Source: Holophagaceae bacterium (lineage in GTDB: Bacteria; Acidobacteriota; Holophagae; Holophagales; Holophagaceae). From it: a DNA stretch of 64,000 bases. Where the stretch lies: contig JBDIBF010000002.1 in NCBI GenBank assembly GCA_039812765.1, positions 1,682 through 65,681 of the forward strand, read 5' to 3'. The translations under genes were made by a program, and so were the position numbers. The first letter of the stretch is position 1. The number at the start of each line of letters is the position of its first letter. The notes under the pieces were generated by a model. It saw only the letters and a list, made by a program, of their open reading frames with translations, did not search any database and was not told the origin of the DNA. Shown here in pieces: positions 1 to 64,000 of this stretch.

Positions 1-1237
<1,237 letters not shown>

Positions 1238-1239
1238 CC

Positions 1240-1722
1240 ATGGCCAGCGCCGCCACCGATCCGCTCCGCGCCCACCTCGCCAGGCTCCTCGCCTGGGAGG
1301 ACGCCCACGCCGGCTTCGAGGCCATCACCAGTGGCGTGCCGCCGAAGCTGCGGGGGGCCCGCCTCCAGGGCCTGCCCTACTCGCTGTGGGAGCTGCTCGA
1401 GCACCTGCGCCTGGCCCAGGAGGACATCCTGGACTTCTGCGTGAACCCGGCCTACCAGGACCGCGCCTGGCCCCAGGACTACTGGCCGGCGACGCCAGCG
1501 CCGCCTGACGCCAGGGCCTGGGCCGCCTCCGTCGCGGCGGTGAAGGCGGACCGGAAGGCCCTCCTGGACCTGCTCAGGGATCCGCACCTGGACCTCTACG
1601 CCACCATCCCCCACGGGAGCGGGCAGACCTACCTGCGGGAATTCCTCCTGGTGGCCGACCACAACGCCTTCCACCTCGGCCAGATGCTCGTGGTGCGCAG
1701 GCTGCTGGGGGCCTGGGGCTGA
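1240..1722 (+). CDS. DinB-family (DinB_2-like) protein
   Basis: ATG at 1240, 2 nt after the ppdK stop, in the frame of the 199..1722 ORF. 160 aa with a helical-bundle His pattern (WELLEHLRLAQEDIL, ADHNAFHLGQM). Followed by a clean terminator. Confidence 0.6.
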   Translation: MASAATDPLRAHLARLLAWEDAHAGFEAITSGVPPKLRGARLQGLPYSLWELLEHLRLAQEDILDFCVNPAYQDRAWPQDYWPATPAPPDARAWAASVAAVKADRKALLDLLRDPHLDLYATIPHGSGQTYLREFLLVADHNAFHLGQMLVVRRLLGAWG

Positions 1723-1743
1723 GCGCCTCGGCTACACTGGAAG

Positions 1744-1769
1744 GGCCGCGCCCCGCGCGGCCTTTTTTT
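1744..1769 (+). terminator. intrinsic terminator (GGCCGCG-loop-CGCGGCC followed by T7)
   Basis: 7-bp GC stem at 1744-1750/1756-1762, then TTTTTTT at 1763-1769, read directly from the sequence. Confidence 0.8.
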
Positions 1770-1780
1770 CGAGCGGATCC

Positions 1781-3478
<1,698 letters not shown>

Positions 3479-3551
3479 GGGGTCCCCGGCCCTTCGTCCC
3501 TGGCCTTTGGCCGCCTCGCCACGGGCCACGGACGAGGCTCCGGGGACGGGC

Positions 3552-3950
3552 TCAGAGCAGCTGGATCTCCTTCGCCGAGGCGGTGACCACGAAGCACCGT
3601 TCGTTGTTGGAATCCCCGTCCACAGGGATCAGGAAGAAGCCGGGGCGGTTGGGCTGGTAGCCCTGGGTGGTGCCTGCGAGGGTCTCGCCGTCCTTGAAGT
3701 GCACCACCACCTTGCGGCCTGGGGCCAGCTTGCCTTGTTCGAAGTCGTTGATCTTGCGGTGGTCGGGCCGGCCTCCAAGGGTCTTCACGAAAAAGAGCGC
3801 CTTGAGGTCCGAGACGAGGATCTCCATGGCCTTCGTTCCGGGGGGCGCGTCGTCCGGGGCGAGGTGGAACAGCTCCTTGGCGGGCAGGAAGTCGTTGGTC
3901 CGGCCCTTGATGATCCGGCCGTCCTTGAAGCGGGCCACCACCTGGTTCAT
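3552..3950 (-). CDS. hypothetical protein with internal two-fold repeat
   Basis: 132 aa, ATG start. Two similar halves (VVARFKDGRIIKGRTNDF / VVVHFKDGETLAGTTQGY). High third-position GC. No family recognised. Confidence 0.6.
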   Translation of the reverse strand: MNQVVARFKDGRIIKGRTNDFLPAKELFHLAPDDAPPGTKAMEILVSDLKALFFVKTLGGRPDHRKINDFEQGKLAPGRKVVVHFKDGETLAGTTQGYQPNRPGFFLIPVDGDSNNERCFVVTASAKEIQLL

Positions 3951-4084
3951 CCTTCGCTCCTCCCGGGGTCCCCGCCCCGCCGCCCTGCCCCTGTGCTGGA
4001 ATGCTGGGCAGGATGGTATCAGGGACGGATGGGCAGACGGTGGATGCAGCGCTACCGTGGAACGGACAGAGGGACCAAGACGCG

Positions 4085-4663
4085 ATGAGACTGCTGCTGG
4101 GAGCCTTTCCCCCGGAACTCGGCCCCTTCCTGGCCACCACGCCGCGGGGCTGGCGCGCGGCGAGCACCGGAGTCGGCGCCCTGCTCGCGGCCGCCTCCAC
4201 CGCCCGCCTCCTCGAGCAGCTCCATCCGGAGCGGGTGCTCTTCGTCGGGACCTGCGGGCACTACGACGACCAGCTGCGGGTCGGCGACCATCTCTGGGCC
4301 GCCGAGGCCCTGTCCTCCAGCCTCGCGGAGTGCCGCGGCGAAGCCTACCGTCCAGTCGTCGAACGCACGCGATGGCCCGCCACCTGGGAGCTGCCCCTCC
4401 CCGGGCACACGGTCGTGGTGCCGCCGGCCATCACGCGGACCGCCGAAGGCGCGGTCCTCCTGGGAAGGCTGGGCGCGGCGGAACATCTCGAACTCACGGG
4501 GGTGTACGCGGCCTGCCACGCGGCCGAAGTCCCCGTGGGCGCGGCCCTCGCGGTGGTGAACGCCGTGGGGCCCGAAGCCCAGGCGCAGTGGCGGGCGAAC
4601 CACGCCCAGGGCAGCCTGGACCTGCTCGGCCGCCTCAGGGAACTCGACGTCCTGCCGGCCTGA
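4085..4663 (+). CDS. nucleoside phosphorylase-family protein (possible futalosine hydrolase MqnB)
   Basis: PNP_UDP_1-like layout (MRLLLGAFPPEL, GVGALLAAASTARLL, VLFVGTCG, EHLELTGV). Start chosen at the internal ATG 4085; ATG 4001 is the alternative. Functional subtype is uncertain. Confidence 0.5.
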   Translation: MRLLLGAFPPELGPFLATTPRGWRAASTGVGALLAAASTARLLEQLHPERVLFVGTCGHYDDQLRVGDHLWAAEALSSSLAECRGEAYRPVVERTRWPATWELPLPGHTVVVPPAITRTAEGAVLLGRLGAAEHLELTGVYAACHAAEVPVGAALAVVNAVGPEAQAQWRANHAQGSLDLLGRLRELDVLPA

Positions 4664-6980
4664 CCAGCTCCGATGCGCCCCGACCGTCCTCGACGCGCCA
4701 TCCTCCCGCGACCGCGAAGACCCGCACGCCCAGGGCGGATCCCGTGACCCGGGGCGGCTCCAGGCCGAGGGTCCGGAAGGCCTGCATGGTCTCGGGGTGG
4801 GGATGGCCGAAGCGGTTCCGCCGTCCGGCGGTGGCCAGGGTCAGGTCCGGGCGGACGGCTTCGAGCCACGCCGGATCGCTGCTGCTGCGGCTGCCGTGGT
4901 GCCCGGCCTTGAGAAGGACATAGCCCTTCCAGGGCCCGGGATCCCCCAGGGCGAGGAGGTCGCGCTCCTGGATCGCCAGGGCGTCCCCCATGAGCCAGAG
5001 TCGCCGGTCCCGCCAGGTCACGCGAAGCACCAGGGAAACCATGTTCGCGTCCTGGAGGGCCTCCAGGTCCAGCGGTGCCGGCGGCCAGCGCGCGTCGAGC
5101 AGGGTCTCTCCCCGAGCCCAGCCCTGGCCGCGGCTCAGGGGCCTGCCGGCCGCGCCGGCGGGCCTGAAGGGTTCCCACGGCAGGGGATCCCGCAGCGCCG
5201 GCAGCATCACGTCTTCCAGGGGCCACAGACGCGCCAGGGTCCGCCAGCCGCCCGCATGGTCGCCGTGGGGATGGGTCACCACGAGGTGCAGAGGCTCCTG
5301 GACGCCCCGGCGACTCAGCACCTTCACGATGCGCCGGGCCGCCCAGGGACTGCCACCGGTGTCCACCAGGGTCGCGGCCGCGCCGGGAGCCCGGAGGAGG
5401 AGCGCGTCCCCCTGCCCGACATCGATGGCCTCCAGTTCGAGGGTGGAGGGCGTGTGCCCGGTGCCGCGGAGGGCGCCGAGCGCCCCGGAGGCGACCAGCG
5501 CCGCCACCAGGAGGGCGCGGGAGCGCCGGAGGCCGGCCCGGGCGTGGGCCAGGGCCGGCCATGCGGCGGCGAGGAGCAGCCAGGGCAGGAGCACCGCGGT
5601 GCACAGGGGCTGGAGCCCCGAGAAGCGGGGCATCAGGGCGGTGCCGGTCCAGGCCAGCAGTGCCCCGGTCGCCTGGGTGAGCCCGGGGACGGGGACTAGG
5701 GTCAGCAGGAGGCACAGCGGCGTCAGCGCCGCGACGGCCGGGAGGACCACGAGGTTGGCGAGCACCCCCCACGTCGGGACCCCTCCGAAGAGCAGGGCGA
5801 CGAGGGGCAGCGTGCTCAGCCAGGGTGCGGTGAGCCGGGCCGCCGGCCCGGCGGCGCGGCCGAGCAGGGGGGCCAGCAGGCCCGCGAGCGGCTCCGCCGC
5901 CCAGAGCAGGCCCAGCAGCGCCCACCACGCGAGGAGGAAGCCGGGATCGCAGCCCGCCCCCGGGTGGGCCAGGAGCCAGAGCAGGAGGGCGCCGTGGAGG
6001 GTGATCACGGGAGGTAGGCGCCAGCCTTCCGTGCGCCCCAGGATCCATGCCATGCCCATCAGCAGGCCGCGCCACACCGGAGCGGAGAGGCCCACGGCCA
6101 GCGCGTAGGCCAATCCGCCCAGGGCCGCGGCCAGGGCCGCGAGCCGGGGCCGCCGGCGGAGGACGCGCCTCGCCAGCAGCTCCAGGGCGGCGATGACGAG
6201 GCTGACCTGCAGGCCGGACACCACGAGGATGTGGAGGGTGCCGCTCTCGGCGAAGGGCGTGAGGGACTCCTCGTCCACCACCGGCAGGCCCAGGGCCAGG
6301 GCGCCCCAGAGATCCCGGGCCGGCCCCGGCTGCAGGGGCAGCGCCTCGAAGCGGCGGCGGACCCACCCCTTCCAGGCCAGGGCCAGGGAGGGGCGGGCCG
6401 ATCCCAGAGGTTCCAGCTCCAGGGCCGAGGCGAGCTTCGCGCGCCGGGGCGCACGGTCGCTGCGCGCTCGCCAGAGCGGCCGCTCGGGCAGGAAGCGCGG
6501 GGCCGGATCCACGGGCCGGAGGTCCGCCAGGAGCGCCACCGGCGTGCCGGGGGCAGGCGCGGGTTCGCCTTCGAGGGGCAAAGCCACGGGCACGTCCAGC
6601 CCGGCGACCTCCGGAGGAGCGGTGAGGTGGAGCCGGCCCTCCCTCCGGGTCCCGGCGGGCGTCCAGGGCTCCGCGACCCATCCCTGCACCCGGAGGGGGC
6701 CCTCCGGCAGGCGGCGTTCCCACCGCGCCCCCAGGGCCAGCTGGCCGCAGCACCCCCAGGCGAGGGCGAGGGCGAGGGGCAGGGCGGCGAACCGCGTCCG
6801 CAGCAGCGGGGAGGCCAGGAGCACGATCGCCCACCCGCCGGCCTGGAGGGTGGGAGGAAGGCGGCCATCCCAGGATTCCGGGAGGATCCACGGCACCGCG
6901 CAGGCCGCGAGGAGCGCCCAGGGCAACGCCCACAGGGCGGGGGAACCGACCCGACGCCACAGGGCTTCCCGGCTGAGCAT
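4635..6980 (-). CDS. comEC: DNA internalisation-related competence protein ComEC/Rec2
   Basis: 781 aa with a polytopic membrane core and a C-terminal metallo-beta-lactamase domain (IDVGQGDALLL, VVTHPHGDHAGG, LKAGHHGS). Confidence 0.85.
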   Translation of the reverse strand: MLSREALWRRVGSPALWALPWALLAACAVPWILPESWDGRLPPTLQAGGWAIVLLASPLLRTRFAALPLALALAWGCCGQLALGARWERRLPEGPLRVQGWVAEPWTPAGTRREGRLHLTAPPEVAGLDVPVALPLEGEPAPAPGTPVALLADLRPVDPAPRFLPERPLWRARSDRAPRRAKLASALELEPLGSARPSLALAWKGWVRRRFEALPLQPGPARDLWGALALGLPVVDEESLTPFAESGTLHILVVSGLQVSLVIAALELLARRVLRRRPRLAALAAALGGLAYALAVGLSAPVWRGLLMGMAWILGRTEGWRLPPVITLHGALLLWLLAHPGAGCDPGFLLAWWALLGLLWAAEPLAGLLAPLLGRAAGPAARLTAPWLSTLPLVALLFGGVPTWGVLANLVVLPAVAALTPLCLLLTLVPVPGLTQATGALLAWTGTALMPRFSGLQPLCTAVLLPWLLLAAAWPALAHARAGLRRSRALLVAALVASGALGALRGTGHTPSTLELEAIDVGQGDALLLRAPGAAATLVDTGGSPWAARRIVKVLSRRGVQEPLHLVVTHPHGDHAGGWRTLARLWPLEDVMLPALRDPLPWEPFRPAGAAGRPLSRGQGWARGETLLDARWPPAPLDLEALQDANMVSLVLRVTWRDRRLWLMGDALAIQERDLLALGDPGPWKGYVLLKAGHHGSRSSSDPAWLEAVRPDLTLATAGRRNRFGHPHPETMQAFRTLGLEPPRVTGSALGVRVFAVAGGWRVEDGRGASELVRPAGRRVP

Positions 6981-7075
6981 CCCACCCTTGTACCAGAGCC
7001 GTCCCGGGACCTTGCCTTGACAAGGGCTCCCCCCGGGTGGAGCCTCGGCAAGGCCCCCACCCGCGAGAACCGCCC

Positions 7076-7822
7076 ATGCGCACCCACCCCCTTCAGCGCC
7101 CGGTCCGGACCGGGCTCGCCTGCCTTCTCTGCGCGGCAGGGCCGGCCCTGGCCGGCTGGTCCCCGAAGGTCCACGAGGCCCAGTCCCGCCTCGCGCTCCG
7201 GATGGTGCCCCCCCGGCTCCACGAGCTCCTCAAGCCCCACCAGGCCGCCTTGCTCGCCACCGCCCGCGGCCAGGCCAACGACAATCCCCCCACGGTGGAC
7301 GAGGTGGAGGACCAGTTCCGGCGCATCGTGGCCCTCAGCGAAGCCAAGGCCTCCCTGGATCGCCTCGCCGCCGAGCTCGGCGTCCTGGCCCACCAGGTCC
7401 AGCTCCTGTCCGATCCTTCGGCCACCCAAGGCGTCACCGCCCTGCGCGAGGTCTTCGAGGCCTACACCGACGGGCGGTTCAGGGACCTCGTGCTCACCCG
7501 GGAGCCCTTCTGGGCGGCCCGGGCGCCGCTGGACCCGCACCCGCCCCTCCTGCAGCTGGCCCGGACGAAGTTCGAGCGCCACGCGCACCTGGCCGAGCAT
7601 TTCGACGCCTCCACGGGCCGGTCCATCGGCCCCTGGGATGAACTGAGCGTGCCCTACGCCCAGATGCAGCTGGCTTTTTCCAGCGGGGTGAACGCCACGG
7701 CCAACCTCTGGACCCTGCTGTGGCGGGCGGTCGGCGACCTGTGGCTGGATCCCCGTTCCCGCGACCAGCGGAACCTTTCGGCCCCGGATCCGGTCCAACC
7801 GGCACAGGATCCCGGCCCCTAG
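7076..7822 (+). CDS. secreted hypothetical protein (possible PLC/P1-nuclease-superfamily zinc enzyme)
   Basis: Signal peptide MRTHPLQRPVRTGLACLLCAAGPALAG, then W-x4-H (WSPKVH), reminiscent of the mature N-terminus of S1/P1 nucleases. The functional guess is weak. GTG 7037 is an alternative start. Confidence 0.5.
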   Translation: MRTHPLQRPVRTGLACLLCAAGPALAGWSPKVHEAQSRLALRMVPPRLHELLKPHQAALLATARGQANDNPPTVDEVEDQFRRIVALSEAKASLDRLAAELGVLAHQVQLLSDPSATQGVTALREVFEAYTDGRFRDLVLTREPFWAARAPLDPHPPLLQLARTKFERHAHLAEHFDASTGRSIGPWDELSVPYAQMQLAFSSGVNATANLWTLLWRAVGDLWLDPRSRDQRNLSAPDPVQPAQDPGP

Positions 7823-7889
7823 GTTTTTCGACCCTCCGGGACTATCTTTGTGGTCTCGCATCGCGACTTATCTTCGGGGAGCGCCTTCC

Positions 7890-9758
7890 ATGGCCAACTA
7901 CACGCGGCTCGGTTCCTACCTCCTGGCGAGCGAACTCACGGCTGATCCCATCGGCCGGATCCACCGCGGCATCGTCACCGTCGGGGGCAACTTCGACCGC
8001 CACGTCCTCGTCCGGACCTTCTTCGAAGAGATCCTGGGCGCGGGGTTCGCGCCCAAGCTCACGGAGGCCTCGAAGATCCTCCCCCAGCTCGGCGGGTCCA
8101 AGGCCTTCGGGATGAACTACCGCATCGAGACGGGGAATCCGCCCCACGTCGTCTGTGACTACGTGCCGGGCCGCAGCCTCGCGCAACTCCTCGACAAGGC
8201 CAAGCACGAGCAGATCCCCTTCGGCGTGGACCACGCCCTCTCCGTGCTCCAGGGCATCGCCCAGGGCATCATCCAGCTCCATGGCAAGGGGCTGAGCCAC
8301 GGCCTCCTCTCCACCCACAGCGTCTGGGTCAGCTTCGAGGGCGCCGCGCAGATCCTGGACGCGCCCTTCAGCGGGATCCTCCACGGCCTGATGCCGAAGC
8401 TGCCCGTCACCCAGACCTCCCTCCAGTCCTACCTGAAGGACGGCCTGAACCCCCTCCAGCAGGACTTCTACAGCCTGGGCGCCATCCTCTACGAACTGCT
8501 CACGCTGGACCGCCTTCCCACGATGGGGGACCCCGGGCCGTTCGTGCAGCGTGCCACGCTCAAGGCGGCCCAGGAGGACACGCCGGTGCCCCCTGAGATC
8601 CAGAACCTCATGGTGAGGCTGCTCGGCTTCGCGCAGCCCTTCGACAGCGTGGGCGCCTTCAACGCCGAACTCGAGCGGGTTCTCTACGACGGGGACTACA
8701 GCCCGACGACCTTCAACATGGCCTTCTTCATGCACACGCTGTTCCGGGAGGAGAACGACAAGGACGGCGCGGGCGTGAAGGCGGAGCAGGCGGACAACTA
8801 CACGGCCTATGCCATGGTCGCTTCCGGAGAGGGGCGGGGCGGAGAGTCGCACGCCGTGGATTTCGCCCAGGAGGAGGTGAAGTCCAAGAACAAGCTCCTC
8901 GTCTTCGGCGGTGCCGCCGCCGCGGTGGTCATCGCCGTCCTCGGATTCCTCGCCTTCCGCCCCAAGGGCGAGAGCGAAGAGGTCAAGAAGATGCGCGAGA
9001 CCCTCGCCCTCCTCCAGCAGCAGAAGGCCGAGGAGGACGCGAAGAAGGCCGCCCTCGCGGGCCAGGCCGAGGCCGCGAAGGCCAAGCAGGAAGAGCTGAA
9101 GCGGCAGGCCTCCGAGATGAAGGACGCCACCGAGAAGGCCAAGCTCCTCGAGCAGCTCGAGAAGGAGAAGCAGGCGCAGGCCGAGATCGAGCGGCAGCAG
9201 CGCGAGCTCGAGGAATCCCGCCGGAAGCGCGAGCAGGCCTTGAAGGAGCAGCAGGAAAAACTCGTGGCCGCCAAAGCCACGCCAGCCCCGCCCCCCGCTC
9301 CGAAGCCGGAGCCGCCGAAGCCGGAGCCCCCGAAGCCCGCCGCCACCGCGCCCGCCCCGGTTCCCGCTCCGGCTCCGGCCACACCCGCTCCCTCGCCGGC
9401 CGCTGCGACACCCACGCCGGCGTCTCCCGCCCCCGCCGCCGCGGCGCCCCGGGAGGTCGAGGAGACCCAGGTGCGCATCGTCAGCAAGGCTGCCGCGGCT
9501 TTCCCTGCCAGAGCCCAGCTTCAGCGGTGGGAAGCGAACAAATCCCACACGGTGCGCCTCAAGGTGTATGTGGACGCCAACGGCAAACCGCAGAAGTTCA
9601 ACATCATCGAAGGCGTGCCCGGGCCCTGGGGCTTCGACGAGGCCGCCCAGGACGCCGCCAGCCGCAGCACCTTCACGCCTGCGACCCGGGACGGCAAGCC
9701 CGTGGGCGGCTGGATCGAGTTCACGGTGGTCTTCCAGGCCCAGTTCGGGCGGCGCTGA
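7890..9758 (+). CDS. pseudokinase - TM - coiled-coil - Pro-rich linker - TonB C-terminal domain protein
   Basis: N-terminal Hanks-kinase-like fold with catalytic motifs replaced (HRD becomes SHG, DFG becomes DAP). One TM (VFGGAAAAVVIAVLGFLAF). KE-rich coiled coil, (PEPPK)n/PAP linker and a TonB_C-like end (VRLKVYVDANGKPQKFNIIEGVP...FTPATRDGKPV). ATG 7890 chosen. Confidence 0.75.
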   Translation: MANYTRLGSYLLASELTADPIGRIHRGIVTVGGNFDRHVLVRTFFEEILGAGFAPKLTEASKILPQLGGSKAFGMNYRIETGNPPHVVCDYVPGRSLAQLLDKAKHEQIPFGVDHALSVLQGIAQGIIQLHGKGLSHGLLSTHSVWVSFEGAAQILDAPFSGILHGLMPKLPVTQTSLQSYLKDGLNPLQQDFYSLGAILYELLTLDRLPTMGDPGPFVQRATLKAAQEDTPVPPEIQNLMVRLLGFAQPFDSVGAFNAELERVLYDGDYSPTTFNMAFFMHTLFREENDKDGAGVKAEQADNYTAYAMVASGEGRGGESHAVDFAQEEVKSKNKLLVFGGAAAAVVIAVLGFLAFRPKGESEEVKKMRETLALLQQQKAEEDAKKAALAGQAEAAKAKQEELKRQASEMKDATEKAKLLEQLEKEKQAQAEIERQQRELEESRRKREQALKEQQEKLVAAKATPAPPPAPKPEPPKPEPPKPAATAPAPVPAPAPATPAPSPAAATPTPASPAPAAAAPREVEETQVRIVSKAAAAFPARAQLQRWEANKSHTVRLKVYVDANGKPQKFNIIEGVPGPWGFDEAAQDAASRSTFTPATRDGKPVGGWIEFTVVFQAQFGRR

Positions 9759-9814
9759 GCCGCACCGGGGTCGGATCCCTCATGGCGCCCCCGCTTCCCG
9801 GGGGCGCTGCCGTG

Positions 9815-10273
9815 TCAGGGCCCGGCGCGCCTGGCCGCGCCATTGGCCAGCCGGTCCACCCGCTCGTTCTCGGGATGCCCGGCGTGGCCGCGCACCCAGC
9901 GCGTCTCCACCCGATGTCGCGCGGCCTCCGCGTCGAGGGCCTGCCAGAGGTCCGCGTTGAGCACGGGCTGGCCGTCGGCCTTGCGCCAGCCCTTGCGCTT
10001 CCACCCCGGCAACCATTCCGCGAGCCCCTTGAGCACGTACTGGCTGTCGCACCACAGCCGCACGTCGCAGGGGCGGATCAGGGCCCGAAGGCCCTCCAGG
10101 GCGGCGGTGAGCTCCATGCGGTTGTTGGTGGTGTCCGCCTCGAAGCCCGAGGCCTCCTTCTCGATGTCGCCCTTCGAGGTGCGCGTCCGCAGCAGGTAGG
10201 CCCAGCCCCCGGGCCCCGGGTTCCCGAGGCAGGCGCCGTCGCAGTAGAGGTCCACTTCGGTTTTCGAGGCCAT
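9815..10273 (-). CDS. rnhA: ribonuclease HI
   Basis: [41 protein letters not shown] motifs. Start at internal ATG 10273 (M48 of the listed ORF). Confidence 0.9.
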
Positions 10274-10742
10274 GGCTTCCACGGTAGCGTGGGACATGGC
10301 CCCTGATCCCGCCCCCCCCGTGGTCCGAGTCCAGGAGGCGCCCCTGGACGCCGGGGCGCTGAGGGCCGCCGCCGCCGATCCCGCCGCCGGGGCCGTGGTG
10401 GTCTTTGAAGGCACGGCGCGGGACCATCACGAAGGCCAGGCGGTGGCGGACCTGGCCTACGAGGCCTACGCGCCCATGGCGGAGGCCGAGCTGGCCCGCC
10501 TCCGGAGCGAGGCGATGGGGCGCTTCGGGCTCCGCCGCTGCTTCATCCACCACCGCACCGGCGTGGTGCCGCTCATGGAGGCCGCCGTGGTGATCGTCAC
10601 CGCCTCGGCCCACCGCAAGGAGGCCTTCGAGGCCGCGGCCTGGCTCATGGACCGCATCAAGGAATCCGTGCCCATCTGGAAGCGGGAACGCTATCGGGAG
10701 GGCGGCGAAGCCTGGGTGGAGGGGCAGGCCCGCCGGACCTAG
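10272..10742 (+). CDS. moaE: molybdopterin synthase catalytic subunit MoaE
   Basis: 156 aa. [40 protein letters not shown] and PIWKRE motifs are typical of MoaE. An internal ATG at 10296 is an alternative start. Confidence 0.85.
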
Positions 10743-10825
10743 GGCCAGGGCCTCCATCACCAAGATATTCCTGGATTCCCATGCCCTCCGGCCTCATGCT
10801 GGAGGACTTGCGCGAGGAGCGAACC

Positions 10826-11173
10826 ATGGCTCACGAAGGCCACGAGCACGGACCGGATTGCAACCACGAGCACGACGATTCCTTCGAGATCGAGGTCGTC
10901 GAGCTGGAGGACGAGAACGGCGAGAAGGAGGAGTTCGCCATCCTCGAGGAGGTGGACTTCGAGGACCGCCACTTCTGCGTCCTCGCGCCCCTGCAGGAGG
11001 TCCAGGCCCAGAGCGAGGGCAAGCTCAGCGAGGAGGAGGGCCTCTCCCTCGAGATCTTCGAGGTGAAGGACGACATGTTCACGCCCCTGGAGGACGAGGC
11101 GCTGGCCGAACGCCTCATGACCCATTTGGACGAGATGGCCGCCAAGCTCGCCGAGGAAGAGGACAAGGACTGA
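10826..11173 (+). CDS. DUF1292-like acidic protein
   Basis: ATG 10826 lies 7 nt after GAGGAG. Highly acidic, with an EEFAILEEVDFEDRHFCVLAP pattern like the DUF1292 family. Confidence 0.65.
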   Translation: MAHEGHEHGPDCNHEHDDSFEIEVVELEDENGEKEEFAILEEVDFEDRHFCVLAPLQEVQAQSEGKLSEEEGLSLEIFEVKDDMFTPLEDEALAERLMTHLDEMAAKLAEEEDKD

Positions 11174-11193
11174 CCCGCTAGAATCATCGATGA

Positions 11194-11219
11194 GCGAGGC
11201 CCCCGCTCGGGGGCCTCGC
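11194..11219 (+). terminator. putative terminator hairpin (GCGAGGCCCCC-GCTC-GGGGGCCTCGC)
   Basis: Perfect 11-bp stem followed by GCTTTCT, 20 nt after the DUF1292 stop. The U-tract is weak. Confidence 0.55.
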
Positions 11220-11236
11220 GCTTTCTGGAGCAGGCC

Positions 11237-12478
11237 GTGGCGCAACTGTGGGTGGATGCATTCTCGGGCCTCTCGGGCGACCTGTGGGTGGGCGGCTTCC
11301 TCGCCCTCGGCGTGCCCGAGGCCGAGCTGCGCGCCGTCCTCCGCGGCCTGCCCTTCGACGACCTGGACCTCCGCGTGGAAACGGTGATGCGCTGTGGCGT
11401 AAAGGGACTGAAGGCCAGCGTCCTCATCGGCGGGCGTGTGGACGCCGGCGGGCCGCACCTGGACCTGCCCGCCGGCGCCAAGCGCGTGCTGCGACGCCAT
11501 GTTAAGACGAAGCCAGGCGCCCACGTCCACGGGCTGCGCTGGGTGGAGGTGGATGGGCTGCTCAAGGACCGCCTTGACCCCCGCACCGCCGACGTGGCCC
11601 GCGGCGCCTTCGAGAAGCTGGCCCAGGCCGAGGCCCGGGTCCACGGGATGCCCCTCGCGGAGGTCCACTTCCACGAGGTGGGCGTGAAGGACAGCATCGC
11701 CGACGTGGCCCTGGCGGCGGCGGGCTGGGTGTGCCTGGGCGAGCCCGCGGTCCACGTCGGACCCATCGCCCTCGGGACGGGGCGCACGCCCATGGCCCAC
11801 GGCAACTACCCGATCCCCGGCCCCGCCACCCTCTTCCTGCTGGACGGCTTCGAGCTGGTGCCTGGCGCCGCGCCGGACGGCAAGGAGCTCACCACTCCCA
11901 CCGGCGCCGCCCTCGCGGCCCAGCTCGCCGGGTCGAAGCGGGCCCCCCGGCGCTTCATTCCCGCGCTCAGCGCCTTCGCCGCCGGCGGCTGGGACTTCCC
12001 GGACAGCCCCAACGTCGCGCGCTTCGTGCTGGGCGAGGTGCCCGGCGGGAACGCGGCCCTGCTGCAGGTGGAGACCAACCTCGACGACGCCACGCCCCAG
12101 CAGGTGGCCCACGCCCAGGCGCGTCTGATGGAGGCCGGCGCCCTCGACGTCTGGGTGACGGCCGCGACCTTCAAGAAGGGGCGCAGCGGTTGGGTGCTGG
12201 GCATGATCCTCGAGCCGTCGAGCGTGGAACCGCTCACGCAGGTCCTCGTTTCCGAGCTGCCCACCCTCGGCCTGCGCATGTGGCCGCTCCAGCGCCTGGA
12301 AGCGGAGCGCACCTTCACGGCCGCGATGGTGGAAGGCCGGACCGTCCCCGTGAAGGAGGGGCGCTGGCCCGGCGCGACGACCCGCCAGCCCGAATTCGAG
12401 GATGCCAAGGCGGCCGCGAAGGCCCTGGGCAGGCCCCTGCGGGAGGTCCAGAAGGCGGCGAAGCGGGGTAAGGCCTGA
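11237..12478 (+). CDS. larC: LarC-family nickel-insertion protein (DUF111)
   Basis: 413 aa with a GTG start. The N-terminal DAFSGLSGDLWVGGFLALGVP motif and overall length match the LarC/DUF111 family. Confidence 0.8.
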   Translation: MAQLWVDAFSGLSGDLWVGGFLALGVPEAELRAVLRGLPFDDLDLRVETVMRCGVKGLKASVLIGGRVDAGGPHLDLPAGAKRVLRRHVKTKPGAHVHGLRWVEVDGLLKDRLDPRTADVARGAFEKLAQAEARVHGMPLAEVHFHEVGVKDSIADVALAAAGWVCLGEPAVHVGPIALGTGRTPMAHGNYPIPGPATLFLLDGFELVPGAAPDGKELTTPTGAALAAQLAGSKRAPRRFIPALSAFAAGGWDFPDSPNVARFVLGEVPGGNAALLQVETNLDDATPQQVAHAQARLMEAGALDVWVTAATFKKGRSGWVLGMILEPSSVEPLTQVLVSELPTLGLRMWPLQRLEAERTFTAAMVEGRTVPVKEGRWPGATTRQPEFEDAKAAAKALGRPLREVQKAAKRGKA

Positions 12479-14445
12479 TGCTTCCCGACGCCCTGCGCTT
12501 CGAGGGCCGTGTCCTCTTCCTCAGCGAGGACGCGGACAAGGTCGCGCGCCAGCTCCGGGGCGAGGACCTGTCGCTGGAGGCCGCCCATCCCCTGCGCACC
12601 CAGATCAGTACCGACGAGATCACGCCGGCTTTCATCTGCTACCACTTCGACGGGAAGCTTGGCGACTTCCCCTACCTGGGCCTGAAGTGCGGGGACGCCT
12701 TCCCCTGCCGGGAGGGCCTCGTGAGGGCCGGCGGCTTCGCCGTCTCCGTCTCGGGGCTGCGGCGGGGCAAGGGCAGCTCCCGGGAGGCCTCGCCCTACGC
12801 GGAGTTGTGCGCCGGCATCCGTCTCGTGATCGCCGAGAGCTTCGAGCGCATCTACCGGCAGAACTGCCAGAACCTGGGGCTCCTCACGAGCACGGACGTC
12901 GGGCTGGTGGCGCGGATCCGGCGGGGCGAAGCCATCCCGCTGGCCGAGTTCACCGCCGGACTGGACCCTATCACCGCGGAGATCGTGCGGTGCGGCGGCC
13001 TCTTCGCCTTCAACGCGGCCCGCCTCGCGGGCGAGGTCGCGGCGCCGGTCCCCGCCCATGCTCCCGGACCCATGACCCTCGCGGAAAAGATCCTGGCGCG
13101 CCATGCCGTGATGGACGCCCAGGCCGGCCGCGTGGGCTCGGCCCGCGTGCGCGCCGGGGACGGCCTCTTCGTGAAGGCCGACTGGCGCTTCTCCCACGAG
13201 TACGTGACGCCCATGGCGGCGAGCTTCCTCCAGCAGGCCCTCGGTGACGTCCCCCTCAGGGACCCGGCTTCCATCCTCGCCTTCCGCGACCACCTCACCT
13301 TCCTGCACCACAGCATGGCCGCGGAGCACCGCGCGAAGGGCCTGCTGGAGGTCGCGCAGCGGCTGAAGGCCGTCCAGGAAGCCTTCTGCGCGCGGCACGG
13401 CATCCGCCTGCACGTCGAACTGCCGGACGGCGACGGCAGCGAGGGCATCTGCCACAGCCTCATGGCCGAGCGCTACGCCCTGCCGGGCCAGGTGGTGGTG
13501 GGCACGGACAGCCACACGCCCCACGCCGGCGCCCTGGGCTGCCTGGCCTTCGGCGTGGGCACCACGGACATCGCCAACGCCTGGGTCACCGGGGACGTGC
13601 GGGTGACCGTGCCGCCCACCGTGCGGGTCATCCTGGACGGAACCCTGCGCCCGGGAGTTTCCGCCAAGGACGTGGTGCTCCACCTCCTGGCGCAGCCGTT
13701 CATCCGCGAGGGGAAGGCCATCGGCCACGTGATCGAATACCAGGGCCGCGGCGTCGAGGCCATGGACACCGACGAGCGGGCGACGCTCACCAACATGGCC
13801 GCCGAGATTGGCGGTTTCACGGGCCTCGTGGCGCCGGACGCGGAGACCGCGCGCTTCCTGCGGGAACGCCGGGGCGTCGACTTCGTGGTCGAGGACTGGA
13901 TGCGGTCCGACGAGGACGCGGCCTTCGCCCACACGATCCGCGTGGACGGCGCGGCCCTGGGCCCCATGCTCGCCCGCCCCGGGGACCCCGGGAATGGCGT
14001 GGCCCTCCGCGATCTCCGCGAGGACGTCCGGATCGACATCGCCTACCTGGGCAGCTGCACCGGGGGCAAGCGGGAGGACCTGCGGCGGGCCTACGAAGTG
14101 GTGAAGGCGGCCGCCGCCGAGGGCCGGCGCATCCCGGGCCACGTGCGGTTCTTCGTCCAGTGCGGCAGCGAGGACGTGCGGCGACACGCCCGCGACCAGG
14201 GCTGGATCGCCGCCTTCGAGGCTGTCGGTGCCACAGTCCTGGGCAGCTCCTGCGGCGCCTGCATCAACGCCGGTCCCGGCGTGAGCGAGACGAAGGACCA
14301 GGTCACCATCAGCGCCATCAACCGCAACTTCCCCGGCCGCAGCGGCCCGGGGCAGGTGTGGCTGGCGAGCCCGGCGACCGTGGCCGCCAGCGCGCTGGCG
14401 GGGCGGATCGCGGCACCTGGATCACCTACTCCAGCCAGCGCATGA
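12478..14445 (+). CDS. aconitase-family hydro-lyase with swivel (LeuD-like) domain fused N-terminal to the catalytic (LeuC-like) domains
   Basis: 655 aa. GKGSSREASPYAE and IAESFERIYRQNCQN (small-subunit motifs) come first, then GTDSHTPHAG, LGSCTGG, SCGACIN and AINRNFPGRSG (Fe-S/aconitase motifs). Its ATG overlaps the larC stop (TGATG). Confidence 0.8.
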   Translation: MLPDALRFEGRVLFLSEDADKVARQLRGEDLSLEAAHPLRTQISTDEITPAFICYHFDGKLGDFPYLGLKCGDAFPCREGLVRAGGFAVSVSGLRRGKGSSREASPYAELCAGIRLVIAESFERIYRQNCQNLGLLTSTDVGLVARIRRGEAIPLAEFTAGLDPITAEIVRCGGLFAFNAARLAGEVAAPVPAHAPGPMTLAEKILARHAVMDAQAGRVGSARVRAGDGLFVKADWRFSHEYVTPMAASFLQQALGDVPLRDPASILAFRDHLTFLHHSMAAEHRAKGLLEVAQRLKAVQEAFCARHGIRLHVELPDGDGSEGICHSLMAERYALPGQVVVGTDSHTPHAGALGCLAFGVGTTDIANAWVTGDVRVTVPPTVRVILDGTLRPGVSAKDVVLHLLAQPFIREGKAIGHVIEYQGRGVEAMDTDERATLTNMAAEIGGFTGLVAPDAETARFLRERRGVDFVVEDWMRSDEDAAFAHTIRVDGAALGPMLARPGDPGNGVALRDLREDVRIDIAYLGSCTGGKREDLRRAYEVVKAAAAEGRRIPGHVRFFVQCGSEDVRRHARDQGWIAAFEAVGATVLGSSCGACINAGPGVSETKDQVTISAINRNFPGRSGPGQVWLASPATVAASALAGRIAAPGSPTPASA

Positions 14446-15847
14446 CCCGGAAGGCCAGCCGCGACAGCCAGCCCTCGTAGGGCGGCTTCGTGAAGCCGAT
14501 GGGGTCGTACCAGCCGGCCTCCAGCACGGCGCGTTGGTGGCTGAAGGCCCGGAAGCCGTGCTCGCCATGGTAGGCCCCGAAGCCGCTGGGGCCGCGCCCG
14601 CCGAAGGGGAGGGCCGGGTTGCCCAGGTGGAGGACCGTGTGCTCCAGGGCCGTGCCGCCGGCCCGCGTGTCCCGGAGCCAGCCCTGGGCCTCGGCGGCGT
14701 TCCCGGTGAAAAGGTAGCTGGCGAGGGGCTGGTCCAGGTCGCGCAGGATCGCGAGGGCCTCCGCCCGGTCGCGGTAGCTCACCACCGGCAGGATGGGGCC
14801 GAAGATCTCCTCCCGCATGAGTGGGCTGCCGAGGGGCACGCCGCGGACGGCCGTCGGCGCCATCCGCAGACGCCCCTCGTCGGAATCCCCGCCGAAGACC
14901 ACCTCGCCCCCGCTGCCCGAAAGCAGGGCCCGCTGGCGGTCGAAGGCAGCCCGGTCGATGAGCTTGCCGAAGGCGGGGCTGGCCATCGGCTCGGGGCCGA
15001 AGAGCGCCTGGACCTCGGCCTTCAGGCGGTCCAGGAAGGGCCGCTCCAGGTGTTCAGGCACCAGGACGTAGTCGGGCGCCACGCAGGTCTGGCCCGCGTT
15101 GATCCACTTGCCCCAGGCGATGCGCTTCGCGGCCCGGTCCAGGTCGGCGCCCTCCGTGATCAGCGCCGGGCTCTTGCCGCCCAGCTCGAGGGTCACGCCC
15201 GCCAGGTGCTTCGCCGCGGCCGCCATCACCAGGTGGCCGACGCGCGTGGAGCCGGTGAAGAAGAAGTGGTCGAAGGGCAAGGCCAGGAGGGCCTGGGCCA
15301 CCTCGGGGCCTCCGGTCGCGATGGCCACCTCCTCCGGGGGGAAGGTGTCCCGGACGAGCTTCGCCAGGACGGCCTCGGTGGCCAGGGCTTTTTCCGAGGG
15401 CTTGAGGATGACCGTGTTCCCGGCGGCCAGGGCCGCCACGAGGGGCACGAGGGTGAGGAAGACCGGGTAGTTCCAGGGCGCCAGGATGAGCACCCGTCCC
15501 TTCGGCTCGAAGCGCACCCGGCTCCGCGTGCCCAGGAGCAGGAGGGGCGTGCCCACCCGACGGGGCTTCATCCATCGGGCCAGGTTCCGGAGGGCCTGGT
15601 TCAGTTCGGCCCAGGTCACGTGCAGCTCGGTCAGGTGGGACTCCTCCGCGCACTTGCCGAGATCCTCGGCCAGGGCCGCGAGCAGGGCAGGCCTCGCCGC
15701 CTCCATCCCGGCCTTCAGCCGACGGAGCCGGTCCCGCCGAGCTTCCGCGCCTTCGGTCGCCAGGGCCCAGCGCCGGGAGCCCTGGGCGTCGAAGGCGGCC
15801 CGGAGATCGTCGGGAAGGGCGGCGAGGGCGCCGTCAGGGATCGTCAT
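14426..15847 (-). CDS. NAD(P)-dependent aldehyde dehydrogenase (class-3-like)
   Basis: ILAPWNYPVFL, LELGGKSP and a C-terminal ALDH fold. Start at internal ATG 15847 (MTIPDG). Confidence 0.85.
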   Translation of the reverse strand: MTIPDGALAALPDDLRAAFDAQGSRRWALATEGAEARRDRLRRLKAGMEAARPALLAALAEDLGKCAEESHLTELHVTWAELNQALRNLARWMKPRRVGTPLLLLGTRSRVRFEPKGRVLILAPWNYPVFLTLVPLVAALAAGNTVILKPSEKALATEAVLAKLVRDTFPPEEVAIATGGPEVAQALLALPFDHFFFTGSTRVGHLVMAAAAKHLAGVTLELGGKSPALITEGADLDRAAKRIAWGKWINAGQTCVAPDYVLVPEHLERPFLDRLKAEVQALFGPEPMASPAFGKLIDRAAFDRQRALLSGSGGEVVFGGDSDEGRLRMAPTAVRGVPLGSPLMREEIFGPILPVVSYRDRAEALAILRDLDQPLASYLFTGNAAEAQGWLRDTRAGGTALEHTVLHLGNPALPFGGRGPSGFGAYHGEHGFRAFSHQRAVLEAGWYDPIGFTKPPYEGWLSRLAFRVMRWLE

Positions 15848-15965
15848 GGGCTCCAGGATAGGACCCCGGTCGGGTCCCGGGGGCCCCGGAATGCGTGCGG
15901 CGCGCCATGGCGGGAAGGCGCCCCCTCTGACACAGTAGAGGCACTTCATCCCAGGACGCGCCGCC

Positions 15966-17507
15966 ATGATGATCCCCCAGCTGCTGCTCCGGAAGCTCTA
16001 CACCTACGGGTCCCTGCGCAACACGGCCGAAGGCCTGGAGTTCAGCCTGAAGAACCGGCTCAACGACGTGACGCTCACGAAGGTGGTGAAGGTGCGCCTG
16101 GACGCCATGGACATCCCGGCCTCGGAGCTCCAGATCGACGTGGGGGACGGGAAATGGATCCCGGCCACCGCCATCTCCGAGGCGCGGCCCGAGACCTTCC
16201 CCCTGAAGGCCGTGGCCTTCCTGCGGGCCCCGGGGAAGCAGGCGGGCGAGGGCCTGCACAAGCTGGAGATCACCCTGGAAGTGAAGAGCATGGGCCAGCT
16301 CACCATCAAGGTGGAGGACAACCCGGCCAAGTCCGCGCCCCCGGCGGTGACGGTGCCCCTGGACAAGGAGGACAACTACTCCCCCGAGATCGTCGCCGCG
16401 CGACAGAAATTCATCGAGACGTACAGCAAGGTGCAGCTCAAGCACCTCACCAAGTACTCCTTCGACCCGGCGGTGACGAAGGGCAACATCGAGAACTTCA
16501 CTGGCGTCGCGCAGGTCCCCCTCGGATTTGCCGGTCCCCTGCGGGTGAACGGAGAACATGCCAACGGCGAGTTCATCATCCCCCTGGCCACGGCCGAAGG
16601 CACGCTGGTGGCAAGCTACAACCGGGGCATGAAGGTGCTGAACCTGAGCGGCGGCGTGACCACCACCGTGCAGGGCGACCACATGCAGCGGGCGCCGGTC
16701 TTCATCTTCGACAGCGCCCGGGAGGCCCGGGAGTTCCGCAAGTGGGTGCACGCCCACATCGATGACCTGCGCCGGGAGGCGGAGGCCACCACCCGCAGCG
16801 GCAAGCTGGACTACTTCGACAGCTTCCTGGCCAGCAAGTTCTGCTACCTGCGCTTCAACTTCACCACCGGGGACGCCGCGGGCCAGAACATGGTGGGACG
16901 CGCCACCTACGCCGCCTGCAGCTGGATCCTGGAGCACAACAAGACCATTCGGCGCTTCTTCCTCGAGTCCAACATGGCCACGGACAAGAAGGCCAGCCAG
17001 GTGAACGTCATGCGCACCCGCGGCAAGCGCGTCACCGCCGAGTGCACCGTCAAGCGCGACGTGCTCATGAACGTCATGCGCGTGGAGCCCGAGAGCCTCG
17101 CCTACCACTGGGGCGTCTCCAACGTGGGCTCCATCCTGTCGGGCGCGAACAACAACGGCGCCCACAGCCCCAACGGCATCACGGCCATGTTCATCGCCAC
17201 GGGCCAGGACGTGGCCAACGTCTCGGAAGGGACCTCCGCCATCCTCTACACCGAGCTGACGCCGGAGCGGGACCTCTACATGAGCATCACCATCCCGAGC
17301 CTCATCGTGGCCACCCACGGCGGCGGCACGGGCCTGCCCACCCAGCGGGAATGCCTGGAGATCCTGGGCTGCTTCGGCGCGGGGAAGGTGAAGAAGCTGG
17401 CGGAGATCGTCGCCGGTGTGGTGCTGGCCGGCGAATTGAGCCTGGGCGCCGCCATCTCGAGCCTGGAGTGGGTCTCCTCCCACGAGGAATATGGCCGCAA
17501 CCGCTGA
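15966..17507 (+). CDS. class I HMG-CoA reductase with an extra ~135-aa N-terminal domain
   Basis: Catalytic region motifs LATAEGTLVASYNRG, TGDAAGQNMV and ATHGGGTGL. Residues 1-135 (beta-rich, unknown) precede the normal catalytic core. Confidence 0.85.
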   Translation: MMIPQLLLRKLYTYGSLRNTAEGLEFSLKNRLNDVTLTKVVKVRLDAMDIPASELQIDVGDGKWIPATAISEARPETFPLKAVAFLRAPGKQAGEGLHKLEITLEVKSMGQLTIKVEDNPAKSAPPAVTVPLDKEDNYSPEIVAARQKFIETYSKVQLKHLTKYSFDPAVTKGNIENFTGVAQVPLGFAGPLRVNGEHANGEFIIPLATAEGTLVASYNRGMKVLNLSGGVTTTVQGDHMQRAPVFIFDSAREAREFRKWVHAHIDDLRREAEATTRSGKLDYFDSFLASKFCYLRFNFTTGDAAGQNMVGRATYAACSWILEHNKTIRRFFLESNMATDKKASQVNVMRTRGKRVTAECTVKRDVLMNVMRVEPESLAYHWGVSNVGSILSGANNNGAHSPNGITAMFIATGQDVANVSEGTSAILYTELTPERDLYMSITIPSLIVATHGGGTGLPTQRECLEILGCFGAGKVKKLAEIVAGVVLAGELSLGAAISSLEWVSSHEEYGRNR

Positions 17508-19236
17508 AGGCGCGCCGCCACCGGACGCCGCGCCCCCGCCGGGTGCCGCGGCGCCCCCCGCGACCGCGGGAACGACGGACCCCGAGGCCCTGCTGCGCGA
17601 GAAGGGTTTCGAGATCCTGAAGGTGGGCCGCTCCGAAGGCCTGGTCCGCCGCTTCTTCACCACCGCGCGGCACTTCACGGGGCTGCTCTTCGGCGGCCTG
17701 CTGGCCCTGCGCCGCCAACGGAACGAGGAGGGGACGCCGGGGCTGGCGAAGCGGTTCGGCCTCTGGTGGGTGACGCTCCCCGCGCGGATCCTGGTGGCCC
17801 GGGACCTTCGGAACGAGTCCTTCCCGGTGCAGCTGCGGCGGCGGCTGGAGCGCCTCGGCCCCACCTACATCAAGCTCGGCCAGATCCTCAGCCTGCGGGA
17901 GGACCTGCTCCCGAAGGCCGTCACGGAGGAGCTGAAGCACCTCCTGAACCGCCTGCCGGTGGTGCCGCTGCCGGTGCTGGCGAGGATCATCGAGGGCGAC
18001 CTCAAGAAGCCCGTGGACGAGCTGTTCCTCTCCATCGACCCCATCCCCCTGGGCTCGGCCTCCATCGGCCAGACCCACAAGGCCACGACTCGGGACGGCG
18101 ACCGGGTGATCCTCAAGGTGGTCAAGCCCGGCATCCGCAAGACCCTGGAACGGGACGCGAAGCTCCTGCGCATGTTCGGCAGCCTGGCCCAGCTCTTCAT
18201 CCCGCGCTACCAGCCGCGGCAGGTGATCCACGAGTTCGTGGCCTACACCCTGCGGGAGGTGGACCTGCGGCTCGAAGCCGACAACGCCGAGACCTTCTCC
18301 GCCAACTTCGTCGACGTTCCCGACGTCGTCTTCCCGCGCATCTACCGGGCCTACAGCGGCCGGAACGTGCTCTGCATGGAGTTCTTCGACGGCATCGCCC
18401 CGGACAAGCCCGAGGCCCAGGAGCTTCCGGAGGAGCAGCGCCGGCACCTCACCGACCTCGGCGCCATGTCCATCATCCGCATGCTCTACAAGGACGGATT
18501 CTTCCACGCGGATCTGCATCCCGGGAACCTGATCATCCTGCCGGGGCCGAAGGTGGGCTTCATCGACCTCGGCATGGTGGGCCGCCTGGACGAGGATCTG
18601 CGCCGGGCCCTGCTCTACTACTACTTCGCCCTGGTGATGGGGGACGGCGAGAACGCTGCCCGCTACCTCACCGCCATCGCCCGGCCCGGGGACGGGGCCA
18701 ACCCCAACGCCTTCCGCCGGGACGCCACCGAGATCGCGAACCGATGGAAGCGGGCGTCGAATTTCGACGAGTTCAGCCTGGGCCAGCTCATCCTCGAATC
18801 CCTCTCCAAGGGCGCCGAGCACGGCATGTACTTCCCGGTGGAGATGGTGCTCATGGTGAAGGCCCTTGTGACCTTCGAGGGCGTGGGCAACGTGCTGCTG
18901 CCGGGCTTCGACGTGGCCGAGGTGAGCAAGAAGCACATCCGCACCCTCTTCATCCACCAGTTCAGCCCCATGCGCTTCTTCACGGAGGGCATGCGGGGGG
19001 TGCCGGACCTGGTGGACGCCATGGCCAAGATGCCCCTGCTCGTGACCGACGGCCTGAAGGTGCTGGAGCGCCTCTCCCGGCAGCCCAGCGAGAACCCGCT
19101 GTCCGGCCTGCGGGGCACGCTCATCGCGGGCTCGTGCCTCGTGGCGGCGGCGGTCTCCATGGGCTTCAAGGCGCCGTGGCCGGTGTGGTCGGCCCTCTTC
19201 CTGATTGCCTTCCTGCTCGCCGTGAGGAAGAAATGA
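17491..19236 (+). CDS. ABC1/UbiB-family atypical protein kinase
   Basis: LGPTYIKLGQILSLREDLLP, PLGSASIGQTHKA, HADLHPGNL and two C-terminal TM helices. The listed ATG overlaps the HMGR 3' end by 17 nt, so the exact start is uncertain. Confidence 0.85.
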   Translation: MAATAEGAPPPDAAPPPGAAAPPATAGTTDPEALLREKGFEILKVGRSEGLVRRFFTTARHFTGLLFGGLLALRRQRNEEGTPGLAKRFGLWWVTLPARILVARDLRNESFPVQLRRRLERLGPTYIKLGQILSLREDLLPKAVTEELKHLLNRLPVVPLPVLARIIEGDLKKPVDELFLSIDPIPLGSASIGQTHKATTRDGDRVILKVVKPGIRKTLERDAKLLRMFGSLAQLFIPRYQPRQVIHEFVAYTLREVDLRLEADNAETFSANFVDVPDVVFPRIYRAYSGRNVLCMEFFDGIAPDKPEAQELPEEQRRHLTDLGAMSIIRMLYKDGFFHADLHPGNLIILPGPKVGFIDLGMVGRLDEDLRRALLYYYFALVMGDGENAARYLTAIARPGDGANPNAFRRDATEIANRWKRASNFDEFSLGQLILESLSKGAEHGMYFPVEMVLMVKALVTFEGVGNVLLPGFDVAEVSKKHIRTLFIHQFSPMRFFTEGMRGVPDLVDAMAKMPLLVTDGLKVLERLSRQPSENPLSGLRGTLIAGSCLVAAAVSMGFKAPWPVWSALFLIAFLLAVRKK

Positions 19237-20528
19237 GTTCCCGGGTCCGGATCAGCGCCAGCGACGCCATCTGGCTGCAGGAGACGCCCGAGAACCTCAT
19301 GGTCATCAATGCGGTGCTGATCCTCGACCGCATCGACCTCCAGACCTTCCGGGAGACGTTCCGCCAGCGGCTGCTGGAGGGCGAGCCGGCGCGGCGCCTC
19401 ACGAGGCTGCGCTCCCGCATCGTCGGGAAGGGGGCCGCCGCCCACTGGGAGGTGGATCCGGCCTTCTCGGTGGACCGGCAGATCTTCGCCCCCGAAGGCG
19501 ACGAGCCCACCACCATGGAGGCGCTCCAGGCCTTCGTGGGGCGGGAGGCATCCAAGCCGCTGCCCCCGGACCGCCCCCCCTGGCAGTTCCAGCTGGTGGA
19601 GCACTTCGAGGGGGACGCGAGCGCCCTCGTGGTCCGCATCCACCACAGCATCGCCGACGGCATGGCCCTGGTGTCCCTCATGTTCACCCTCATGGATCCC
19701 CTGGGGCCGGACCCCGGCGGCCGCAGCCTCCACCTGCGCCCGAGCGGCGGCAGCAGGGTCGGCGCGGGCTTCGGCGCGGCGCTGAGGATCGGTCTGGGGG
19801 CGCCGGGCGTGCTGCTCAGCCGGCTGCTGTGGCGCGCGGACCGCCACGCCCTCCACGGGCCGAAGCTGTCGGGCCGCAAGCAGGTCGCCTGGACGGCACC
19901 GCTGGACCTGCACGTGATCAAGGCGGCCAAGGACCGACTGGGGGCGACGGTGAACGACGTGCTGATGGCTTCCGTCTCCGGGGCCCTCACCCGCCATCTC
20001 GCCCCCAGCCTCGGGAACGCGCTGAAGGACCTCCGGGTCTCGATGCCGGTGAACGTGCGGCCGCTGCACGAGCCCCTGGTCCTGGACAACCGCTTCGCGG
20101 CGGTGCCCCTCCGGATCCCGGCGGGCCTCATGAGCCTGGAGCGCCGCATCGAGCTGGTGAAGGTCACCATGGACGGCCTGAAGCGCTCCGCGGCGCCGGT
20201 GGTGGTCTTCGGCCTCCAGAAGGCGCTGCTGGCCTTCCTGCCCGAGGCGGCCAGCCGCGGCCTCATCGACTTCCTGGCCAACAAGTGCACCGCGGTGGTC
20301 ACCAACGTGCCGGGCCCCCAGCAGGACATCAGCCTCGCGGGCCGCCGGGTGCGCGGCATGCTCTTCTGGGTCCCCCAGCGCGCAGACATCGGGCTGGGCA
20401 TCTCCATCCTCAGCTTCGCGGGGAAGGTGCAGGTGGGCGTCATGGCGGACGCGAGCCTGATGGAGGATCCCCACGACCTGGTGCACGCCTTCGAGGCGGA
20501 GTTCGAGGCGCTGAAGGGCCTGGCCTGA
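19233..20528 (+). CDS. wax ester synthase / diacylglycerol acyltransferase (WS/DGAT) family protein
   Basis: ATG 19233 overlaps the UbiB stop (ATGA). The HHSIADG active-site motif and ~430 aa length fit the WS/DGAT family. Confidence 0.85.
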   Translation: MSSRVRISASDAIWLQETPENLMVINAVLILDRIDLQTFRETFRQRLLEGEPARRLTRLRSRIVGKGAAAHWEVDPAFSVDRQIFAPEGDEPTTMEALQAFVGREASKPLPPDRPPWQFQLVEHFEGDASALVVRIHHSIADGMALVSLMFTLMDPLGPDPGGRSLHLRPSGGSRVGAGFGAALRIGLGAPGVLLSRLLWRADRHALHGPKLSGRKQVAWTAPLDLHVIKAAKDRLGATVNDVLMASVSGALTRHLAPSLGNALKDLRVSMPVNVRPLHEPLVLDNRFAAVPLRIPAGLMSLERRIELVKVTMDGLKRSAAPVVVFGLQKALLAFLPEAASRGLIDFLANKCTAVVTNVPGPQQDISLAGRRVRGMLFWVPQRADIGLGISILSFAGKVQVGVMADASLMEDPHDLVHAFEAEFEALKGLA

Positions 20529-20594
20529 TCCGGTCGCGAGCCGCCGGGCTTCTGGGGCAGACTGGGTCGCACCCGTCCCGTCTGGAGGCTTTCC

Positions 20595-21122
20595 ATGACC
20601 ACCCCGCGCCTGCTGCCGGTCTTCCTCGCCCTTCCTGCCCTGGCGCAGCCCGCCCCGGCGCCGCCGGAAGCCGAAGCCGCCCGCAAAGCCGCCCAGGCCT
20701 TCTACGACTGGTACGCGGCCATGGCGATGAAATCCTCGAAGGAACCAGCCTTCGAGCGCGCGCTGCGCGAGAAACGGGCCGCCCTCACGGAAGACCTGGC
20801 GAAGGCCCTGGCCGCGGACGCCGCCGCCCAGAAGGCCGTGCCCGACGACATCGTCGGCCTCGACTGGGACCCCTTCCTCAACGCCCAGGACTCCCATCCG
20901 CGCTACGCGGCCGGGGCCGTGAGGGCCGAGGGGAAGGGCTTCCTCGTGGCGATGCACGGCGTGACGGGCGGGAAGAAGGGGGCCGAGGTCCTCTTCGTCG
21001 TGGAAATGGTTCCGAAGGGCGGGACGTTCGTCATCGGGAACGTGCGGGGGCCGAAGGGCGGGGACCTGATGACGTCGCTGAAGGGGCTCGCGGAAGAACG
21101 GAAGAAGATGGGGAAGAAGTAG
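20595..21122 (+). CDS. secreted hypothetical protein (DUF3828-like)
   Basis: Signal peptide MTTPRLLPVFLALPALAQP, then AQAFYDWY and DWDPFLNAQD patterns that resemble DUF3828. C-terminal KK-rich tail. Confidence 0.6.
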   Translation: MTTPRLLPVFLALPALAQPAPAPPEAEAARKAAQAFYDWYAAMAMKSSKEPAFERALREKRAALTEDLAKALAADAAAQKAVPDDIVGLDWDPFLNAQDSHPRYAAGAVRAEGKGFLVAMHGVTGGKKGAEVLFVVEMVPKGGTFVIGNVRGPKGGDLMTSLKGLAEERKKMGKK

Positions 21123-21193
21123 GTGTGCGGGCGAACGGCGGATCGAAGCGGGACTCCCGGCCGGTGAGGTCCTGGACGCGCTTCGCTTGTCTG

Positions 21194-21248
21194 GCATCGC
21201 GATCGGGCGTGATCCGCAAAGGGCGCGGATCAAGCCCGATCGCGATGC
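21194..21248. repeat. 55-nt hairpin (module X, copy 1): conserved GCATCGCGATC base, variable paired top, 7-nt loop
   Basis: Arms at 21194-21208 and 21234-21248 are perfectly complementary. Inner GATCCGC/GCGGATC stem. Homologous base and flanks recur inverted at 55956-56006. Confidence 0.75.
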
Positions 21249-21358
21249 TCCTTGAACCTCAACGTCAACACCAAGGTCAACATCACCCCCTTGGTGATGC
21301 CACATCCTGGGTTTGACGTTGACCTTCAAAGAGTGCTAGCGTCCACCGCGGCGGCCTT

Positions 21359-21520
21359 ATGCCGCGGCGGACACGAGCACCGGCAAGCGATAGCGCGCCA
21401 GGTCGGGGAACGACCCTTTCGAGCCGCCTCAATCCCCGACGAGGCGCGGACCTGGCATTGAAGGCTCCCTTCATGCCGCGGCGGACACGAGCACCGGCAA
21501 GCGATAGCGCGCCAGGTCGG
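21359..21520. repeat. 114-bp tandem duplication with a 48-nt 100%-identical core (21359-21406 and 21473-21520)
   Basis: ATGCCGCGGCGGACACGAGCACCGGCAAGCGATAGCGCGCCAGGTCGG occurs twice exactly. The remaining ~66 nt of each unit are only loosely similar. Confidence 0.9.
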
Positions 21521-21582
21521 AGGACGGATCCTTCCTGCCGCTGTATCGGTCAATGAGGCTCAATTCGAGGTCCGGCCGGCCC

Positions 21583-22314
21583 TCACCCACGCCCCGGAAT
21601 CACGTGCCACAACACCGCCGCCACGTGGCACGCGCTGCCCGCCATGACCCACAGGTGCCACACCGCATGGTGGAACCTCAGCGACCGCCACCCGTAGAAC
21701 CCTGCGCCCAGGGTGTAGCAGGCGCCGCCGGCGAAGAGCCAGGCCAGCCCGCCGGGGCTGAGGGCGCGCCACAGGGGCACGATGGCGATGACGATGAGCC
21801 AGCCCATGGCGAGGTAGACCGCGAGGCTCAGGGCCGAGATACCCCTGGGCATGCGCCGCGGCGGTTCGGGGACGCTGTGGAGGTGGTCCACCGCGGGCGG
21901 CGGCGGGAGGGGCAGCCAGAGGCCGTAGGTCACGGCCTTGAGGGTCACGCCGAGCACCGCCAGGCCCCAGATCACGCCGAAGAGGCTCCAGCCCCAGGCG
22001 CCCTTCAGCACGGCGAGGCAGAAGGGCGTGTAGGTGCCGGAGATGAGCAGGTAGATGGCCGCGTGGTCCAGGATCTTGAAGACCTTCTTGGCCCTCGGCC
22101 CGCGCAGGGCGTGGTAGAGCGTGCTCATCAGGTAGAGCAGCACCAGGGTGGCGCCGAAGAGGGCGGCGCCCACCACGTGCCGGGCGCTGCCGCGCAGCGA
22201 AGCGAAGGTGACCATGACGGCCAGGGCCGCCACGGCGAGGGCCGTGCCGATCCCGTGGGTCAGCGCGTTGGCGCGCTCCTCCACGCGGTCCTGGGCCCTT
22301 CCCGGGCTCCTCAC
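21583..22314 (-). CDS. hemolysin III / PAQR-family membrane protein
   Basis: Seven-TM PAQR pattern (NALTHGIG, LYLMSTLYH, DHAAIYLLISGTYTP, HAVWHLWV). No ATG is available; GTG 22314 was chosen, in frame and 17 nt after the upstream stop. Confidence 0.78.
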   Translation of the reverse strand: MRSPGRAQDRVEERANALTHGIGTALAVAALAVMVTFASLRGSARHVVGAALFGATLVLLYLMSTLYHALRGPRAKKVFKILDHAAIYLLISGTYTPFCLAVLKGAWGWSLFGVIWGLAVLGVTLKAVTYGLWLPLPPPPAVDHLHSVPEPPRRMPRGISALSLAVYLAMGWLIVIAIVPLWRALSPGGLAWLFAGGACYTLGAGFYGWRSLRFHHAVWHLWVMAGSACHVAAVLWHVIPGRG

Positions 22315-22331
22315 CGGAGGCTCCCCGCCGC

Positions 22332-23585
22332 TCAACTGGCCGCCCGGCGCTTCGGCGGCGTGAGTTCGCGCTCCAGTTCCGCGAGGGCCTGGCCCAGGCG
22401 GTCCGCCACCGGCGTGCGGAGGTCCGGCGGGGGCGCGTCGATGCTGTCCCACACGCTGCGGGCCTCGTCGTTGATGACGTCCAGGCGCAGGCCGAGGCCG
22501 TGCCGCGCGAGCTTGGCGCCGATCTGCTGTTCCCGCCGGCGCAGGGTGGCCCGCGTCGCCCGGTAGCCGATCTCGCAGACCTCGCGGCGCGCCGCGAAGC
22601 TGAAGATGTTGCTGAAGAAGAGGCGGGATTCCTCTTTGGGGGGTTCGAAAAAGGCGATGTCGGCGTCGGGGAAGGTGGTGCGGTAGCGCGCCATGCCCAC
22701 CTTCATCCGCGAGTAGATGAGGGTGCGCAGGGTCTGGGAGAGCACCGAGGGCAGGCCGCCGCGCTGGATGGCGCCGGGGCCCGCCTTCTCCAGCACCTCG
22801 CCGTGGAGGGCGTCCACGGGGACCAGGGGGTTCACGCAGAAGAGCAGTTCCGCGCCGTGCTCCAGGCCCACCGAGGCATGCAGCGTCTTGAGCAGCACGC
22901 CGTCCACGCACATGCGGCCCTCGATCTCCACCGGCAGGTACATGCCCGGCAGGGCCGTGCTGGCCTGCACGGCCTTCGAGATGGGGACGTGGTCCAGGCC
23001 CTTGTCCCCGAACACCACCGCCGTGCCATTCTCCAGGTCCGTCGCCACCACCAGCAGCTTGTGGCGCAGCTTGCGGAAGTCGTCGGTGCGGCCCCCGCGG
23101 GAGAAGGACTTCTGGAGGTAGCGGGCCAGGGCCGCGTTGTCGAAGAGGCCCAGGGGCAGGGCCCGGCCCAGGCGGGCCAGGGAGTGGAAGAGGGTCTGCT
23201 CCTCGGGGGAGCGCCCCACCTGGAAGAGGGCGTCCGCCAGCAGGCCCGGCAGCTTGGCGCTGCTCGCGATCCAGTTGGCGTAGGCCGGCATGAAGAGCAC
23301 CGAGGGGTCGAAGGGCGGCCCCCCGTCCTCCTCGGTGGCGAGGCCCCGCACCAGGTCCGTGGGCGTCCGCCCGTTCACGAGATGCGCGGCCATGAAGGCC
23401 CCGGCGCTCACCCCCACGTACACGTGGAGGTCGTTGAGGTCGAGGCCCTCGATGCACTCCTCGAGGGCCTTCAGGGCGCCCACCTCGTACAGGCCGCCCA
23501 GGGGCCCGCCGGCCGCCAGGGCGAGGCCGATGCGATGCTTCCTGGCGGCGCGGGGGGTCGGGCGGTTCGGGCGGTCCTGGCCCAT
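22332..23585 (-). CDS. patatin-like phospholipase
   Basis: Start at internal ATG 23585 (MGQDRP). Oxyanion GGPLGG, lipase GVSAG (GxSxG) and a catalytic DGV dyad motif. Confidence 0.85.
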   Translation of the reverse strand: MGQDRPNRPTPRAARKHRIGLALAAGGPLGGLYEVGALKALEECIEGLDLNDLHVYVGVSAGAFMAAHLVNGRTPTDLVRGLATEEDGGPPFDPSVLFMPAYANWIASSAKLPGLLADALFQVGRSPEEQTLFHSLARLGRALPLGLFDNAALARYLQKSFSRGGRTDDFRKLRHKLLVVATDLENGTAVVFGDKGLDHVPISKAVQASTALPGMYLPVEIEGRMCVDGVLLKTLHASVGLEHGAELLFCVNPLVPVDALHGEVLEKAGPGAIQRGGLPSVLSQTLRTLIYSRMKVGMARYRTTFPDADIAFFEPPKEESRLFFSNIFSFAARREVCEIGYRATRATLRRREQQIGAKLARHGLGLRLDVINDEARSVWDSIDAPPPDLRTPVADRLGQALAELERELTPPKRRAAS

Positions 23586-23593
23586 GGCGGACC

Positions 23594-24016
23594 TCAGGCC
23601 TGGGCGGCCGGCTTGGCCTTGGAGGCCTTCTTCGGGGCGGGCTTGGACTCGGCCTTGGCCTTGGCGACGGCCTTGGTGAGCTCCTCGACGCGCTTGGTGA
23701 GGGTCACGATCTCCGAGCGGGTGGGCACGCCCAGCTTCTGCATGGCGCTGGCGAGGCCGGCCTCGAGCGGGGCGGCGAGGTTCTTCACGGCGCCCTTGGC
23801 CTCGTCCTTCAGCTCCACGGCGCGCTCGCCGAGCCCTGCCAGCTTGGCCTTGTTCTGTTTCTCGACGGCGGTGCCCTTCTTCACGAGCTGCTGGAAGACC
23901 TTGCCGCCCTCCTCGCCAGCCACGGAAAAGGCCCCGAGGCCCGCCAGCCAGATCTCGCGCGCCGATTCCTTGACCTTCGCCGCGCCGTCGTTCTTGGTGT
24001 TCTTCTTGGTCGCCAT
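23594..24016 (-). CDS. phasin (PhaF-like PHA-granule-associated protein with AKP-rich tail)
   Basis: ATG 24016 preceded by GGAGGA. IWLAGLGAFSVAGEEGGKVFQQLVKKG and VPTRSEIVTLTKRVEEL resemble the TIGR01837-type phasin. Histone-H1-like KAKAESKPAPKKASKAKPAAQA C-terminus. Confidence 0.8.
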   Translation of the reverse strand: MATKKNTKNDGAAKVKESAREIWLAGLGAFSVAGEEGGKVFQQLVKKGTAVEKQNKAKLAGLGERAVELKDEAKGAVKNLAAPLEAGLASAMQKLGVPTRSEIVTLTKRVEELTKAVAKAKAESKPAPKKASKAKPAAQA

Positions 24017-24059
24017 GGTGTCCTCCTGGCATCCGGCCACGGGCCGGGAGTGGTGTGGT

Positions 24060-24557
24060 TCAGCGGCGGACGGGGCGCCGCGCCCCCTTGGTGTTCCGGC
24101 CCTTGCTGCCTGCGCCGTTCGCGGCGCCCTTCCTCGTCTTCTTCGTCTGCTCGAGATCGGCGAGGGCGGCCTCCAGCTCCGCCAGCCTCGCCTTCAGCTG
24201 GTCCATGTCCTGCTGCAGGGGCCCCGCGAGGGCCACCTTGTCGAGGGAGGACTGCACCAGCCGCTCCACGCCCGCCTGGACCTGTCCGACGCGCTCATTG
24301 AAGGCCTCGTGGCCCTTGCGGATGACGTCGTGCAGGAAGGCGGTGGGGAGGATGGAGTGGCCCCGCTTGTGGTCCTCGAAGAGGGTCTGGGCCAGCACCT
24401 GGGCGGTGACGTCCTCGCCGGTGGCGCTGTCGAGGACCTGGATCTCCTGGCCCTCCCCGATCCACTCGGAAATCTCCTCCAGGGAGACGTAGCGGCTCTC
24501 TTCGGTGTCGTAGAGCTTCCGGCTTCCGCCCCCATAGCGCTTGACCACCCGGATCAT
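24060..24557 (-). CDS. phaR: polyhydroxyalkanoate synthesis regulator PhaR
   Basis: Start at internal ATG 24557. N-terminal IRVVKRYGGGSRKLYDTEESRYVSLEEI is the canonical PhaR DNA-binding motif. Confidence 0.85.
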   Translation of the reverse strand: MIRVVKRYGGGSRKLYDTEESRYVSLEEISEWIGEGQEIQVLDSATGEDVTAQVLAQTLFEDHKRGHSILPTAFLHDVIRKGHEAFNERVGQVQAGVERLVQSSLDKVALAGPLQQDMDQLKARLAELEAALADLEQTKKTRKGAANGAGSKGRNTKGARRPVRR

Positions 24558-24638
24558 CGGGATCCCTCCGGACTCCAATTTGCCGCATTGCGGAAAACGC
24601 GCAAGGGGAAATTCCGCAGTGCGGCAAACTACCTGGGG

Positions 24639-25715
24639 TCAGGCTCCGGCCCGCGTCCGGGACCGGGCCAGGACCAGCGCCCCCAGGTCCTCCAGGCCCT
24701 GCAGATCCGAGGGCGGCGCCCCCAGCAGGGGCAGGTCCACCACCGGCGGCCCCGAGGCCAGGCGGGCGCGGAACTGGGCGAGGCCCCGGAGGTCCCGCGC
24801 CCCGAGATGCCGGAGCAGGGCGATGCCGGTCCCCTCGGCGCCCGCCGCCTTCGGGACCTCCGGATGCATCTGGTTCACCAGCACCGGACCCAGGGGATGG
24901 CCGGCCTCCTTCAGCCGGCGGAGGAAGAACATGGCGTCGGGGATGCGCTCCTCGCCGGCGCCGGTGACCAGCACGAAGAGGGTCTCCGGGGAGCGCAGGA
25001 GGGTCCGGACGGCTTCGGCCCGCTCCCGGAAGCCGTCGAAGAGGGGCGCGAAGTCCCGGATGAAGGCCACGAGGTCCATGAGGAAGCCCCGCCCGATGAG
25101 CCGGTCGGCGTAGGCCTCCACGCTGCGGGCGGCCATGCGCATGAGGAAGGTCCGGTCCTGCTTCTCCCACCACGGCTTCGCCGCGGCCTTCACGGGCCGG
25201 GCGTCGAGGAAGCGGATGATGCGGTCCGGGGCCTCGAGGAAGTCCAGGGCCTGCCGGGTGGGCGGCGTGTCCAGGACGATGCGGCCGTAGCCGCCGGCCT
25301 CCTGCACCTCGAAGAGGCGCTCCATGGCCATGTACTCCAGGATGCCGGACAGGCTGCCGGCCAGCCGCGCGTAGAAGGGGTTGGCGTAGATGCGGTCGCG
25401 GGCCTCCGGGTCCGGCGCGTGGCGCGCCACGATGCGGTCGAAGGTGGTCTTGGCATCCAGCAGGGCGGCCTCCAGGCGCGCCGGCCCCGCCGCGGGCACG
25501 CCCACCGGCGCGTCCCGGGCGGCCTGGGCCTGCGCCGGGTTCAGGCCCAGGGCGTCCTTGAGGCGCAGGGAGGGGTCGAAGGTCATCACCAGCGTGTCGG
25601 TGCCCTGCTTCGCGGACTGGAGGGCCAGGGCCGCGGCCAGGGTCGTCTTGCCCACGCCGCCGGCGCCCACCAGCACCACCAGGCGCCGGTCGAAGGGGGC
25701 GAAGGTCGCGCTCAC
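24639..25715 (-). CDS. ArsA/Get3-like P-loop ATPase (second of a pair)
   Basis: GTG 25715 overlaps the upstream stop (GTGA). Deviant Walker A VGAGGVGKTT. ArsA-like length and layout (DTPPTRQALDFL). Confidence 0.8.
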   Translation of the reverse strand: MSATFAPFDRRLVVLVGAGGVGKTTLAAALALQSAKQGTDTLVMTFDPSLRLKDALGLNPAQAQAARDAPVGVPAAGPARLEAALLDAKTTFDRIVARHAPDPEARDRIYANPFYARLAGSLSGILEYMAMERLFEVQEAGGYGRIVLDTPPTRQALDFLEAPDRIIRFLDARPVKAAAKPWWEKQDRTFLMRMAARSVEAYADRLIGRGFLMDLVAFIRDFAPLFDGFRERAEAVRTLLRSPETLFVLVTGAGEERIPDAMFFLRRLKEAGHPLGPVLVNQMHPEVPKAAGAEGTGIALLRHLGARDLRGLAQFRARLASGPPVVDLPLLGAPPSDLQGLEDLGALVLARSRTRAGA

Positions 25716-26605
25716 CGCGGCACCTCCACGCAGCTCGGGGCGAGGTCCTCCAGCAGGTCCCGGGAGCGGTCCAGGGGCAGGAGGGGCAGTTCCACCCGCG
25801 ACCCCTTCCAGCCGGTCTTGAGGCGCTTCAGCTCCGTCTCGTTCACCTTCCGGCGCTGCCGCCACAGGGCGAGGGCGTCCTCCGGCCCCCGGTCGGAGGC
25901 GGGGCAGGGCGGATACAGGGCGTTCACCACCACGGCCTCGGGGCCCCGGCCGAGCCGGGCCTCCATCTGGGCGACCAGCTCCAGGGCCTCCTGCACCGGC
26001 ATCTCCTCGGCGAGGGTGGCGGCCACCACGGCGGACTTCGCGGGATCCGCCAGGAAGGCGGCGATGTCGCCGATGACAGCGCCGAGCTGGCCGTCGCGGA
26101 TGCTCTCCGCCAGCAGTCCCGGAGCGGCCAGCAGGCCCACGCCGTGCCCGCTGGCGGGGGCGTCCAGGAGCACGAGGTCCACCGGAGGCGTGCCGCCGTG
26201 GACGGCAAGGCCCCAGGCGTGGCCCAGCAGCGCCGTCTCCTTGAGGCCGGGCGCCCCCTCGACGAAATGCTGGTAGAGCGGATGCTCGAGGATGCGGGTG
26301 GCCAGGATGCCGAGGGGCACTTTGGAGCGCACCAGCTCCGCCATCACCGCCTGGGCCTGGAGGTTCTGGATCCAGAGCCGGGGTCCGGCGCTGACCACCG
26401 CGCCGCCGCTGGGCTCCACGCCGAGGACCTGGTGCAGGCTCTCCCGGGGGTCCGTCTCCAGGAGCAGGACCCTGCGCCCGATTCTGGACAGCAGCAGCCC
26501 CAGGAGGGCGGTGACCGTGGTCTTGCCCACGCCCCCCTTGCCCGTCACCACCACCAGCTTCCGCGCGGCGAGGCGCTCCAGCAGCGGCAAAGCGGGGGTC
26601 GGCAT
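25712..26605 (-). CDS. ArsA/Get3-like P-loop ATPase (first of a pair)
   Basis: 297 aa. VVTGKGGVGKTTV Walker A, LLDAPASGHG switch-like motif. Confidence 0.8.
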   Translation of the reverse strand: MPTPALPLLERLAARKLVVVTGKGGVGKTTVTALLGLLLSRIGRRVLLLETDPRESLHQVLGVEPSGGAVVSAGPRLWIQNLQAQAVMAELVRSKVPLGILATRILEHPLYQHFVEGAPGLKETALLGHAWGLAVHGGTPPVDLVLLDAPASGHGVGLLAAPGLLAESIRDGQLGAVIGDIAAFLADPAKSAVVAATLAEEMPVQEALELVAQMEARLGRGPEAVVVNALYPPCPASDRGPEDALALWRQRRKVNETELKRLKTGWKGSRVELPLLPLDRSRDLLEDLAPSCVEVPR

Positions 26606-26709
26606 GGCGCGCGGTCTCCGGCCCCAGGGTACCGTCGGCCCCGGCCCCGGTCCCGGGACTACCCGAAGTAGACGGAGAGCGGAGGACGTCCAAGCGCTAC
26701 GATTCCCGG

Positions 26710-28338
26710 GTGAAGGACCACCACGGCACCTACGACTTCGTCATCATCGGCTCGGGCTTCGGGGGCAGCGTCAGCGCCCTGCGGCTGGCCCAGAAGGGCT
26801 ACTCGGTGCTGGTGCTGGAGCGGGGCCGGCGCTTCCGGGACCAGGACTTCGCCAAGAGCACCTGGAACCTCCGGCGCTACCTGTGGGCGCCGCGCCTGGG
26901 CCTGCGGGGCATCCTCCAGATCAGCCCCTTCAAGGACGTCTTCGTGCTCCACGGCGCCGGCGTGGGGGGCGGCAGCCTGGGCTACGCCAACGTCCTCATG
27001 CAGCCCCTGGACGAGGCCTTCGACAGCCCGGCGTGGCAGGTGCCCGTGCGCTGGGGCGAGGTGCTGAGGCCCCACTACGCCGAGGCGCGGCGCATGCTCG
27101 GGGTCGCGCTGAATCCGCGCCTGACCCCGGCCGACCAGGTGCTGAAGGGCATCGCCGAAGGCCTCGGCCGGGGGGACAGCTTCCGCCCGGTGGAGACCGG
27201 CACCTTCTTCGGCGAGCCCGGGCAGGAGGGCCAGGAGGTCCCCGACCCCTATTTCGGCGGCGAAGGCCCGGCCCGGAAGGCCTGCATCCACTGCGGGGGC
27301 TGCATGGTGGGCTGCCGCCACAACGCGAAGAACACGCTGCCCAAGAACTACCTGTACTTCGCCGAGAAGCTGGGCGTGGAAGTGATGCCCGACACGGTGG
27401 TGCGGGACATCCGGCCGCTCCAGGGCGCCGGCGACGGCGCGCGCTACGAGCTGAGGCTCGCCGGCCCGGGCTGGTTCAGCCTCCCCCGGAAGCCCGTGCG
27501 GGCGAGGAACGTCATCGTGGCCGCCGGGGCCCTGGGCACCCTGCGCCTCCTGTTCCGCTGCCGGGACGTCACGAAGTCCCTGCCGGACCTCTCCCCCCGC
27601 CTCGGCGAGCGCGTGCGCACCAACAGCGAGGCCCTGCTGGGCAGCGTGGCCCGCAAGCACGACGTGGACTACTCCCGCGGCATCGCCATCACCTCCATCA
27701 TCCAGGCCGACCCCATCACCACCGTGGAGCCCTGCCGCTACCCTGCGGGATCGTCGCTGATGCGGTTCCTCAGCGGGCCGGTGGTCACCTCGGGCGGTTT
27801 CCTGTCCCGGGTCTTCCAGTCGGCGCGGGACATCCTCAAGCGCCCCGGCGACTTCCTGCGCACCCACGTGCGTCCGGGCTGGGCCGAAGCGGCCACCATC
27901 CTGCTGGTCATGCAGTGGGAGGACAACCGCCTGAAGCTGCGGCCCGGTCGCAGCCGCTTCACCTTCGGCCGGCGGGACCTCGTCTCCGAGCCCGATGGCG
28001 TCGCGGCCCTGCCGCCCCCGAAGGTGGAGACCGCCCATGCGGTCCTGCAGAAATTCGCCGAGGCCACCAACGGCATCCCCATGGGCAGCATCAACGAGGG
28101 CCTCTTCAACATCCCGCTCACCGCGCACATCCTGGGCGGCGTGCCCTTCGGCCAGGACGCCTCCGAGGGGGTCATCGGCGCGGACTGCCAGGTCCACGGC
28201 CACCCGGGGCTCTACGTGGTGGACGGCTCCATCCTCCCGGCCAATCCCGGCGTGAACCCGAGCCTCACCATCACCGCCATGGCGGAGTACGCCATGAGCC
28301 GGGTGCCGGAAAAGCAGGCTCTGGGCTCTGGGCTCTAG
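26710..28338 (+). CDS. GMC-family FAD oxidoreductase (cholesterol-oxidase-like)
   Basis: GTG start. YDFVIIGSGFGGSVSALRLAQKGYSVLVLERG Rossmann motif, C-terminal GMC motif (VVDGSILPANPGVNPSLTI). Confidence 0.85.
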   Translation: MKDHHGTYDFVIIGSGFGGSVSALRLAQKGYSVLVLERGRRFRDQDFAKSTWNLRRYLWAPRLGLRGILQISPFKDVFVLHGAGVGGGSLGYANVLMQPLDEAFDSPAWQVPVRWGEVLRPHYAEARRMLGVALNPRLTPADQVLKGIAEGLGRGDSFRPVETGTFFGEPGQEGQEVPDPYFGGEGPARKACIHCGGCMVGCRHNAKNTLPKNYLYFAEKLGVEVMPDTVVRDIRPLQGAGDGARYELRLAGPGWFSLPRKPVRARNVIVAAGALGTLRLLFRCRDVTKSLPDLSPRLGERVRTNSEALLGSVARKHDVDYSRGIAITSIIQADPITTVEPCRYPAGSSLMRFLSGPVVTSGGFLSRVFQSARDILKRPGDFLRTHVRPGWAEAATILLVMQWEDNRLKLRPGRSRFTFGRRDLVSEPDGVAALPPPKVETAHAVLQKFAEATNGIPMGSINEGLFNIPLTAHILGGVPFGQDASEGVIGADCQVHGHPGLYVVDGSILPANPGVNPSLTITAMAEYAMSRVPEKQALGSGL

Positions 28339-28423
28339 GCTCCGGTCAGGACGGTGGGCTCTAGGCTTTTAGCCAAGCCCTTGGCGTCATGGCAAGAGCC
28401 CAGAGCCCATAGCCCATAGCCCT
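28315..28423. repeat. heptamer (GGCTCTG/GGCTCTA) tandem tracts arranged as an inverted repeat
   Basis: GGGCTCTGGGCTCT (left, overlapping the GMC stop) and AGAGCCCAGAGCCC (right) are exact complements about 55 nt apart. The centre holds GCCAAG-CC-CTTGGC. Confidence 0.7.
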
Positions 28424-28434
28424 ACACTGAGGGC

Positions 28435-29214
28435 ATGACCGCCCCGACCACCCTCGCCGCCCTCATGGCCGCCCTGCGCCATCCCGCGTCGGGATGCCCC
28501 TGGGACCTGGAGCAGGACCACCGGAGCCTGGCGAAGTACCTCCGGGAGGAGGCGGCGGAGGTGCTGGACGCCCTGGCCGCCCACGTGCCCGGGGACGAGG
28601 CCTCGGAGCGGCACCTGCGGGAGGAACTGGGCGACCTGTGGCTGCAGGTGGTCTTCCACGCCCGCATGGCGGCGGACCGCGGCGCCTGGGACCTCCATGA
28701 CGTGGAGCGCGCGGTGGTGGAGAAGCTGGTGCGGCGCCATCCCCACGTCTTCGGCGACGTAGCGGTCAACGGCTCCGAGGACGTGCTCACCAACTGGGAC
28801 GCCATCAAGCAGGAGGAGCGGGGCGGGGCCGAGCGCCGGCTGCTGGAGGGCATGGCCGCGAGCCTCTCGCCGCTGGAGGAGGCGATGGTGATCGGGAAGA
28901 AGTGCGCGAAGGTGGGCTTCGAGTGGCCCGACCTGGACGGCGTCCTCGACAAGGTGAAGGAGGAGGTCGGCGAGCTGCAGGCCGAGACGGATCCCCGGCG
29001 CGTGGAGGAGGAGTTCGGCGACGTGCTCTTCTCCCTGGTGCAGTGGGCCCGCAAGAAGGGCGTGGACCCCGACCGCGCCCTGCGCCGGCAGATGACGCGC
29101 TTCCGCGCGCGCTTCGAGGCCGTGGAGGACGACGCGAAGGCCCACGGCGGCTGGGAGGCGCGGAGCCTCGAGCAGATGGAGGCCGCCTGGCAGGCGGCGA
29201 AGCGGATGGGATGA
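28435..29214 (+). CDS. mazG: nucleoside triphosphate pyrophosphohydrolase MazG
   Basis: CPWDLEQDHRSL and EEAAEVLDAL with tandem MazG domains (EEVGELQAE, EEFGDVLFSLV). Confidence 0.9.
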   Translation: MTAPTTLAALMAALRHPASGCPWDLEQDHRSLAKYLREEAAEVLDALAAHVPGDEASERHLREELGDLWLQVVFHARMAADRGAWDLHDVERAVVEKLVRRHPHVFGDVAVNGSEDVLTNWDAIKQEERGGAERRLLEGMAASLSPLEEAMVIGKKCAKVGFEWPDLDGVLDKVKEEVGELQAETDPRRVEEEFGDVLFSLVQWARKKGVDPDRALRRQMTRFRARFEAVEDDAKAHGGWEARSLEQMEAAWQAAKRMG

Positions 29215-30671
29215 TGTTCCCGCTGCCTTCCTTCATCCTCACGTTGTCCCATCCGGTCCGGGAGGACGCCCTCGCCTGCGCGCGGGCCCTCCCCGCCGAG
29301 GTCCTTCCGGAGCTGCGCCTGGACCTTTTCCGGGGAGCGGATCCCGCCTCGATCACGCGCGACCTCGGCGGCCGCTGCGTCGTGACCGCGCGCCGGGTCT
29401 CCGAGCTTGGCCTGTGGCCGGACGATGATGAGGCCGGACGCCTCGCGGCCCTGCGGGCGGCGGTCGAGGCCGGCGCCGCCTGGGTGGACCTCGAGTGGGA
29501 GCTTCCCATCCCCGCCTGGCTCGCCGCGCGCCGAGGCCAGGTCGGCCTCCTGCGCTCGGTGCATGTGGCGCCCGGTGTCTTCGACGGCCTCGCGCGGCTC
29601 CAGAGCCTGCCGGAAGGCGACGCCTTCAAGTGGGTGGGCCACGCGGACTCCCTGCGGGACCTCGCCCACGCGAAGACCTTCTGCGAGGCGGCGGCGTCAA
29701 AAGGCCTCGTGGCCGCTGGCTTCCTCATGGGCCCCAAGGGCATCGCGTCGCGCTGTCTGCAGCGGGCCTGGGGCTGCGCCTTCACCTACGCCGCGCCGGA
29801 GGACCGACTCCCCGCCGCGCCCGGGCAGCTCTCGCTGGCCACCCTGCGGGCCTGGGGCGTCCACCGCGCGGGACCCCGCACGAAGGTCTTCGCGGTGGCG
29901 GGGGAGCCCGTGCTCCACTCCCGCTCGCCCGCCTTCCACAACCGGCGCTTCGCCGAGGCCGGCGTGGACGCGCTCTACCTGCCCCTCGAGTCCCCGGATC
30001 CGGACGAGGTCCTCACCGCCGCGGGCATCCTCCACGCGCAGGGGCTGAGCCTCACCGCGCCCTTGAAGGAGAGCCTCCCGCCCCGACTCGGGCTGAATGG
30101 CCCCCTGAACACGCTGTGGCGGGAAGGAGGCGCCTGGCAGGGGGCGAACACCGACGCCGAAGCGCTGGAAGCGGTCCTCCGCGGCCTCCCGGCCGGGCCC
30201 GTCCTGGTGCTCGGCAGCGGCGGCGTCGCGGCCACCAGCCTGGCCGTGGCGGAGCGCCAGGGGCGGAAGGCCCGCGCCGCCTCGAGGCAGGCCCCGCTCA
30301 CGGCCGCGGAGGTGTCCGCCTTCGCCCCGGTGGGGGTCATCCAGGCCACCAGCCTCGGCATGTCCGCGGGCGATCCCGCGCCCTTCCCGGAGCTGCTGGA
30401 GGCCGCGCGGCCGGGCCTGGCCTGGGCCGTCGAGTGGATCTACAAGGAGCGCACCGCCTTCGCCGCCTGGGCGCGGGCATCGGGACTCCACCTCGTGGAG
30501 GGCGCGGCCCTCTTCGAGGCCCAGGCCGAAGCCCAGAGCCGACGCTTCCTGCGCGTCGCCGGCGTGGCGGCAGGGCTTGGCCCGGACGCCACGTGGGGGA
30601 GCACGAGGGGGGACGAAGCGCGACCGCGGGAAGCGGGCGGTCCCCCCTCGTTCAAGCCAGGCGAAGGCTGA
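29211..30671 (+). CDS. bifunctional 3-dehydroquinate dehydratase (type I) / shikimate dehydrogenase
   Basis: ATG 29211 overlaps the mazG stop (ATGA). N-terminal ELRLDLF type-I DHQase pattern. C-terminal AroE pattern (FAVAGEPVLHSRSPAFHN, GANTD, VLGSGG). Confidence 0.8.
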   Translation: MMFPLPSFILTLSHPVREDALACARALPAEVLPELRLDLFRGADPASITRDLGGRCVVTARRVSELGLWPDDDEAGRLAALRAAVEAGAAWVDLEWELPIPAWLAARRGQVGLLRSVHVAPGVFDGLARLQSLPEGDAFKWVGHADSLRDLAHAKTFCEAAASKGLVAAGFLMGPKGIASRCLQRAWGCAFTYAAPEDRLPAAPGQLSLATLRAWGVHRAGPRTKVFAVAGEPVLHSRSPAFHNRRFAEAGVDALYLPLESPDPDEVLTAAGILHAQGLSLTAPLKESLPPRLGLNGPLNTLWREGGAWQGANTDAEALEAVLRGLPAGPVLVLGSGGVAATSLAVAERQGRKARAASRQAPLTAAEVSAFAPVGVIQATSLGMSAGDPAPFPELLEAARPGLAWAVEWIYKERTAFAAWARASGLHLVEGAALFEAQAEAQSRRFLRVAGVAAGLGPDATWGSTRGDEARPREAGGPPSFKPGEG

Positions 30672-30683
30672 TAGCCTCCAGCC

Positions 30684-31916
30684 ATGCGCCTGCTCCTGGT
30701 GGAGGACAAGGACAGCTTCCGGCGCCTGCTGGTGCAGGCCCTCGCGGACTCGCCCTGGACCGTCGAAGCCGTCGCGGACCCCGCCGAGGCCCTGCGCTCC
30801 CTGGCCGCCACCTCCCACGACGTGATGGTCACCGACCTGCGTCTGCCGTCCATGAGCGGGCTGGAGCTGATCCGCCAGGCCAAGCGCCTCCAGCCCGCCC
30901 TCCGGGTGGTGCTCATGAGCGCCTTCGGCGAGCCGAAGGACATCGTGGAGGCCATGCGCCTGGGCGCCGACGACTTCCTGCCCAAGCCCTTCGACCTCGA
31001 CGTCTTCCTCGCCCTGCTGGACCGCCTCCGGGCCCTGGTGGGGGCGCCGCCACCGGACCCCGGCGAACCCTGGGTGGCGCGCAGCCCCGCCATGCGCGCC
31101 CTGCAGTCGGGCCTCGAGGCCGCCGCCGACCTGCCGGCCCCGGCGATCTTCCTCGGCGAGCCGGCCACCGGGCGTTCGAGGGCCGCTCGGCGGCTCCACA
31201 CCCTGCGCACGCCCAAGGGGCCCTTCGTCAGGATTCCGGCGACGGACCTCGGAGCCCTGGGGCCCGACCTGAGGCTTCTGCGGCTGGCGGAGGGCGGGAG
31301 CCTGCTCCTGACCGGCCTGGAGGCCCTCCAGGGCGAGGGCGCCGCCGCCCTGGCCTCGGCCATGGACGCCACCGGGGAACGGGACCTCCGCTGGCTCGCC
31401 ACCGCCACGGCGGAACGGGACCTCGCGCTCCCCCTCGCGGGCCGCTTCGGCGCCTTGACCTTCACCTGCCCCCCTCTGAAGGAGCGCCTCGAGGACCTTG
31501 TCCCGCTCTTCACGGCCTTCCTCCAGGCGGCCGCGCGCGTCGCGGGAAGGCCGGAGCCCCGGGTGGACCGGGCCGTGGAGCGGGAACTCCCGGCCCGGGC
31601 CTGGCCGGGACAGCTGAAGGACCTTCAGGCCTGCGCGGCCCGGGCCCTGGCGGAGTCGGAGGGCGCGATGGTGCGAAGGCTTCCGCCCGGAGGCGCTCCC
31701 TCCACGCCGCTGCAGGTGCCGTGGCCGGAACCGGGGGAGCTGGAAGAGATGACGCGGGCGGTGGGCCGGGCCGCGACGCCTGCCCTGCTGCGGCGGGCCC
31801 TGGAATCCCACGGGGGCGATCCCGCGCGGGCCGCGGCGGCTCTCGGGATCACCGTGCGGGTCCTCGGCTCGCGCTTGCGGGAGCACGGCATTTCCCTGGA
31901 GAATCAGGAGCCATGA
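30684..31916 (+). CDS. NtrC-type response regulator with degenerate (ATPase-dead) sigma-54 AAA+ module and Fis-type HTH
   Basis: Receiver (LLLVEDKD, DVMVTDLRLP, LPKPF). The central domain keeps the fold but Walker A is GEPATGRS, Walker B is GGSLLLTG and there is no GAFTGA. C-terminal HTH (GDPARAAAALGITVRVLGSRLRE). Confidence 0.8.
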   Translation: MRLLLVEDKDSFRRLLVQALADSPWTVEAVADPAEALRSLAATSHDVMVTDLRLPSMSGLELIRQAKRLQPALRVVLMSAFGEPKDIVEAMRLGADDFLPKPFDLDVFLALLDRLRALVGAPPPDPGEPWVARSPAMRALQSGLEAAADLPAPAIFLGEPATGRSRAARRLHTLRTPKGPFVRIPATDLGALGPDLRLLRLAEGGSLLLTGLEALQGEGAAALASAMDATGERDLRWLATATAERDLALPLAGRFGALTFTCPPLKERLEDLVPLFTAFLQAAARVAGRPEPRVDRAVERELPARAWPGQLKDLQACAARALAESEGAMVRRLPPGGAPSTPLQVPWPEPGELEEMTRAVGRAATPALLRRALESHGGDPARAAAALGITVRVLGSRLREHGISLENQEP

Positions 31917-32884
31917 CGGCGCCCTCGAACCTCGCCCTGAGCAGCCCCGAGCGCTCCGCCTATCTCCGCGCGCAGGTCCGACTCGGCCTCGACGCCCTCC
32001 AGGGGGTCGTGGTGGGCAAGGATGCGCAGGTGCGCCGGGCCCTGGCCACCCTGCTGTCCGGGGGGCACCTGCTGCTGGAGGACCTGCCCGGCGTCGGCAA
32101 GACCACGCTGGCCCGCGGCCTCTCCCGCCTCCTCGGCGGGACCTTCCAGCGCGTCCAGGGGACCAACGACCTGCTGCCTTCGGACCTCCTCGGGGTCCAC
32201 CTCTGGGACCCGGACGCGAAGGCCTTCCGATTCCAGCCAGGACCGGTCTTCGCGAACGTCGTGCTCCTCGACGAGCTCAACCGCATCGGCCCCAAGACCC
32301 AGAGCGCCCTCCTGGAGGTGATGGTGGAGGGGCAGGTGAGCCTCGAGCGGGAGACCCACGTGCTGCCCGACCCCTTCTTCGTGGTGGCGACCCAGAACCC
32401 CCTCGACCACGCGGGCACCTTCCCCCTCCCCGAGAGCCAGCTCGACCGCTTCGCCTGCGTGCTCCACCTCGGCTACCCCGACCGGGAGGCCGAGCGCCTC
32501 GTGCTCACCGGCCGCGCGGGCGCGCGCCGCCTGGACGCCCTCGAGCCGGTGCTGGACCTCACGGCCTGGAGGCTCGCGCGGGCGGACGTGCATGGGGTGA
32601 AGGTCGCCGACCCGGTGCTGGACTACATCGCCCGGCTGGTGGCGCGGGTCCGGGACGAAGGCGGCTTCTGCTCCACCCGGGCCGCCCAGCACTGGATCGC
32701 CCTCGCCAAGGCGGAAGCCTGGCTGGACGGCCGGGACTTCCTCACCCCGGATGACCTGCAGGCCTGCTTCGCCGACGCGATGGCCCACCGGGGCACCCTC
32801 GACGACCGCCGGCTGAGCCGCAGCGATCGGCGGGACCACCTCCTCAGGGCCCTCGCGGACATCCCGGTGGGCTGGAAGCCCTGA
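31913..32884 (+). CDS. MoxR-family AAA+ ATPase
   Basis: ATG 31913 overlaps the regulator stop (ATGA). HLLLEDLPGVGKTTLAR, VLLDELNR, ATQNPLDHAGTFPLPESQLDRF. Confidence 0.9.
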   Translation: MTAPSNLALSSPERSAYLRAQVRLGLDALQGVVVGKDAQVRRALATLLSGGHLLLEDLPGVGKTTLARGLSRLLGGTFQRVQGTNDLLPSDLLGVHLWDPDAKAFRFQPGPVFANVVLLDELNRIGPKTQSALLEVMVEGQVSLERETHVLPDPFFVVATQNPLDHAGTFPLPESQLDRFACVLHLGYPDREAERLVLTGRAGARRLDALEPVLDLTAWRLARADVHGVKVADPVLDYIARLVARVRDEGGFCSTRAAQHWIALAKAEAWLDGRDFLTPDDLQACFADAMAHRGTLDDRRLSRSDRRDHLLRALADIPVGWKP

Positions 32885-32891
32885 GGCCCGC

Positions 32892-33695
32892 GTGGACGCC
32901 ACGGGCCTCGGGGATCTGCTGCGCCGCGCGAGGGCCGCGAGAGGGCTCTCGGCCGAGATGCTCGCCCGCGACCTGAACCTGGCGCCCCATGTCCTCCTCA
33001 AGCTCGAGTCAGAGGCCTGGGACGCGCTGCCCGCGGGGCAGGCCCGGCCCCTGGTCCGGCAGGTGGCCCGGCGCCTCGACGTGGACCTGGACGCCCACCG
33101 CGAGGCGTTCGAGCGGCTTCCGGGCGCGGCGGAATCCGAGGCGCCGGACCCGCGGGACGAGCGCCTGGAACGCCTCATCATGGGCGCGCTCACCGTGGGC
33201 AGCGCGGGGCTCCTGGCGTGGCTCGTCATCCCCGGTCGCGACCTCCGCCGGGGCGCCCTTGGCGCGCGGGCCTCGGAGGCGGCGCCCGGGCCCCCCCAGG
33301 CCCGCCCGGACGCGGTGGAACACCAGGCCTATCCCGTGCTGGGCGAAGTGCTTCCCGAGGCGCCGCGCACGGAGGAGGGGACCCTCGTGAGCGTGCGGGT
33401 GCTCGACGCCTGCACCGCCACCCTCGTCAGCGAGGGCCAATCGCGGAGCCGCGAACTGCGGGTGAGCGAGCCCTGGCTGCTGAGGGTGAAGGGAACCTTC
33501 ACCCTCACCCTCGACAACGCAGGCGTCGCCACCGTGGAGGTCGGCGGACGCCGCATCCGCCATGGCCACAGCGTGGGCGAATCCTGGACCGGCCGCTTCG
33601 GGGCCGACGGCCAGTGGCTGCGGACGGCGCCCCCCATCCCCGAGGTGGCCACGGGGCCGGAGACCGAGGCGGGGCCGGCGGCGGAGAAGGAATAG
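32892..33695 (+). CDS. RodZ-like protein (HTH - TM - DUF4115-like C-terminal domain)
   Basis: GTG start 7 nt after the moxR stop. XRE-type HTH (LGDLLRRARAARGLSAEMLARDL), one TM (IMGALTVGSAGLLAWLVI) and a beta-rich C-terminal domain. Confidence 0.7.
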   Translation: MDATGLGDLLRRARAARGLSAEMLARDLNLAPHVLLKLESEAWDALPAGQARPLVRQVARRLDVDLDAHREAFERLPGAAESEAPDPRDERLERLIMGALTVGSAGLLAWLVIPGRDLRRGALGARASEAAPGPPQARPDAVEHQAYPVLGEVLPEAPRTEEGTLVSVRVLDACTATLVSEGQSRSRELRVSEPWLLRVKGTFTLTLDNAGVATVEVGGRRIRHGHSVGESWTGRFGADGQWLRTAPPIPEVATGPETEAGPAAEKE

Positions 33696-33733
33696 CCCGG
33701 AGGCGCGGCCGCCCCCGGGGCTAGAATGCCCCC

Positions 33734-34807
33734 ATGCACCCGCTCGTCGAACGCTTCCTCCAGAACCAGCTTCCGGAGCCGATGGTCGCCGCCCTGCTGG
33801 GCGGCGGGCTGCCGGTGCCGCCCCTCGACCTCGTCCAGGCCCAGGCCCACGCCTGGCTCACGGATTCGCCCCACAAGGACAAGGCCCTGGACGGATTCCT
33901 CTCCCTCCCGGAGAGCGTGGTGGACGGCATCCTCGAACACGAGATCGCCCCGCCGGGGCCCCTTGGCCTGATCCTCCGCTACCGCACCGAGCACGCCCTG
34001 CTTGAGCGGGCGCTGCTCCACGGGGACCTCACCGCCGAGGTCCTGGAGCCCTGCATCGCCTCGCTCCCGGGGGACCTCCTCGAGATCCCGTTGAACAACC
34101 AGGTGCTGTGGATGCAGCGCCCCCGCATCCTCGACGAGCTCGAGCTGCACCCGGCCGCCTCCTACAACCTCAAGCGGAAGGTCAACGAGTTCCGCTTCGA
34201 CGTGCTGAAGATCGGCAACGAGGAGGTCGTCAAGGAGCGGCTCGAGATCCTCGACGAGGTGGAGGGCGGCCGGCTGGACGCGGCCTGGGCCGAGCTGCCC
34301 ATGCCCGAGGCCGGCGCCGACGACGAATCCGAGGAAGTGCTCCGGGAGCGCTACACCAAGCCCCTCCAGGACTTCGACGGGCAGGACATCAGCCTGACGC
34401 TCACCCAGCGCGTGATGCGCCTGCGCACGAACCAGAAGATCATGCTGGCCCAGAAGGGCGGCAAGGAGGAGCGCACCATCCTCATCCGGGAGGCCAACCG
34501 GCTCATCCAGGTCGGCGTCATCCGCAACGCCCGCATCACCGACGGCGAGGTCGCCTACATCGCCCAGATGCGCAGCATCAACGAAGAAGTGCTCCGGATC
34601 ATCACCCTGAACCGGGAATGGATGAAGAAGTACGCCATCGTGAAGGCCCTCGTGCTCAACCCGAGGACACCCCTCCCCCTCGCGATGCAGCACTACCGGC
34701 GTCTCCACGAGTCCGACCTCAAGCTCATGCAGCGCGACAAGAACATCGCCGAGATGCTCAGGCGCGAGGCGAAGAAGTGGCTGGAGACGATGGGGCAGAA
34801 GAAGTAG
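33734..34807 (+). CDS. conserved hypothetical helical-repeat protein
   Basis: 357 aa. The C-terminal half has repeated helical units (RNARITDGEVAYIAQMRSINEEVLRIITLNREWMKKYAIVKALVLNPRTPL) that I recall from uncharacterised proteins of Deltaproteobacteria and spirochaetes. Confidence 0.7.
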   Translation: MHPLVERFLQNQLPEPMVAALLGGGLPVPPLDLVQAQAHAWLTDSPHKDKALDGFLSLPESVVDGILEHEIAPPGPLGLILRYRTEHALLERALLHGDLTAEVLEPCIASLPGDLLEIPLNNQVLWMQRPRILDELELHPAASYNLKRKVNEFRFDVLKIGNEEVVKERLEILDEVEGGRLDAAWAELPMPEAGADDESEEVLRERYTKPLQDFDGQDISLTLTQRVMRLRTNQKIMLAQKGGKEERTILIREANRLIQVGVIRNARITDGEVAYIAQMRSINEEVLRIITLNREWMKKYAIVKALVLNPRTPLPLAMQHYRRLHESDLKLMQRDKNIAEMLRREAKKWLETMGQKK

Positions 34808-34832
34808 GCGCATCCTGCGCCTGACACCGGCC

Positions 34833-35545
34833 CGCCTGCGGACGCTTGCGCGTCCTGCGGCTGGCCCTACCGGCGCGCCGGCGCGGTTCGACCCCGCCCG
34901 CCCCCTCCAGAACGCTCGAAGCCCCCTTCCGGGGGCCTCTCAGTGGAGCGGGCGATCGGGATCCCCTCCGCGCTGCGCGCTGCGGGCCGCCGCCCGGCTG
35001 CGCCCGGGCCTCCGGCTCCGCCGGACCGCCTGCGGACGCTTGCGCGTCCTGCGGCTGGCCCTACCGGCGCGCCGGGGCGGTTCGATCCCGCACGCCCTCT
35101 CCAGAACGCTCGAAGCCCCCTTCCGGGGGCCTCTCACTGGAGCGGGCGATCGGGATCCCCTCCGCGCTGCGCGCTGCGGGCCGCCGCCCGGCTGCGCCCG
35201 GGCCTCCGGCTCCGCCGGACCGCCTGCGGACGCTCGCGCGTCCTGCGTCTGGCCCTACCGGCGCGCCGGCGCGGTTCGATCCCGCACGCCCCCTCCAGAA
35301 CGCTCGAAGCCCCCTTCCGGGGGCCTCTCACTGGAGCGGGCGATCGGGATCCCCTCCGCGCTGCGCGCTGCGGGCCGCCGCCCGGCTGCGCCCGGGCCTC
35401 CGGCTCCGCCGGACCGCCTGCGGACGCTCGCGCGTCCTACGTCTGGCCCTACCGGCGCGCCGGGGCGGTTCGATCCCGCACGCCCCCTCCAGAACGCTCG
35501 AAGCCCCCTTCCGGGGGCCTCTCACTGGAGCGGGCGATCGGGATC
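34833..35545. repeat. 194-bp tandem repeat, 3.7 copies, abutting and overlapping the 3' end of tRNA-Gly
   Basis: Units start at 34833, 35027, 35221 and 35415. Copies are more than 94% identical. Each contains TGGAGCGGGCGATCGGGATC (the tRNA 3' end on the minus strand) at 34944, 35138, 35332 and 35526. Confidence 0.95.
35503..35518 (-). terminator. hairpin GCCCCC-GGAA-GGGGGC immediately 3' of tRNA-Gly (repeated in every 194-bp unit)
   Basis: 6-bp GC stem 8 nt after the tRNA CCA end, followed by UUCGAGCGUUC on the minus strand. Confidence 0.55.
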
Positions 35546-35600
35546 GAACCGACGACGTTCAGCTTGGGAAGCTGACATTCTGCCACTGAATTACGCCCGC
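35526..35600 (-). tRNA. tRNA-Gly (anticodon CCC), CCA encoded
   Basis: Reverse complement GCGGGCG-TA-ATTCAGTGGCAGAAT-G-TCAGC-TTCCCAA-GCTGA-ACGTC-GTCGG-TTCGATC-CCGAT-CGCCCGC-T-CCA folds as a 75-nt cloverleaf, with U73 typical of glycine. Confidence 0.93.
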
Positions 35601-35615
35601 AGAACGAGCCTCATC

Positions 35616-36668
35616 CTACTTCGCCGCGCCGGGGCTGGCAAGGGCGGCGAGGCGTTCGAGGACGAAGGCCACCAGGGGCTCGGCGCCGACGACGTCCTGC
35701 TCGGCGATCCAGAGGGGCATCTGCAGAAGGCCGGCGGCGGAAGGGTCGAGCTTGACGGCGTCCTTCTCGGTGCACACCAGGGCCCGGGCGCCGGCGCGCG
35801 CGGCCTGCAGCTGCGCGAGCATGAGGCGGCGGGGCGTGAGCGCGGCGTGGTCCGGGAAGGCCAGGGTGTCCACCCAGGGCAGGCCGGCCACCAGGAGGTC
35901 GGCGAAGAAGGCCTCGGGATGCCCGAGCCCGCAGAAGGCGAAGAGCGGCTCGAAGCCCGGGGCGGGAAGGGGCAGGCGCAGCTCCCCGTTCCAGAGCCTC
36001 AGGGCGCCGATGCGGAAGTCCACGTAGAAGACCGGGCCTCCGGAGCCGTGCTTCGCCCACCAGGCCTCCACCTCGTCCCTCGGCGCGCGGCCTCCCCGCG
36101 TCACCACCAGCGCGTGGGCCCGGCGGGCCCCTTCCATGGGCTCCCGGAGGTCCCCCCGGGGCAGCATGCGCCCGTCCCCCCAGCGCCGCACGCCGTCCAG
36201 GAGCAGCAGGTCCAGGTCCCGGTGAAGGCCCCGATGCTGGAATCCGTCGTCCAGCAGCAGCACGCCGGGGCGCGGCTCCAGGCGCAGGGCCCGCTGGGCG
36301 CCCACGGCCCGGCGCCGGGCCACCACCACGCGGCCGGGCCCGAGGCGGCGGGCCATCAGCGCGGGCTCGTCCCCCGCCTCCCGCGGTGAAGAGGCCGGAA
36401 GGACCTCCATGGGATCCAGCTTCCGCCGCCCTCCGTAGCCCCGGCTCACGACGGCGCTGGGCCATCCGGCGGACTGGAGGGCCTGGGCGAGGTGGAGGGC
36501 CAGGGGCGTCTTCCCCGTCCCCCCGGTGCTCAGGTTGCCGAGGGAGACCACGGGGACCTCCACCCGCGCCGAACGCTCGGGATGCTGGTCGAAGGCCCGG
36601 TTGCGGGCCTTCACCACCGCCGCGTAGAGGGGCCCCAGGGGCGCGGCGAGGGTGCGGAGGAGGGACAT
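35616..36668 (-). CDS. lpxK: tetraacyldisaccharide 4'-kinase
   Basis: VPVVSLGNLSTGGTGKTP P-loop and LpxK-like length (350 aa). Confidence 0.9.
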   Translation of the reverse strand: MSLLRTLAAPLGPLYAAVVKARNRAFDQHPERSARVEVPVVSLGNLSTGGTGKTPLALHLAQALQSAGWPSAVVSRGYGGRRKLDPMEVLPASSPREAGDEPALMARRLGPGRVVVARRRAVGAQRALRLEPRPGVLLLDDGFQHRGLHRDLDLLLLDGVRRWGDGRMLPRGDLREPMEGARRAHALVVTRGGRAPRDEVEAWWAKHGSGGPVFYVDFRIGALRLWNGELRLPLPAPGFEPLFAFCGLGHPEAFFADLLVAGLPWVDTLAFPDHAALTPRRLMLAQLQAARAGARALVCTEKDAVKLDPSAAGLLQMPLWIAEQDVVGAEPLVAFVLERLAALASPGAAK

Positions 36669-36732
36669 CCCTTGACGCTAGCAGCCCCTGGCCGCCGACG
36701 TGCCGGGGGGCCGGAGCCGCTATCCTCGAGGC

Positions 36733-37251
36733 ATGTCCGAAGGCATCCTCCTTCCGGTCCTGCCGCGCGGCGTCCTCCTCCCCGAGGCCGAGCGCCTCGC
36801 CCGTCTGGACGAGGCCCTGCCCCAGATCCGCGCCGCGGTGGAGGGCGAGACCGACGAGGTGGCCCTCCAGGCCACCCTGGCCTGCCTCCTCTGGCACACC
36901 CTGCCGCAGGCCAACTGGTGCGGCTTCTACCGCCGCGTCGGCGAGCGGATGATGGCCGTCGGCCCCTACCAGGGCGGCATGGGCTGCCTGCGCATCCCCT
37001 TCGAGCGCGGGGTCTGCGGCGCCTGCGCCCGTACGGAACGCCGTCAGCTCGTGCCCGACGTCCAGGCCTTCCCCGGCCACATCGCCTGCGACGACGCCAC
37101 CCGCAGCGAACTGGTGCTGCCGGTGTGGAACCGGGCGGGCCGGCTGATCGGGGTGCTGGACCTGGACTGCCCGCTCCCGGCGGGCTTCTGCGGAGGCGAG
37201 GCGGACCGGCTGCAGGCTTTGCTGGACGGGATTTTCCGTGTGCTGGACTGA
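36733..37251 (+). CDS. msrC: GAF-domain free methionine-(R)-sulfoxide reductase
   Basis: Start at internal ATG 36733. WCGFYRR, GPYQGGMGCLRIPFERGVCGACA and DVQAFPGHIACDDATRSELVLPV match the fRMsr/YebR family. Confidence 0.8.
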   Translation: MSEGILLPVLPRGVLLPEAERLARLDEALPQIRAAVEGETDEVALQATLACLLWHTLPQANWCGFYRRVGERMMAVGPYQGGMGCLRIPFERGVCGACARTERRQLVPDVQAFPGHIACDDATRSELVLPVWNRAGRLIGVLDLDCPLPAGFCGGEADRLQALLDGIFRVLD

Positions 37252-37328
37252 GGCGGGCCTTGGATTTCCGCCCAGGACATTCCCCGGATCGCCGGGCTCC
37301 GGTATGGTAGGAGCACCCTAGGTTGCCC

Positions 37329-38066
37329 ATGGCTGATTCCTCCTTCATTGACCAGAGCAAGCTCCGCTTCAAGGAAGGGGAGATCGTCTACCGCAAAGGC
37401 GAGATGGCGCAGCAGATGTACGTCATCCTCTCGGGCAAGGTGCGGATCTATGTGGGCGACGAGCCCAAGGGCGACTGGACCGAGGAGCTGATGAAGGGCG
37501 ACTTCTTCGGGGAGGGCAGCCTGCTGGAGGCCATCGCCCGGCCCGCCACGGCGGTGGCCCTGGAGGACAGCGAGCTCATCGCCATCAACCGGGGCACCTT
37601 CCTCCGGATGATCCGCCAGAACCCGGAAGTCTCGGTGAAGATGATGCAGCGGCTGGCCCAGCGGAACCGCGAGCTCGGCCTGAAGGTGGAGCGCGGCGAG
37701 GGCGCCGCGCCCTCCACCCCCAAGGCCAAGGCCGAGGCCGCCCCGGTGCAGCCCAGCCTCGTCTCCGTCATCTCCGGCAAGAAGTTCCCCATCCGGGCCC
37801 ACGGCGCCCTGGTGGGCCGCTTCGACCCCAACACCGGCATCCACCCCGACATCGACCTGACCGAGGAGGATCCCAACCTCAGCGTCTCCCGCCGCCACGC
37901 GCGCATCCTGTGCGAACACGGCCGCTACTTCATCATCGAGGAGCAGGGGGTCGCCAACGGGACCTACATCAAGGGGGAGCGCCTCGCCCCGGGGGATGCC
38001 CGCGAGCTCCACAACGGCGACCGGGTGGGGTTCGGGATGGTCGTCCTCTTCTTCGAGAAGGGCTGA
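37329..38066 (+). CDS. cyclic-nucleotide-binding domain - FHA domain fusion protein
   Basis: N-terminal cNMP-binding motif (FKEGEIVYRKGE, GDFFGEGSLL, RPATAVA), Ala/Pro linker, C-terminal FHA (VSRRHARILCEHGRYFIIEEQGVANGTYIKGERL). Confidence 0.85.
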   Translation: MADSSFIDQSKLRFKEGEIVYRKGEMAQQMYVILSGKVRIYVGDEPKGDWTEELMKGDFFGEGSLLEAIARPATAVALEDSELIAINRGTFLRMIRQNPEVSVKMMQRLAQRNRELGLKVERGEGAAPSTPKAKAEAAPVQPSLVSVISGKKFPIRAHGALVGRFDPNTGIHPDIDLTEEDPNLSVSRRHARILCEHGRYFIIEEQGVANGTYIKGERLAPGDARELHNGDRVGFGMVVLFFEKG

Positions 38067-38095
38067 GCAGCGGCCATTCCCGCTAGGATGGGCGC

Positions 38096-38932
38096 ATGGC
38101 CTCCTTCGACGACGTGCGGACAGCGGCGGAGCACCTCCGGCTCCGGCACGAGACGCGCCGTGCGCCCCTGGCGGGCCTCATTGTCCTGCTCTTCGCGGCC
38201 TCGGCCTCCTACGCCTACCGCCAGGCGGACGCCCGCTGGTGGACCCCCGCGCTCGTGCTCTCGCTGGCCCTCGGCCCCTGGCTGCTGGACAAGGTCCTGC
38301 CGCCCCGGCATGCGGGCTTCCTCCGCCTGAGCCTCGCGGCCTATCCGCTGAACATCCTGCTGCTGGCCTTCATCGCCTACCGCGAGTTCTGGCGGGTGGA
38401 CATCCCCTTCCTGGAGGACGTGCCCCAGCTCAGCAACGCCCTGGACTGGACGGCGCCCCTCGTCCCCTTCGTCTATGCCTACCTCCAGTTCCCAGGCTGG
38501 CTCGCGCGGATCCGCCTGCTGCCGCGGCTGAAGGCCCTGGCCATGCTGCCGCCGGACCCCCTGGTGGCGAAGGAGGTCGAGGAGCTCACGGAGAAGGCGG
38601 TCCACGACCAGCCCAGCGGCTTCGCCAACCCCGCCCGCTTCCGCACGGTGCCGGCGACGCCCTCCAACTGGAAGCTCTTCCTCAAGCCCGACCTGCGGCG
38701 GCACGGGGTCTGGAAGGTGGCCTTCACGCCCACCTACGCCGTCGTCTGCTTCGAGGACGGGGGCAGGCTGGAGGCGGTGAAGCGCGGCGGCCTCAGGATC
38801 GTGGCGGAGGATCTCCGCCCCGGCGAGGCCACGGCCTCCTGCCTCGTGCGCTGGAACGACAACCTCAGCGAGGGCCGCGTGGACCCCGACAGCCTCAAGC
38901 GCATCCAGGGCTGGAACCAGGTCCAGGTGTAG
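38096..38932 (+). CDS. hypothetical membrane protein
   Basis: 278 aa. About four N-terminal TM helices and a soluble C-terminal domain. High GC3. No family recognised. Confidence 0.6.
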   Translation: MASFDDVRTAAEHLRLRHETRRAPLAGLIVLLFAASASYAYRQADARWWTPALVLSLALGPWLLDKVLPPRHAGFLRLSLAAYPLNILLLAFIAYREFWRVDIPFLEDVPQLSNALDWTAPLVPFVYAYLQFPGWLARIRLLPRLKALAMLPPDPLVAKEVEELTEKAVHDQPSGFANPARFRTVPATPSNWKLFLKPDLRRHGVWKVAFTPTYAVVCFEDGGRLEAVKRGGLRIVAEDLRPGEATASCLVRWNDNLSEGRVDPDSLKRIQGWNQVQV

Positions 38933-38936
38933 GCCC

Positions 38937-39164
38937 ATGGAGTCCCAGCGCGTGGAGGTGTGGCGGGACGAGTCCGGGGACGAGCGGGAACTGGTGCTCC
39001 CGGGCTTCGACGGCATCGGCGGCGCCTGCGTCGTGCGGGCGCGCAACACCCTCGACGCGATGGACGGGGACGTCCGGGAGGGCTACGCGGTCCTCGCCCG
39101 TTTCGGCGATCCCGAGGACGGCCGAGCCTGGCTCCATCAGGAGGGGTTCGACCCGGTGGGCTGA
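38937..39164 (+). CDS. small hypothetical protein (75 aa)
   Basis: ATG 4 nt after the upstream stop. Strong third-position GC bias, acidic. No family recognised. Confidence 0.45.
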   Translation: MESQRVEVWRDESGDERELVLPGFDGIGGACVVRARNTLDAMDGDVREGYAVLARFGDPEDGRAWLHQEGFDPVG

Positions 39165-39910
39165 GGGCCCTTTCGGAGGAGCAGCACCAGGGCCGCCAGC
39201 AGGAGATGGGCCGCGATCGACAGGGACCGCCCCGCGCCGGGGCGTAGCGTCGAGAGGCCCCAGCCAGCGTCGAGCAGGGCGTTCGCGAGGTTCCAGCCCC
39301 AGTGGAGCCCGAAGGCCGCCCACAGGGAGCCTGACCGGAGCAGGGCGGCGCCGTAGGCCAGCCCGAAGGAGGCGAGCATGAGCCACTCCGCCGGCCCTTC
39401 CCGCAGGCGCCAGACGTGGTTCAGCACATAGACGAGGGTGGAGAGCGCGAGGAACGCGGCCCCTCCGCGGGCGGGGCCCTGACGGAACCAGAAGCCCCGG
39501 GTGAGGACGTCCTCCGACAGGCTGGGCACGGCCGTGGCGAGCAGCAGCCAGGGCAGGGCCGAGAGCAGCCGGGCCAGGTCGAAGGACCGCTCCGCAACGT
39601 AGATCCCCGAGGGGAGTCCGATCGCCACCGCGGCGCCCTTGGCCGCGAGCGCCCCCGCGATGCCGAGGAGAAGCCAGGCGAGGGCCCGGGGCCTCGGTTC
39701 CAGCGCGAAGGCCGCCTAGCCGGCGGGCTGGAGCAGCCGGGAGAGGAGCCAGGCGACGGGGAGCACCGCGAGGGAGAGGACCGCGTGCAGGGTGGCGCTG
39801 CCTGCCAGCCGCTGGCCGAGGGCCTCAGGCGCCTGGTAGGCGGCGAAGATCAGCGCCCAGACCGCGAGGGTCCGGAACGGCTTCCATGTCCGGGGCTGGG
39901 CGGGCGGCAC
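39137..39910 (-). pseudogene. CPBP (CAAX-type) intramembrane protease interrupted by one in-frame TAG (39716-39718)
   Basis: ORFs 39716..39910 and 39137..39628 are in the same frame, and the 29 codons between them are open and hydrophobic. The downstream part carries all CPBP motifs (SEDVLTRG, YVLNHVW, HWGWNLAN); the upstream part supplies the missing N-terminal TM helices. Confidence 0.6.
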
Positions 39911-39931
39911 CCGAGGCAGGCCTGCGGAGGC

Positions 39932-40903
39932 TCAGTGCGCGCCGAGACCCATGGCTTTCGCGGCCTTGGTGAGCTCGGGCACCACCTCGAAGAGGTCACC
40001 CACGATGCCGTAGCTCGCGAGCTTGAAGATCGGGGCCTCGGGGTCCTTGTTGATGGCCACGATGACCTTGGAGCTGCTCATGCCGGCGATGTGCTGGATG
40101 GCGCCGCTGATGCCGCAGGCGATGTAGAGTGTGGGGCTCACCACCTTGCCGGTCTGGCCCACCTGGATGCTGTGGGAGAGGCCCCAGCCGGCGTCCACCG
40201 CGGCGCGGGAGGCGCCCACGACCCCGCCCAGGGCGTCGGCGAGGTCCTCGAGGAGCTTGAAGTTCTCGCCGCTCTTCATGCCGCGTCCGCCGGAGACGAT
40301 GACGTCCGCCTCGGTGAGGTCGGGCTTGCCGCTGCCCTTGGCCAGGATCTCCTTCACCACGGCCTTGAAGTCCGCCGCCGGGGCCGGCAGGGCCTCCATC
40401 GCGCCGGCGCCGGCCTTCTCGACGGCGGCGAAGACGTTGGGCCGCGTGGTGGCCACCTGCACCGGGGTGGAGAAGGTGGTGGTCGCGAAGGCCTTGCCCG
40501 CGTAGACCGGCCTCACGGCCTGCAGCTTGCCGTCCACCATCGAGAGCCCGGTGACGTCTCCGGCGTAGCCGGCGCCCAGGCGCGCGGCGGCCCGGGGCAG
40601 GGCGTCCTTCCCCATCGCGGTGGCGGCGCCCAGGAGCACGGTGGCGCCCTTGGCCTTCACGGCGTCGGCGATCGCTGCGGCGAAGGCGTCGCTGCTGTAG
40701 GAGGCCAGGGCCGGGGCCTCGGCGGTGAGGATGGTGTCGGCGCCGTGCTTGGCCGCGTCGGCGGCGCCAGCGGTGGAGGCGCCCACGAAGAGGGCGCCCA
40801 GGGGCTTGCCGGCGGCGTCCGCCAGGCGGCGGCCTTCCGAGAGGGCTTCGGCCGAGGGCTTGCGGAGCTTGCCGTCCTTGAGTTCGCAGAAGACGAGGAT
40901 CAT
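39932..40903 (-). CDS. etfA: electron transfer flavoprotein alpha subunit
   Basis: 323 aa. The C-terminal FAD-binding motifs ([30 protein letters not shown]) match EtfA. Confidence 0.92.
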
Positions 40904-40936
40904 GGGAGACCTTTCATGCGTTCAGAATCGTGTGTG

Positions 40937-40964
40937 CCAGGGACCAAGGATCAAGGACCAAGGA
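40937..40964. repeat. four tandem heptamers (minus strand TCCTTGG TCCTTGA TCCTTGG TCCCTGG) in the etfB-etfA spacer
   Basis: Read directly from the sequence. The tract starts at the etfB stop codon. Confidence 0.7.
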
Positions 40965-41711
40965 CTAGAGGACCTTCGCCTCGTCCTTGAGGGCGGCGAG
41001 GAGGGCGGCGGCCTGGGCGGCGGGTTCGCCCTCCAGCCTGCGGCCCTCGGGGCGGGCCGGGGGCAGGGCCAGGGCGGCGACAGCGGTGGCATCGGCGGCC
41101 GGCGCGGCCTCCACCTCCTCGATGGCCTTCTTCTTGGCGGCCATGATGCCCTTGAGGCTGGCGTAGCGGGGCTCGTTGAGGCCCTTCTGGGCGGTGATCA
41201 CCGCCGGGAAGGCGCCCTCCACCACCTCGGTGCCGCCCTCGATCTCCCGCTCGGCCCGGAAGCCGGAATCCGTGGCCTCGAACTTCACCACCACGTTGGC
41301 CTGGGCCATGCCGAGGAGCTCGGCCAGCATCGGGCCCACGGAGGCGTTGTCGCCGCCCATGCCCTTGTTGCCGGCGAAGATGAGGCTGAAGCCCTTGTCC
41401 TGGGCGTAGCCGGCCAGCGCCGTGGCCACCGCCAGGGGGTCCGTGGCGCCGCCCTTGAGGTGCACGGCGGCGTCGGCGCCCAGGGCCAGGGCGTTGCGCA
41501 GGACTTCCTTCACGCTGTCCCCGCCGTAGGAGAGGGCCGTGACCTCGGCGCCCTTGGCCTCCTTCAGGCGCAGGGCCTCCTCCAGGGCGTACTCGTCGTA
41601 GGGGCTGGTGATCCACTTCACATCGGCGGGGTCCAGGGACCTACCGTCGGCGGCGACCTTCACTTTGGTCTCGGTGTCGGGCACCTGCTTCAGGGCGACG
41701 AGGATCTTCAT
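40965..41711 (-). CDS. etfB: electron transfer flavoprotein beta subunit
   Basis: MKILVALKQVPDTETKVKV N-terminus and 248 aa are typical of EtfB. Confidence 0.92.
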   Translation of the reverse strand: MKILVALKQVPDTETKVKVAADGRSLDPADVKWITSPYDEYALEEALRLKEAKGAEVTALSYGGDSVKEVLRNALALGADAAVHLKGGATDPLAVATALAGYAQDKGFSLIFAGNKGMGGDNASVGPMLAELLGMAQANVVVKFEATDSGFRAEREIEGGTEVVEGAFPAVITAQKGLNEPRYASLKGIMAAKKKAIEEVEAAPAADATAVAALALPPARPEGRRLEGEPAAQAAALLAALKDEAKVL

Positions 41712-41876
41712 GGGATCTCCGGGGAAGGCCTGCGGGCGCCCGCTCCGGTCCGCAGAACCGGCGTCCAGGCAGGACCTTCCATTCTAGCCGGAGGGGCCCT
41801 GTGCGTCCCGTCATGAATGCCCGGGGCATCCAGGTCGGCCCCGGGGCCGTAGGGGAGGTCGAACCCCGGAGCCCCC

Positions 41877-42305
41877 ATGCGCAACGACGCCAATGTCCAG
41901 GCCGTCCAGGCCATCTACGCCGCCTTCGTGAAGGGCGACGTCCCCGCCATCCTCGACCGTCTCCACGCCGACGTGGCCTGGATCCACGTGGGCGCCCCGG
42001 AGCTGCCCTACGGCCGGGCCTACCACGGCCGGGAGGAGGTGGGCCGCTTCTTCGCCGATCTCGGCGCGGTGCTCGACTTCACGGCCTTCGAGCCCACCGC
42101 CTACGTGTCCGAGGGCGACGAGGTGGTCGCCCTGGGCCACTACGAGGCCACGGCCAAGGCCACCGGCAACCAGGCCCGCGACGAGTGGGCCATGCGCTGG
42201 ACCTTCCGGGACGGCAAGGTGGCGCGGTATCAGGCCTTCGTGGACACCCTCAGCGGGGCGAAGAACCTCGGGACCGTGGTCTCCGCGGCGTCCGCGACCG
42301 CCTGA
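41877..42305 (+). CDS. SnoaL-like / NTF2-fold protein
   Basis: 142 aa. The AIYAAFVKGDVPAILDRLHADVAW pattern fits the ketosteroid-isomerase-like NTF2 family. Confidence 0.7.
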   Translation: MRNDANVQAVQAIYAAFVKGDVPAILDRLHADVAWIHVGAPELPYGRAYHGREEVGRFFADLGAVLDFTAFEPTAYVSEGDEVVALGHYEATAKATGNQARDEWAMRWTFRDGKVARYQAFVDTLSGAKNLGTVVSAASATA

Positions 42306-42347
42306 AGCCGTCCCAGCGCCCCCCCGGCCCTGCGCTAGGCTTGGGGC

Positions 42348-43436
42348 ATGGCGCTTCCCGACTTCCGCGACGCCCTCGTCTTCACCGGCGGGGGCACCGG
42401 CGGCCACTACTTCCCGGCGGTGGCGCTGGCCGAGGGGGCGAAGGCCCGCTGGCCGGATCGCCCCGTCGTCCTGGTCGGCGGTCAGCGGGGCATCGAGGGC
42501 CGTAAGCTGCCGGGCTCGACCTGGCCCCACGAGCTCCTCGACGTGGAAGGCTTCGTGGGCCGCGCGCCGCTGAAGGTGGCCGCGGCGGCCTGGAAGCTCT
42601 GGCGCGCGAAGGGCCGGCTCGTCGCCGCCTGGAGGACCGCGCGGCCCTGGGCGGTGATCGGCACCGGCGGCTATGCGGCGGCGCCCGCCCTGCTGGCGGC
42701 CCGGAGCCTCGGCATCCCCTACTTCCTCCATGAGAGCAACGCGGCCCCGGGAAAGCTGATCCGCGAGGTGGCCCCGGGGGCGCGGCGGGTCTGGTGCGGG
42801 ATGGAGGCGGTGAAATCCCTGCTGCCGGGCGCGGACTGCCTCGTCGTGGGTACGCCCGTGCGGCCCGAGTTCCGGCGCGCCTTCAGGCCGGTGGAGGCGC
42901 TGCCGACGCCCTGCACGCTGCTGGTGCTCGGCGGCAGCGGCGGCGCCAGGGCCATCAACGAGGCGGTGCTCGCCGCGGCGCCCTCGCTGCTGGAGCGTCA
43001 TCCGGACTGGTCGGTGCTGCACCAGGCCGGGCCGGCGGAATTCGACCGCCTCCAGGACGCGCCGCGGCACGCCCGCCACGCGCTGCTGCCCTTCATCGAG
43101 GACATGGCCGGCGCGATGGAGCAGGCCAGTCTCGTGGTGTCCCGGGCCGGGGCCTCCACCTGCGCGGAACTCGAGGCCGCGGGCCGGGGCGCCCTGCTCG
43201 TGCCGTTGCCGACGAGCGCGAACGACCACCAGATGGAGAACGCCAGGGCCCTGGCGGCGTCGGGCCGCGCGGTGCTCCTGCCCCAGGGCCCGGACCTCGC
43301 GGCGCGCCTGGAGGCGGAGGCCTCGCGCTTCATGGCCGACGGCACGGCCCGGGTCGCGCTGGCGGGGCAGGCCAGGCCCAACCGGGCGGTGGAGGCCTGC
43401 CTGGAGGACCTGGAGGCGCGGTTGGCGGGTTTCTGA
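42348..43436 (+). CDS. murG: UDP-GlcNAc:lipid I N-acetylglucosaminyltransferase MurG
   Basis: FTGGGTGGHYFPAVALAE, GGSGGARAIN, HQMENA motifs. Confidence 0.88.
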   Translation: MALPDFRDALVFTGGGTGGHYFPAVALAEGAKARWPDRPVVLVGGQRGIEGRKLPGSTWPHELLDVEGFVGRAPLKVAAAAWKLWRAKGRLVAAWRTARPWAVIGTGGYAAAPALLAARSLGIPYFLHESNAAPGKLIREVAPGARRVWCGMEAVKSLLPGADCLVVGTPVRPEFRRAFRPVEALPTPCTLLVLGGSGGARAINEAVLAAAPSLLERHPDWSVLHQAGPAEFDRLQDAPRHARHALLPFIEDMAGAMEQASLVVSRAGASTCAELEAAGRGALLVPLPTSANDHQMENARALAASGRAVLLPQGPDLAARLEAEASRFMADGTARVALAGQARPNRAVEACLEDLEARLAGF

Positions 43437-43500
43437 ACCGGGCTTCCAGCCCTAGGATGGAGACCTTCCCCCCCATCGCAGTCCCTTCCTCGAGGCAGCC

Positions 43501-44844
43501 ATGACCGACATGACCCCGGCCTGGACCCCCTACGCCGATCCGAACGGCCTCTGGTTCAACACCACCGACGCCGACGCGGCGGGGCAGGTCCTCGCGGGCG
43601 GCACCTTCCAGTTCGACACCACCGCGGACTTCGGCCTCACGGTGCTGAGCGGCGCCGACGGCAGCGTGATCCGCCGGGACGTCTGGACGCCCCAGCCCAC
43701 CGACGGCGTGTTCTGGGTGAAGCTCAGCGCCGACGGGTCCATCGCGGCGGCGGGCGGCTGGCAGACCATGGATTCCAGCACGGGCACCTACGTCGGGCGG
43801 CTGCGGGTCATCCGCGTCTCCGACGGCCTCGTGCTGCTGGACCAGGCCACGGGCTCGAGGGTGAACCAGATCGCCATGAGCCCCGACGGCCGCTGGCTGG
43901 CGGCGGGCTGCGGCGCGACCTACTCGGGCACGGGGCAGCAGATCTACCTCTATGAGCTCACCGGCGACACCTACACCGCCCTGGGCGGCTTCACGAGCTC
44001 CGCCAACAGCATCCAGACCCTCGCCATGTCCGACGACGGGAAGTGGATCCTCGCCGGCCTCTACGGGTCGCCCGGCGTGATCCTCTTCCAGAACATCGAC
44101 CGCATGCTGGTGGAGTTCGCCACGTGGAGCATCCCCGCCAGCGCCCGGGCCGCCGGGGCCGAGCCGGACTCCCTGGATACGCGGCGGTTCGTCCGCGAGC
44201 ACCGGGCGGCCCTGAAGCGGCGGAACGCCCTGGGCGCGGAGGCCGAGTCCGGTTCCAGCGGCGCCTACATCAAGTTCGTGACCATCACGCCGGACGGGTC
44301 CGCCATGGCCGCGGCCATGAGCGGCACCAACGGCGTGGCCTACTTCACCCGGACGAACTTCATCAGCACCAAGCAGCCGGACTGGACCTTCGCGCCCTCC
44401 GGCATCACCACGTCCAGCAACCTCTCCATCGCCGCGGACGGGTCCTTCGTGGTGCTGGGCAGCAATGGCAGCGGCACGATCCCGGTCCCGGGCGGAGGCA
44501 CGATCCCGCAGGGCCTCGTCACGCGGATCAACCACCAGGGCACCCGTGGCGCCCAGGCCTGGCAGACCGCGGTGGAGTACGATCCCAACCCCTGCAACCA
44601 CATGCTGGCCTGGGGCGACAACGTGCTCTCCTGCGGCACCGGCGAGCCCAAGACCGGCGGCCTCACCGAAGGCCGGTTCTACGTCCTCCGGGCCTCCGAC
44701 GGGGCCATCCTGGGCCGCTATCCCACCGCCGTCATGAACTGGCCTTTCCAGATGAGCGCCAACGGCCAGTTCGCCCTCGGCGGCAGCGACGACGGGCACC
44801 TCTACGGATTCAACGCCCGGGGGAACTGGGACGACGCGGTCTGA
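43501..44844 (+). CDS. beta-propeller repeat protein, no signal peptide
   Basis: Six or seven blades marked by SxDGxxxAAG-type strands (LSADGSIAAAGG, MSPDGRWLAAGC, MSDDGKWILAGL, ITPDGSAMAAAM, IAADGSFVVLGS, MSANGQFALGGS). One ~55-aa charged insertion mid-protein. Confidence 0.65.
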   Translation: MTDMTPAWTPYADPNGLWFNTTDADAAGQVLAGGTFQFDTTADFGLTVLSGADGSVIRRDVWTPQPTDGVFWVKLSADGSIAAAGGWQTMDSSTGTYVGRLRVIRVSDGLVLLDQATGSRVNQIAMSPDGRWLAAGCGATYSGTGQQIYLYELTGDTYTALGGFTSSANSIQTLAMSDDGKWILAGLYGSPGVILFQNIDRMLVEFATWSIPASARAAGAEPDSLDTRRFVREHRAALKRRNALGAEAESGSSGAYIKFVTITPDGSAMAAAMSGTNGVAYFTRTNFISTKQPDWTFAPSGITTSSNLSIAADGSFVVLGSNGSGTIPVPGGGTIPQGLVTRINHQGTRGAQAWQTAVEYDPNPCNHMLAWGDNVLSCGTGEPKTGGLTEGRFYVLRASDGAILGRYPTAVMNWPFQMSANGQFALGGSDDGHLYGFNARGNWDDAV

Positions 44845-44860
44845 GGCGGCAGGCGGAGGC

Positions 44861-46450
44861 CTACGCCTCCACCACGCCGCCCACCCCCTTCCTGGGCTCG
44901 AAGGGGATCCTGGCCTTCTTGCAGGCGGCCATGAAGGCCTCGCGGTCGGGGGCCCGGAGGTAGGCGTCCAGGGGCTCCAGACGGTCCTCCTGGATGTGAC
45001 CGATGAGGGCCTCCGTGAACTGGACCTGGCCGTAGGCGCGACCGGTCCGCATGGAGGCGGGGATGGCCTCCCAGTCGCCCGCGCGGATCAGCTTCCCGAT
45101 GGCGGGGGTGTTGAACAGGGTCTCGAAGACCACGAGCTGGCCACCTCCCTTGCGCTTCATCAGGGTGTGGCCCACCACCGCCCGCAGGCTGCTGCCGAGC
45201 ATGGCCCGCACCATCTCCTGGCGCTCGCCAGGGTAGAGGTCGATGAGGTGCTGGAGGACGCTGATGGCCGAAGCCCCGGGCAGGGCGGCGAGGACCAGGC
45301 TCCCCGAGTGGGCGGCCTCGAGGAGCATCAGGAAGGTCGCCGGGTCCCGCACCTCGTCCACGCCCAGGATGTCGGGGCCCTGCCGGAGCGCGGCCTGGAT
45401 GGCCAGGCGCTGGGAGGCCGGATCCCCGCCCACCTCGCGCTGCCGCACCACGGCCTTCCTCGAGGGGATCTGGAAGGAGATGGAATCCTCGATGGTCACC
45501 AGGAAGCCGGGCCGCGCGCCGGCGGCGAGGCCGACGAGGGCCGAGAGCGTGGTGGTGCGGCCGGAGCCCAGGGCGCCGGTGAGGAGCACCAGGCCCCGGT
45601 TCACGTCCCAGAGGCGCCGCAGGGGGTCGCTGAAGCCCAGGACTTCGGGCGGCGGGATGGTGCGCGGCATCACCCGCGCGGAGAGGGAGAGGTCGCGCCC
45701 GTCCCGGAGCACGTCGATCCGCACGCTGCAGTCCCGTCCCGGGATGGGGTGGCTGAGGCTCGTGGCGCCCTGGTCCTGGAGCATGGCCCAGTTCCTCGCC
45801 GGGAGAAGGGCCTTCAGGGCCAGCTCCACTTCCGGCGCGGGGACCGCCTCGGCCTCCTCCAGGGGCTCCACCGCGCCATGGCGCCGCACCAGCGGGACCT
45901 CCCCCGGGTTGATGTAGAGGTCCGAGCCTCCGACGTCGATGACCCTCCCGAAAAAGTCCTCCAGGGGCAGGTTGGACTTTCCTGCCGTCCTGGCGGCGGG
46001 CGCCGCCGGCGGCTCGGGCGCCGCGCTCCGCTCCGGGCTCCGGGGCGCGGGGGCCGGCGGGACCGCGGCCCCGGGCTTCGCAGGCTCGGGTTTGGCGGCA
46101 TCGGGTCTAACGGCAGGGCGCGGGGCCGGGGGCAGGGCCCCCAGGCCGGGCTTGCGGATGGCGACGACCCTCGGGTTCCCGTTGGCCCGGCTCGCCCGCA
46201 CCACGAAGGCGTCGTCCCCCAGGACGTAGCTGAAGGTGACGGTGTCCCCGCGCAGGTAGGTGGTCTTGAGGTCCTCCGGCAGGATCTCCTTCACCAGGCC
46301 GTCCAGCACCAGCCCCTCCAGGTCCCCGGAGGCGAGCTGGGTCCGGTGGCCCGCGGGGAGCTCGAAGACGGGCTTGGTGTTGGCGTTCAGCAACAGGGCC
46401 GAAGCCTCCTGCTGGGCCATCTGGATGAGGAACGGGTCGATGCGTGCCAC
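44861..46450 (-). CDS. PilT-like hexameric-ATPase homologue with degenerate catalytic motifs and a duplicated N-terminal domain
   Basis: PilT fold (GSDLYINPGEVPLVRRHG). Walker A GALGSGRTT (Lys to Arg), Walker B/Asp box DILGVDEVRD, His box replaced (HSGSLVLAALPG). GTG 46450 (after GGAG) chosen as start. Confidence 0.72.
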   Translation of the reverse strand: MARIDPFLIQMAQQEASALLLNANTKPVFELPAGHRTQLASGDLEGLVLDGLVKEILPEDLKTTYLRGDTVTFSYVLGDDAFVVRASRANGNPRVVAIRKPGLGALPPAPRPAVRPDAAKPEPAKPGAAVPPAPAPRSPERSAAPEPPAAPAARTAGKSNLPLEDFFGRVIDVGGSDLYINPGEVPLVRRHGAVEPLEEAEAVPAPEVELALKALLPARNWAMLQDQGATSLSHPIPGRDCSVRIDVLRDGRDLSLSARVMPRTIPPPEVLGFSDPLRRLWDVNRGLVLLTGALGSGRTTTLSALVGLAAGARPGFLVTIEDSISFQIPSRKAVVRQREVGGDPASQRLAIQAALRQGPDILGVDEVRDPATFLMLLEAAHSGSLVLAALPGASAISVLQHLIDLYPGERQEMVRAMLGSSLRAVVGHTLMKRKGGGQLVVFETLFNTPAIGKLIRAGDWEAIPASMRTGRAYGQVQFTEALIGHIQEDRLEPLDAYLRAPDREAFMAACKKARIPFEPRKGVGGVVEA

Positions 46451-46626
46451 GGGGGCTCCGGGTTCGCGCTTCAGGCTCGGGGTTTGGGAAGGACTATAGG
46501 CCCATTTCGGGGCTGCGCCCAAGGTCCGGGCTGGGCACACTGGTGTGGCATCCCCACCGGAGAGCCGCATGTCCCCCTCGCCCCAGGGCGCCGCAGTCAA
46601 GGCTGGCCAAGGGCCGGAGGCCTGAG

Positions 46627-47289
46627 GTGGATCCCCTCGCCACCCTCCTCGCCCAGATCGAGGAAGGCTTCGACGAGACGGCCATCGCCATGGCGGAGGC
46701 CGATCCCGAGCTGCTCTCCGCCCGCGGGGAGAACGGCCTCCGGCCGGCCCTCTCGGCCCTGTATGCGGGGCGCCGGGCCCTGGCGCAGGAGCTGGCGGAC
46801 CTCACCCGGGACCTGGACGTCTTCGAGGCTGCGGCCCTCGGCAGGCTGGAACGGTTGGAGGCCTTCGCGGGCTCACCCGCGATCGGGAGCCATGCGCCCG
46901 ACGGTTTCACGCCGCTGCACCTGGCCGCCTTCTTCAGCCACCCGGCGGTGGTGGACTGGCTCCTCGAGCACGGCGCGGACCCTTCGGCGGAGGCGCGCAA
47001 CGGTTCCGGCCTGCGCCCCCTGCACAGCGCCCTGGCGGGCCGGGACGAGCGGGCCGCCTTCCAGATCGCCGCCGCGCTCCTGGTCCGCGGGGCCGACGTG
47101 GACGCCCGCCAGAACGGGGGCTACACCGCCCTCCACGCCGCGGCCAAGCGGGGCTCCGGCACCCTGGCGGAACTCCTCCTGGGGGCCGGGGCCGATGCCA
47201 CCCTGCGCACGGACCAGGACCAGAGCGCCGCGGACCTGGCCGCCGCCGGAGGCCACACGCTGCTGGCGGACCGCCTCCGGCCGGCCTGA
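46627..47289 (+). CDS. ankyrin-repeat protein
   Basis: GTG 46627 after GGAGG. DGFTPLHLAAFFSHPAVVDWLLEHGADP, GYTALHAAAKRGSGTLAELLLGAGAD. Confidence 0.75.
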   Translation: MDPLATLLAQIEEGFDETAIAMAEADPELLSARGENGLRPALSALYAGRRALAQELADLTRDLDVFEAAALGRLERLEAFAGSPAIGSHAPDGFTPLHLAAFFSHPAVVDWLLEHGADPSAEARNGSGLRPLHSALAGRDERAAFQIAAALLVRGADVDARQNGGYTALHAAAKRGSGTLAELLLGAGADATLRTDQDQSAADLAAAGGHTLLADRLRPA

Positions 47290-47295
47290 AGGACC

Positions 47296-48969
47296 TCAGA
47301 ACCGGATCACGTTCCCGATGACCAGCTGGGAGCGCTCCATGCCGGGATCCCGCACCAGTGGATAGGCCACGGTGACCAGGAAGACCCGGCCGAGGGAGCT
47401 CTTGAGGTCGCCGAAGCGCAGGCCGCCGCCGAGGTTGGCGTAGATCCGGCTCCAGCGGGCGGTGTCGAGCCGGTGGATGGCCCCGACGTCGGCGTAGACC
47501 ACGAAGCCGAGCTGCAGGATGCCGAGCCAGTTGATGGGGGTGATGGGGCGCTCCTCCACTGAGAGGATCCAGCGCCGGTCGCCGAGGAAGAGGTGGTTCG
47601 CGTAGCCGCGCAGGCCCTCCAGGCCGCCGAGGTAGAGGAAGTTCTCGGGGTCAGGCTTGAGGGCGCTGTCCACCTGGACGTACGCGGCCAGGGTCTGGGA
47701 GGGCAGGGCCTTGGAGTAGCCGGTGAAGCTGGCGCTGGTGACGAGGTTCCGCCACCCGCCGGGCTCGCGGCGGCCCTGGGCGCTCGCGCGGAGCAGCAGC
47801 AGGGCGTCCGGCCGGGGCAGCCAGCCCTTGGAGGCGCCGAAGCCGAAGAAGGGCGCGTCCGCCTCGCCGCCGAGGCCGCGGGTGTAGGCGCCGACGCGGA
47901 GCGTGGCCTCCCAGCCCAGGTTGTAGTCCTCGGTGTGGGTCATCCCGGCGAGGTCCTGGAAGTCGCGGAAGCGGTCGGTGTAAAGGCTCCAGGTGAGGTG
48001 CAGGCCGGCGAGCTGACGGCGGGAGAGGTCCGGCGGCGCCAGGGGCCCGTCGCCGAAGGCCTCGGCCTCCACGGCGCGGACGGCGCCTTCCCGGGGGCTG
48101 CGGAAGTCCAGGCCGCCCCCCATCCGCAGCACGTGGTCCCCCTGCGGAACCCGGGCCCAGGTGCCCTCGAAGAAGCCCGTGTCCAGGCGGGTCGGGGCCT
48201 CGAAGGCGGTCTTGCGGAGGTTGTAGACGCTGAGCAGCGAATCCGAGGAGGCGAAGTGGAAGCTGATGGACCAGGGCGTCTCCAGGCCCCGGTAGGGCCG
48301 CGTCCACTCCAGGAAGCGCGTCTTGCCGTCGGAGAGCGCCTGGTAGCGGGCGGAGAAGGTCCAGGGCGTGCCCAGGAACTGCCGGTCCCGGTAGAGCAGC
48401 GTGTCCGAGGAGCGCTCGGCGGTCTTCTCGTGGCTGACGGAGAGGTCCTTGCCCAGGCCGAGGAAGTTGGTCTCCTTCACCGAGAATCCGAAGCTCCGCT
48501 GGCCGCCCACCTGGCTGAAGCCCGCGCTCACCTTCAGGGTCCAGGCGTCCTGGGTGCGCACCACCGCCTTCACGCGGCCGTCCGGCTCCACCTCGGCGTC
48601 GATGAAGGCGTCCTTGAGGAAGCGGAAGTCCCTCAGGTTCCGCTCCACCTGGTGGACCAGGCGGGCCACCACCGGGTCCCCTGCCTTGAAGGGGATCTCG
48701 CGGGCCACCACGCGCTGGCGGGTCTCCCGGTGGATGACGTTGGCGAGGCGCCCGATCCAGTGGTTCTCGTGGGGGCGCGCGGGGTCGAAGACGTCCCCGA
48801 TCCGGATCTCCACGCCGGAGAACCGGGCCCCCTTCGCCTCGAGGCGCTCCCAGATGTCCTTGGGGAGTCCCGGCGACTGGGCCGCCGCGGGCGAGGCCAC
48901 CATGGCCACGGCCGCGGCCAGGCCGGCTCCGAGGCTGCGCCAGGGGGGGTCAGGCCGGATCGTCGCCAT
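47296..48969 (-). CDS. Omp85/BamA-family outer-membrane protein (single POTRA + beta-barrel)
   Basis: Signal peptide ending AAAQS. Alternating-hydrophobic beta strands throughout. C-terminal aromatic (VIRF). Confidence 0.72.
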   Translation of the reverse strand: MATIRPDPPWRSLGAGLAAAVAMVASPAAAQSPGLPKDIWERLEAKGARFSGVEIRIGDVFDPARPHENHWIGRLANVIHRETRQRVVAREIPFKAGDPVVARLVHQVERNLRDFRFLKDAFIDAEVEPDGRVKAVVRTQDAWTLKVSAGFSQVGGQRSFGFSVKETNFLGLGKDLSVSHEKTAERSSDTLLYRDRQFLGTPWTFSARYQALSDGKTRFLEWTRPYRGLETPWSISFHFASSDSLLSVYNLRKTAFEAPTRLDTGFFEGTWARVPQGDHVLRMGGGLDFRSPREGAVRAVEAEAFGDGPLAPPDLSRRQLAGLHLTWSLYTDRFRDFQDLAGMTHTEDYNLGWEATLRVGAYTRGLGGEADAPFFGFGASKGWLPRPDALLLLRASAQGRREPGGWRNLVTSASFTGYSKALPSQTLAAYVQVDSALKPDPENFLYLGGLEGLRGYANHLFLGDRRWILSVEERPITPINWLGILQLGFVVYADVGAIHRLDTARWSRIYANLGGGLRFGDLKSSLGRVFLVTVAYPLVRDPGMERSQLVIGNVIRF

Positions 48970-49228
48970 CCCCTCCGCCGCCTGGATCGCCCTCGTGCTT
49001 CTTCGGGGCCCTCACGCCCTCCCGCGCCCTGGCGGCGTGGCGGACCGAGGGGGCCAGGACCTGCTCCACCCCGAGGAGGGCGCTCCCGGCGGCCCGCCGC
49101 CCCCGCGCCTCCAGGCCCGAGAGCTGCAGCCAGCCCCGCCGTTCCATCCAGGGCAGCGTCCGGGCCAGGGAGAGCAGCCCTGCCAGGAGCAGGGCCACCA
49201 GCAGCAGCAGCGGGCCATGGCCTTCCAT
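48950..49228 (-). CDS. small membrane protein (92 aa)
   Basis: Internal ATG 49228 (MEGHGPLLLLVALLLAGLLSLA). One TM and a Gly/Asp tail. Overlaps the Omp85 start by 20 nt. High GC3. No family recognised. Confidence 0.4.
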   Translation of the reverse strand: MEGHGPLLLLVALLLAGLLSLARTLPWMERRGWLQLSGLEARGRRAAGSALLGVEQVLAPSVRHAARAREGVRAPKKHEGDPGGGGDGDDPA

Positions 49229-49250
49229 GGACTCAGCATAGGATGGACCC

Positions 49251-51332
<2,082 letters not shown>

Positions 51333-51480
51333 GCCCGGTCCCGGATCCGGTCACACCGCCCCATGCCGACCGCCCTGCGGGGCCCCCCTCGGCCCAGCTC
51401 CTGGTGGCCTGTGCGCCCGCGACCCGCGTTCGCGTCACGGCGGCTACACTGCCGGTCATCCCAGCCCCGGAGACCCGCCC

Positions 51481-51867
51481 ATGAGCGCACCCGCCGTGCA
51501 CCCCACCATCGACGCCTACTTCGCCGGCATCTCCGCCATGGACTGGGAAGCGGCCGTCGCGGGATTCGCCGCCGACGTCCACCACGAGGATCCCGTGGGC
51601 AGCCCCGTGAACCGCAGCCCCGAGGCGGCCAAGGCCTTCTTCCAGCAGATCGGCGGCCTCTTCCGCACCGTCGAGCTGCGTCCCCGCGCCAGCTTCCGCT
51701 GCGGCGACGAGTATGCCGTGGTGTGGGACGGCCAGGGCATGGGCCAGAACGGCGCCGCCGTGGCCTTCGAAGGCGTGGACGTCATCGCCCTCGACGCCGG
51801 GGGCCGCATCCGTTCCCTTCGCGCCTACTGGGATCCTGCGCCGGTGATGGGAAAGCTCATGGCCTGA
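51481..51867 (+). CDS. SnoaL-like / NTF2-fold protein
   Basis: 128 aa. IDAYFAGISAMDWEAAVAGFAADV and RSLRAYWDP patterns. Confidence 0.68.
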   Translation: MSAPAVHPTIDAYFAGISAMDWEAAVAGFAADVHHEDPVGSPVNRSPEAAKAFFQQIGGLFRTVELRPRASFRCGDEYAVVWDGQGMGQNGAAVAFEGVDVIALDAGGRIRSLRAYWDPAPVMGKLMA

Positions 51868-51874
51868 GATGAAA

Positions 51875-51906
51875 GCGGCGGCCCCGGGGTGCCCCGGGGC
51901 CGCCGC
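51875..51906. terminator. bidirectional terminator hairpin GCGGCGGCCCCGG-GGTGCC-CCGGGGCCGCCGC
   Basis: Near-perfect 13-15-bp GC stem. GATGAAA on the plus-strand 5' side corresponds to UUUCAUC 3' of the stem on the minus strand. It sits between convergent genes. Confidence 0.8.
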
Positions 51907-52017
51907 AGGATCGCTGGGCCCGTCTCAGTTCAGCATGCAAAGACGGGGCACGCAGGTGTTGTTGGTGCCCGCGCAATTGTCTACGGTCCCGGGGAGGCTG
52001 GGCACATTGTCGCAAAG

Positions 52018-52131
52018 TCAGATGTCTCCCGTGTAAACGGGGCACCAGTTGATTTCGGCGCCAGCCACGGTGGCGGCCTGTCCGAGATTGATGGACCGCA
52101 GGGTTTCGCGGTTCAGGTCGAGCTTCTTCAC
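52018..52131 (-). CDS. leader-peptide-like small ORF (37 aa to the first TGA; the frame stays open to 51925)
   Basis: GTG 52131 lies 6 nt after AGGAG. Product VKKLDLNRETLRSINLGQAATVAGAEINWCPVYTGDI. See the finding for the in-frame extension. Confidence 0.55.
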   Translation of the reverse strand: MKKLDLNRETLRSINLGQAATVAGAEINWCPVYTGDI

Positions 52132-52398
52132 GGGGATCTCCTGGATGGGGCTGCGCGGGCCGTGGTTGGGATCCCGAACGATGGCGCGCCGGGCCTGGGC
52201 GGCACAAATGTCACGATCCCAGCCGCCCCGCGAAGGAGGCCGACCGGTGGCTGCGGCCCCTCCGATCCGCACCGCCGGACCTCGTGCCCCCGGGCGGGGT
52301 GGACAAAGGGCCGAACGGGGCCGGACAATGGATGGCCCCCGATCCCAGGCCCAGGTTGACCAACGCCTTCCCGGGTGCGGGCGCATCCGGAGGAGCCC

Positions 52399-53415
52399 AT
52401 GAAGGTGGCCAGTCCCGACGATTCCCGGACGGAGGCCCCGGCGGCAGGCGTGCCGCAGCCGGCGGGGCACCCGCGCAATCCCATCCACCCCCTGGACCTG
52501 GACCCGGTGCGGGCCCTGCGCGTCAACCTCAGCGCGGTGGAGCGCCGGGCGGCCAGCCTGCCGGGGCGGCGCACGGTGAAGAAGGAGTGGCAGGCGGCCT
52601 GGCTGCTGCGGGCCATCACGCTCATCGACCTCACCACGCTGTCCGGGGACGACACGCCGGGCAACGTGAAGCGCCTCTGCGCCAAGGCCCGCAACCCCGT
52701 GCGGCCGGACCTGCTGAAGGCCCTGGGCGCCGAGGACCTGGGCGTCACCTGCGGCGCGGTCTGCGTCTACCACGGCCTGGTGGCCACCGCCGTGAAGGCG
52801 CTGGAGGGCTCGGGCGTCCCCGTGGCCGCCGTGTCCACGGGCTTCCCCGCGGGCCTCAGCCCGATGAAGGAGCGGATCAATGAGATCAAGGCCTCGGTGG
52901 CCGACGGGGCGAAAGAGATCGACGTCGTCATCACCCGCGGCCTCGCCCTGAAGGGCGAGTGGGAGGCCCTGTATGACGAGGTGCGTGCCTTCCGGGAGGC
53001 CTGCGGCGAGGCCCACATGAAGGTCATCCTGGGCACCGGCGAGCTGGCGACCCTCACCACCGTCGCCCGGGCCAGCCTCGTGTCCCTGCAGGCCGGCGCC
53101 GACTTCATCAAGACCTCCACGGGCAAGGAGCCCGTGAACGCGACCCTGCCGGTCGGTCTGGTCATGGCCCGCATGGTGCGCGCCCACTTGGAGGCCACGG
53201 GCTTCAAGGCCGGCTTCAAGCCCGCCGGCGGCATCCGCACCGCGAAGTCCAGCCTGGACTGGATGGCCCTCATGAAGGAGGAGCTGGGCGACGCATGGCT
53301 GAGGCCCGACCTCTTCCGCTTCGGCGCCAGCGGCCTGCTCACGGACATCGAACGCCAGCTGGAGCACTTCGCCACCGGCCGGTATGCCGCCGCGTACCGC
53401 CAGCCGATGCCCTGA
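52399..53415 (+). CDS. deoC: deoxyribose-phosphate aldolase (long form)
   Basis: ATG 52399 after GGAGGAG. IDLTTLSGDDT, AVCVYHG, ADFIKTSTGK (Schiff-base Lys), KPAGGIRT. Confidence 0.85.
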   Translation: MKVASPDDSRTEAPAAGVPQPAGHPRNPIHPLDLDPVRALRVNLSAVERRAASLPGRRTVKKEWQAAWLLRAITLIDLTTLSGDDTPGNVKRLCAKARNPVRPDLLKALGAEDLGVTCGAVCVYHGLVATAVKALEGSGVPVAAVSTGFPAGLSPMKERINEIKASVADGAKEIDVVITRGLALKGEWEALYDEVRAFREACGEAHMKVILGTGELATLTTVARASLVSLQAGADFIKTSTGKEPVNATLPVGLVMARMVRAHLEATGFKAGFKPAGGIRTAKSSLDWMALMKEELGDAWLRPDLFRFGASGLLTDIERQLEHFATGRYAAAYRQPMP

Positions 53416-53455
53416 CCTTCCCTCACGACGCTCGACGAACCCGCCAGGAAGCCCC

Positions 53456-55831
53456 ATGTCCGTGAAGACCATCTTCGAAACCCTGGAATACGGCCCCGCC
53501 CCGGAAAGCGCCTCGCCGGCGCTGGACTGGATCGCGTCCCACGAGGGCAAGTTCGGGCTCTGCATCGGCGGCCAGTGGTCCGCGGCGGCGGACGGCGCCA
53601 CCTTCGAGGTGCTGGACCCGTCCGCCAACAAGGTCCTGGCCCGGGTGGCCCAGGCGGGCACCGCGGACGTGGACCGCGCCGTGGCGGCCGCGCGGAAGGC
53701 CCAGGGCCCCTGGGCCGCGCTGTCGCCCCACGCCCGGGCCCGCCACCTCTACGCCCTGGCCCGGGCCGTGCAGAAGCACTCGCGCCTGCTGGCGGTGCTG
53801 GAGTCCATGAACAACGGCAAGCCCATCCGCGAGAGCCGCGACATCGACATCCCGCTGGTGGCCCGCCACTTCTACCACCACGCCGGCTGGGCCCAGTTAT
53901 TGGAAGGGGAATTCCCCGGTTACGGGGCCGTTGGGGTGGTCGGCCAGATCATCCCCTGGAACTTCCCCCTGCTCATGCTGGCCTGGAAGATCGCGCCGGC
54001 CCTCGCCGCGGGCAACACCGTGGTCCTCAAGCCGGCGGAGTACACGCCCCTCTCGGCCCTGGCCTTCACCGAGATCGCCCACGCCGCGGGCCTGCCCGAG
54101 GGCGTGCTGAACCTCGTCACCGGCGACGGCGAGACCGGCAAGCTCATGGTCACCCATCCCGGCCTCGACAAGCTCGCCTTCACGGGCTCGACGGAAGTCG
54201 GCCGCGCCATCCGCGTGGCCACCGCCGGCAGCGGCAAGAAGCTGAGCCTCGAACTGGGCGGCAAGAGCCCCTTCATCGTCTTCGACGACGCGGACCTGGA
54301 TTCCGTCGTCGAGGGCGTCGTGGACGCCATCTGGTTCAACCAGGGCCAGGTCTGCTGCGCGGGGTCGCGGCTCCTGGTGCACGAGGGCGTCGAGGCGAAG
54401 CTGCTGGCCAAGCTGCGCGCCCGCATGGAGAAGCTGCGACTGGGTTCGCCATTGGACAAGGCCGTGGACATGGGCGCCATCGTCGCCCCGGCCCAGCTGG
54501 AGCGGATCCGTGGCCTCATGGCCGAGGGCGCGAAGGAGGGCGGCACGATCTGGCAGCCGAGCTGGGCGGCTCCCAAGGAGGGCTGCTTCTACCCGCCCAC
54601 CCTGGTCTCCGGCGTGGCGCCGGCGGCCATGCTGGCCCAGGTGGAGATCTTCGGGCCCGTGGTGGTGGCCATGACCTTCCGCACGCCGGCCGAGGCCGTG
54701 GCCCTCGCCAACAACACGCCCTACGGCCTGGCCGCCAGCGTGTGGACCGAGAACATCAACCTCGCCCTGGACATCGCGCCCAAGGTGAAGGCCGGCGTGG
54801 TGTGGGTGAATTGCACGAACCAGTTCGACGCCGCCGCGGGCTTCGGCGGCTACCGCGACTCGGGCTTCGGCCGCGAGGGGGGCCGCGAGGGCATGTGGGA
54901 GTACCTCAAGGCCAAGCCCGCGCCGGCGCCAGCCCCCTTCAAGCCCGAGCCCTTCGAGGCGGGTCTGGGCGCCGTGGACGGCGGCCTGCCGGGCATCGAC
55001 CGCACGCCGAAGCTCTTCATCGGCGGCAAGCAGGCCCGGCCCGACTCGGGCTACAGCCGCCCGGTCACCGGCGTCTCCGGCCGGGTCCTCGGCGAAGTGG
55101 GCGACGGCAACCGCAAGGACCTGCGCAACGCCGTGGAGGCCGCCCACGCCGCCGCCGGCTGGGCGAAGGCCACGGGCCACCTGCGGGCCCAGATCCTCTA
55201 CTACCTGGCGGAGAACCTCTCGGCGCGCGCCGCCGAGTTCGCGAAGCGCCTCCGCGCCATGACCGGCGCGCCGGCCTCCGTCGCCGAGGCGGAGGTGGAG
55301 GCCTCGCTGTCGCGGCTCTTCACCTACGCCGCCTGGGCGGACAAGTTCGACGGGGCCGTCCATAGCGTTCCGATGCGGGGCGTGGCCCTGGCCATGAACG
55401 AGCCGGTGGGCGTGCTGGGGCTGGCCTGCCCCGAGGCCTTCCCGCTCCTGGGCTTCGTGTCCCTGGTGGCCCCGGCCCTGGCCATGGGCAACACCGTCGT
55501 GGCGCTGCCCTCCGCGGCCCACCCCCTCTGCGCCACGGACTTCTACTCCATCCTCGAGACGTCGGACCTGCCGTCCGGCGTGCTGAACATCGTCACCGGC
55601 GACAAGGAGGCCCTCGCCAAGGTCCTCGCCGACCACGACGACGTGGACGGCCTCTGGTTCTTCGGCAGCCAGGCCGGCGCCGCGGCGGTGGAGCGGGCGA
55701 GTGCGGCGAACATGAAGCGCACCTGGACCGAGTGGACGGAACGCGACTGGATGGGCGCCGCGGGTGAGGGGAGGGCGTTCCTCCGCCACGCGACGGAGGT
55801 GAAGAACATCTGGATCCCCTACGGGGAGTGA
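53456..55831 (+). CDS. aldehyde dehydrogenase with a second, truncated ALDH-like module (about 790 aa)
   Basis: The first ~500 aa form a complete ALDH (IIPWNFPLLM, LELGGKSP, QGQVCCAGSR). After an APAPAP linker comes a second ALDH-like region lacking the catalytic Cys and ELGG motifs. Confidence 0.85.
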   Translation: MSVKTIFETLEYGPAPESASPALDWIASHEGKFGLCIGGQWSAAADGATFEVLDPSANKVLARVAQAGTADVDRAVAAARKAQGPWAALSPHARARHLYALARAVQKHSRLLAVLESMNNGKPIRESRDIDIPLVARHFYHHAGWAQLLEGEFPGYGAVGVVGQIIPWNFPLLMLAWKIAPALAAGNTVVLKPAEYTPLSALAFTEIAHAAGLPEGVLNLVTGDGETGKLMVTHPGLDKLAFTGSTEVGRAIRVATAGSGKKLSLELGGKSPFIVFDDADLDSVVEGVVDAIWFNQGQVCCAGSRLLVHEGVEAKLLAKLRARMEKLRLGSPLDKAVDMGAIVAPAQLERIRGLMAEGAKEGGTIWQPSWAAPKEGCFYPPTLVSGVAPAAMLAQVEIFGPVVVAMTFRTPAEAVALANNTPYGLAASVWTENINLALDIAPKVKAGVVWVNCTNQFDAAAGFGGYRDSGFGREGGREGMWEYLKAKPAPAPAPFKPEPFEAGLGAVDGGLPGIDRTPKLFIGGKQARPDSGYSRPVTGVSGRVLGEVGDGNRKDLRNAVEAAHAAAGWAKATGHLRAQILYYLAENLSARAAEFAKRLRAMTGAPASVAEAEVEASLSRLFTYAAWADKFDGAVHSVPMRGVALAMNEPVGVLGLACPEAFPLLGFVSLVAPALAMGNTVVALPSAAHPLCATDFYSILETSDLPSGVLNIVTGDKEALAKVLADHDDVDGLWFFGSQAGAAAVERASAANMKRTWTEWTERDWMGAAGEGRAFLRHATEVKNIWIPYGE

Positions 55832-55868
55832 GGGGGACGACCTCCCTGGCGGTCCCCACCATGAATGC

Positions 55869-55954
55869 GGCGAGCCGAGCCGAAGGGTGAATCCGGATCC
55901 AAGGTTGAACAGGACCCAAGGGTGACTGCGGACCCAAGGTTTCGACCTTCCAAG
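55869..55954. repeat. five ~17-18-nt direct repeats each ending CCAAGG-like
   Basis: GGCGAGCCGAGCCGAAGG / GTGAATCCGGATCCAAGG / TTGAACAGGACCCAAGG / GTGACTGCGGACCCAAGG / TTTCGACCTTCCAAG, read on the plus strand. Confidence 0.7.
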
Positions 55955-55955
55955 A

Positions 55956-56006
55956 GCACCACGATCTGCGAGGGCCACGCCTGTTGGCCCTCGCAGATCG
56001 CGGTGC
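55956..56006. repeat. 51-nt hairpin (module X, copy 2, inverted relative to copy 1)
   Basis: 22-bp stem (one G-U) and a 7-nt loop. The base GCACCGCGATC/GATCGTGGTGC and the flank GACGCGCTTCGCGCGTCTG are homologous to 21175-21248. Confidence 0.75.
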
Positions 56007-56339
56007 CAGACGCGCGAAGCGCGTCGTCGGCGACGGTTCCGGGACGAAAGCTCCGGAGCCGAGAGAGGCGCGGGGGTAGGCGAGGGGATCGGTGAGGGGA
56101 TCGGCGGCTGACCCGCTGCCGGGCCCGAGCGCGCGCGGGGCGTGCCTGGCACGGGGCGGAGGTGCTGCGCCCGCCGCGCTCCGTTCGGCCGCATGCGCGT
56201 CCGCCGCGTCATGAAGCCGCCGCGTTGGACCTGCCTGCCTTTGGGGGTCAACGTCAAGGTCGACGGCTCGGCCGCGGACTGGGGCGAGCCGCCCGAGGCG
56301 CCCCTGGGCCCCGGTCCCTGGGTCGGGCCAACGCCTTCC

Positions 56340-56777
56340 TCAGCCGGCGGGCAGCGTGGCCAGGGTGAGCCAGAAGGCCTCGATGGAGGACAACAGGCCC
56401 GAAAAGGAGTCGAGGTCGGCGGGCTTGACCAGGTAGGCGTTGGCCTGGGCCTCGTAGCAGCCCTGGATGTCCCGGTCCCCCATGCTGGAAGTGAGGATCA
56501 CGGTGGGGATCATCTTCAGCTCGGGCGCGCGCTTGATGGTGCGCAGCACTTCCAGGCCGCCCACCCGGGGCATGTTCAGGTCCAGGAGGACCAGGTGCGG
56601 ACGCGGGGCGTCTGCGTAAGGCCATTCACGGCGGAGGAAGGCGATGGCCTCCTCGCCGTCCTTGGCGGTGTGGAGGCGGCTGGGGACCTTGGAATCCTTC
56701 ATGGCCTCCTGGATGAGCCGGACGTCGCCGGGATTGTCGTCCACGACGAGGATCTCGATGGGGTTCGCAGGGCTCAT
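56340..56777 (-). CDS. stand-alone CheY-like response regulator
   Basis: ILVVDDNPGD, LVLLDLNMP and YLVKP receiver motifs. Its ATG overlaps the kinase stop (ATGA). Confidence 0.88.
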   Translation of the reverse strand: MSPANPIEILVVDDNPGDVRLIQEAMKDSKVPSRLHTAKDGEEAIAFLRREWPYADAPRPHLVLLDLNMPRVGGLEVLRTIKRAPELKMIPTVILTSSMGDRDIQGCYEAQANAYLVKPADLDSFSGLLSSIEAFWLTLATLPAG

Positions 56778-57928
56778 GGCTCGCTCCGGACGACGGGAAG
56801 GGTGAAGTGGAAGGTGGCGCCGAGGCCTGGGGTGGATTCGACCCAGATGCGGCCGCCGTGGCGCTCCACGATGCGCTTGCAGAACGCGAGCCCGATGCCG
56901 CTGCCGGGGAACTCCTCCCGGCCGTGGAGGCGCTGGAAGATGGTGAAGATCTGCTGGGCGTGGCGGGAATCCAGGCCGATGCCGTTGTCCTGGACCCAGC
57001 AGTGCCAGCTTTCGCCCTCCCGCCGGGCGCCGACGGAGATCTCCGGCGGACGGTGGGGCACCCTGAACTTCAGGGCGTTCCCGACCAGGTTCTGGAAGAG
57101 CTGGGTCAGCTGTCCCGGCTCCCCGAGCACCGTGGGGAGCGCCTCCCGCCGCAGCTCGGGCCGGACCTCCTCGAGAGCCGCGCGAAGGTTCGCCAGGGCC
57201 GCGTCGAGGGCCGTGTCCAGGGCCACGGGGCGCGGCGAGGGGGCCGAGGCGCTCAGCCGCGCGTAGGCCAGCAGGTCCCGGATCATCGCCTGCATGGTCT
57301 CCGCCCCCTGGGAGGCGTAGCGGATGAACTCGTCGGCGTCCTCATCCAGCCGGCCCTTGTAGCGCCGCGCCAGGAGCTGGGTGAAGCTGGACACCATCCG
57401 CAGGGGCTCCTGCAGGTCGTGGCTGGCCACATAGGCGAACTGCTCAAGATCCGCGTTGGACCTCGCCAGGGCCTCGGCCCTCGCCTCCAGCTCGGCCTGC
57501 TTGGCCTTCAGCTCCTCCTCGACGCGCTTGCGATCGGTGATCTCGAAGCGGATGGCCATGTACTGCCAGGGACGGCCCGCCGCGTCGAGGAAGGGGACGA
57601 TGGTGGTGTCCACCCAGTAGTGGGAGCCGTCCTTCGCCCGGTTCTTGATCTCGCCCCGCCACACCTTCCCGGCGGAAATGGTCCTCCACAGGTCCTGGAA
57701 GAACTCCCTGGGGTGGTGGCCGCTGTTGATGATCCTGTGGTTCCTGCCCAGGAGTTCCTCTCGCCCGTACTTCGAGACGGCGCAGAACCGGCCGTTGACA
57801 TAGGTGATGGTGCCCGTCGCGTCGGTGGTGGCCACGATGGCGCTCTCGTCCAGGGCCTGCTTCAGCTCCAGGAGGTCCCGCAGCGTCTGTTCGTGGGTGG
57901 GCGAGGCGGAAAGATTGGAGTCGGGCAC
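56774..57928 (-). CDS. PAS-domain sensor histidine kinase
   Basis: PAS (ITYVNGRFCAVSKYGREELLGRNHRI), coiled coil, H-box FAYVASHDLQEPLR, N/G boxes (NALKF, DNGIG, GSGIGL). Confidence 0.88.
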   Translation of the reverse strand: MPDSNLSASPTHEQTLRDLLELKQALDESAIVATTDATGTITYVNGRFCAVSKYGREELLGRNHRIINSGHHPREFFQDLWRTISAGKVWRGEIKNRAKDGSHYWVDTTIVPFLDAAGRPWQYMAIRFEITDRKRVEEELKAKQAELEARAEALARSNADLEQFAYVASHDLQEPLRMVSSFTQLLARRYKGRLDEDADEFIRYASQGAETMQAMIRDLLAYARLSASAPSPRPVALDTALDAALANLRAALEEVRPELRREALPTVLGEPGQLTQLFQNLVGNALKFRVPHRPPEISVGARREGESWHCWVQDNGIGLDSRHAQQIFTIFQRLHGREEFPGSGIGLAFCKRIVERHGGRIWVESTPGLGATFHFTLPVVRSEP

Positions 57929-58044
57929 GGTCAGTCGGTGTTTCGGAGGAACTTGATCCGAATTCTAGTGGAGTGGGCCCTCCCTGGCCAGGGACCTCCT
58001 GGCCTCCCCCCGGGCCGGGACCGGCCTCGCCCGGCTCCGGGACC

Positions 58045-58536
58045 CTAGGCGGAAGGGTCCTCCCGCAGCTTCGCCGCGATCCGCTCCCTCAGGCTCTCCG
58101 GCACGAGATCCGCGAGGTTCCCGCCCATGCCGCCGATCTCGCGCACCAGGCGGGAGCTGATGGCGGAGTACTTCTCCTTGGGCATCAGGAACACGGTCTC
58201 CAGGTCCGGCGCGAGCTTGCGGTTCATGAGGGCCATCTGGAACTCGTACTCGAAGTCGCTGAAGGCCCGCACGCCGCGCACGATGAAGCTGGCCTGGTGC
58301 TGCTTGGCGAAGTCCACCAGCAGGCCGTGGAAGCTGGTCACCTCGATGTGGGGCAGCGGCGCGACCAGCTCCTTCAGGAAGGCCACCCGCTCCTCCACGC
58401 CGAAGGCCCCCTGCTTCGCCGGGTTGTGCAGCACCGCCACGATGAGCCGGTCCACCAGCTTGTCCGCCCGCTGGATCACGTCCCAGTGCCCCATGGTCAC
58501 GGGGTCGAAGGAACCGGGATAGATCGCGGTGCGCAA
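58045..58536 (-). CDS. coaD: phosphopantetheine adenylyltransferase
   Basis: AIYPGSFDPVTMGHWDVI, ISSRLVREI. Confidence 0.92.
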   Translation of the reverse strand: MRTAIYPGSFDPVTMGHWDVIQRADKLVDRLIVAVLHNPAKQGAFGVEERVAFLKELVAPLPHIEVTSFHGLLVDFAKQHQASFIVRGVRAFSDFEYEFQMALMNRKLAPDLETVFLMPKEKYSAISSRLVREIGGMGGNLADLVPESLRERIAAKLREDPSA

Positions 58537-58594
58537 GGGGGGCTCCGGGGGAGGGACGGGGACAGACTACCCGCAACCCGGTCCCCATGCCGCG

Positions 58595-61500
58595 TCAACC
58601 CGGCGCGCCCGCCCCGCCGCGCCCCCGTTCCGCGCGCGCCGCCAGATCCTGCAGCCGGACCCACACCCGAAGCGCCTCGCTCACGCTCCAGGCCTGGGCG
58701 TCGCAGCCGCGCGGGGCGTGGGGCGCGTCGCCGTCCAGCAGCTCGGGCAGCTGGCCGAGACAGCCCTCGTCCAGGCGCGAGGCCAGGTCCGCGAGGTGGC
58801 TGCGCGCCGCGGCCACCGCCGGGGGCGCGAAGTCCCAGGCCGCCGCGAGGGCCTCGGCGTAGATCGGCAGCCACCACACCCAGGCGGTGCCGTTGTGGTA
58901 GGCGGGCTTGCGGTGCCCCTCCTCGTCGCCGGCGTAGCGCCCCGCGTAGGGCGGCCCTTCATGCGCCAGGGGCGCGAGGCTGCGCAGGCCCCCGGGCACC
59001 ACCAGGTGGCGCGTGGCGGCCTCCACCGCCCGGCGGGCGCGGGAGCCCGTCACCCGGCCGAGGGCGATGCCCAGGAGCTGGTTCGGCCGCAGCCGGCCAT
59101 CGGGCCTCGCCTCCGCCGCGGACGTGCCCGCGGACGCCTCCAGCACGTCGGCGAACCAGCCCTGCGCTTCGAGCCAGAAGGCGTCGAGGCTGGCCCGCGT
59201 CCGGGCCGCGAGCTCGCCCCAGGGTTCCGCCGGCGAAGGCGCGTCCACGCGGTGAAGCAGCTCGAAGAGCCCGACGGCCATCGCCTGCAGCTCGACGGGA
59301 TAGCCTTCCCGAGGCGTCCAGGCCGGATGGGCCGTGTCCATCCAGGTCTGCCGCGCCGGGCTCCACACCAGGCCCGAGGCGGGATCGAGGCGGGAGCCCG
59401 AGGGCGTGCCCGCGAGCAGCCCAAGCCCGATGGAGGCGAGCGCCTCGCGCAGGGGCCGACCCTCCCGCGGCGCGTCGTGGAGGACCTCCATCCCGAAGCG
59501 CGCCGCGGCCTCCCCGCAGGCGAGGGCGAACCAGAGGGGCGCGTCCGACGTGCTGCGGTCCCCGTCCACCGCCATCTGGTTCGGGAGGCTTCCGCCCCGC
59601 TCCAGGGAGCCCAGCAGGCGCAGCAGGTCCAGGGCCTCGTCCCGCCAGCCGGCGGCCACGAGGCCGCGGGCCGCCACCGCGGCGTCGCGGCCCCAGTCCA
59701 GGAACCAGGGGAAGCCCGCGATCACCGTGCGACGGCCGTGGCGCCGGGCGAGGAAGTCCTGCAGGGCGCGGGCCAGCCGGCCGGAGAAGTCCAGGGCCGC
59801 CGGGGCCGGCGGAGGAGGTCCGGCCTTCGCCGGCCCGTCCGCCGCCAGGTCCACCCGCGCCTCGCTCCCGGGGGGCAGGGAGAGCTCGAACCAGCCCGGG
59901 CTCCAGGCATCCCCGCGGTCCGGCTGTCCACGCTCGGCCTCGAGGGGATGGGGCAGGTCCCGGCACCACTCCGGCTCGAGGTGGAAGCATCCGCCCTGGC
60001 ACCTCGCCTCGAGGCTACGGTCCGGCGACGGGGCGAAGCGGAAGCCGGTCCGCCTGGGGAGCAGGCGGAGGCTGGAGGACCAGTGGGTGGCGAGATCGTC
60101 ATCGCCGCGGGTCTCGCCGTGGAAGCCCCGGTCCTCGAGGTCCAGGCGGAGCGTGACGGAGACCTCCACCTCCGCGCCCTCGGGGGGCCGCAGGAAGCGC
60201 AGGGCCACGGCGTTCCGCCCGGGCTCCATCCAGGCCTCCAGGGCGAGGGCGACCCGCCGCCCGTCCCCGGCGTTCACGCGGAAATCCCAGCGGGCGGGCG
60301 GTCCCGGATCCAGGGAGACGAGGGCATGGCCGTCCAGGGACGTGAGGAAGCCGTCGGCGTTCACCCAGGCGCGGGCCCGCTTTGCGAGCACGTGGCGGTC
60401 GCAGGGCGCCTCCGGATCGAGGTTGGCCGCCAGCAGCGCGTCGTACTTGGAGCCGACGGCGCCGACGTCCGCCCGCAGGCGGGCATAGGCGCCGCGGCCG
60501 TTGGTGAGCATGACGAGGCCGCCGGGACCGGGCGCCGGCGCCGGGGGTTCCACGGGCAGCAGGCGCAGCGTGCCCCGGTGGCGGCGGTCGTCGCCGCTGA
60601 GCCGGTGGAAGGCCAGGCCCACGTCCTCGGCGCGGCGGCCGTCCGCCGGCGGGAGCGCTGCGACGAAGCCCTGATCCATCGCCACCGCCCTCAGGTGGAG
60701 CCTGCGGCCTCCCCATTCGAGCTCCACACGGAAGGGCGAGGCATCGCGGACCAGCACCCAGTGCCCCGGCGGCACCGGCAGGACGCGGCGCAGGTCCTCG
60801 GCCTCCCAGATCCGGACGGGCGGGTAAGTCCCCGGGCCCGCGGCCGCCTGAAGCGCCCCCAGCAGGTCTTTCCCGAGTGCCTCGCGTGAAGCCGTGGACA
60901 CCGCGCTGAGGAAGGCTACGGAATCCGACGCGGCAAACGTGGCGAGGGCCTGCCAAGGGCAGGGCCCGAGCGTCTCCGCAGGATGCAGGTCCGCCAGCCG
61001 CTGCCAGCCCCAGGCGGCCTGGGCCCGCAGGCGCCGGGTGGCCGCACCGCCCAGGCCGCGGGGCTCCGGAGCCTCGGCGAGACAATGGACCGCGCCCGGC
61101 CCGAGGTCGAAGGCGAGGCGGCCGTCCGTCTCGAGGGCGGGGGGCGCCGCTTGGCCCAGCAGGTCGCAGCGGCAGGCCCGGATCCACCCGGCGTCCCCGG
61201 CCGGGAGCTCCGCCCGCGCCGGCGCGTCCGGATCGAGGTTGGCGAGGACGAGGCAGCGGTCCAGGCCCTCGGCGCTGGTGCGCGTGAAGGCCACCGCCGG
61301 CGCGCCGTCGGCGCTGAGGCGCCGGCACCGGGCGCCGTCCAGGAAGCAGGGATGCTCCGCCAACAGCCGGGAGAGGGCGCCCAGCTCCTCCGTGAGGTTG
61401 GGCTCCCGTCCCCAGGCCAGGGAGGTCGGGCGGTGCACGTCGATCTTCTCGTCCGCCAGCCACTCGGCGCCGCAGGTGGTGCCGAAGGCGCCGCCGTCGC

Positions 61501-62800
61501 TGGCCAGGGCGCAGAGGCGGTGGCGCAGCAGGGACCAGCGCCTTCCCCGGGCGGCGAGGCGCGGGTTGTCGTGGGTCTCGGCGTAGTGCACCAGGGGACC
61601 GAGGCGCCCGGCCTGGCGGAAGGCGTGGTCCAGGTAGCCCGGGACCTGGTCGCCGCGGTGGTTCTGGAAGAGCTCCGAGTAGGCCCACTGCATGCCGCCC
61701 TCGGTGAGCAGCGCCTCCGTGGTCTCCCAGGCGCCGCCCAGGCCCTCCAGCAGGAAGAGCGCCTCCGGGAACTCGTCCCGCACCGCCGCCTGCACGTACT
61801 GCCAGGCGGGCAGGGGCACCATGTAGCCCGCGTCGGCGCGGAAGCCGTCCACGCCGCGGCGGCACCACGTGCGCAGGGCCTCCCCGAGGATCTCCCAGTA
61901 GCCCGGCGTGGCGTCCTTCAGCTCCACCAGGTCGCCCCACACCGTGCCCCAGGCGCCGGGGCTCCGGAAGCGGCCGTCCGCCTCCCGCTGGAACCACTCC
62001 GGGCGCTCCGCCATGAGCCGGGAGCCCCAGCCCGTGTGGTGGGCGACGAGGTCGAGGAGGACCAGGCCGCCCCGGGCGTGCACCGCGTCCGCCAGCTCCA
62101 CGAACTGGTCCTCGGCGGTGGTGCGCCCGTCGAAGGCCGCCAGGGCCGGATCCACCGTCGTGAGGTCGAGGGCGGCGTAGGGGCTGCCCAGGCGTCCGAA
62201 GCGGGCGTAGACCGTGGGCACCGGGCCGATGGGCAGCAGGTGCAGGATGCGCAGGCCCAGGGTGTCGAAGATGTGGGGCAGTCGTGCCTTCAGGTCCCGT
62301 AGGGTTCCCGTGGGCGGCAGCAGCGTCCAGCCGGCCCGGTCCAGGGCTTCGACGCAGGATGCGTCTCCGGGGACGTCGGTCGGGGCCGACCCGAACAGGC
62401 GCGGAAAGGCGCAGTAGATCAGGTTGGCGCTGCGCAGGCCGTCGGGATGCACCGCGAGGCCAAGGTCCTCCCCCGCGGGCCAGTGCTGCCGTCCCCGCGG
62501 ATCCCGCGCGTAGGCCTTGGCGCGGAAGAAGCCCACCTCGGTGAGGGGCAGGTCGAGGGTCCATCCGCCGGCGTCCGGGGCCATGGGGATGTCCCGCCAG
62601 GCGGAGCCGGCGAAGGTGGCCGGCCCGCCGGGCCGGGCGCCCGCGAGGGCCATGACCTCGGCCCGGGCCCGGGCGGCCCGCGTGAGGGTGGTGCGCAGGA
62701 AGGCCAGCCAGCCCCGGGCCCCCGGCTCGGGATGCCCGAGCCGGACCCGCAGGCGGTCCCCCACGAAGCGGACCACGCGGGTGCCGGCGGGCGGTTCCAT
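58595..62800 (-). CDS. large alpha-glucan enzyme: GH13 alpha-amylase-family domain fused to amylo-alpha-1,6-glucosidase (GDE C-terminal) domain
   Basis: N-terminal GlgE-like N/S region and GH13 core (GVDGFRADAGY, FLLEGLGG, AETHDN). C-terminal (alpha/alpha)6 GDE motifs (GFPWFLDWGRDA, YHNGTAWVWW). Start set at ATG 62800, because the listed GTG 62920 would overlie the glgB RBS; the start is uncertain. Confidence 0.75.
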   Translation of the reverse strand: MEPPAGTRVVRFVGDRLRVRLGHPEPGARGWLAFLRTTLTRAARARAEVMALAGARPGGPATFAGSAWRDIPMAPDAGGWTLDLPLTEVGFFRAKAYARDPRGRQHWPAGEDLGLAVHPDGLRSANLIYCAFPRLFGSAPTDVPGDASCVEALDRAGWTLLPPTGTLRDLKARLPHIFDTLGLRILHLLPIGPVPTVYARFGRLGSPYAALDLTTVDPALAAFDGRTTAEDQFVELADAVHARGGLVLLDLVAHHTGWGSRLMAERPEWFQREADGRFRSPGAWGTVWGDLVELKDATPGYWEILGEALRTWCRRGVDGFRADAGYMVPLPAWQYVQAAVRDEFPEALFLLEGLGGAWETTEALLTEGGMQWAYSELFQNHRGDQVPGYLDHAFRQAGRLGPLVHYAETHDNPRLAARGRRWSLLRHRLCALASDGGAFGTTCGAEWLADEKIDVHRPTSLAWGREPNLTEELGALSRLLAEHPCFLDGARCRRLSADGAPAVAFTRTSAEGLDRCLVLANLDPDAPARAELPAGDAGWIRACRCDLLGQAAPPALETDGRLAFDLGPGAVHCLAEAPEPRGLGGAATRRLRAQAAWGWQRLADLHPAETLGPCPWQALATFAASDSVAFLSAVSTASREALGKDLLGALQAAAGPGTYPPVRIWEAEDLRRVLPVPPGHWVLVRDASPFRVELEWGGRRLHLRAVAMDQGFVAALPPADGRRAEDVGLAFHRLSGDDRRHRGTLRLLPVEPPAPAPGPGGLVMLTNGRGAYARLRADVGAVGSKYDALLAANLDPEAPCDRHVLAKRARAWVNADGFLTSLDGHALVSLDPGPPARWDFRVNAGDGRRVALALEAWMEPGRNAVALRFLRPPEGAEVEVSVTLRLDLEDRGFHGETRGDDDLATHWSSSLRLLPRRTGFRFAPSPDRSLEARCQGGCFHLEPEWCRDLPHPLEAERGQPDRGDAWSPGWFELSLPPGSEARVDLAADGPAKAGPPPPAPAALDFSGRLARALQDFLARRHGRRTVIAGFPWFLDWGRDAAVAARGLVAAGWRDEALDLLRLLGSLERGGSLPNQMAVDGDRSTSDAPLWFALACGEAAARFGMEVLHDAPREGRPLREALASIGLGLLAGTPSGSRLDPASGLVWSPARQTWMDTAHPAWTPREGYPVELQAMAVGLFELLHRVDAPSPAEPWGELAARTRASLDAFWLEAQGWFADVLEASAGTSAAEARPDGRLRPNQLLGIALGRVTGSRARRAVEAATRHLVVPGGLRSLAPLAHEGPPYAGRYAGDEEGHRKPAYHNGTAWVWWLPIYAEALAAAWDFAPPAVAAARSHLADLASRLDEGCLGQLPELLDGDAPHAPRGCDAQAWSVSEALRVWVRLQDLAARAERGRGGAGAPG

Positions 62801-62922
62801 GGAAGGCCGGGGCACGGGGACCTCGCTGGCCAGGGTAGGCCCGTCAAACGTGACCCAGGACACCAGTGTCCTGGGCGAGGGGATGCCTAGACTGGGGCGA
62901 TTGCCGGAGAAGAGGAGCACCC

Positions 62923-64000
62923 ATGGCGGCCACGACGGCCCCGGGCTTCGACCTCTCGGCCTTCCTGCTCGGGGAGGCCCCGGATCCCGCTGCGCACCTC
63001 GGCCTCCACCGGGAGGCGGGCGGGCTGCGCGTCCGCGCCTTCCTCCCAGGCGCCGACAGGGTGGTGCTCCTGAGGCTGCCCACCCGCGACGAGGCGGCGG
63101 CTCTGCGGGAGGTCCGGGACGGCCTGTTCGAGGCGGCGCTCCCGGACGCGCGGAGCTTTCCCTACCGCTTCCGCGCGCTGCGGGGCGGCGCCTGGTCCGA
63201 GGAGGAGGATCCCTACCGCTTCCCGGGCCTCTGGGGGGACCTCGACGCCCACCTCTTCGCCGAAGGGACGCACCACGCCCTGGACCAGCGTCTCGGCGCG
63301 CATCCCGCGGTATTGGAAGGCGTGGCCGGCGTGGCCTTCGCCGTGTGGGCGCCCGGGGCGCGCCGCGTCAGCGTGGTGGGGGACTTCAACGGCTGGGACG
63401 GCCGCCGGCACCCCCTGCGACCCCATCCCTGCGGCGTGTGGGAGCTCTTCGTGCCCGGCGTCGCGACCGGCGCCTGCTACAAGTTCGAGGTGGTCTCCTG
63501 GGAGGGCCGGGTCCAGCCCCTCAAGGCCGATCCCTTCGCCTTCCGCATGGAGGCGCCACCGCGCAGCGCCTCGGTGGTGGAGGGCCTTCCGGACCATCCA
63601 TGGAAGGATCGGGACTGGATGGCCTGCCGCGGCGCGAGGCCCGCCCGCCGGGCGCCGCTGAGCATCTACGAGGCGCACCTCGGATCCTGGCGCCGGGGGC
63701 CGGGCGGGGCCTTCCTCGGCTACCGCGCCCTCGCCGACCTCCTCGTGCCCTACGCCGCGGACCTGGGCTTCACCCACCTCCAGCTGCTGCCGGTCATGGA
63801 GCATCCCTTCGGCGGGTCCTGGGGCTACCAGCCGCTGGGCCTCTTCGCCCCCACCGCGCGCCACGGGTCGCCGGAGGACCTCCGCGCCTTCGTGGACGCC
63901 GCGCACCGCGCGGGGCTCGGGGTGATCCTCGACTGGGTGCCCGCCCACTTCCCGTCGGACGCCCACGGCCTGGCGCGCTTCACCGGGGAGGCGCTCTACG
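62923..64000 (+). CDS. glgB: 1,4-alpha-glucan branching enzyme, N-terminal part (3' end outside window)
   Basis: Not in the ORF track (no stop in the window). ATG 62923 after AGGAG. My translation gives FAVWAPGARRVSVVGDFNGWDGRRHPL, YKFEV, SIYEAHLGSW, MEHPFGGSWGYQ, ILDWVPAHF. Confidence 0.88.
   Translation, partial: MAATTAPGFDLSAFLLGEAPDPAAHLGLHREAGGLRVRAFLPGADRVVLLRLPTRDEAAALREVRDGLFEAALPDARSFPYRFRALRGGAWSEEEDPYRFPGLWGDLDAHLFAEGTHHALDQRLGAHPAVLEGVAGVAFAVWAPGARRVSVVGDFNGWDGRRHPLRPHPCGVWELFVPGVATGACYKFEVVSWEGRVQPLKADPFAFRMEAPPRSASVVEGLPDHPWKDRDWMACRGARPARRAPLSIYEAHLGSWRRGPGGAFLGYRALADLLVPYAADLGFTHLQLLPVMEHPFGGSWGYQPLGLFAPTARHGSPEDLRAFVDAAHRAGLGVILDWVPAHFPSDAHGLARFTGEALY

What the first reader, a model, noticed from the sequence alone, without database searches (positions are those of the whole stretch)
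34833..35600. tRNA-Gly(CCC) followed by a 194-bp x 3.7 tandem array in which every unit repeats the tRNA's last 20 nt, its terminator hairpin and an inverted second tRNA-like 3' end
Units start at 34833, 35027, 35221 and 35415. Each contains an exact copy of the tRNA segment from the T-loop to CCA (GATCCCGATCGCCCGCTCCA on the minus strand). The copies lie at 34944, 35138 and 35332, and the genuine one at 35526. Similarity to the tRNA breaks precisely inside the T-loop. Each unit also carries the GCCCCC-GGAA-GGGGGC hairpin. Converging on that hairpin from the plus strand is GGCGGTTCGATCCCGCACGCCCYCTCCA, which looks like a T-arm, a 7-nt acceptor strand, a U73 glycine-type discriminator and CCA. 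This second remnant has no complementary 5' half. The few differences between copies cluster in this second remnant and in a small GGACGC-N4-GCGTCC hairpin. Direct repeats of a T-loop-to-CCA tRNA segment are the classical footprint of tyrosine-integrase att sites. Here, however, the inserts are only 174 bp, they are tandem, and no integrase lies in the window. This fits tandem accretion of a minimal cis-mobilisable att cassette, or a satellite seeded by a tRNA 3' end. I do not recognise it as a described element.
Basis: partly seen in the sequence, partly recalled or inferred. Interest (0 to 1): 0.72.

Follow-up and report, generated by a model that had tools for sequence, protein, structure and literature searches.

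The report
tRNA-linked repeat array in an acidobacterium
Downstream of a glycine tRNA gene, a folded ~190-base element that ends in a copy of the tRNA's own tail has been copied 3.7 times in a row; it has the same layout as the unexplained 'tRNA-linked repeats' of E. coli but lies in a distant phylum, so it offers a second, independent case for studying them.

Summary
A 194-bp x 3.7 array (34827-35545) starts inside the T-loop of tRNA-Gly(CCC) (35526-35600, minus strand). Each unit carries the tRNA's last 20 nt, a GC hairpin and an inverted copy of the tRNA 3' end.

It is not an assembly artefact. Homologous arrays of 2.5 and 2.3 units occur in two related Holophagaceae genomes. A single-copy version of the same module follows tRNA-Gly(CCC) in many Geothrix-like genomes and metagenome contigs, always on the tRNA's strand.

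The module has a conserved fold. The inverted copy pairs with the 20-nt cap, enclosing branched hairpins, with 18-21 compensatory pairs. It evolves more slowly than third codon positions.

Copy number changes within a species, and units are homogenised within genomes.

The integrase/att reading is not supported. No integrase is nearby. Prophages at this tRNA use a ~45-nt core that starts in the anticodon arm.

The architecture matches E. coli tRNA-linked repeats (TLRs; the tyrT 178 bp x 3.1 array, Rfam RtT). There is no detectable sequence homology to RtT.

Best reading: a TLR-type tRNA trailer amplified by unequal recombination. RNA-level function, transcription and strand remain inferred.

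The parts
35526..35600 (-). tRNA-Gly(CCC) gene. Its last 20 nt (35526-35545) are the first 20 nt of the array.
   Evidence: ARAGORN; Rfam RF00005, 63.5 bits
35613..35641 (-). Promoter-like site TTGCCA-17-TAGGAT just upstream of the tRNA. It is the only sigma-70-like match in 34700-35750.
   Evidence: consensus match only; function inferred
34827..35545 (-). Tandem array of 194 bp x 3.7. In the tRNA's direction the units are 35545-35352, 35351-35158, 35157-34964 and a partial unit 34963-34827 (137 nt).
   Evidence: Full units are 98-99% identical; the distal partial unit is 94% identical.
35332..35351 (-). Copy of the tRNA's last 20 nt (the 'cap', GATCCCGATCGCCCGCTCCA). Identical copies lie at 35138-35157 and 34944-34963.
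35503..35518 (.). GC hairpin GCCCCC-TTCC-GGGGGC directly after each cap. Further copies at 35309-35324, 35115-35130 and 34921-34936. No T-run follows it in the window.
35466..35492 (+). Inverted copy of the tRNA 3' end (24/27 complementary). Further copies at 35272-35298, 35078-35104 and 34884-34910. It can pair with the upstream cap (an 86-nt palindrome, -71 kcal/mol, z = -8.6) or with the downstream cap (helix P1, which closes the module).
35352..35465 (-). Interior of the module: branched hairpins that include GGACGC-N4-GCGTCC (35422-35437) and a short GC hairpin next to the cap junction GGAGGG|GATCC. The same interior is repeated at 35158-35271 and 34964-35077.
   Evidence: The folded module has z = -3.8 against shuffles. 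The consensus structure has 21 compensatory pairs in the window clade.
34806..34822 (-). Hairpin AGGCGCA-GGA-TGCGCCT followed by a T-rich tail, just beyond the distal end of the array and over the stop codon of the convergent 357-aa gene. It is a candidate terminator for a tRNA-plus-array transcript.
   Evidence: pattern match only

Best explanation
This is a tRNA-linked-repeat (TLR) type trailer.

The basic element is a structured module of about 160 nt that follows tRNA-Gly(CCC) on the same strand in Holophagaceae. It starts with an inverted copy of the tRNA's T-loop-to-acceptor segment. It ends with a direct copy of the tRNA's last 20 nt (the 'cap'). The two pair to close a branched hairpin structure.

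In the window's clade the module, together with the hairpin that follows the tRNA, has been amplified head to tail to 3.7 units. The mechanism is unequal homologous recombination or replication slippage between the long direct repeats. The same process keeps the units of one genome nearly identical.

Inferred, not shown: the array is transcribed from the tRNA promoter by read-through of the weak hairpins. The tRNA-like caps and long helices then serve as processing sites that release the modules as small RNAs, as shown for three E. coli TLRs located after 5S rRNA.

The 20-nt tRNA segment is therefore an integral part of the module's fold. It is not an integrase crossover core.
For: Shown:
1. 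Homologous arrays occur at the same locus in related genomes: L006, 192 bp x 2.5; L053, 206 bp x 2.3. L007's contig ends inside similar sequence.
2. Single or 1.5-unit versions of the module follow tRNA-Gly(CCC) in at least 15 further Geothrix/Holophagaceae loci and in 8 of 8 metagenome contigs. They are always on the tRNA's strand, whichever way the tRNA faces its neighbours.
3. The fold is conserved. 11 Geothrix-type modules give 53 pairs, 94% paired, 18 with compensatory change. 7 window-clade modules give 57 pairs, 21 compensatory. In both sets 0 of 500 shuffles reach the observed value on any measure, and slid controls are 36-46% paired.
4. Module pairwise identity is 0.78, against 0.65 for third codon positions of the neighbouring gene.
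5. The cap and the inverted copy follow each lineage's own tRNA allele. All four L053-specific changes are mirrored, as are the CCTGG and CCCGA alleles.
6. Copy-number turnover is seen. L091 and L025 have 99.1-99.9% identical flanks and differ by exactly one ~200-bp unit bounded by 107-bp direct repeats. Units are 98-100% identical within a genome but 85% between window and L006, whose flanks are 90-91% identical.
7. The layout matches E. coli tyrT/tyrV. That locus has a 178 bp x 3.1 array starting 19 nt inside the tRNA, and the RtT consensus is closed by a helix between an inverted copy and the tRNA-3' copy.
8. The TLR literature gives the class definition, and the read-through and processing of rrA/B/F (PMC8144298).
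9. The only promoter-like site is upstream of the tRNA, and the window's unit hairpins lack T-runs.
Against: - There is no transcript evidence.
- The G-U versus A-C asymmetry that would identify the transcribed strand is weak: 31 vs 12 cells in one alignment and 10 vs 9 in the other. The conserved fold could therefore belong to the opposite strand or to single-stranded DNA.
- In L053 and the Geothrix-type loci the hairpin after CCA looks like a good bidirectional terminator. That would limit read-through into the module.
- In L029, L090 and L093 the sequences after the two caps differ, as at attL/attR junctions.
- In L038 a 1.55-kb insert sits at a cap copy. Some site-specific events at the cap cannot be excluded.
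- The Geothrix-based covariance model does not score the window's own units. Homology is only transitive, through L053 (E = 4e-5), L080 (E = 3e-9) and 75-80% blastn identity.
Confidence: 0.6

Rival explanations
1. Minimal att cassette. Each unit is a non-autonomous integrative element whose attP core is the T-loop-to-CCA segment. It is inserted repeatedly (accretion) by a tyrosine integrase encoded elsewhere.
For: - The break lies inside the T-loop, and every insert is bounded by 20-nt direct repeats.
- In L029, L090 and L093 the flanks after the two cores differ, as at attL/attR.
- In L038 a 1.55-kb lower-GC insert is bounded by cap-like copies, each preceded by GGAGR.
- L091 and L025 show a one-unit presence/absence polymorphism.
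Against: - No integrase homologue is detectable in the window (best E = 0.16) or in 53 related loci.
- The unit motifs are absent from IMG/VR. One scan gave zero hits and the other gave 8 matches in unrelated sequence contexts that do not resemble the module.
- Verified prophage integrases at this tRNA use cores that start in the anticodon arm.
- The module stays at this one tRNA locus wherever it was found and is under purifying selection with compensatory changes.
- In the window the repeat is the whole 194 bp.
- E. coli TLRs show the same 18-19-bp identity downstream of 5S rRNA genes, which have no T-loop (PMC8144298).
Confidence: 0.12
2. DNA-level quasi-palindromic satellite or terminator stack. 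The hairpin after the tRNA seeded an inverted copy of the tRNA end by template switching. The alternating direct and inverted copies then expand and contract by slippage. Any role is only as a bidirectional terminator or insulator between the convergent 357-aa gene and the tRNA/lpxK unit, with no RNA product of its own.
For: - Cap, hairpin and inverted copy form an 86-nt near-perfect palindrome (-71 kcal/mol, z = -8.6).
- The inverted copy tracks the tRNA allele, as expected from palindrome correction.
- G-U/A-C asymmetry is weak.
- The array lies between convergent genes.
- Hairpins with T-runs on both sides occur in relatives.
- Copy number is unstable.
Against: - A neutral satellite would not keep a ~115-nt interior alignable across genomes whose third codon positions are only 65% identical.
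- It would also not accumulate 18-21 compensatory pairs outside the palindrome.
- The lower stem of the long hairpin barely varies across Geothrix-type modules: 9 of its 16 pairs never vary.
Confidence: 0.2
3. Plus-strand tRNA-like genes. Each unit read on the plus strand would encode an RNA whose 5' end (GCGGGCG, within the complement of the cap) and 3' end (T-arm-like CGCGG-TTCGATC-CCGCA, CGCCCCC, U, CCA) form a tRNA-like acceptor/T domain around a replaced body. Alternatively, the plus-strand copy is the relic of a once convergent tRNA-Gly gene.
For: - The plus-strand 3' end has a T-loop, a 7-nt acceptor strand, U73 and CCA, followed by a hairpin.
- Relatives carry the intact tRNA in the plus orientation at about the same distance from the 357-aa gene.
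- The fold is nearly strand-symmetric.
Against: - ARAGORN and Rfam find no tRNA or tmRNA on the plus strand. The best hit is tRNA-Sec at 15.3 bits, E = 6.9.
- In Geothrix-type modules the inverted copy keeps only TGGAG...GGGGATTGAA, with no T-stem or acceptor strand. A tRNA-like plus-strand fold is therefore not conserved.
- No promoter-like site lies on the plus strand in the array.
Confidence: 0.05
4. Assembly artefact. A single unit was inflated to several copies by mis-assembly.
For: Short-read contigs from four metagenomes all break within or next to the array. The exact copy number of 3.7 is not independently verified.
Against: - An independent JGI contig (L001) crosses the cap-to-interior junction with 100% identity.
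- Two other genomes, with contigs of 3.48 Mb and 130 kb, carry homologous multi-copy arrays.
- The window's units differ at 9 positions, which collapsed or duplicated reads would not produce.
Confidence: 0.03

Closest known systems
E. coli tRNA-linked repeats (TLRs), prototype tyrT/tyrV distal repeats = RtT/rttR (Rfam RF00391). Sources: Egan & Landy 1978; Rudd 1999; Bosl & Kersten 1991, as cited in PMC8144298, PMC2965389 and PMC7542023.
   Same: - Both lie immediately downstream of a tRNA gene on the same strand.
- Each unit ends with a copy of the tRNA's last 19 nt (E. coli) or 20 nt (here), including CCA. Identity starts inside the T-loop, at position 58 versus 57.
- Both form tandem arrays of similar size: 178 bp x 3.1 versus 194 bp x 3.7.
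- In both, an internal inverted copy of the T-stem/acceptor segment pairs with the cap to close the structure.
- Both have 1-5 copies per locus.
(PMC8144298)
   Different: - There is no detectable homology. RF00391 gives no hit at E <= 10 in the window array or in five Geothrix-type loci.
- The tRNA differs (Gly-CCC versus Tyr), and so does the phylum.
- Each unit here also carries a GC hairpin directly after the cap.
- In the window clade the inverted copy extends over all 27 nt to CCA.
- No tpr-like ORF was looked for.
- Only one locus per genome has been seen so far, whereas E. coli has ten loci.
rrA/rrB/rrF: TLRs between the dual terminators T1/T2 after 5S rRNA (PMC8144298)
   Same: Both sit between a first hairpin terminator that follows the stable-RNA gene and a second one after the cap copy (L029, L090, L093). 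In E. coli these TLRs are transcribed by read-through of T1 and then processed. That is the mechanism proposed here.
   Different: - Those are linked to 5S rRNA and bind Hfq and CsrA through GGA motifs. Nothing comparable was tested here.
- Expression of the Holophagaceae module is not shown.
tRNA-gene att duplications left by tyrosine integrases, and cis-mobilisable elements / accretion (CIME)
   Same: There are direct repeats of a tRNA 3' segment ending at CCA, and tandem arrangement is possible.
   Different: - There is no integrase.
- The core is different from that of real prophages at this tRNA.
- The insert is a conserved structured module, not foreign cargo.
3'ETS-leuZ and other functional tRNA trailers (Lalaouna et al. 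2015, as cited in PMC8144298)
   Same: It is a non-coding segment downstream of a tRNA in the same transcript that acts as an RNA in its own right.
   Different: 3'ETS-leuZ is a short single-copy spacer with no tRNA-end copy and no tandem repetition.
REP/BIME/REPIN hairpin repeats
   Same: Both are long imperfect hairpins with compensatory changes, often placed at the ends of convergent genes. Some enterobacterial rtT-like sequences were assigned to BIMEs (PMC2965389).
   Different: REP elements are dispersed in many copies. This module was found only next to tRNA-Gly(CCC), across about 0.8 Mb of related loci and in all 8 metagenome hits.

Membership tests
tRNA-linked repeats (TLR) | Lies immediately downstream of a tRNA or rRNA gene, on the same strand | tested here: met
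   The array abuts and overlaps the 3' end of tRNA-Gly(CCC). In relatives the module always follows the tRNA on its strand.
tRNA-linked repeats (TLR) | The last 18-19 bp of each repeat are identical to the 3' end of the upstream stable-RNA gene | tested here: met
   There are three exact 20-nt copies plus the genuine end. The same holds in L006, L053, L011, L035, L090, L091 and L093.
tRNA-linked repeats (TLR) | One to five copies per locus, in tandem | tested here: met
   3.7 units in the window, 2.5 in L006, 2.3 in L053, and 1-1.55 in Geothrix-type loci
tRNA-linked repeats (TLR) | Closing helix between an internal inverted copy of the tRNA T-stem/acceptor segment and the 3' cap (RF00391 consensus) | tested here: met
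   RF00391 consensus seen on the E. coli locus. Helix P1 is present in both Holophagaceae alignments with compensatory changes.
tRNA-linked repeats (TLR) | Sequence/structure homology to the enterobacterial RtT family (RF00391) | tested here: not met
   No RtT match at gathering score or at E <= 10. The same model scores 133-138 bits on the four E. coli units.
tRNA-linked repeats (TLR) | Co-transcribed with the stable RNA and processed to a discrete RNA | not testable with these tools
   Only indirect evidence: a single promoter-like site upstream of the tRNA, and no T-run after the unit hairpins in the window.
Integrase att site / integrative element at a tRNA gene | Direct repeats of the tRNA 3' segment bound the insert | tested here: met
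Integrase att site / integrative element at a tRNA gene | An integrase gene lies in or next to the insert | tested here: not met
   The units are 174 bp of non-coding sequence. The neighbours are a 357-aa protein and LpxK. tblastn with four integrase-type ORFs from next to prophage att sites (Pfam PF00589 at 60.9, 24.5 and 17.3 bits; the fourth had no Pfam hit) gives best E = 0.16 in the window and no hit in 53 loci. This test has limited sensitivity.
Integrase att site / integrative element at a tRNA gene | Identity between the junctions is confined to a short core, with different flanks | tested here: not met
   In the window the whole 194-bp unit is repeated at 97-99% identity. The feature is met only in some relatives: L029, L090 and L093.
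Integrase att site / integrative element at a tRNA gene | The core coincides with that used by elements known to integrate in this tRNA | tested here: not met
   Ten IMG/VR contigs and L036 show cores from the anticodon arm to CCA, about 45-49 nt. Two of them have Pfam integrase hits beside the site, one above the curated cutoff (L075, 60.9 bits) and one just below it (L071, 24.5 bits, with an Arm-DNA-binding domain above cutoff).
Integrase att site / integrative element at a tRNA gene | The insert is foreign DNA: patchy distribution, no selection on its sequence | tested here: not met
   The module is conserved across the family, with covariation and slower change than third codon positions.
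Dispersed hairpin repeats (REP/REPIN/MITE) | Many copies at unrelated intergenic sites | tested here: not met
   There is no other copy in the 64-kb window or elsewhere in about 0.8 Mb of loci. All 8 metagenome hits lie next to tRNA-Gly(CCC). Whole genomes were not scanned.
tRNA gene or pseudogene on the plus strand | Cloverleaf detectable by ARAGORN or the Rfam tRNA model | tested here: not met
   The best plus-strand hit is tRNA-Sec at 15.3 bits, E = 6.9.
Intrinsic terminator (unit hairpin) | GC-rich stem followed by a T-run | tested here: not met
   The consensus scan does not report the window's unit hairpins. By eye, T-runs are present in L053 and in Geothrix-type loci.

The most novel reading that the evidence does not exclude
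TLR-type trailers may be a general class of stable-RNA appendage that has arisen more than once. In this reading each is a structured RNA whose 3' cap copies the tRNA's end and whose 5' 'anti-cap' is antisense to it, and both co-evolve with the tRNA. The module, here in four copies, would then act on the tRNA's own maturation or availability. It could compete for or recruit the enzymes that recognise the acceptor/T domain. It could form RNase III-type processing stems. It could also pair in trans with the 3' half of tRNA-Gly(CCC) through 24-27 nt of complementarity. A less likely alternative is that the cap is the core of a still unknown T-loop-specific recombination system that moves 200-bp hairpin cassettes.
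Probability: 0.25. Interest if true: 0.75.

Novelty: new variant of a known kind. Interest (0 to 1): 0.58.

Why it matters
E. coli TLRs have been known since 1978. Nineteen of the 22 still have no assigned function or explanation of origin (PMC8144298). They have been treated as an enterobacterial curiosity.

This locus shows the same architecture in Acidobacteria with no detectable sequence homology, which gives the first comparative handle on the class:
- The cap and its inverted partner follow three different tRNA T-stem alleles.
- The interior is under purifying selection with compensatory changes.
- Copy number changes within a species.

These observations make two old questions testable. 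One is whether the tRNA-end copy is a structural or processing element or a recombination scar. The other is whether TLRs make functional RNAs. The tests can be run in cultured carriers such as Geothrix fermentans and G. terrae.

It is also a caution for genome annotation. Direct repeats of a tRNA 3' end are not always integrase footprints.

Tried and rejected
- Rfam at gathering and permissive thresholds. It returned only the tRNA, plus hairpin-type miRNA false positives on the terminator palindrome. There was no RtT, tmRNA or other family.
- Covariance model R1, built from Geothrix-type modules. It finds L080, L053 and L045 and all metagenome modules, but it does not align the window's own units. 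The weak hits there are generic hairpin matches to the cap-hairpin-inverted-copy palindrome. Homology to the window therefore rests on blastn to L053/L006 and on the intermediate L080.
- IMG/VR scans with unit motifs. One gave 8 matches in unrelated contexts that do not resemble the module; the other gave none.
- G-U versus A-C asymmetry, to call the transcribed strand. It was inconclusive.
- Sigma-70 scans for a promoter inside the units or in the Geothrix modules. None was found.
- Pfam on the three ORFs of the L038 insert. No hits.
- Reading the plus-strand copy as a second, different tRNA. Rejected, because it is an inverted copy of the same tRNA end.
- Decayed-tRNA origin of the interior. 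I saw no similarity between the interior and the tRNA's 5' 55 nt. This was an inspection, not a formal test.
- Bosl & Kersten 1991 could not be read. It is cited only through papers that cite it.
No whole-genome dispersal test of the unit was therefore possible.
Full report
**1. The observation**

- Tandem Repeats Finder reports a single large array in the window: 34827-35545, period 194, 3.7 copies, 97% matches, no indels.
- ARAGORN and the Rfam tRNA model find one tRNA-Gly(CCC) on the minus strand at 35526-35600.
- The array's right edge is 20 nt inside the tRNA. Identity with the tRNA stops after TTC of the T-loop.
- Exact copies of the last 20 nt lie at 34944, 35138 and 35332.
- Nine positions vary among the copies. 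All lie in the part of the unit that holds the inverted copy and the first hairpins.

One correction: the plus-strand 'second remnant' is an inverted copy of the same tRNA-Gly 3' end. It is 24 of 27 nt complementary and lies 32 nt away, across the hairpin.

**2. Not an artefact**

- Five public short-read contigs are 100% identical to the flanks.
- One of them (L001) reads through the junction between the 20-nt copy and the non-tRNA sequence, as far as 34994.
- Another (L003) ends exactly at 34963, which is consistent with an assembly branch point at the cap copy.
- Multi-copy arrays also occur in two other genomes (section 3).
- The copy number of 3.7 itself has not been independently verified.

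**3. Relatives**

The neighbouring 357-aa protein places the window in Holophagaceae (Acidobacteriota). The search returned 53 related loci.

Window clade:
- L006 (97% aa identity; flanks 90-91% nt) has a 192-bp x 2.5 array.
- L053 (80% aa identity) has a 206-bp x 2.3 array.
- L007's contig ends inside similar sequence.

The L053 tRNA has a different T-stem and acceptor sequence (GAGTCCCATCGTCCGCTCCA). Both its direct copies and its inverted copies follow that sequence.

More distant Geothrix-like genomes carry one module (or 1.5) after the tRNA. Its order is:
- CCA;
- a terminator-like hairpin;
- TGGAG-N12-GGGGATTGAA, an inverted partial copy of the tRNA end;
- a long imperfect hairpin;
- a short GC hairpin;
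- GGAGG followed by a second copy of the tRNA's last 20 nt.

Further points on distribution:
- A covariance model built from 11 such modules finds them only next to tRNA-Gly(CCC), on its strand. It also scores L080 (E = 3e-9) and an L053 unit (E = 4e-5).
- A metagenome scan with a conserved 28-mer gave 8 contigs. Seven have tRNA-Gly(CCC) immediately upstream of the module. The eighth ends within the module.
- L080 has an intermediate sequence that links the window type and the Geothrix type.
- The model does not score the window's own units. Homology to the window is therefore transitive.
- No other copy exists in the 64-kb window or elsewhere in the loci.

**4. Conserved fold**

RNAalifold gives the same plan in both groups. 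Helix P1 forms between the inverted copy and the cap. It encloses a long or branched P2 and a short P3.

| Alignment | Sequences | Pairs | Paired cells | Pairs with compensatory change | Shuffles reaching observed value | Slid controls, % paired |
|---|---|---|---|---|---|---|
| Geothrix type | 11 | 53 | 94% | 18 | 0 of 500 on all five measures | 36-44 |
| Window clade | 7 | 57 | 94% | 21 | 0 of 500 on all five measures | 36-46 |

- Mean pairwise identity of the module is 0.78. The adjacent gene is 0.80 overall and 0.65 at third codon positions.
- A window unit folds better than all 200 shuffles (z = -3.8). The alternative cap-hairpin-inverted-copy palindrome gives z = -8.6.
- The strand is not settled. 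G-U exceeds A-C by 31 to 12 cells in one alignment but only 10 to 9 in the other.

**5. Dynamics**

- Units are 98-100% identical within a genome. Between window and L006 they are 85% identical, and between window and L053 74-79%. This indicates concerted evolution.
- The arrays end at different phases: partial units of 137, 94 and 57 nt.
- L091 and L025 have 99.1-99.9% identical flanks. They differ by exactly one ~200-bp unit bounded by 107-bp direct repeats. Gain or loss of whole units therefore happens within a species.
- These facts fit unequal homologous recombination or replication slippage. They do not require a site-specific enzyme.

**6. Test of the integrase reading**

Against it:
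- The units have no coding capacity, and the neighbours are ordinary genes.
- Four integrase-type ORFs from beside prophage att sites were used as tblastn queries. Pfam PF00589 scored 60.9, 24.5 and 17.3 bits on three of them, and the fourth had no Pfam hit. They find nothing in the window (best E = 0.16) or in the 53 loci.
- In IMG/VR, partial tRNA-Gly(CCC) copies that mark prophage ends always begin in the anticodon arm, giving cores of ~45-49 nt. Two of these sites have Pfam integrase hits beside them: L075 above the curated cutoff, L071 just below it with an Arm-DNA-binding domain above cutoff.
- L036 shows the same breakpoint in a genome.
- Unit motifs are absent from IMG/VR.

For it:
- In L029, L090 and L093 the two caps are followed by different hairpins.
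- L038 has a 1.55-kb lower-GC insert bounded by cap-like copies.

I keep this rival at low probability.

**7. Closest known**

I re-analysed the E. coli K-12 tyrT-tyrV-rttR/tpr locus (L059).
- It has a 178-bp x 3.1 array beginning 19 nt inside tyrV. A further unit lies between tyrT and tyrV.
- Each unit ends AATCCTTCCCCCACCACCA. Each contains GGGGAAGGAT, the inverted copy that Rfam's RtT consensus pairs with the cap.

According to PMC8144298, these are 'tRNA-linked repeats':
- There are 22 in K-12, at ten loci, with one to five per locus.
- They were first described by Egan & Landy in 1978.
- They have no known function, apart from three TLRs after 5S rRNA. Those lie between dual terminators, are transcribed by read-through, are processed, and bind Hfq and CsrA.

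The window's array meets every architectural criterion of this class. It fails the homology criterion, because RF00391 gives no hit even at E <= 10. TLRs also follow 5S rRNA genes, which have no T-loop. That argues against a tRNA-specific integrase origin for the class.

**8. Mechanism**

Shown:
- the architecture;
- conservation of the fold;
- co-variation of the cap and the inverted copy with the tRNA allele;
- locus specificity;
- unit-wise copy-number change;
- homogenisation of units within a genome.

Inferred:
- transcription from the tRNA promoter (the only promoter-like site, 35641-35613) through hairpins that lack T-runs in the window, ending near the hairpin at 34822-34806;
- processing at the tRNA-like caps or long helices;
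- some RNA-level role.

The inverted copy may have arisen by template switching at the terminator hairpin. It may instead be a relic of a convergent tRNA copy. Neither was tested.

**9. Verdict**

This is a real feature: a TLR-type tRNA trailer array in a new phylum. It is a new variant of a known but unexplained kind. The att-cassette interpretation is not supported. Interest is moderate to good, because it gives an independent and experimentally accessible example of a 45-year-old puzzle.

Noticed in passing
L015 7105-7278 versus L019 7105-7301 (also L009, L012, L018, L024, L031, L042, L045, L050 '+' versus L019, L023, L039, L052, L054 '-'): The whole ~175-200-bp intergenic cassette (promoter, tRNA-Gly(CCC), terminator hairpin, inverted stub) is flipped between related Geothrix genomes. 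The flanking genes stay collinear on both sides. No long inverted repeats were seen at the borders.
   Followed up: partly
L036 about 7290-7330; IMG/VR loci L071, L073, L075, L076, L077, L080, L083, L085, L095, L096: Integrated elements and prophages use tRNA-Gly(CCC) with att cores that run from the anticodon arm to CCA (~45-49 nt). Pfam integrase hits (PF00589) lie beside the site in L071 (24.5 bits, just below cutoff, plus an Arm-DNA-binding domain) and L075 (60.9 bits). L080 is a prophage junction directly next to a single host module.
   Followed up: partly
L038 3024-4575: A 1.55-kb lower-GC insert with three small ORFs (114, ~137-197 and 175 aa; no Pfam hits). It lies between a truncated second cap (AATCCCCAT) and a diverged third cap (AATCTCCATCGTCCACTCCA). 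Each junction is preceded by GGAGR.
   Followed up: partly
L045 about 7290-7400 and 7535-7645; L094; fragments in L011, L017, L043: A secondary insertion of about 100 nt (CTGACTCGG...GTCGGATGG) sits inside the long hairpin of the module, always after GGCAGG. It may be a small mobile or duplicated segment nested in the module.
   Followed up: no
L008 1-292: A 78-bp x 3.8 tandem repeat at the end of a Holophagaceae contig. It is unrelated in sequence to the 194-bp unit.
   Followed up: no
window 34806-34822: The hairpin AGGCGCA-GGA-TGCGCCT overlaps the stop codon of the 357-aa gene and has a T-rich tail on the minus strand. It is a possible shared terminator for the convergent transcription units.
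   Followed up: no
window 33734-34807 (+) and its homologues in L006-L058: The 357-aa protein next to the array has no Pfam hit on record in the contig look-up. It is conserved with the same upstream gene order (AAA_3/MoxR-like, then HTH_25) in all Holophagaceae loci long enough to show those genes.
   Followed up: no
L010 7148-7149: A masked NN inside the tRNA gene hides it from ARAGORN. This locus therefore only appears to lack the tRNA.
   Followed up: yes

Follow-up and report, generated by a model that had tools for sequence, protein, structure and literature searches.

Does the in-frame TGA of a short Holophagaceae gene encode selenocysteine (Sec), or does it simply end the protein? The gene lies on the minus strand of the window (the whole 64,000-nucleotide stretch of DNA analyzed here), and its frame stays open past the TGA into a Cys-rich tail. 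A sequence-only reading of the locus proposed a candidate selenopeptide or RiPP-like precursor and listed a recent nonsense mutation among the alternatives. That alternative fits best. The gene encodes a precursor-like peptide, evolves fast, is dispensable, and is restricted to one genus; we consider its TGA allele to be, probably, a recent nonsense allele.

Architecture of the peptide gene

The start codon is a GTG (52129..52131), preceded at 6 nt by the Shine-Dalgarno sequence AGGAG read at 52139..52143, and the ORF from GTG 52131 to TGA 52018-52020 comprises 37 codons with the product VKKLDLNRETLRSINLGQAATVAGAEINWCPVYTGDI. The leader occupies residues 1-26 (MKKLDLNRETLRSINLGQAATVAGAE; 52054..52131), as delimited by hhalign and by invariant columns, and carries a double-glycine-like V-x-G-A junction at residues 22-25. 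The core then opens with INWCPVYTGDI (residues 27-37; 52021..52053), a segment translated even in the TGA allele, after which comes the TGA itself at codon 38 (52018..52020), with C as the next base. The 30-codon tail, LCDNVPSLPGTVDNCAGTNNTCVPRLCMLN (51928..52017), is a putative relic of a Cys-rich core that matches two uninterrupted orthologues and holds the conserved Cys 40, 53, 60, and 65 and a C-x-x-N end. It closes with a second TGA (51925..51927), where the gene ancestrally stopped. An intrinsic-terminator-like hairpin of 14 G-C pairs followed by TTTCATCT (51875..51906) separates the peptide gene from the convergent SnoaL-like gene, 18 nt past the second stop and 111 nt past the first; in the alignment, orthologues have a hairpin of different sequence at the equivalent place. 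The start, Shine-Dalgarno, stop, and terminator positions all agree with the sequence-only reading, as does its count of five Cys plus the UGA position in a read-through peptide.

Several features differ between the window and its orthologues. GGAG stands at equal spacing in the orthologous alignment, and the AGGAG of the window is nearer to consensus. The start codon is ATG in all three orthologues used for polarization, so that the change to GTG is specific to the window lineage. The terminal stop is likewise TAG in 3/3 orthologues (AACTAGG, as against AACTGAG in the window), a second lineage-specific stop-codon change.

Upstream of the peptide gene, a four-way alignment reveals conserved non-coding blocks, CTGGGATCGTGaCaTTTG and ATCGTTCGGgATCCCAACCaCGGCCCGC (52155..52222, minus strand), which presumably represent its promoter, operator, or 5' UTR. 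The two blocks, candidates for a regulator site or an element of the 5' UTR, have a GGATCGT-like repeat in common. Public gene calls P0002, P0010, and P0011 (84 aa, "hypothetical"; 52018-52272, minus strand) begin at an upstream in-frame GTG or ATG and so translate conserved intergenic DNA. The orthologues place the true start at 52131, which corrects these calls, and the 84-aa annotation is an artefact of the short truncated ORF.

The sequence-only reading held that coding periodicity runs through the TGA. Its count of third-position G+C was low by one in frame (24/30 rather than 23/30); the alternative frames give 16/30 in one, as it stated, and 15/30 in the other, which meets a stop at codon 12. 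The argument itself fails, as genuine stops look alike: in this window of 72% GC, at least 30 open codons follow 57% of 30 genuine stops, and these post-stop extensions have a median GC3 of 24/30. As evidence for coding, the open frame and the GC3 of the tail thus do not exceed chance expectation at this GC content. When further pairs of high-GC3 ORFs linked through an in-frame TGA were sought, only ordinary neighboring genes emerged. It is the orthologues, and only they, that mark the tail as coding, in the present or in the past.

A small, fast-evolving family at one locus

A very small family emerged from a search of 5.8 billion proteins and from HMMER run exhaustively over 1.84 billion cluster representatives. 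It consists of two uninterrupted proteins, one of 68 aa and 85% identical to the window peptide (P0001) and one of 65 aa and 66% identical (P0003), plus the three 84-aa calls from the TGA allele. Orthologous loci encode a 68-aa peptide with Cys at the TGA column (L001), 65-aa peptides with Leu at that column (L007 and L008), and MKKLNLTRETLKALTQDEHAAVQGAANTQKCPTILCSVAVQCPSRDCTLN, a 50-aa peptide with a different four-Cys core of ~25 residues and unrelated sequence (L089). The last is the locus of an NCBI protein from a "Holophagaceae bacterium" MAG in the 90%-identity DeoC cluster and is fully syntenic with the window. All orthologues occupy the gap that separates the SnoaL-like gene from deoC, synteny extends beyond 10 kb, and by these comparisons the peptide gene is a single-copy gene of a narrow Holophagaceae clade. 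In one relative (L090), the gap measures only ~120 nt and the peptide gene is absent, which indicates that the gene is dispensable.

The two parts of the peptide evolve differently. Leader residues 1-25/26 are invariant or nearly so among orthologues (MKKLxLxRETL ... V-x-G-A), and V22-x-G24-A25 is invariant in all four. The core varies in length and sequence, and its Cys residues and C-x-x-N end are the only core features common to all orthologues. DeoC identity among the window, L001, and L007 is 96-98%, as against 85% and 66% for the peptide, so the peptide gene is fast-evolving. Relative to L001, dN/dS is 0.21 before the TGA and 0.12 in the tail; such low ratios at a dS of ~0.5 imply purifying selection on the tail during most of the divergence. 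In the same alignment, conservation drops sharply directly past the second stop. The proposal that the Cys-rich tail is coding sequence is therefore upheld by its conservation in orthologues and its dN/dS. Nor do orthologues end at the first stop ahead of an unconserved region; they are uninterrupted at 65-68 aa with the tail conserved.

Other searches returned no further members. Peptide-pattern scans of genome and metagenome contigs gave no match, an outcome put down to the shortness of the peptide and its restriction to one lineage. Representative genomes scanned with DeoC as the anchor gave, among the best 80 of 571 loci, Gemmatimonadota (DeoC ≤79%) and no peptide homologue. In two further relatives (L095 and L096), the genes upstream of deoC are arranged differently; these loci are uninformative for the peptide. 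An AlphaFold2 model of an intact homologue had a mean pLDDT of 42 and no usable fold.

The deoC side of the locus has features of its own. A ~50-nt block in the deoC-peptide intergenic region (52295-52345, both strands) is nearly invariant and kept even in the distant L089, and a sigma-70-like TGGACA-18-GACAAT (52300-52329, plus strand) faces deoC; the block is probably the deoC promoter or operator. Directly 3' of deoC, 53384-55831 (plus strand) encodes a protein with two tandem aldehyde-dehydrogenase domains that is kept, at 791-815 aa, in all orthologous loci. DeoC itself (338 aa, 52399-53415, plus strand) is 68-79% identical in the best 80 of 571 matching genome stretches (L009-L088), most of them Gemmatimonadota MAGs. 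This unusually high cross-phylum identity suggests horizontal transfer of the deoC region.

A lanthipeptide-type leader apart from maturation genes

Aligned by hhalign with 25 PF28317 (Lant_leader_dom) proteins, the four orthologues match over residues 1-26 (98.4%, E 5.6e-15), and their V-x-G-A, ending in G-A, falls on the V-x-G-G cleavage motif, ending in G-G. Through this leader homology, the RiPP-like half of the original proposal holds, including its leader/core layout. The leader/core reading is right at the level of leader homology, which does not by itself make the gene part of a lanthipeptide system.

The resemblance to class I lanthipeptide precursors (PF28317/NF038153) includes a KKLSLNRETLRSL-type motif, the G-G/G-A junction, and a Cys-rich core with Thr or Ser 3-5 residues before several Cys. 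In the intact cores, T/S-x(2-4)-C spacings occur as TCDC/TLDC, TVNNC/TAAC, and TNNTC, and in L089 as TQKC, TILC, and SRDC; these would allow thioether rings, and disulfides fit equally well. The differences are equally concrete. The peptide is under both curated cutoffs, as its 11.6-14.6 bits with NF038153 (lant_leader_L1a, the class I lanthipeptide leader) fall short of the required 22 and PF28317 is unmatched by Pfam hmmscan at E up to 10. The junction is G-A rather than G-G, and the window allele is cut before most of the core. No LanB, LanC, protease, or transporter gene lies within 64 kb of the peptide gene.

The genomic neighborhood is otherwise housekeeping in character: the window encodes RecG, the SnoaL-like protein, DeoC, aldehyde dehydrogenase, a PAS histidine kinase with a response regulator, and CoaD. 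LanB, LanC, radical SAM enzymes, C39-peptidase transporters, and immunity genes are absent from the 64 kb (40 annotated ORFs) and from the orthologous loci. The earlier remark that no maturase, protease, or exporter is adjacent thus extends across the whole window. A literature search on lanthipeptides in Holophagaceae found nothing.

A leader profile built from six peptides places the family in a wider setting. It includes two marginal leader-sharers (P0038 and P0039, with E 0.87 and 3.9 against the four-orthologue profile) and therefore extends beyond the family proper. At E ≤10 it recovers 118 small proteins, many with PF28317 and, where named, mostly from Acidobacteriota. Among 5.8 billion sequences, PF28317 proteins are retrieved at E 1e-4 to 1e-2, and some of the retrieved peptides bear the JGI name "natural product precursor" or the NCBI name "class I lanthipeptide".

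In the loci of other same-leader peptides (L103 1928-12096; L102 1-2947; L097-L101), small precursor genes alternate with pairs of His_kinase (PF06580) and LytTR response-regulator genes, and one type in these clusters always precedes a Ser/Thr protein kinase gene. LanB and LanC were not called within 10 kb of these peptides. By analogy, the layout resembles peptide-pheromone cassettes more closely than antibiotic gene clusters. The window gene is similar to double-glycine-leader peptides (class II bacteriocins, pheromones) in its short non-hydrophobic leader, the conserved small-residue pair at the leader's end, and its occurrence as a lone gene, and its leader-sharing relatives directly precede His_kinase and LytTR pairs as in pheromone cassettes. 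It differs in that the window has neither a C39-peptidase ABC transporter nor a LytTR system. Bacteriocin models also gave nothing above cutoff; the best, CCPGW_fam, reached 16 bits against a cutoff of 80, in the L089 orthologue only.

Age and origin of the TGA allele

A JGI contig (L002/L003), an ENA contig (L004), and four Logan runs (L091-L094) all show the TGA exactly as the window does. Assembly error is ruled out by this agreement of at least seven independent contigs, assemblies, or runs, and a reassigned genetic code by the use of TGA as the stop of 24 of the 30 window genes, in which it is never internal.

The allele is shallow. It occurs only in contigs 99.5-100% identical to the window, where it appears fixed, and its two haplotypes differ at 2/401 nt, both upstream of the ORF. 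It is absent from all three more distant orthologues: L001 has the Cys codon TGC in this column, L007 has the Leu codon CTC, and the L089 core is not alignable there. The expectation of a Cys codon opposite the TGA is consequently borne out in the first and contradicted in the second, while conservation of the tail was found as anticipated. The intact Cys allele of L001, from a sister species at 86-93% nucleotide identity, and the TGA allele of L002 coexist in one sample, JGI metagenome 3300006092.

The change is also local. In a polarized three-way comparison, window-specific non-synonymous changes cluster at codons 37-41 (52008..52022), where ACC TGC GAT TGC GCT has become ATC TGA CTT TGC GAC, with five base changes, the stop included, in 13 nt. 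No unambiguous non-synonymous change follows codons 41-42. The patch looks like one local multi-base event, which would also have removed Thr37, a residue conserved in the other three orthologues as aligned. No donor copy of the mutated patch was found in the window, on either strand, within 3 mismatches. The tail in the window lineage has acquired no frameshift and no further stop; with only ~2 changes of any kind there, this test for absence of decay is nearly powerless.

Taken together, we propose the following scenario. Relatives would encode a precursor of 50-68 aa with a lanthipeptide-type leader of ~25 residues and a fast-evolving, Thr/Ser- and Cys-rich core ending in C-x-x-N. The intact peptide may be recognized through its leader, cleaved after G-A, crosslinked or oxidized at its four Cys, and exported, by enzymes that would be encoded elsewhere. 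In the window species, a recent local mutation probably altered codons 37-41, with TGA taking the place of the TGC for Cys. Because TGA is an ordinary stop here, translation would end at codon 37, and the TGA allele would yield the leader and 12 residues of the core. Everything beyond, from the tail through the old stop to the terminator, would then be an intact leftover that has had too little time to decay. The truncated allele has presumably lost its function, and such a loss would be unsurprising for a gene that is fast-evolving and absent in L090. Three observations count against a nonsense allele: the TGA stands opposite a Cys codon in the closest orthologue, the tail is undecayed, and the allele is apparently fixed in at least seven assemblies or runs.

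Partial read-through or a shortened product

UGA followed by C is the leakiest termination context in Escherichia coli, so some full-length product may still arise from the TGA allele. A stronger version of this idea has tRNA-Trp, or else tRNA-Cys or tRNA-Arg, read UGA-C as a near-cognate codon, often enough for a minor full-length fraction to keep the tail under selection. The context is present in the sequence, the tail has suffered no disabling change, and the allele appears fixed in the population. Against this, C is also the next base at 6 of the window's 24 genuine TGA stops, so the same context serves normal termination; there is no stimulatory structure downstream of the UGA; and recency alone predicts an intact tail equally. 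We regard such selected leakage as unlikely.

Similarly, the 37-aa peptide (leader plus EINWCPVYTGDI) might itself be functional, as a newly shortened core in a hypervariable family. Core plasticity is indeed high, as the unrelated core of L089 illustrates, and both the leader and the ribosome-binding site are intact, with a Shine-Dalgarno sequence even closer to consensus than in relatives. The truncation, however, removes all four conserved Cys and the C-x-x-N end, the very features that orthologous cores share, and the start codon has been weakened from ATG to GTG. A functional short product therefore seems distinctly improbable.

The selenocysteine reading

The remaining possibility is that SelB and tRNA-Sec recode the UGA with the help of a SECIS in the tail, to give a 68-aa precursor with Sec38 and five Cys. 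Its appeal lies in the classical Sec/Cys signature: as in bacterial selenoproteins with Sec/Cys homologue pairs (e.g., PMC1794560), an in-frame TGA stands opposite the TGC of the closest orthologue and is followed by an intact, conserved tail. The window lineage has, moreover, gained Cys30, which brings the total of Cys plus the Sec position to an even number.

The column, however, is not a conserved Cys column. It is occupied by Leu in L007, unlike Cys 40, 60, and 65, and the TGA is limited in depth to one population at least 99.5% identical. The conserved Thr37 was lost in the same mutational patch.

The RNA argues in the same direction. The sequence-only reading considered a bacterial SECIS conceivable on the basis of two pairings 3' of the UGA, GCG.CAAU with AUUGCGC and GUGCCC with GGGCAC. 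Both are present in the predicted folds, which are nonetheless weaker than the genomic coding background. The 40, 50, and 60 nt 3' of the UGA have minimum free energies of -6.5, -10.0, and -12.9 kcal/mol, values equalled or bettered by 92-94% of ~1090 ordinary coding windows from this genome. Shuffling gives a z-score of 0.44, and the RNA of the Cys orthologue is more stable than that of the TGA allele. The region thus has no SECIS-like stability, in contrast to selenoprotein genes.

Sec machinery is likewise absent from what could be surveyed. The sole tRNA of the 64-kb window is a tRNA-Gly (Rfam, ARAGORN), with no tRNA-Sec and no other Rfam match, and selA, selB, and selD are missing from its 40 annotated ORFs. 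At the family level, the largest published survey (PMC5029168, Supplementary Table S1) records SelD, SelA, and SelB as absent from both sequenced Holophagaceae that it scores, Geothrix fermentans DSM 14018 and Holophaga foetida DSM 6591. A literature search on Sec in Gemmatimonadota, Geothrix, or Holophaga found nothing beyond that survey table.

Precedent for a selenopeptide does exist. PMC13188914 cites the radical-SAM thio(seleno)oxazole system (reference 90, Lewis et al. 2021), whose RiPP precursors contain Sec and are the nearest precedent for the idea. The window gene differs from that system in having no radical SAM enzyme nearby. To our knowledge, the thio(seleno)oxazole precursors are the only ribosomal natural-product precursors with genetically encoded Sec; they reportedly adjoin their radical SAM maturase and occur in Sec-using organisms.

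With a Cys/Leu column, a shallow TGA, a weak RNA fold, neither sel genes nor tRNA-Sec in the window, and a negative record for Holophagaceae, the selenopeptide reading does not survive, and we judge recoding to Sec highly improbable. We hold the broader claim in equal doubt, namely that the UGA is decoded, either as Sec through machinery elsewhere in this uncultured genome or by efficient read-through, so that a complete precursor of the lanthipeptide type carries Sec, or some other residue, at position 38.

Implications

Were the selenopeptide real, it would be the first Sec-bearing member among peptides with a lanthipeptide-type leader, a seleno-ether or selenosulfide crosslink could form, and new chemistry would be added to ribosomal natural products; the evidence points the opposite way. 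The locus serves as a worked example that an open frame with high GC3 past a TGA is uninformative at 72% GC, and that one Sec/Cys alignment is insufficient without depth, a SECIS, and the decoding machinery.

Finally, the analysis brings to light a previously unannotated, genus-restricted peptide family that combines a lanthipeptide-type leader with a hypervariable Cys-rich core and sits at a housekeeping locus away from any maturase gene. The family may be useful to genome mining of Acidobacteriota for natural products or peptide signals.
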